Shown here in pieces: positions 1 through 6,627 of a stretch of 6,627 nt of DNA. A program made the position numbers and the translations under genes. Positions within the stretch are counted from its first letter, which is position 1. Each line of letters opens with the position of its first letter. The DNA is from a virus. The notes below the pieces were generated by a model that ran no database searches, was not told the origin of the DNA, and saw only the letters and a program-made list of their open reading frames with translations. The stretch is taken from IMG/VR virus record IMGVR_UViG_3300011563_000040. One strand, given 5' to 3'.

Positions 1-123
1 ATACCTATTTTGATTTCTTAAAATCATCTGAACGTATAGAAGAATATTTTTCTCGCTCTATTTTTTATAATGAAATTATTGAACGAGTTAACAATGAACA
101 TAATTTAAAACTAAATAAAGTTC
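1..123. repeat. Terminal redundancy, left copy (identical to 6505-6627); signature of a linearised circle
   Basis: Base-by-base comparison: ATACCTATTTTGATTTCTTAAAATC...CTAAATAAAGTTC appears at both ends with an offset of 6504. Confidence 0.9.
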
Positions 124-1214
124 GTCCTGTTAGAACAATTTATACAAATATTGCTGGGCTTGAAATTGACACGATTCGACCGATTCCCGCTGATGCTGAT
201 TGGCGTAAATTACCTGACGGCTCATTTGTTGTTTATGATGAAATTCAGAATATTCCTGTTTTCTCATCTGAATCTCGTGCAGTTGATCCGATTGTTAAAG
301 ACTTAACAATACATCGTCATCGTGGCTTTGATATTGTCGGTATTACACAGTTTCCGGATCTTGTTCATAAGACCTTTCGTGCTGTTACTGGTCACCATAG
401 ACATCTAGTTAATTCTTTCGGTCTTAAGCGATCTACTCAATATGAATGGTCAACTGTAAAGATTGATCCTAACGCTTTTAAAAATAAAGCGACTGCCGAA
501 GTTAAATCGACTTTTGTATTCCCTAGTGATCTTTATAAATATTATCGTTCTTCAACTGCTCATACACATAAACGCCGATTGCCTTGGCGTTTTATCATGA
601 TTTTAACGTCTGTCTTAATTGCATGTATTGCTTTATTTACTTGTTCATTTTCAAAAGAAAATAATGTCGTTAGACAGATTGCTACAGGTACGCCACATCA
701 AAATAAAACAACAGAAAAAACAGATTCTAAAACTTCTGCACAGGGTCAGAGTTCAACAGTGCATTCAAATCTTGATATTGAATGTCGTAAAGCTGCTAAT
801 GTTGAAAAACCTGAATGTGTCGCATGGTTTGAGAATCTTACAGTTAATCGCGGTTCCATTACTGGAGCTAATCCACAGACTGTTCAAATCTCATATAATC
901 CGAGTAAGCCTTTTGATGATTCTGGCATTCAGCCGAACATTAACTATGAAGTTACGGCAAAACCTGTATTTGCCGGTTGTATGAAGAAAGGCAATAAATA
1001 TGTTGCATACACTCAGCAGGGAACAATTCTGAATGATGTCTCCAGTAGCGACTGTAAAAGATTAATTGAAAACGGTGATAGACCTTTTAATTACTTTCAG
1101 CAGCCACAGCAACATCTACAAGCACAACAACAACCAACACAAGAAAAACTTACATCACTAGATGCAGAGTTTTTATCTAAATATCAGCAAGCTAAAGCAG
1201 AGGGCTTAATATGA
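1..1214 (+). CDS. zot: Zot / pI-family assembly ATPase, C-terminal part (codon phase starts at base 3; 5' part at 6276..6504)
   Basis: Frame 3 is open from base 3. It translates ...GSFVVYDEIQNIP (Walker B-like hhhhDE) and ...DLTIHRHRGFDIVGITQ (the HRH..D....TQ motif typical of the Zot family). A basic stretch HKRRLPWR follows, then one TM segment (FIMILTSVLIACIALFTCSF) and a periplasmic domain of about 190 aa with a Q-rich tail. The track start at 579 (TTG) is only the first start-like codon of a longer ORF. Confidence 0.85.
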   Translation, partial: TYFDFLKSSERIEEYFSRSIFYNEIIERVNNEHNLKLNKVRPVRTIYTNIAGLEIDTIRPIPADADWRKLPDGSFVVYDEIQNIPVFSSESRAVDPIVKDLTIHRHRGFDIVGITQFPDLVHKTFRAVTGHHRHLVNSFGLKRSTQYEWSTVKIDPNAFKNKATAEVKSTFVFPSDLYKYYRSSTAHTHKRRLPWRFIMILTSVLIACIALFTCSFSKENNVVRQIATGTPHQNKTTEKTDSKTSAQGQSSTVHSNLDIECRKAANVEKPECVAWFENLTVNRGSITGANPQTVQISYNPSKPFDDSGIQPNINYEVTAKPVFAGCMKKGNKYVAYTQQGTILNDVSSSDCKRLIENGDRPFNYFQQPQQHLQAQQQPTQEKLTSLDAEFLSKYQQAKAEGLI

Positions 1215-1480
1215 AAATTTTTTTATACATTATTGCGGGCTTGATATTCTCTATTTCACTTTTAGCTCTTATACCTTTTGTTCTCTATTGGCTCTCTCAA
1301 TTTGTTTATTTTATTGGAGAACTATTTGATACTTATTGCAGTTATTTAGCTCACTATTTTGAACAAGACTTTGTTGAAATGATTGCCTCTTTTTCTGTGG
1401 TATTTTTCATTCTTTCTTTTCTTGCTTTTATATTTGCTTTAATCGAAATATTTTCTGAGCTTCCTGATAGAGCATCTTAA
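1211..1480 (+). CDS. Hypothetical small integral membrane protein (89 aa, two strongly hydrophobic segments)
   Basis: The ATG overlaps the zot stop (ATATGA), which suggests translational coupling. Hydrophobic stretches are at roughly residues 3-27 and 58-80. It is the last gene of the + strand operon. Its stop codon sits in the loop of an 18-bp palindrome. Confidence 0.6.
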   Translation: MKIFLYIIAGLIFSISLLALIPFVLYWLSQFVYFIGELFDTYCSYLAHYFEQDFVEMIASFSVVFFILSFLAFIFALIEIFSELPDRAS

Positions 1481-1514
1481 GATGCTCATAAGCTTTTTAA
1501 CAAAAAAAGCTTAT
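1470..1514 (+). other. Two abutting perfect hairpins/palindromes (candidate packaging signal, minus-strand origin or atypical terminator)
   Basis: 1470-1487 GAGCATCTTAAGATGCTC is a perfect 18-bp palindrome. 1488-1498 ATAAGCTTTTT pairs perfectly with 1504-1514 AAAAAGCTTAT (11-bp stem, 5-nt loop AACAA). No T-tract follows. Confidence 0.4.
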
Positions 1515-1730
1515 CGGTCTGCTATGTAATGAAGAACACTAGAAGAAAAATATTAAGTGAGTGTCTACGAACTGACACAATGACAATATGAATATTTCCC
1601 CCTCTGATTACGCTTTTGCTTTTACTGGATGTATTAATGAATAATTGTTTTTTCTGTGGAATTTTCAAATTACTACTTATTATTGCTTTAATTATAGGTT
1701 TATTTTATTGGCTTTTTTCTTATTAGATTG

Positions 1731-1829
1731 ATTTCGCATAATGTAGTCCAGATTATGTTACATAGCCGATTTGCAACTATCTCCAGAGCAAATCGGCGTG
1801 ATTTAACATCAATCTGCATTATGCGAAAT
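1731..1829 (+). other. CTXphi-type attP: two inverted dif-like XerC/XerD sites that fold into a forked ssDNA hairpin
   Basis: Site A, + orientation: ATTTCGCATAA (1731-1741), TGTAGTCCAGA (11 nt), TTATGTTACAT (1753-1763). Site B, reverse complement of 1801-1829: ATTTCGCATAA, TGCAGAT (7 nt), TGATGTTAAAT. Intrastrand pairing: 1731-1743 with 1817-1829 (13 bp), a 5-nt bulge, 1749-1754 with 1811-1816, 1755-1760 with 1804-1809, 1762-1763 with 1801-1802, then an inner perfect 10-bp stem GCCGATTTGC (1765-1774) with GCAAATCGGC (1788-1797) and a 13-nt loop. The arms match the gammaproteobacterial dif consensus (E. coli dif GGTGCGCATAA-TGTATA-TTATGTTAAAT). Confidence 0.7.
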
Positions 1830-1888
1830 CGACAATGCCGACGCACGCGAGGAGCTTCGACGAGTGTAAGGAGGCATGGGAGAGGATA

Positions 1889-1934
1889 GGGCACACTGCT
1901 ATCTAATAGTGTGCCTGACTCCGGAATTTCGGAG
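1889..1934 (+). promoter_or_regulatory. Candidate (+)-strand rolling-circle origin: nick-site hairpin plus an adjacent palindrome
   Basis: GGCACACT (1890-1897) pairs with AGTGTGCC (1908-1915) around the loop GCTATCTAAT. The loop/stem junction reads CTAATAGTG, sharing the 8-mer TAATAGTG with the Ff origin nick region GTTCTTT/AATAGTGGACT, which sits in a similar hairpin. A second inverted repeat, CTCCG-GAATTT-CGGAG (1919-1934), follows, analogous to the Ff GTTCCAAACTGGAAC repeat. The surrounding 1830-1960 is visibly more GC-rich than the rest of the genome. Confidence 0.45.
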
Positions 1935-1964
1935 AAATCTAATATTCGGCGTCGATATATATAA

Positions 1965-2171
1965 TTAATCGGCTTTTTTTATTTCTTCGATATATTTAGT
2001 TACATCTTTTGCCTTTATATCATTTAAGTGCTTATAAATTAAGGCATTTATTATATCTGCTTCCTCAATTCTTTCTTTAGTTTCAATAATAAAATCTAAT
2101 GATTTCTCTTTAATTCCCTCTACAAATTCACCGCGGATACGGTAAGTTTTTGATAAGTCTGATTTTTTCAT
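1965..2171 (-). CDS. Small divergent transcriptional regulator, possibly ribbon-helix-helix type (68 aa from the second Met); candidate phage repressor
   Basis: It is the only well-supported minus-strand ORF and is divergent from rep, as rstR is in CTXphi. AGGTG lies 4 nt upstream of the ATG at 2171; the track start at 2186 has no Shine-Dalgarno sequence. The sequence MKKSDLSKTYRIRGEFVEGIKEKSLDF..EADIINALIYKHL fits a short N-terminal beta strand followed by two helices. Confidence 0.55.
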   Translation of the reverse strand: MKKSDLSKTYRIRGEFVEGIKEKSLDFIIETKERIEEADIINALIYKHLNDIKAKDVTKYIEEIKKAD

Positions 2172-2280
2172 GCAACACCTGAACATTGTTTACTGTGATA
2201 TTGTTATTTTGTCATACGTTGCGTTGTTACGTGTGATTCTGTTATATTTCTGTTAAATAGTTGCATGTGATGTTGTTGCA
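2172..2280. promoter_or_regulatory. Divergent control region with three direct repeats TGTGAT-NN-YGTT (candidate operators or iterons) and a possible rep promoter
   Basis: TGTGATATTGTT (2194-2205), TGTGATTCTGTT (2232-2243) and TGTGATGTTGTT (2266-2277), each preceded by a GTT(T)AC or GTTGCA-like element. The possible promoter is TTGCGT (2219-2224), an 18-nt spacer, then TATATT (2243-2248). The third repeat ends 3 nt before the rep ATG. Confidence 0.45.
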
Positions 2281-3501
2281 ATGCTCGATCATTTACGTTT
2301 AGCAGTTCCGATTCATCAGGCTTATGTCAGAAGTATTGACAATCACCATTTCTTTAATGGTGATTTGCTTGATTACGATCTTCCTGCGGCAACTAGACAT
2401 GTAAGTAAAACTGATGAGGGGGAAACGATAACAGGGGAGTTGTATCACCCTTATGAGTCTATCCCTAGTTCTTATACAGATATGGCAATGAAATTCTTTG
2501 CTAATACGATGAATGCAATGCCATATGTTGAGATTAAAGCTTCTCCGCTTAAGTTGCTTCAAGGCCATAACGTTTTTGGTTTTGAATGTATCAAGTTAGG
2601 TGCTACTGAGATGCTTGGCATGCTTATAGATTCATATCCTAAGTTATGCGGAATCTTGGATTTTGAGAACATTGAGGTCTTACACCTTGATACAACGTAT
2701 TTAACACGTTTACCTCATCAGAACATGGTTCAGCCAGTTCTTGATTATTTAGCTAATGTTTCAGCTGGGCATCGCAAAGCTAAGCAAGTTAAGTATTCAA
2801 ACTATATTACGTGGGGCAACGAAGATGGACGTTATATCCGCCCTAAAGCCTATGGCAAATTTGAAGAGTTAAAAGCCCAGTTACATAAAGTCCAGAAACA
2901 AGCGGACAAGGGCTGTATGCGTTCTAAAGCATTAGTTATTGCAATGCACGATGTTATGAAGTTTGCAAACGCAACTGTGCGTTTTGAAGCCCGTATTTGT
3001 AAAACTTATTTAGCTAAAAACGGGTATCCAACGAATCTCTGGAAATTAATTGATTTACAGCAGGAACAACCAGATCTGCTTCTTAAATTATGGCATGTAG
3101 CGTTTGACCCGATTTTAAATACGCTAAAGGGTGAGAGTATGAATTTTTCAAGTGATGGTGATGTATTAGACCTTCTGCGTTCCAAGCTTTATAAAATTAC
3201 TAAATCAGGTAAGACCAGTTATACGAAGGCTGATAATGCTTTCAAATTTTATTGCTTACTGCGTCAGATCGGTTGGGAACAGATTAAAGAAATCTATAAA
3301 GAGTCTACGTTCTATGACAACGTTAATGCTCTTAAAGATGCAGGACTACCCAAAGCTCATTTACAGAATCTTCATAAGAATCCTAACGGTACAGTCATTC
3401 CATTTGTTCGTCTTGTTGAAATTAAGTTTCAAGAACAGTTGCCACCAGATTATCAAATTCCAGTTTCTAGATATGCCGAAAGAATCGGTTTAGTTGCCTA
3501 A
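2281..3501 (+). CDS. Rolling-circle replication initiator (gpII / RstA-like phage replication protein), 406 aa
   Basis: This is the largest non-structural ORF. It lies immediately upstream of an approximately 89-aa ssDNA-binding candidate, in the canonical inovirus position. The N-terminus MLDHLRLAVPI and the segments KAYGKFEEL and VRFEARICKTYL resemble, from memory, motifs of phage gene II/X and CRI-type replication proteins. This is not verified by any search. Confidence 0.75.
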   Translation: MLDHLRLAVPIHQAYVRSIDNHHFFNGDLLDYDLPAATRHVSKTDEGETITGELYHPYESIPSSYTDMAMKFFANTMNAMPYVEIKASPLKLLQGHNVFGFECIKLGATEMLGMLIDSYPKLCGILDFENIEVLHLDTTYLTRLPHQNMVQPVLDYLANVSAGHRKAKQVKYSNYITWGNEDGRYIRPKAYGKFEELKAQLHKVQKQADKGCMRSKALVIAMHDVMKFANATVRFEARICKTYLAKNGYPTNLWKLIDLQQEQPDLLLKLWHVAFDPILNTLKGESMNFSSDGDVLDLLRSKLYKITKSGKTSYTKADNAFKFYCLLRQIGWEQIKEIYKESTFYDNVNALKDAGLPKAHLQNLHKNPNGTVIPFVRLVEIKFQEQLPPDYQIPVSRYAERIGLVA

Positions 3502-3513
3502 GAGGTTAAGCAA

Positions 3514-3783
3514 ATGCAAGTTCAATTTAATAAACGTTCGATTTCACCATCTGTATTTAAAAAAGATGACAAGATTTATTTCAGCACAACAGTATTTTCG
3601 CCAGTTCGCTATAACTTGAATTTTGGTGAAGGAATGATGCCAGTTGAACAGATGAAATCTGTTCTGGAGCAGTGTGCTGAAAATGCTCAGGATGTCGAAA
3701 TTGAATTTACTGAGTCACAAACTAAGTTTGGCCCAGTTATGCAAATTTTCAGTGTTAAGCCGTTGCCGAAGAAACAGCCATGA
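3514..3783 (+). CDS. Probable ssDNA-binding protein (gpV / RstB positional analogue), 89 aa
   Basis: AGAGG lies 8 nt upstream of the ATG. The size is close to Ff gpV (87 aa), and the ORF sits directly after rep. The call rests on position and size only. Confidence 0.5.
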   Translation: MQVQFNKRSISPSVFKKDDKIYFSTTVFSPVRYNLNFGEGMMPVEQMKSVLEQCAENAQDVEIEFTESQTKFGPVMQIFSVKPLPKKQP

Positions 3784-3968
3784 CAAAAAACGAACTTCAA
3801 GAGATTCATGAAATTGTTACTGGCTTAAATAAAGCCCAGGTACATATTCAATATATGTTAGCTAACCATCATGAGTCTTTTATAGATAAATCGTCTTTAC
3901 GTGGTTTGCAAAATGATCTGCAAGTTCAGATCGACAAATTAAATAAGCTATGTAAAACAGATACTTAA
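3780..3968 (+). CDS. Hypothetical 62-aa helical protein (ATGA overlap with the upstream ORF)
   Basis: ATG at 3780 overlaps the TGA at 3781-3783, suggesting translational coupling. The protein is soluble, charged and coiled-coil-like (..LQNDLQVQIDKLNKL..). It is the last gene of the replication module, just before the third dif-like site. Confidence 0.55.
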   Translation: MTKNELQEIHEIVTGLNKAQVHIQYMLANHHESFIDKSSLRGLQNDLQVQIDKLNKLCKTDT

Positions 3969-3976
3969 TATACACT

Positions 3977-4004
3977 ATTTCGCATAATGTATAATATGTT
4001 AAAA
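3977..4004 (+). other. Third dif-like XerC/XerD site with a canonical 6-bp central region
   Basis: ATTTCGCATAA-TGTATA-ATATGTTAAAA matches E. coli dif (GGTGCGCATAA-TGTATA-TTATGTTAAAT) at 23 of 28 positions. The first 15 nt (ATTTCGCATAATGTA) are identical to 1731-1745. It lies in the intergenic gap between the replication and structural modules. Confidence 0.65.
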
Positions 4005-4030
4005 ATCAATAACTTACGGTAATAATTAAT

Positions 4031-4129
4031 ATGACACAGTTTATGTATAAGTGCAAGAAGTGTGGCAAACAGTTCAGCATACATGCTCAATACTGTGTCC
4101 ATTTTTATAACTGTACTAAGAGAATTTAA
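4031..4129 (+). CDS. Candidate 32-aa cysteine-rich mini-protein with a zinc-finger-like motif (not in the ORF track)
   Basis: The translation is MTQFMYKCKKCGKQFSIHAQYCVHFYNCTKRI, which contains Y-x-C-x2-C-x3-F-x5-Y-x2-H-x3-C. Its stop (4127-4129) lies 3 nt before the ATG of the next ORF (4133), which has no well-spaced Shine-Dalgarno sequence of its own; this is consistent with coupling. There is no clear Shine-Dalgarno sequence before 4031. Confidence 0.35.
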   Translation: MTQFMYKCKKCGKQFSIHAQYCVHFYNCTKRI

Positions 4130-4132
4130 GGA

Positions 4133-4324
4133 ATGGCAAGCATCTGTGAAATTGTCGAAGAGAGCACAAATGCCTGCCTTAAATGGGTCGAATACAAGTC
4201 TGTAATCGACCAGTTAGCAATCACAAAGGATGATGCTCTCATTATCTTAACACCGATAGCGGGTATCTACGTCCTTTTGATTGGGTGGTCTTTCATTATG
4301 CTCATCTACCACCAGAGCAAATAA
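4133..4324 (+). CDS. Small membrane-anchored protein (63 aa, C-terminal TM); candidate minor virion or morphogenesis protein
   Basis: An acidic N-terminal half is followed by the hydrophobic segment LIILTPIAGIYVLLIGWSFIMLIY. It sits immediately upstream of the major coat gene, the slot that gVII/gIX occupy in Ff. Confidence 0.55.
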   Translation: MASICEIVEESTNACLKWVEYKSVIDQLAITKDDALIILTPIAGIYVLLIGWSFIMLIYHQSK

Positions 4325-4337
4325 AAGGAAAATCCTC

Positions 4338-4613
4338 ATGACTTACAAAAACGTAGAAGTAATTAAAGCTCCAGTTGCTCAAGTTAAAAAAACTTGGTTC
4401 CAACGTCATTGTCCTACTTTTGCTGCTGCTGGTGCTGTTGTTGGTTCAATGGTAGTTGCTTCTAGTGCAAATGCTGCTGGCGTTGCTGATTTGTTTACCG
4501 AAATTTCAACTGAAATGGGTGGCGTTTCAACTGGCGTTTTGTCAATTCTAACAATCCTTGCTGGTGTAGTTGCGTTGCTTCTTGGTTGGTCTTACGTCAA
4601 GAAAGCACGTTAA
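4338..4613 (+). CDS. Major coat protein precursor (pVIII-like), 91 aa; predicted mature form 45 aa
   Basis: AAGGAA lies 7 nt upstream of the ATG at 4338, which I prefer to the track's TTG start at 4281. The leader ends ...VVASSANA|AG, an AxA cleavage site. The mature peptide AGVADLFTEISTEMGG-VSTGVLSILTILAGVVALLLGWSY-VKKAR has the classic acidic N-terminus, hydrophobic core and basic C-terminus. A strong terminator follows the gene. Confidence 0.85.
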   Translation: MTYKNVEVIKAPVAQVKKTWFQRHCPTFAAAGAVVGSMVVASSANAAGVADLFTEISTEMGGVSTGVLSILTILAGVVALLLGWSYVKKAR

Positions 4614-4627
4614 TTACTGCTCGAATC

Positions 4628-4649
4628 TCCCAGCTTCGGCTGGGATTTT
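4628..4649 (+). terminator. Rho-independent terminator after the major coat gene
   Basis: TCCCAGC (4628-4634) pairs with GCTGGGA (4639-4645) around a TTCG tetraloop, followed by TTTT (4646-4649). The placement matches the terminator after gVIII in Ff. Confidence 0.8.
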
Positions 4650-4665
4650 CGTATAAGGGGGGAGT

Positions 4666-4749
4666 ATGGAAGAAGCATCTATTTTTTACTGGTTACTGGT
4701 CATTGTGCCTTGGATTGCATTACATGGGATATGGAGAGTGATTAAATGA
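4666..4749 (+). CDS. 27-aa hydrophobic mini-protein (pVII/pIX-like candidate), not in the ORF track
   Basis: A purine-rich Shine-Dalgarno sequence AAGGGGGGAG (4655-4664) precedes the ATG at 4666. The translation is MEEASIFYWLLVIVPWIALHGIWRVIK. Its TGA (4747-4749) overlaps the ATG (4746-4748) of the pIII-like gene as ATGA, and a GGAGAG Shine-Dalgarno sequence for that gene lies inside it. Confidence 0.6.
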   Translation: MEEASIFYWLLVIVPWIALHGIWRVIK

Positions 4750-6005
4750 AAAAGTTTCTTTCTGTCTTTTTTGCATTCACTCTTTATTTTAATTTAATTA
4801 CACAAGCCAATGCAGCAAGTCTTGGCGGATGGTCTTTGGGTTCTCCAGTTGCTTCTGGTGCTTCTGCAATTGTCAACGGAACAAAAGAAATCATCTTAAA
4901 CGGTGCTTCAAAAATTGCGAAAGGCACTGCAAAAATAACCCCTAATGCTTCACAAGTTGCAAATGTACTCAAGCGTGGTGCAGCCGGTTATGCCTTGTCT
5001 GTTGCTGTTGAACAGCTTTTAGGAGCGGTTGATTGGGTTTTAGATCCGGCGAATAATCAGATTGTTTATACAAAGCCTTCTGATTTACCAGCGCCAAATG
5101 ATCAATTTGTCTGGATTTGGGCGGGCTGCTCAAGTTATCAAGCATGTACGGTCGAGGGTATTATAGGTTCTACACCACAGGCTGCTTGTCAAAAATGGGC
5201 TGATGCACGTCAACCCCTCACTGTATCTAGAACTATTTCAATGTCAGAAATTCGAGCTAGATGTATCTTTAGTGATAATACACAGCAAGATGTACAACGT
5301 GTTGCAAATCCTGCTTATGATCCGGACGCAGAAGATCAGAAGAAAACATTACCGCTTGAAACTGTAGCTCAAAAAGTTATTTCTAATGCTGCTGGTGGTG
5401 ATGTATCAGCTCAACAAGCGATTACTGCTGCTGCACAAGATGTAATTAATGAAGCAGAAAATGACAGTGCTAAAGCTGCTCCGATTATTCAGCAACTAGA
5501 AGCATCAAAAGCAATTGAAGCTGAAAATACGGCAACTGGTGAACAGACACAAAACCCTGCAAATCCTAATGTCACTAACATAAAACTAGAATTTCCAGCA
5601 TTCTGCGGTTGGGCGCCTACCGTCTGTGAAGCTGCTCAAACTGTAATTTCGTTTCCAGTCACTCTGACGAGCTGGTGGAATACAGCAAATCAAAAAGCAG
5701 ATTCATGGGCTAACTCAATTTCTCAATCATGGGCAGAAGCCAAAGAGTGGGCAACCTCAGAGAAAAATGAAGATACAGAACTAGATATACCTGATCAGGA
5801 ACAACCAGATATAGACACAGATATAGCTTTCGGTGGCATGTGTCCTGATGATCGACAAGCTGAAATAAACATGGGTGTCGGTGTTATCAAAATGCCTATT
5901 TCATATGAGCCGATCTGTACAACAGTATCAACTGCAAAGCCTGTTCTTATCTTTGTCGGATTTTTTGTGGCTGCTTTAATTATTGGTGGAGTAAAAACAG
6001 AATGA
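4746..6005 (+). CDS. Minor coat / host-adsorption protein (pIII / OrfU-like), 419 aa
   Basis: It has an N-terminal signal peptide MKKFLSVFFAFTLYFNLITQANA|AS, 8 Cys in pairs, an A/Q/E-rich low-complexity linker, a Trp-rich segment and a C-terminal membrane anchor (PVLIFVGFFVAALIIGGV). It sits between the major coat and pVI-like genes. Confidence 0.75.
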   Translation: MKKFLSVFFAFTLYFNLITQANAASLGGWSLGSPVASGASAIVNGTKEIILNGASKIAKGTAKITPNASQVANVLKRGAAGYALSVAVEQLLGAVDWVLDPANNQIVYTKPSDLPAPNDQFVWIWAGCSSYQACTVEGIIGSTPQAACQKWADARQPLTVSRTISMSEIRARCIFSDNTQQDVQRVANPAYDPDAEDQKKTLPLETVAQKVISNAAGGDVSAQQAITAAAQDVINEAENDSAKAAPIIQQLEASKAIEAENTATGEQTQNPANPNVTNIKLEFPAFCGWAPTVCEAAQTVISFPVTLTSWWNTANQKADSWANSISQSWAEAKEWATSEKNEDTELDIPDQEQPDIDTDIAFGGMCPDDRQAEINMGVGVIKMPISYEPICTTVSTAKPVLIFVGFFVAALIIGGVKTE

Positions 6006-6274
6006 GTTTATCTACTATTTTACAAAGCATTCAAAAGGGAACATTAAAGAATATTCTTACTGGCGCTGGTCTTGCTCTTACTACTTCTTCAATTTCCTAT
6101 GTCGCTTTTCAACAGGCTGTAAATGCTGTTCAACAGCAAGCGTATGGAATACCGGGTGACTTGATTGCAATCCTTCATTTAGCTGGATTTGATATTTTCT
6201 TTTCAACTGTACTTGCAGCAATCGTGACTAGACTTTCACTGAATGCTGGTAATTTGGCATTAAAGAAGATTTAA
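6002..6274 (+). CDS. pVI / Ace-like small hydrophobic minor coat protein, 90 aa
   Basis: ATGA overlap with the pIII-like stop. It has hydrophobic segments (LTGAGLALTTSSISYVAF and LAGFDIFFSTVLAAIV). It lies between the pIII-like gene and zot, as gVI does in Ff and ace does in CTXphi. Confidence 0.65.
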   Translation: MSLSTILQSIQKGTLKNILTGAGLALTTSSISYVAFQQAVNAVQQQAYGIPGDLIAILHLAGFDIFFSTVLAAIVTRLSLNAGNLALKKI

Positions 6275-6275
6275 A

Positions 6276-6627
6276 ATGATACGTTTAGATACTGGCACTC
6301 CAGGTGCAGGAAAAACTTTAATTAATGTTCGTGATATTGTTCAGTTAGAAAAAACTAATCAGAAAAATATCATTCTTAATCCTAAAATATATGAAACTAA
6401 TTTAAAGGTTATCCAGGATAAAAAAATATCTGATGATTTTTTATATTGTGTTCGAAAAGTAGGCCAAGGTGTTGATCTAAAAGAACAGGTTTTTCATTTT
6501 GATAATACCTATTTTGATTTCTTAAAATCATCTGAACGTATAGAAGAATATTTTTCTCGCTCTATTTTTTATAATGAAATTATTGAACGAGTTAACAATG
6601 AACATAATTTAAAACTAAATAAAGTTC
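6276..6627 (+). CDS. zot: Zot / pI-family phage assembly ATPase, N-terminal part (continues at 1..1214 across the circular junction; about 480 aa in total)
   Basis: ATG at 6276, two bases after the stop of the preceding ORF. It translates MIRLDTGTPGAGKTLINV..., containing the Walker A P-loop GTPGAGKT. The frame is open to the window end and matches frame 3 at the window start (6507 corresponds to 3). The ORF track missed it because no stop codon falls inside the window. Confidence 0.85.
   Translation, partial: MIRLDTGTPGAGKTLINVRDIVQLEKTNQKNIILNPKIYETNLKVIQDKKISDDFLYCVRKVGQGVDLKEQVFHFDNTYFDFLKSSERIEEYFSRSIFYNEIIERVNNEHNLKLNKV
6505..6627. repeat. Terminal redundancy, right copy (identical to 1-123)
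   Basis: Same 123-bp string as the window start. Confidence 0.9.

Follow-up and report, generated by a model that had tools for sequence, protein, structure and literature searches.

The 6,627-nt viral sequence that we analyzed (IMG/VR record IMGVR_UViG_3300011563_000040, hereafter the window) is very likely the circular genome of a temperate filamentous phage (an inovirus) of Acinetobacter radioresistens, which has no integrase and which enters the chromosomal dif site with the help of the host's XerC and XerD, through a folded attachment site (attP). We found a stable fold that is conserved and that covaries among relatives, prophages that lie at dif, both types of junction, and a single-nucleotide polymorphism (SNP) that maps the crossover. 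Until now, CTXphi was the phage for which the hijacking of XerCD by a hairpin of single-stranded DNA (ssDNA) had been worked out, and the same is assumed for a few of its enterobacterial relatives. Sequence comparisons support a new, family-level occurrence of this known mechanism in a new host lineage: the hairpin attP can now be seen in a large family of Acinetobacter inoviruses, which includes M02, whose host A. baumannii is a hospital pathogen, and at least 89 other viral contigs.

We consider the window to be a circular assembly because its terminal 123 nt are a copy of its start; the unique genome is 6504 nt. Nearly all of its open reading frames (ORFs) are on the + strand. When we scanned the ten main ORFs against Pfam and PHROGs, the only matches were for Rep, Zot, coat, and DUF2523 proteins. 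The same scans gave no match to an integrase, a transposase, or any other recombinase, which agrees with the initial annotation of this DNA, where the phage was said to encode no integrase or recombinase. A small circle, a rolling-circle Rep, a Zot/pI ATPase, a major coat protein (a weak match), and genes that are nearly all on one strand are what we would expect for the Inoviridae. By protein similarity, the nearest phages in GenBank are Dulem virus 65 (Rep is 64% identical) and Acinetobacter phage M02 (Rep is 41% identical). Megablast of the whole window against GenBank phages gave no nucleotide-level match, so these are relatives at the protein level only.

Two small ORFs lie on either side of rep, and searches of the protein sequences in PDB found no relative for either one. 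Because these searches gave nothing useful, we assigned roles to the small ORFs of the replication module from their positions only. The divergent 73-aa ORF, which is where rstR is found in CTXphi, has a putative rstR-like role. The 89-aa ORF, which is in the position of gene V or rstB, encodes a putative ssDNA-binding protein. Downstream of these genes, where an intergenic gap separates the replication module from the virion genes, is a dif-like site that was absent from the initial annotation. We call it site S (see the table).

Features of the window. Coordinates are in nucleotides from the first letter of the window, and the parts of the Xer sites are given as XerC arm, central region, and XerD arm.
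Feature	Coordinates	Strand	Evidence or remarks
Terminal repeat	1-123 and 6505-6627		Identical copies
Zot/pI ATPase	6276 to 1214		Spans the circle junction
Folded attP(+) hairpin, whole	1729..1831	+	Minimum-energy DNA fold; the strand is the packaged-sense one
Site A (attP1-like), ATTTCGCATAA-TGTAGTCCAGA-TTATGTTACAT	1731..1763	+	Sequence and fold; XerC arm 1731-1741, 11-nt central region 1742-1752, XerD arm 1753-1763
Inner stem-loop, closing the XerD side	1765..1797	+	Perfect 10-bp stem, 1765-1774 with 1788-1797 (inverted repeat I4)
Site B (attP2-like), ATTTCGCATAA-TGCAGAT-TGATGTTAAAT	1801..1829	-	Bottom strand of the hairpin; XerC arm 1819-1829, 7-nt central region 1812-1818, XerD arm 1801-1811
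Small conserved hairpin, GGCACACT...AGTGTGCC	1890..1915	+	Inverted repeat I15; between the attP hairpin and the ORF in the rstR position
73-aa ORF, divergent (rstR position of CTXphi)	1965..2186	-	phrog_5219, a family of unknown function
Rolling-circle replication initiator Rep, pII/G2P type	2281..3501	+	Pfam Phage_CRI (7e-41) and G2P_X_C (2.7e-12)
89-aa ORF (gene V / rstB position)	3514..3783	+	phrog_19820, a family of unknown function
Site S, third dif-like site, ATTTCGCATAA-TGTATA-ATATGTTAAAA	3977..4004	+	Canonical 6-bp central region
Inovirus coat, weak match	4281-4613		Below the Pfam gathering cut-off
TspB-like adsorption protein	4746-6005		
DUF2523 protein	6002-6274		

The initial annotation had reported two XerC/XerD-type sites in inverted orientation, 37 nt apart, with central regions of 11 and 7 nt. 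Both are present (sites A and B). Neither central region has the spacing of a normal duplex site, and the 37 nt that the pair encloses hold no ORF. The 13-mer ATTTCGCATAATG occurs three times in the window, as compared to an expectation of 0.02, and the inverted arrangement is far beyond chance. In the hairpin region, we found no terminator-like site and no Rfam family that covers it.

Folding both strands of 1725-1835 had been suggested as a check. With DNA folding, the + strand reaches -30.9 kcal/mol (z = -8.9, 200 shuffles) and the - strand reaches -31.1 kcal/mol (z = -9.6), and none of the 200 shuffles of this segment folds as well as the real sequence. In the minimum-energy fold, the XerC side pairs perfectly for 13 bp (1731-1743 with 1817-1829), and it is extended outward by two more pairs (1729-1730 with 1830-1831). 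The XerC arms are paired at 11/11 positions, and the same stem takes in two pairs from the central regions (1742-1743 with 1817-1818). The XerD arms are paired except for an extrahelical base on the bottom strand (C1810) and an open outer end, and the perfect inner stem lies beyond them. All of this is much as first described, with a perfect XerC side, a nearly perfect XerD side, and an inner stem of 10 bp. The central region had been described as bulged or forked; in this fold, it is mostly paired (TG with CA, and CAGA with TCTG), and TAGTC (1744-1748) is bulged.

As the query for relatives, we used the 25-nt core of site B, and it was found in 89 further viral contigs from IMG/VR. Across all of the loci in this comparison, 122 of 133 occurrences of site B have a partner site A upstream, and the remaining ones are at contig ends or in rearranged arrays. 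The central region is 10-13 nt in the A sites of these relatives and 7 nt in their B sites. In site A, it follows a pattern of TGT, a hypervariable stretch, and then (C)AGA, so that the predicted bulge varies while the predicted paired parts are kept. It begins with TGT, as dif does, in 75 of 79 distinct hairpins. We also folded the spacers between the sites one by one. All 47 of the 47 distinct spacers form a stem-loop; they have several unrelated stem sequences and range from 33 to 101 nt. The same hairpin design is present in M02 (z = -9.1) and in Dulem virus 65 (z = -13).

When RNAalifold was given a mixed alignment of 23 hairpins, the unrelated inner stems were misaligned and almost no covariation was visible. 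We replaced this analysis with folding of each sequence and with a count of pairs in the subgroup that can be aligned to the window. Within that subgroup, the inner stem has compensatory changes at 4 of its 10 pairs, and 98.9% of cells are paired. (None of 500 shuffles match this pairing, and slid registers give 32-38%.) The regular presence of site B with site A and the compensatory changes in the inner stem imply that selection acts on the fold.

The host of the phage is A. radioresistens. The LysR protein encoded beside the prophage is 100% identical to a protein that NCBI names as A. radioresistens, and prophage arrays in A. radioresistens encode a protein that is identical to the window's Rep. 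Many public contigs have this identical rep beside a LysR gene. A metagenome contig (L123) has an empty version of the locus, with an MFS transporter gene, 103 nt, dif, and the LysR gene. The dif of A. radioresistens is ATTTCGCATAA-TGTATA-TTATGTTAAAT, which is very close to the published dif of A. baylyi ADP1 (GATTCGTATAATGTATATTATGTTAAAT; PMC2731167). The phage's arms had been said to look like the Acinetobacter/Moraxellaceae type rather than the Vibrio type, and the comparison with the host's dif bears this out: the XerC arms match at 11/11 positions, and the XerD arms of sites A and B each match at 10/11. The prophage arrays occupy dif, between the same MFS and LysR flanks as in the empty locus. 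In A. radioresistens, the region around dif is thus densely used as a landing site, by phages, by satellites, and by an integrase island.

At the left ends of the prophages, the host is joined to site A. For example, in the 61-kb contig that contains L004, the homology to the window starts exactly at 1731. The host flank (...accacagc) is followed by ATTTCGCATAA, by the central region of site A (TGTAGTCCAGA), and then by site B and the Rep genes. This type of junction, which we call attL (host flank, XerC arm, central region of site A), is present in at least 10 contigs and with two hairpin subtypes; examples are in L004/5, L015-17, L019, L041, L045, L059, L073, and L091. In five IMG/VR contigs, the MFS gene is immediately 5' of attL. 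What is joined to the central region of site A is either the host flank or the dif of a preceding element (L004, L010, L041, L059, and L073). The joint is exactly where the XerC arm meets the central region (1741/1742). It is always at site A and never at site B, and the orientation of the prophage is constant, with the gene-sense strand continuing the top strand of dif.

The other junction (attR) was found by a targeted pattern scan. L133 has Rep, then S, the virion genes, and Zot, and these are followed by 150 nt and a regenerated dif, ATTTCGTATAA-TGTATA-TTATGTTAAAT. These 150 nt are 91-97% identical to the sequence before the window-type site A in seven other loci. Ends of this kind are also present in L129, L132, and L134. 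These clean examples of attR are from related prophages rather than from copies that are identical to the window. We also considered L116 as an attR, which turned out to be ambiguous: in its lineage, site A is preceded by 69 nt of host flank, which could also give rise to a chimeric assembly. An attL with the phage's overlap region and an attR that is a regenerated dif are the junctions of a single exchange of the top strand.

A marker in the XerC arm shows where the exchange takes place. One lineage of these phages has T at position 7 of the arm, both in its S site and in the dif that it leaves behind, while the host has C. The leftmost junction of an array has the host's C variant. Internal junctions have the flank and the T arm of the preceding element, followed by the central region of site A (L010, L015, and L019); in L010, the internal junction involves the window's own type of site A. 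This C/T pattern confines the exchange to the interval from position 7 of the XerC arm to the start of the central region. The site where XerC cuts the top strand is located here. In other words, these natural arrays record both products of the recombination, and the SNP maps the crossover.

Every junction involves only the sequence of site A, which is also what we would see if site A alone, as a duplex, recombined with dif via XerC, as in VGJphi, with site B and the stem being irrelevant. We consider this to be extremely unlikely. Normal Xer sites have 6-8 bp between their XerC and XerD arms, while the arms of site A are 10-13 nt apart across the family, which is too far for a normal XerC-XerD complex. 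The selection on the fold that is implied by the retention of site B and by the compensatory changes also argues against it.

The junctions also bear on which strand is folded. A hairpin of the + strand predicts that joints will be at site A only and that the orientation will be fixed, and a hairpin of the - strand would not give these results. Folding energy alone cannot explain this choice of strand, because the hairpin of the - strand is equally stable. Since both strands fold equally well, the substrate might instead be a cruciform that is extruded from the supercoiled, double-stranded replicative form, rather than a hairpin in the ssDNA genome. A cruciform predicts the same junctions as we observed, so the sequence data fit either form. 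Still, we think that the cruciform is unlikely. The single-stranded form was shown experimentally to be the substrate in CTXphi (cited in PMC3442271), and a cruciform would expose both hairpins, yet the junctions are only at site A and only in one orientation. (The bias towards site A could also come from its better match to the center of dif, TGT vs. TGC.)

Overall, the junctions, the mapped crossover, and the comparative data provide in silico support for what the initial annotation had proposed, which is a CTXphi-style folded attP that integrates at dif. We believe that the phage very probably integrates in this way, with the host's XerC and XerD. For the steps themselves, we used the mechanism of CTXphi as the model (PMC3442271, PMC9226527), and by analogy, catalysis would be by XerC only, the substrate would be single-stranded, and resolution would be by replication. 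Within the + strand, site A and the complement of site B would fold together, with the inner stem-loop as a clamp. The fold would mimic a dif duplex, with a perfect XerC arm, a center that is paired at TG and CAGA and has five extra bases bulged from the top strand, and an imperfect XerD arm. XerC would cut the top strand at 1741/1742 and exchange it with the top strand of dif. The first 3-4 bases of the central region (TGTA) are identical to dif (TGTATA), which would stabilize the exchange, and heterology on the XerD side (AGA vs. ATA) would block a second, lethal exchange. This heterology in the overlap is consistent with an exchange by XerC only, as in CTXphi. The resulting pseudo-Holliday junction would be resolved by replication. 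The products would be a non-functional attL, with the host flank, the XerC arm, and the center of site A, and an attR with the phage sequence from upstream of site A and a new, functional dif. The regenerated dif would accept further elements, which would lead to arrays.

In site S, the XerC arm is perfect, the central region matches the host's dif at 6/6 positions, and the XerD arm is degenerate (ATATGTTAAAA vs. TTATGTTAAAT). It is syntenic in M02, and nearly all of the relatives have it as well, at a distance of 2.0-2.7 kb downstream from site A and with an XerD arm that is more diverged and has the form ATATGT.... Some complete circles seemed to lack S, but with a relaxed scan it was missing from only two or three of them; the others have an S whose XerD arm is more diverged.

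Instead of a CTX-type attR, many arrays have a hybrid of S and dif at their right end. Each hybrid begins with a module-specific flank and the XerC arm of S, continues with the host's XerD arm, and then passes into the chromosome. Judging from such sequences, S is a real recombination joint and has recombined with dif repeatedly. The initial annotation had said that prophages located elsewhere than dif, or with junctions outside of 1731-1829, would speak against its reading. The prophage arrays are at dif and the left ends are at site A, but many of the right ends are S/dif hybrids and lie outside of that interval. Because so many arrays end at these hybrids, the expectation about junctions was too strict, and we do not count these ends as refuting the reading.

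The hybrids do raise another explanation, in which the duplex site S is the real attachment site, as in VGJphi, TLCphi, or the gonococcal genetic island, and the hairpin is a packaging signal or a complementary-strand origin that resembles dif. Large hairpins with a function are indeed present in the intergenic region of Ff-type phages. In favor of S, its XerC arm is perfect, its central region is exactly that of dif, it is nearly universal in the family, and an S/dif hybrid forms the right end of most arrays. Nevertheless, neither the 10 left ends nor the metagenome scan gave a junction of the host flank with S. The left ends are all at site A, precisely where the arm borders on the central region, and junctions of the sequence upstream of site A with dif exist as well. 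Also, the arms of the hairpin match dif at 11/11 and 10/11 positions, and its paired parts are conserved although the bulge is variable, which would be unexpected for a packaging signal. With these observations, it is very unlikely that S is the site of entry.

Besides entry through the folded attP, a second route of recombination is needed, because most arrays have, adjacent to dif, a replication module that ends in an S/dif hybrid. S is in direct repeat with dif, so full recombination by XerCD would excise the DNA in between. In our first data set, 37 of 37 host-type dif sites were preceded by the end of a replication module. This would fit a scheme in which full-length phages enter only via S and the hairpin serves satellites only. 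We reject this reading because the targeted scan found ends that run from Zot through the sequence before site A into dif.

The replication modules are 2.1-2.3 kb and contain the hairpin, a small ORF, Rep, and another small ORF. A module can be the only element at dif (L017), it can be repeated in tandem (L015, L019, and L079, which has three copies), or a full prophage can have one on each side (L004, L014, L022, and L024). Another six contigs with replication modules have terminal repeats and may be collapsed tandem arrays. The modules could be true satellites, or they could be remnants that are left after the virion genes have been deleted through XerCD recombination of S with dif. For arrays like that in L004, recombination of S with dif is predicted to free a circle of 6470 bp with one whole genome.

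Across phages, the left half of S goes with the replication module and the right half goes with the virion genes (L024 vs. the window). The same block of virion genes, including an 89-aa protein that is 100% identical, accompanies a Phage_CRI Rep in the window, while its partner elsewhere is a Rep_trans Rep. It is possible, and we suggest it only tentatively, that these phages have a two-site Xer strategy. The ssDNA hairpin would be a one-way entry into dif, while the duplex site S, which resembles those of TLCphi and the gonococcal island, would let the host's XerCD cut away the virion genes and leave RS1-like remnants for immunity and replication, release a replicative circle from arrays with a remnant and a prophage, and swap modules between unrelated phages. 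If S does mediate the swapping of modules, it would be the phage counterpart of the shuffling of pdif modules in Acinetobacter plasmids.

Like the phage described here, CTXphi is a filamentous phage without an integrase (as are CUS-1phi and Ypfphi), and it has two inverted XerC/XerD sites whose central regions are unequal and too long and whose + strand folds to form attP(+). CTXphi also integrates at dif, with the crossover at the position of XerC cleavage and with dif regenerated on one side; it forms tandem arrays with RS1-like elements that have only the replication module; and it has the same order of modules, with a small divergent ORF before Rep, another small ORF after it, and then the virion genes and Zot (PMC3442271). 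In our phage, the features of the CTX type are the lack of a detectable recombinase, the inverted and abnormal sites, the folded hairpin (in silico only), the integration at dif, and the types of junctions.

There are also differences from CTXphi. The host is in the Moraxellaceae, and the arms follow the dif of Acinetobacter. In our in silico fold, the center is largely paired, with a bulge of 4-7 nt on the top strand, while CTXphi has an open loop. The spacer is short (33-40 nt) or, in subgroups, 70-101 nt. Finally, these phages have the extra duplex site between the replication and virion modules. We know of no counterpart of site S in CTXphi, and S suggests a route for excision and for module exchange that CTXphi lacks. 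Because of site S and the modular biology of the arrays, we view this as a variant of the CTXphi mechanism rather than a copy. As to its origin, it may be an independent occurrence, or it may descend from a common CTX-like ancestor. Either way, a second system with a different dif sequence can be used to study what makes a folded site a substrate for XerC only.

Among the phage's sites, only S has the duplex architecture of TLCphi and the gonococcal genetic island, where a good XerC arm and a center identical to dif are combined with a degenerate XerD arm (PMC9226527). In contrast to those elements, S is internal and is additional to a hairpin attP, and no XafT-like protein (DUF3653) was detected by Pfam among the window's ORFs, although a non-homologous factor may be present. 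The VGJphi type, which has a duplex attP whose overlap matches dif on the XerC side only, does not fit any of the sites: S matches dif at 6/6 positions, and the overlaps of A and B are 11 and 7 nt. The 2.1-2.3-kb elements resemble the RS1 satellite in that they can be present at dif by themselves, as tandem copies, or beside full prophages, but we did not identify an rstC-like antirepressor in these modules.

The pdif modules of Acinetobacter share the host genus, the consensus of the Xer arms, and the exchange of Xer-bounded modules between replicons. However, the central regions of pdif sites are 6 bp and the sites enclose cargo genes, while the phage has a stem-loop in a 37-nt spacer and central regions of 11 and 7 nt, so it does not qualify as a pdif module. 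Hairpin Xer substrates that form from inverted sites were proposed for plasmid pdif modules in 2020, and binding of oligonucleotides of this kind by A. baumannii XerC and XerD was shown (PMC7399989). In 2024, filamentous prophages of A. baumannii were described as being flanked by modules for replication or regulation and as "probably" using the host's integration machinery, like CTXphi and Ypfphi; no attachment site was described (PMC11209303). Integration through the folded attP would explain those flanking replication modules, which were noted without a mechanism. Our literature search found no description of a folded-hairpin attP from an Acinetobacter phage, which is not proof that there is none.

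A scan of genome contigs gave a single match, in a truncated contig from A. pollinis. This contig starts inside a dif-like site, so no junction can be read from it. The segment at 1890-1943, which includes the small hairpin between attP and the ORF in the rstR position, is 91% conserved in the A. pollinis contig, even though Rep is only 78% identical. This small hairpin is a candidate for an origin or a packaging element.

Xer sites in these phages appear to serve as exchange points between modules. The window's virion-gene block is also found in six compared loci (L014, L024-L027 and L032), and its 89-aa protein is 100% identical in them, but there the replication module linked to the block is of the Rep_trans type, not of the Phage_CRI type seen in the window. 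Sites A and B (the inverted pair that folds as the attP hairpin) and site S (a third dif-like site, of the duplex type) are the same as in the window. Judging from these sequences, the joining of one virion block and one set of sites to different Rep types indicates that replication and virion modules are swapped at Xer sites. In site S the XerD arm is degenerate, but the canonical 6-bp central region is identical to that of the host's dif; the site is kept in the Acinetobacter phage M02 and most relatives. In one contig (L119), site A is replaced by an S-type site, which 7 nt further downstream runs into the inner stem and site B. This fusion is a deletion product, with its joint away from any Xer cleavage position.

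Another six contigs, of 2.1-2.3 kb (L046, L047, L054, L063, L081 and L093), bear terminal repeats and contain only the hairpin, a small ORF, Rep, and another small ORF. These are either satellite circles like RS1 (the replication-module-only satellite of CTXphi) or else collapsed tandem arrays. For the window itself, the 123-nt terminal direct repeat shows that this is the assembly of a circle, whose junction falls within the Zot gene.

Between the attP hairpin and the ORF in the rstR position, a G+C- and purine-rich stretch that diverges strongly among close relatives is followed by a small conserved hairpin (GGCACACT..AGTGTGCC). The hairpin region is 91% conserved even in a contig from A. 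pollinis. The small hairpin may be the replication origin or a packaging element.

Coordinates of features in the window and in compared loci (L-numbers; rc, reverse complement)
Feature	Sequence	Position	Remark
Terminal direct repeat	window	6505-6627	same as 1-123
89-aa protein	window	1211-1480
G+C- and purine-rich stretch	window	1838-1888
Small hairpin	window	1890-1915
Site S	window	3977-4004	between replication module and virion genes
S-type fusion	L119	~6740-6840
Host-flank segment	L028	4569-4662
Host-flank segment	L029	4472-4538
Host-flank segment	L116	6828-6923
Integrase island	L020	20690-20717 and 9800-9860 (rc)	also L021, L027, L034, L124, L129, L133
Insertion sequence	L019	11226-12551	genome CP131483

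One phage lineage carries, between its 69-aa ORF and site A, about 69 nt of host sequence that normally lies immediately left of dif. This was probably captured from an integrated array. Because of this flank, the apparent attR (right prophage end) in L116 is ambiguous.

Other elements also lie at the host's dif. One is an island that encodes a tyrosine integrase of its own and carries defence-like genes; it has inserted at the XerD arm's outer end, and its far end repeats ...ATAAGTTAAAT. In A. radioresistens the dif locus is thus targeted by an integrase-bearing island as well. In a complete A. radioresistens genome (L019), the regenerated dif has an insertion sequence with an HTH_23/28 transposase directly adjoining its XerC arm.

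A perfect ATTTCGCATAATGTATATTATGTTAAAT is also present in six viral contigs (L125-L128, L130 and L131), within a different flank that is common to all six (...ctaaccttgtaattg on one side and taaatatataagtatgtcac on the other). When compared to nine phage and host query proteins, five of these contigs had no match, and L131 matched Rep weakly (34% to the M02 protein). Their ATTTCGCATAATGTATATTATGTTAAAT may represent dif in a different host, or may belong to another type of element.

Follow-up and report, generated by a model that had tools for sequence, protein, structure and literature searches.

The window analyzed here, that is, the whole stretch of 6627 nt (36% G+C), comprises a 6504-bp circle and a 123-bp terminal overlap. 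Because it encodes a gene II-type Rep, coat B, a DUF2523 pVI-like protein, and Zot/pI (Table 1), it is the DNA of a filamentous phage. The nearest database relatives, Acinetobacter sp. pANC7912.4 (L001) and A. baumannii pAb-D10a-a_4 (L002), are filed as plasmids but are really phage replicative forms (RFs), and a search of the plasmid database returned phage RFs alone. Rep-related loci in Acinetobacter and Moraxella genomes numbered 12, and megablast against the INPHARED phage database gave no match.

In the replication module, the small divergent 73-aa ORF is a putative regulator, so called solely from its position, and the 89-aa ORF behind rep, the final conserved gene of the module, is a putative ssDNA-binding protein. 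The small orf62 that follows had no family match in Pfam or PHROGs and is missing in most relatives. On the morphogenesis side, the 32-aa Cys-rich ORF gave zinc-ribbon and C2H2 matches at sub-threshold scores only; across the IMG/VR loci, the first ORF in this place is Cys-rich in no fewer than three unrelated versions and hydrophobic in one more. Pfam scans of 11 of the 13 ORFs annotated in the window (all but the 27-aa ORF and the N-terminal portion of Zot) detected only Rep, coat B, and DUF2523 and no phage-encoded integrase; PHROGs added a Zot-like match (phrog_197) for the 579–1214 part of the Zot gene.

Table 1. Features of the 6627-nt window and their coordinates.
Feature	Position	Strand	Remarks
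Terminal repeat	6505–6627		Copy of 1–123
Site A, top strand of hairpin attP	1731–1763	+	XerC arm ATTTCGCATAA, 11-nt spacer starting TGT, XerD-like arm TTATGTTACAT
Site B, complementary strand of hairpin attP	1801–1829	−	XerC arm ATTTCGCATAA, 7-nt spacer TGCAGAT, XerD-like arm TGATGTTAAAT
Conserved block GGCACACTgctatctaatAGTGTGCC...CTCCGGAATTTCGGAG	1890–1926	+	Putative rolling-circle (+) origin; second mosaic breakpoint
Small divergent ORF, 73 aa	1965–2186	−	Repressor position of replication module; phrog_5219 (unknown function)
Rolling-circle replication initiator (gene II type)	2281–3501	+	Pfam Phage_CRI 7e-41, G2P_X_C 2.7e-12
89-aa ORF	3514–3783	+	Gene V (ssDNA-binding) position; phrog_19820; next to Rep in all relatives
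orf62	3780–3968	+	Variable small ORF between ssb-like gene and S
Site S, internal duplex dif-like site (28 bp)	3977–4004	+	ATTTCGCATAA-TGTATA-ATATGTTAAAA
S, XerC arm ATTTCGCATAA	3977–3987	+	
S, spacer TGTATA	3988–3993	+	
S, degenerate XerD arm ATATGTTAAAA	3994–4004	+	
Conserved motif ATCAATAACTTAC	4005–4017	+	Directly right of S; in nearly all S-bearing loci, whatever gene type follows
32-aa Cys-rich ORF	4031–4129	+	First gene right of S; kept in relatives
Structural genes of morphogenesis module	4133–6274	+	orf63, coat B, 27-aa ORF, pIII-like, pVI-like
Coat B	4338–4613	+	Inovirus coat B match
pIII-like protein, 419 aa	4746–6005	+	
DUF2523 pVI-like protein	6002–6274	+	
Zot/pI assembly gene, start	6276–6627	+	Crosses circle junction, ends at window 1214

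How does this phage enter the host chromosome? As single-stranded DNA, positions 1721–1840 fold into a long forked hairpin that pairs site A with site B (−30.9 kcal/mol, z = −7.9), and none of 200 shuffles was as stable. The homologous chromosomal left flank of L004 (A. johnsonii) and L005 (A. bouvetii), consisting of the end of an OmpA-like gene and a terminator, stops exactly at the XerC arm of A and is followed by the phage's own 11-nt A spacer. The empty attB is present in a metagenome contig (L336), in which the same flank runs straight into ATTGCGTATAA-TGTATA-TTATGTTAAAT. At right ends of the hairpin type (L012, L123, L272, L293, L370, L042), the sequence upstream of A is joined to a XerC arm, TGTATA, TTATGTTAAAT, and the chromosome, in this order. 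A metagenome census of complete dif sites, which came mostly from non-Acinetobacter bacteria, yielded no more than a single empty site, a single remnant, and two right ends of the hairpin type. Taken together, the left and right junctions bear the signature of CTX-type single-strand integration and indicate that the phage enters the chromosome through the A/B hairpin, with the exchange at the XerC cleavage point.

At the border of the two modules lies a site that we call S. The first-pass annotation had read it as a 28-bp dif-like site with a 6-bp spacer, and the sequence confirms this: S matches a degenerate Acinetobacter dif consensus at 26 of 28 positions, and none of 200 dinucleotide shuffles contained a match to S or to that consensus with ≤3 mismatches. 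The 11-nt ATTTCGCATAA is present in exactly three copies, at 1731 (+) in A, 1829 (−) in B, and 3977 (+) in S; as had been noted, S is in direct orientation to A and inverted to B, and its first 15 nt repeat 1731–1745 exactly. The identity of its spacer with that of E. coli dif also holds, as TGTATA is the spacer of enterobacterial dif and likewise of the chromosomal dif of Acinetobacter (A. baylyi) ADP1, GATTCGTATAATGTATATTATGTTAAAT, that is, GATTCGTATAA-TGTATA-TTATGTTAAAT (Carnoy & Roten, PMC2731167). The placement of S at the replication/structural boundary is equally correct, between the end of orf62 (3968) and the next ORF start (4031), with the Phage_CRI/G2P Rep on one side and coat B, the DUF2523 pVI-like gene, and Zot on the other, and the proposed parts of 2246 and 4258 bp add up to the 6504-bp circle. 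As single-stranded DNA, S has no structure (z = +0.5), and it must therefore act as duplex DNA.

An IMG/VR scan with the S core returned at least 120 contigs, and among the matches listed almost all were 4–10-kb contigs of the Acinetobacter inovirus type. We rejected a scan based on the right-flank 14-mer ATCAATAACTTACG, which lacked specificity and brought up mostly unrelated large phage contigs. With a replacement pattern that left XerD-arm base 1 free, this base, which is T in dif, was A in 101 of 104 phage-internal sites. In all, over 120 IMG/VR contigs have a conserved S. Loci retrieved through Rep alone served as the unbiased sample and provided 61 evaluable replication modules. Downstream of these lay S in 41 cases, a complete dif in 10, the immediately adjoining hairpin of another element in 4, and nothing of the kind in 6. 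Among the sites of this Rep-retrieved set, positions 5–23 (CGYATAA TGTATA ATATGT) were invariant in 41–42 of 42, base 18 (XerD-arm base 1) was A in 41 of 42, and the TGTATA spacer was present in 41 of 42; the variable bases were the four outer ones of the XerC arm and the five outer ones of the XerD arm. These results indicate that S is conserved among relatives together with its defect, the A in place of T at XerD-arm base 1. On the other hand, S is missing downstream of the 6 modules mentioned above and in a Moraxella osloensis relative, whose Rep is 63% identical and which forms tandem prophages with hairpins; it is therefore not essential for the CTX-type life cycle. Relatives of this kind, which the first-pass annotation had counted against its own reading, thus exist, but alongside the 41 modules that carry the site.

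S is flanked, in addition, by two short motifs that resemble each other. Directly to the right, nearly all of them carry ATCAATAACTTA, and ~12–25 nt to the left, most relatives carry a ATCAAAGGCTTA-like motif (e.g., L005:4650–4680), which is missing in the window, where orf62 lies instead. These motifs could be protein-binding or accessory sequences.

Has S recombined with the chromosomal dif? In ~18 contigs from several Acinetobacter species (L004, L005, L007, L010, L015, L038, L096, L115, L279, L304, L403, L405, L414, L419, L426, L432, L435, and L437), an S-left flank is followed by an S-type XerC arm, TGTATA, a perfect TTATGTTAAAT, and a chromosomal right flank; draft assemblies and IMG/VR account for many of the loci in our sample, which include some redundant ones. 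In the first four of these, the left flank consists of the end of the ssb-like gene and the ATCAAAGGCTTA motif, and the right flanks also occur beside hairpin-type ends or other left partners. The only sequence that the S × dif partners have in common is the 28-bp site. The products retain the phage-specific outer XerC arm (e.g., ATGA, TGTT, ACTT, GCTT) and now have T at base 18, which places the crossover within site positions 5–17, where a Xer exchange in the central region would be expected. The junctions thus show that S has recombined with the chromosomal dif.

The products take two forms. Stand-alone replication-only elements of the order A'..B-regulator-rep-ssb-dif, with no virion genes, are found in L004, L007, L010, and L304, and arrays of the order rep module-S-morphogenesis-A..B-rep module-dif in L005, L015, L038, L096, and L115; replication-only elements inside arrays occur also in L025, L130, and others. 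The expectation that one module might be met alone between dif-like sites was thus borne out in the ~18 contigs, where the replication module is bounded by A to its left and by a perfect dif to its right. The proposal of an RS1-like split of the genome survives for its replication half, in that such elements exist, but the morphogenesis part lacks a replicon, and a free circle of 4.3 kb was not seen. Neither a free replication-only circle nor, within these elements, an rstC-like gene was identified. The replication-only elements could have spread as hairpin-bearing satellites after one founding S × dif event, so that the ~18 contigs may reflect fewer independent deletions.

Contigs of 4.2–4.8 kb that reach from ~100 nt upstream of S to the hairpin were considered as free morphogenesis circles and rejected, because assembly breaks at duplicated replication modules fit them best. 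These draft contigs (L016, L034, L058, L084, L088, L089, L100, L106, L116, and L128) have their first base ~50–115 nt upstream of S and their last within the A/B hairpin, and their overhangs match assembler k-mer lengths, the footprint expected of a unique morphogenesis module enclosed by a duplicated replication module.

The dif that is regenerated by S × dif is reused for further hairpin integrations. At no fewer than 12 junctions, which we term R/A, hairpin site A lies directly on an S-type left flank (L025:2999; L130:1588 and 3733; L092:7445; L044:8319; L037:6669; L279:1376; L091:2477; L029:6872; L099:2434 and 4474; L039:706; L012:9453). The XerC arm at these junctions is the S-type CGTATAA where the native A of the same phage has CGCATAA. 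The stacks that result from this reuse contain up to three replication modules.

The two sides of S have also been combined differently in different phages. When 94 S sites were taken with 400-nt flanks, 42 left clusters and 40 right clusters occurred in 65 combinations, and only 38 of the 101 pairs with ≥90% identical left flanks had the right flank in common as well. Within the site, each arm goes with the flank on its own side, XerC with the left and XerD with the right. When 121 loci were compared all against all, the result placed 582 of the 3330 interior ends of HSPs with ≥90% identity within 100 nt of S (222 of these 582 in its first 10 nt) and none inside rep. The window shares with L121, L025, L069, and L039 the sequence from 3945/3977 across the circle junction to 1876/1902/1926 (91–98% identity) and not that from 1926 to 3945; L098 presents the reverse pattern, having the replication side alone in common with the window. 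These patterns indicate that S is the main mosaic breakpoint of the phage family, at which replication and morphogenesis modules reassort. In a 4983-bp IMG/VR circle (L043), S is joined to a non-homologous replication module with a Rep_trans gene (PF02486), together with a variant hairpin, a coat B gene, and no Zot match; an excised module was considered here and rejected, given its own Rep_trans and coat genes.

Breakpoints cluster at the conserved hairpin block 1890–1926 too. It is 92–95% conserved in relatives that are otherwise only ~70% identical, and the blocks shared with the window stop at 1876, 1902 (inside the loop), or 1926. This block is probably the (+) strand origin and nick site, and in free phages, the evolutionary module border opposite S lies nearer to it (~1876–1926) than to site A. 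Hybrids may therefore combine a Xer crossover at S with origin-to-origin replication in arrays, and part of the reassortment at S could be due to RecA recombination across a conserved island of ~40 bp.

Could an imperfect copy of dif within the phage act on the prophage after its entry? Our favored reading, held with moderate confidence, is that S is an attenuated internal Xer site that deletes or excises DNA and exchanges modules on duplex prophage arrays. S would be a conserved, deliberately imperfect duplex copy of dif at the replication/morphogenesis border in a large family of CTX-type phages of Acinetobacter. On entry, XerC would exchange a strand after the XerC arm of A, regenerating a perfect dif at the right end of the prophage, a step that the junctions support. 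In the duplex prophage, S and the terminal dif, or the S of a neighboring copy, would then be direct repeats with the same TGTATA, which the host XerCD could recombine; recombination between S and dif is seen in the junctions, and XerCD is the presumed enzyme.

Three outcomes would follow. First, S × terminal dif would drop the morphogenesis module and leave an RS1-like hairpin-regulator-rep-ssb element ending in a perfect dif, which later phages would reuse by hairpin integration, building stacks of replication modules. Second, arrays of the type [phage][rep module]-dif or [phage][phage] could release a complete circular RF. Third, a crossover between different resident phages would join one replication module to another morphogenesis module, which would explain S as the main mosaic breakpoint. 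Through such outcomes, S would presumably benefit the phage.

The defect of S may be part of this design. The XerCD system of A. baumannii is FtsK-dependent; it removes DNA lying between directly repeated dif sites, requires central regions that match, and seems unable to do without the ATAA-CR-TTAT core (bioRxiv 10.1101/2024.04.09.588662). Because the A at XerD-arm base 1 breaks this reported core, S might be a poor Xer substrate. Non-canonical XerD arms have been proposed to stabilize integrated elements against FtsK-driven excision (PMC9226527). Similarly, the A for T at the cleavage-side base of the XerD arm and the degenerate outer part of that arm would weaken XerD/FtsK-driven recombination, and this attenuation probably protects the virion genes. 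At a distance of 4.3 kb from the terminal dif, a perfect dif would soon be lost, whereas an attenuated site would recombine only occasionally. Binding and cleavage of S by XerC and XerD are predictions.

A bolder reading, which we find possible but rather doubtful, makes the replication module a semi-autonomous selfish unit, with S as its purpose-built, attenuated site. Such a unit would shed the virion genes via dif, stay behind as an RS1-like element with a fresh dif, and capture the morphogenesis module of the next phage. If true, this would be the phage counterpart of pdif exchange and a general Xer-driven route for the birth of phage satellites.

Alternatively, S could be a second, double-stranded attP of the VGJ or TLC type, through which the RF integrates reversibly into dif beside the hairpin route, as the first-pass annotation had suggested among its options; we consider this unlikely. 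It is true that S has a full XerC arm, a spacer identical to that of host dif, and a degenerate XerD arm like that of the TLCφ attP, and that in the arrays listed above S and dif flank exactly one genome equivalent, which S × dif integration beside a remnant would produce as well. However, chromosomal or morphogenesis-end (M-end) DNA was found to the left of S at 0 of 123 S sites, a count in which RF integration through S into an S-derived dif would look identical to the native R-S-M order, whereas non-native hairpin junctions (chromosome/A and R/A) numbered at least 14. That the non-native junctions are all of the hairpin type argues for the hairpin as the entry route and for S as a point of deletion and exchange. 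Furthermore, no activator was detected: Pfam searches with the 10 larger ORFs (E ≤ 0.01) and with the four small ORFs closest to S (E ≤ 10) gave no match to a XafT (DUF3653) homologue, and no other Xer factor was found among the window ORFs with Pfam and PHROGs.

The comparison with the two phages points the same way. Like VGJφ, the phage is filamentous and carries a duplex site with XerC and XerD arms and XerC-side homology with dif, and hybrid phages from arrays at dif are a further likeness. Yet VGJφ integrates via its site, a double-stranded attP used by XerC only, while the left ends identified here are all A-type, none having the chromosomal XerC arm and phage XerD arm of a VGJ-type attL; the 6-bp spacer of S is, moreover, fully identical to that of dif. 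With the TLCφ attP, S shares a central region identical to host dif and a non-canonical XerD arm. In TLCφ, however, which is XerD-first and XafT-activated, that site is the only attP, and no integration was seen through S.

It is quite unlikely that S is a cer/psi-like multimer-resolution site that keeps the RF monomeric, with recombination at the chromosomal dif as a side effect. S is kept in the episomal forms deposited as plasmids (L001, L002), cer and psi are likewise Xer cores on small multicopy circular replicons, and the conserved ATCAAAGGCTTA-like and ATCAATAACTTA motifs on its left and right could be accessory sequences. For comparison, cer and psi have ~180 bp of accessory sequence and are FtsK-independent. 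The Xer sites of A. baumannii, however, are reported to be FtsK-dependent, a poor fit to small multicopy circles (bioRxiv 10.1101/2024.04.09.588662). Rolling-circle RFs of other inoviruses need no such site, and relatives without S exist.

We regard as very unlikely the possibility that S is mainly a transcription signal, a promoter or operator of the morphogenesis operon, that its conserved T-to-A change serves to form a TATAAT, and that the exchanges reflect homologous recombination across a regulatory island. The A at site position 18 does create a perfect TATAAT (3990–3995), ~35 nt upstream of the first structural-side ORF and beside the conserved downstream motif. Nevertheless, no acceptable −35 element or TG extension is present in the window, a sigma-70 consensus scan called no + strand promoter with this −10, and promoter-like matches in the region were below shuffle expectation. 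A transcription signal would also leave unexplained the invariant CGYATAA and whole spacer, the close match to the dif consensus, and the S × dif junctions with non-homologous chromosomal DNA. Dimer resolution of the RF and a transcriptional role are possible as additional functions of S.

It is scarcely credible that the segment 1830–3976 is an Acinetobacter pdif module that inverts or is exchanged by B × S, another of the earlier options, as the layout would suit it (B and S lie in inverted orientation, and the XerC arm of each points toward the segment) but the 7-nt spacer of B is unrelated to TGTATA when Xer needs matching central regions, all 289 gene matches in 126 loci (Rep 93, Zot 114, pIII 82) are co-oriented with S, and the exchanged block stops near the origin and not at B. 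Inverted bounding sites are thus present, whereas compatible sites, either orientation, and occurrence on other replicons were not found. The pdif sites of Acinetobacter plasmids (Re27, XerC/D) do resemble S in host genus, in the Xer arm consensus, and in bordering recombined modules, and exchange at both needs matching central regions (bioRxiv 10.1101/2024.04.09.588662). Unlike S, they bound their modules as inverted sites with various spacers on Rep_3 plasmids; S is a single site of the direct-repeat type with the chromosomal spacer, working with the chromosomal dif and the rolling-circle origin and without inversion.

We return to S as an attenuated internal Xer site. Like CTXφ and RS1 of Vibrio cholerae, the phage has no integrase, and two inverted dif-like sites fold into a (+) strand hairpin attP; through exchange on the XerC side, a dif is regenerated right of the prophage, prophages occur in tandem arrays, and a replication/regulation part is set off from a core, with replication-only elements at dif beside full prophages (PMC9226527). 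Of the marks of a CTX-type IMEX, the phage shows the hairpin attP, the lack of an integrase, and, in relatives, dif junctions with an attL of XerC arm plus attP spacer and a regenerated dif at attR. The replication-only elements resemble RS1 in having replication/regulation genes alone at dif, either single or beside full prophages. The Acinetobacter phage differs from CTXφ in its internal S, which marks exactly the border between the two parts and has recombined with dif. To our knowledge, no internal duplex dif-like site separates RS2 from the core in CTXφ, and the formation of RS1 has not been attributed to Xer. In the literature, as far as it was covered, no filamentous phage of the CTX type or of Acinetobacter is described as having an internal dif-like site.

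CTX-type phages are regarded as trapped in the chromosome, as their attP exists only in ssDNA, and we know of no accepted mechanism for the origin of replication-only satellites such as RS1. An internal duplex copy of dif at the replication/core border would provide a testable mechanism for the trimming of prophages, the release of circles from arrays, and the exchange of virion modules, and the virion modules exchanged at S determine host range. The genus is one in which Xer-bounded modules already spread antibiotic resistance. In addition, the more than 100 natural "attenuated dif" variants form a series from which one could learn how changes in the XerD arm tune Xer/FtsK activity.

Several minor observations concern individual loci. 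In L006 (position 3122; the same contig as L418), S is ATTTCGTATAA-TATAGA-TTATGTAAACA, and the A spacer of that phage also starts with TAT; in L042 (position 5817), a hairpin-type right end, AGTTCGCATAA-TAGAGA-TTATGTTAAAT, adjoins the chromosomal flank. These unusual spacers may reflect a different spacer of the host dif or an exchange on the XerD side. A covariation between the first 3 nt of the A spacer and the S spacer, suggested by L006, was rejected, as it fails in L096, L092, L047, and L119, where the A spacer starts with TAA, TTT, or TCT while S has TGTATA. In the Moraxella osloensis chromosome with the relative that has no S, a 916-bp unit of hairpin and small regulator-position ORF is duplicated (L008:8012–9430) upstream of a tandem prophage array with a period of 6686 bp, a kind of remnant unlike the rep-module remnants of Acinetobacter. 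A complex array in A. geminorum (L012:4963–9453) has several A sites, between which lie fragments of a truncated Rep along with structural genes that have been rearranged, with a run of N and duplicated flanks just before the terminal dif, which suggests the decay of older members plus an assembly gap. Lastly, the non-coding block 1465–1620 of the window, downstream of an 89-aa ORF, has 89–96% identity with the otherwise dissimilar L116, L071, L133, L048, and L070 and may be a packaging signal or a minus-strand origin that moves as a small module of its own.
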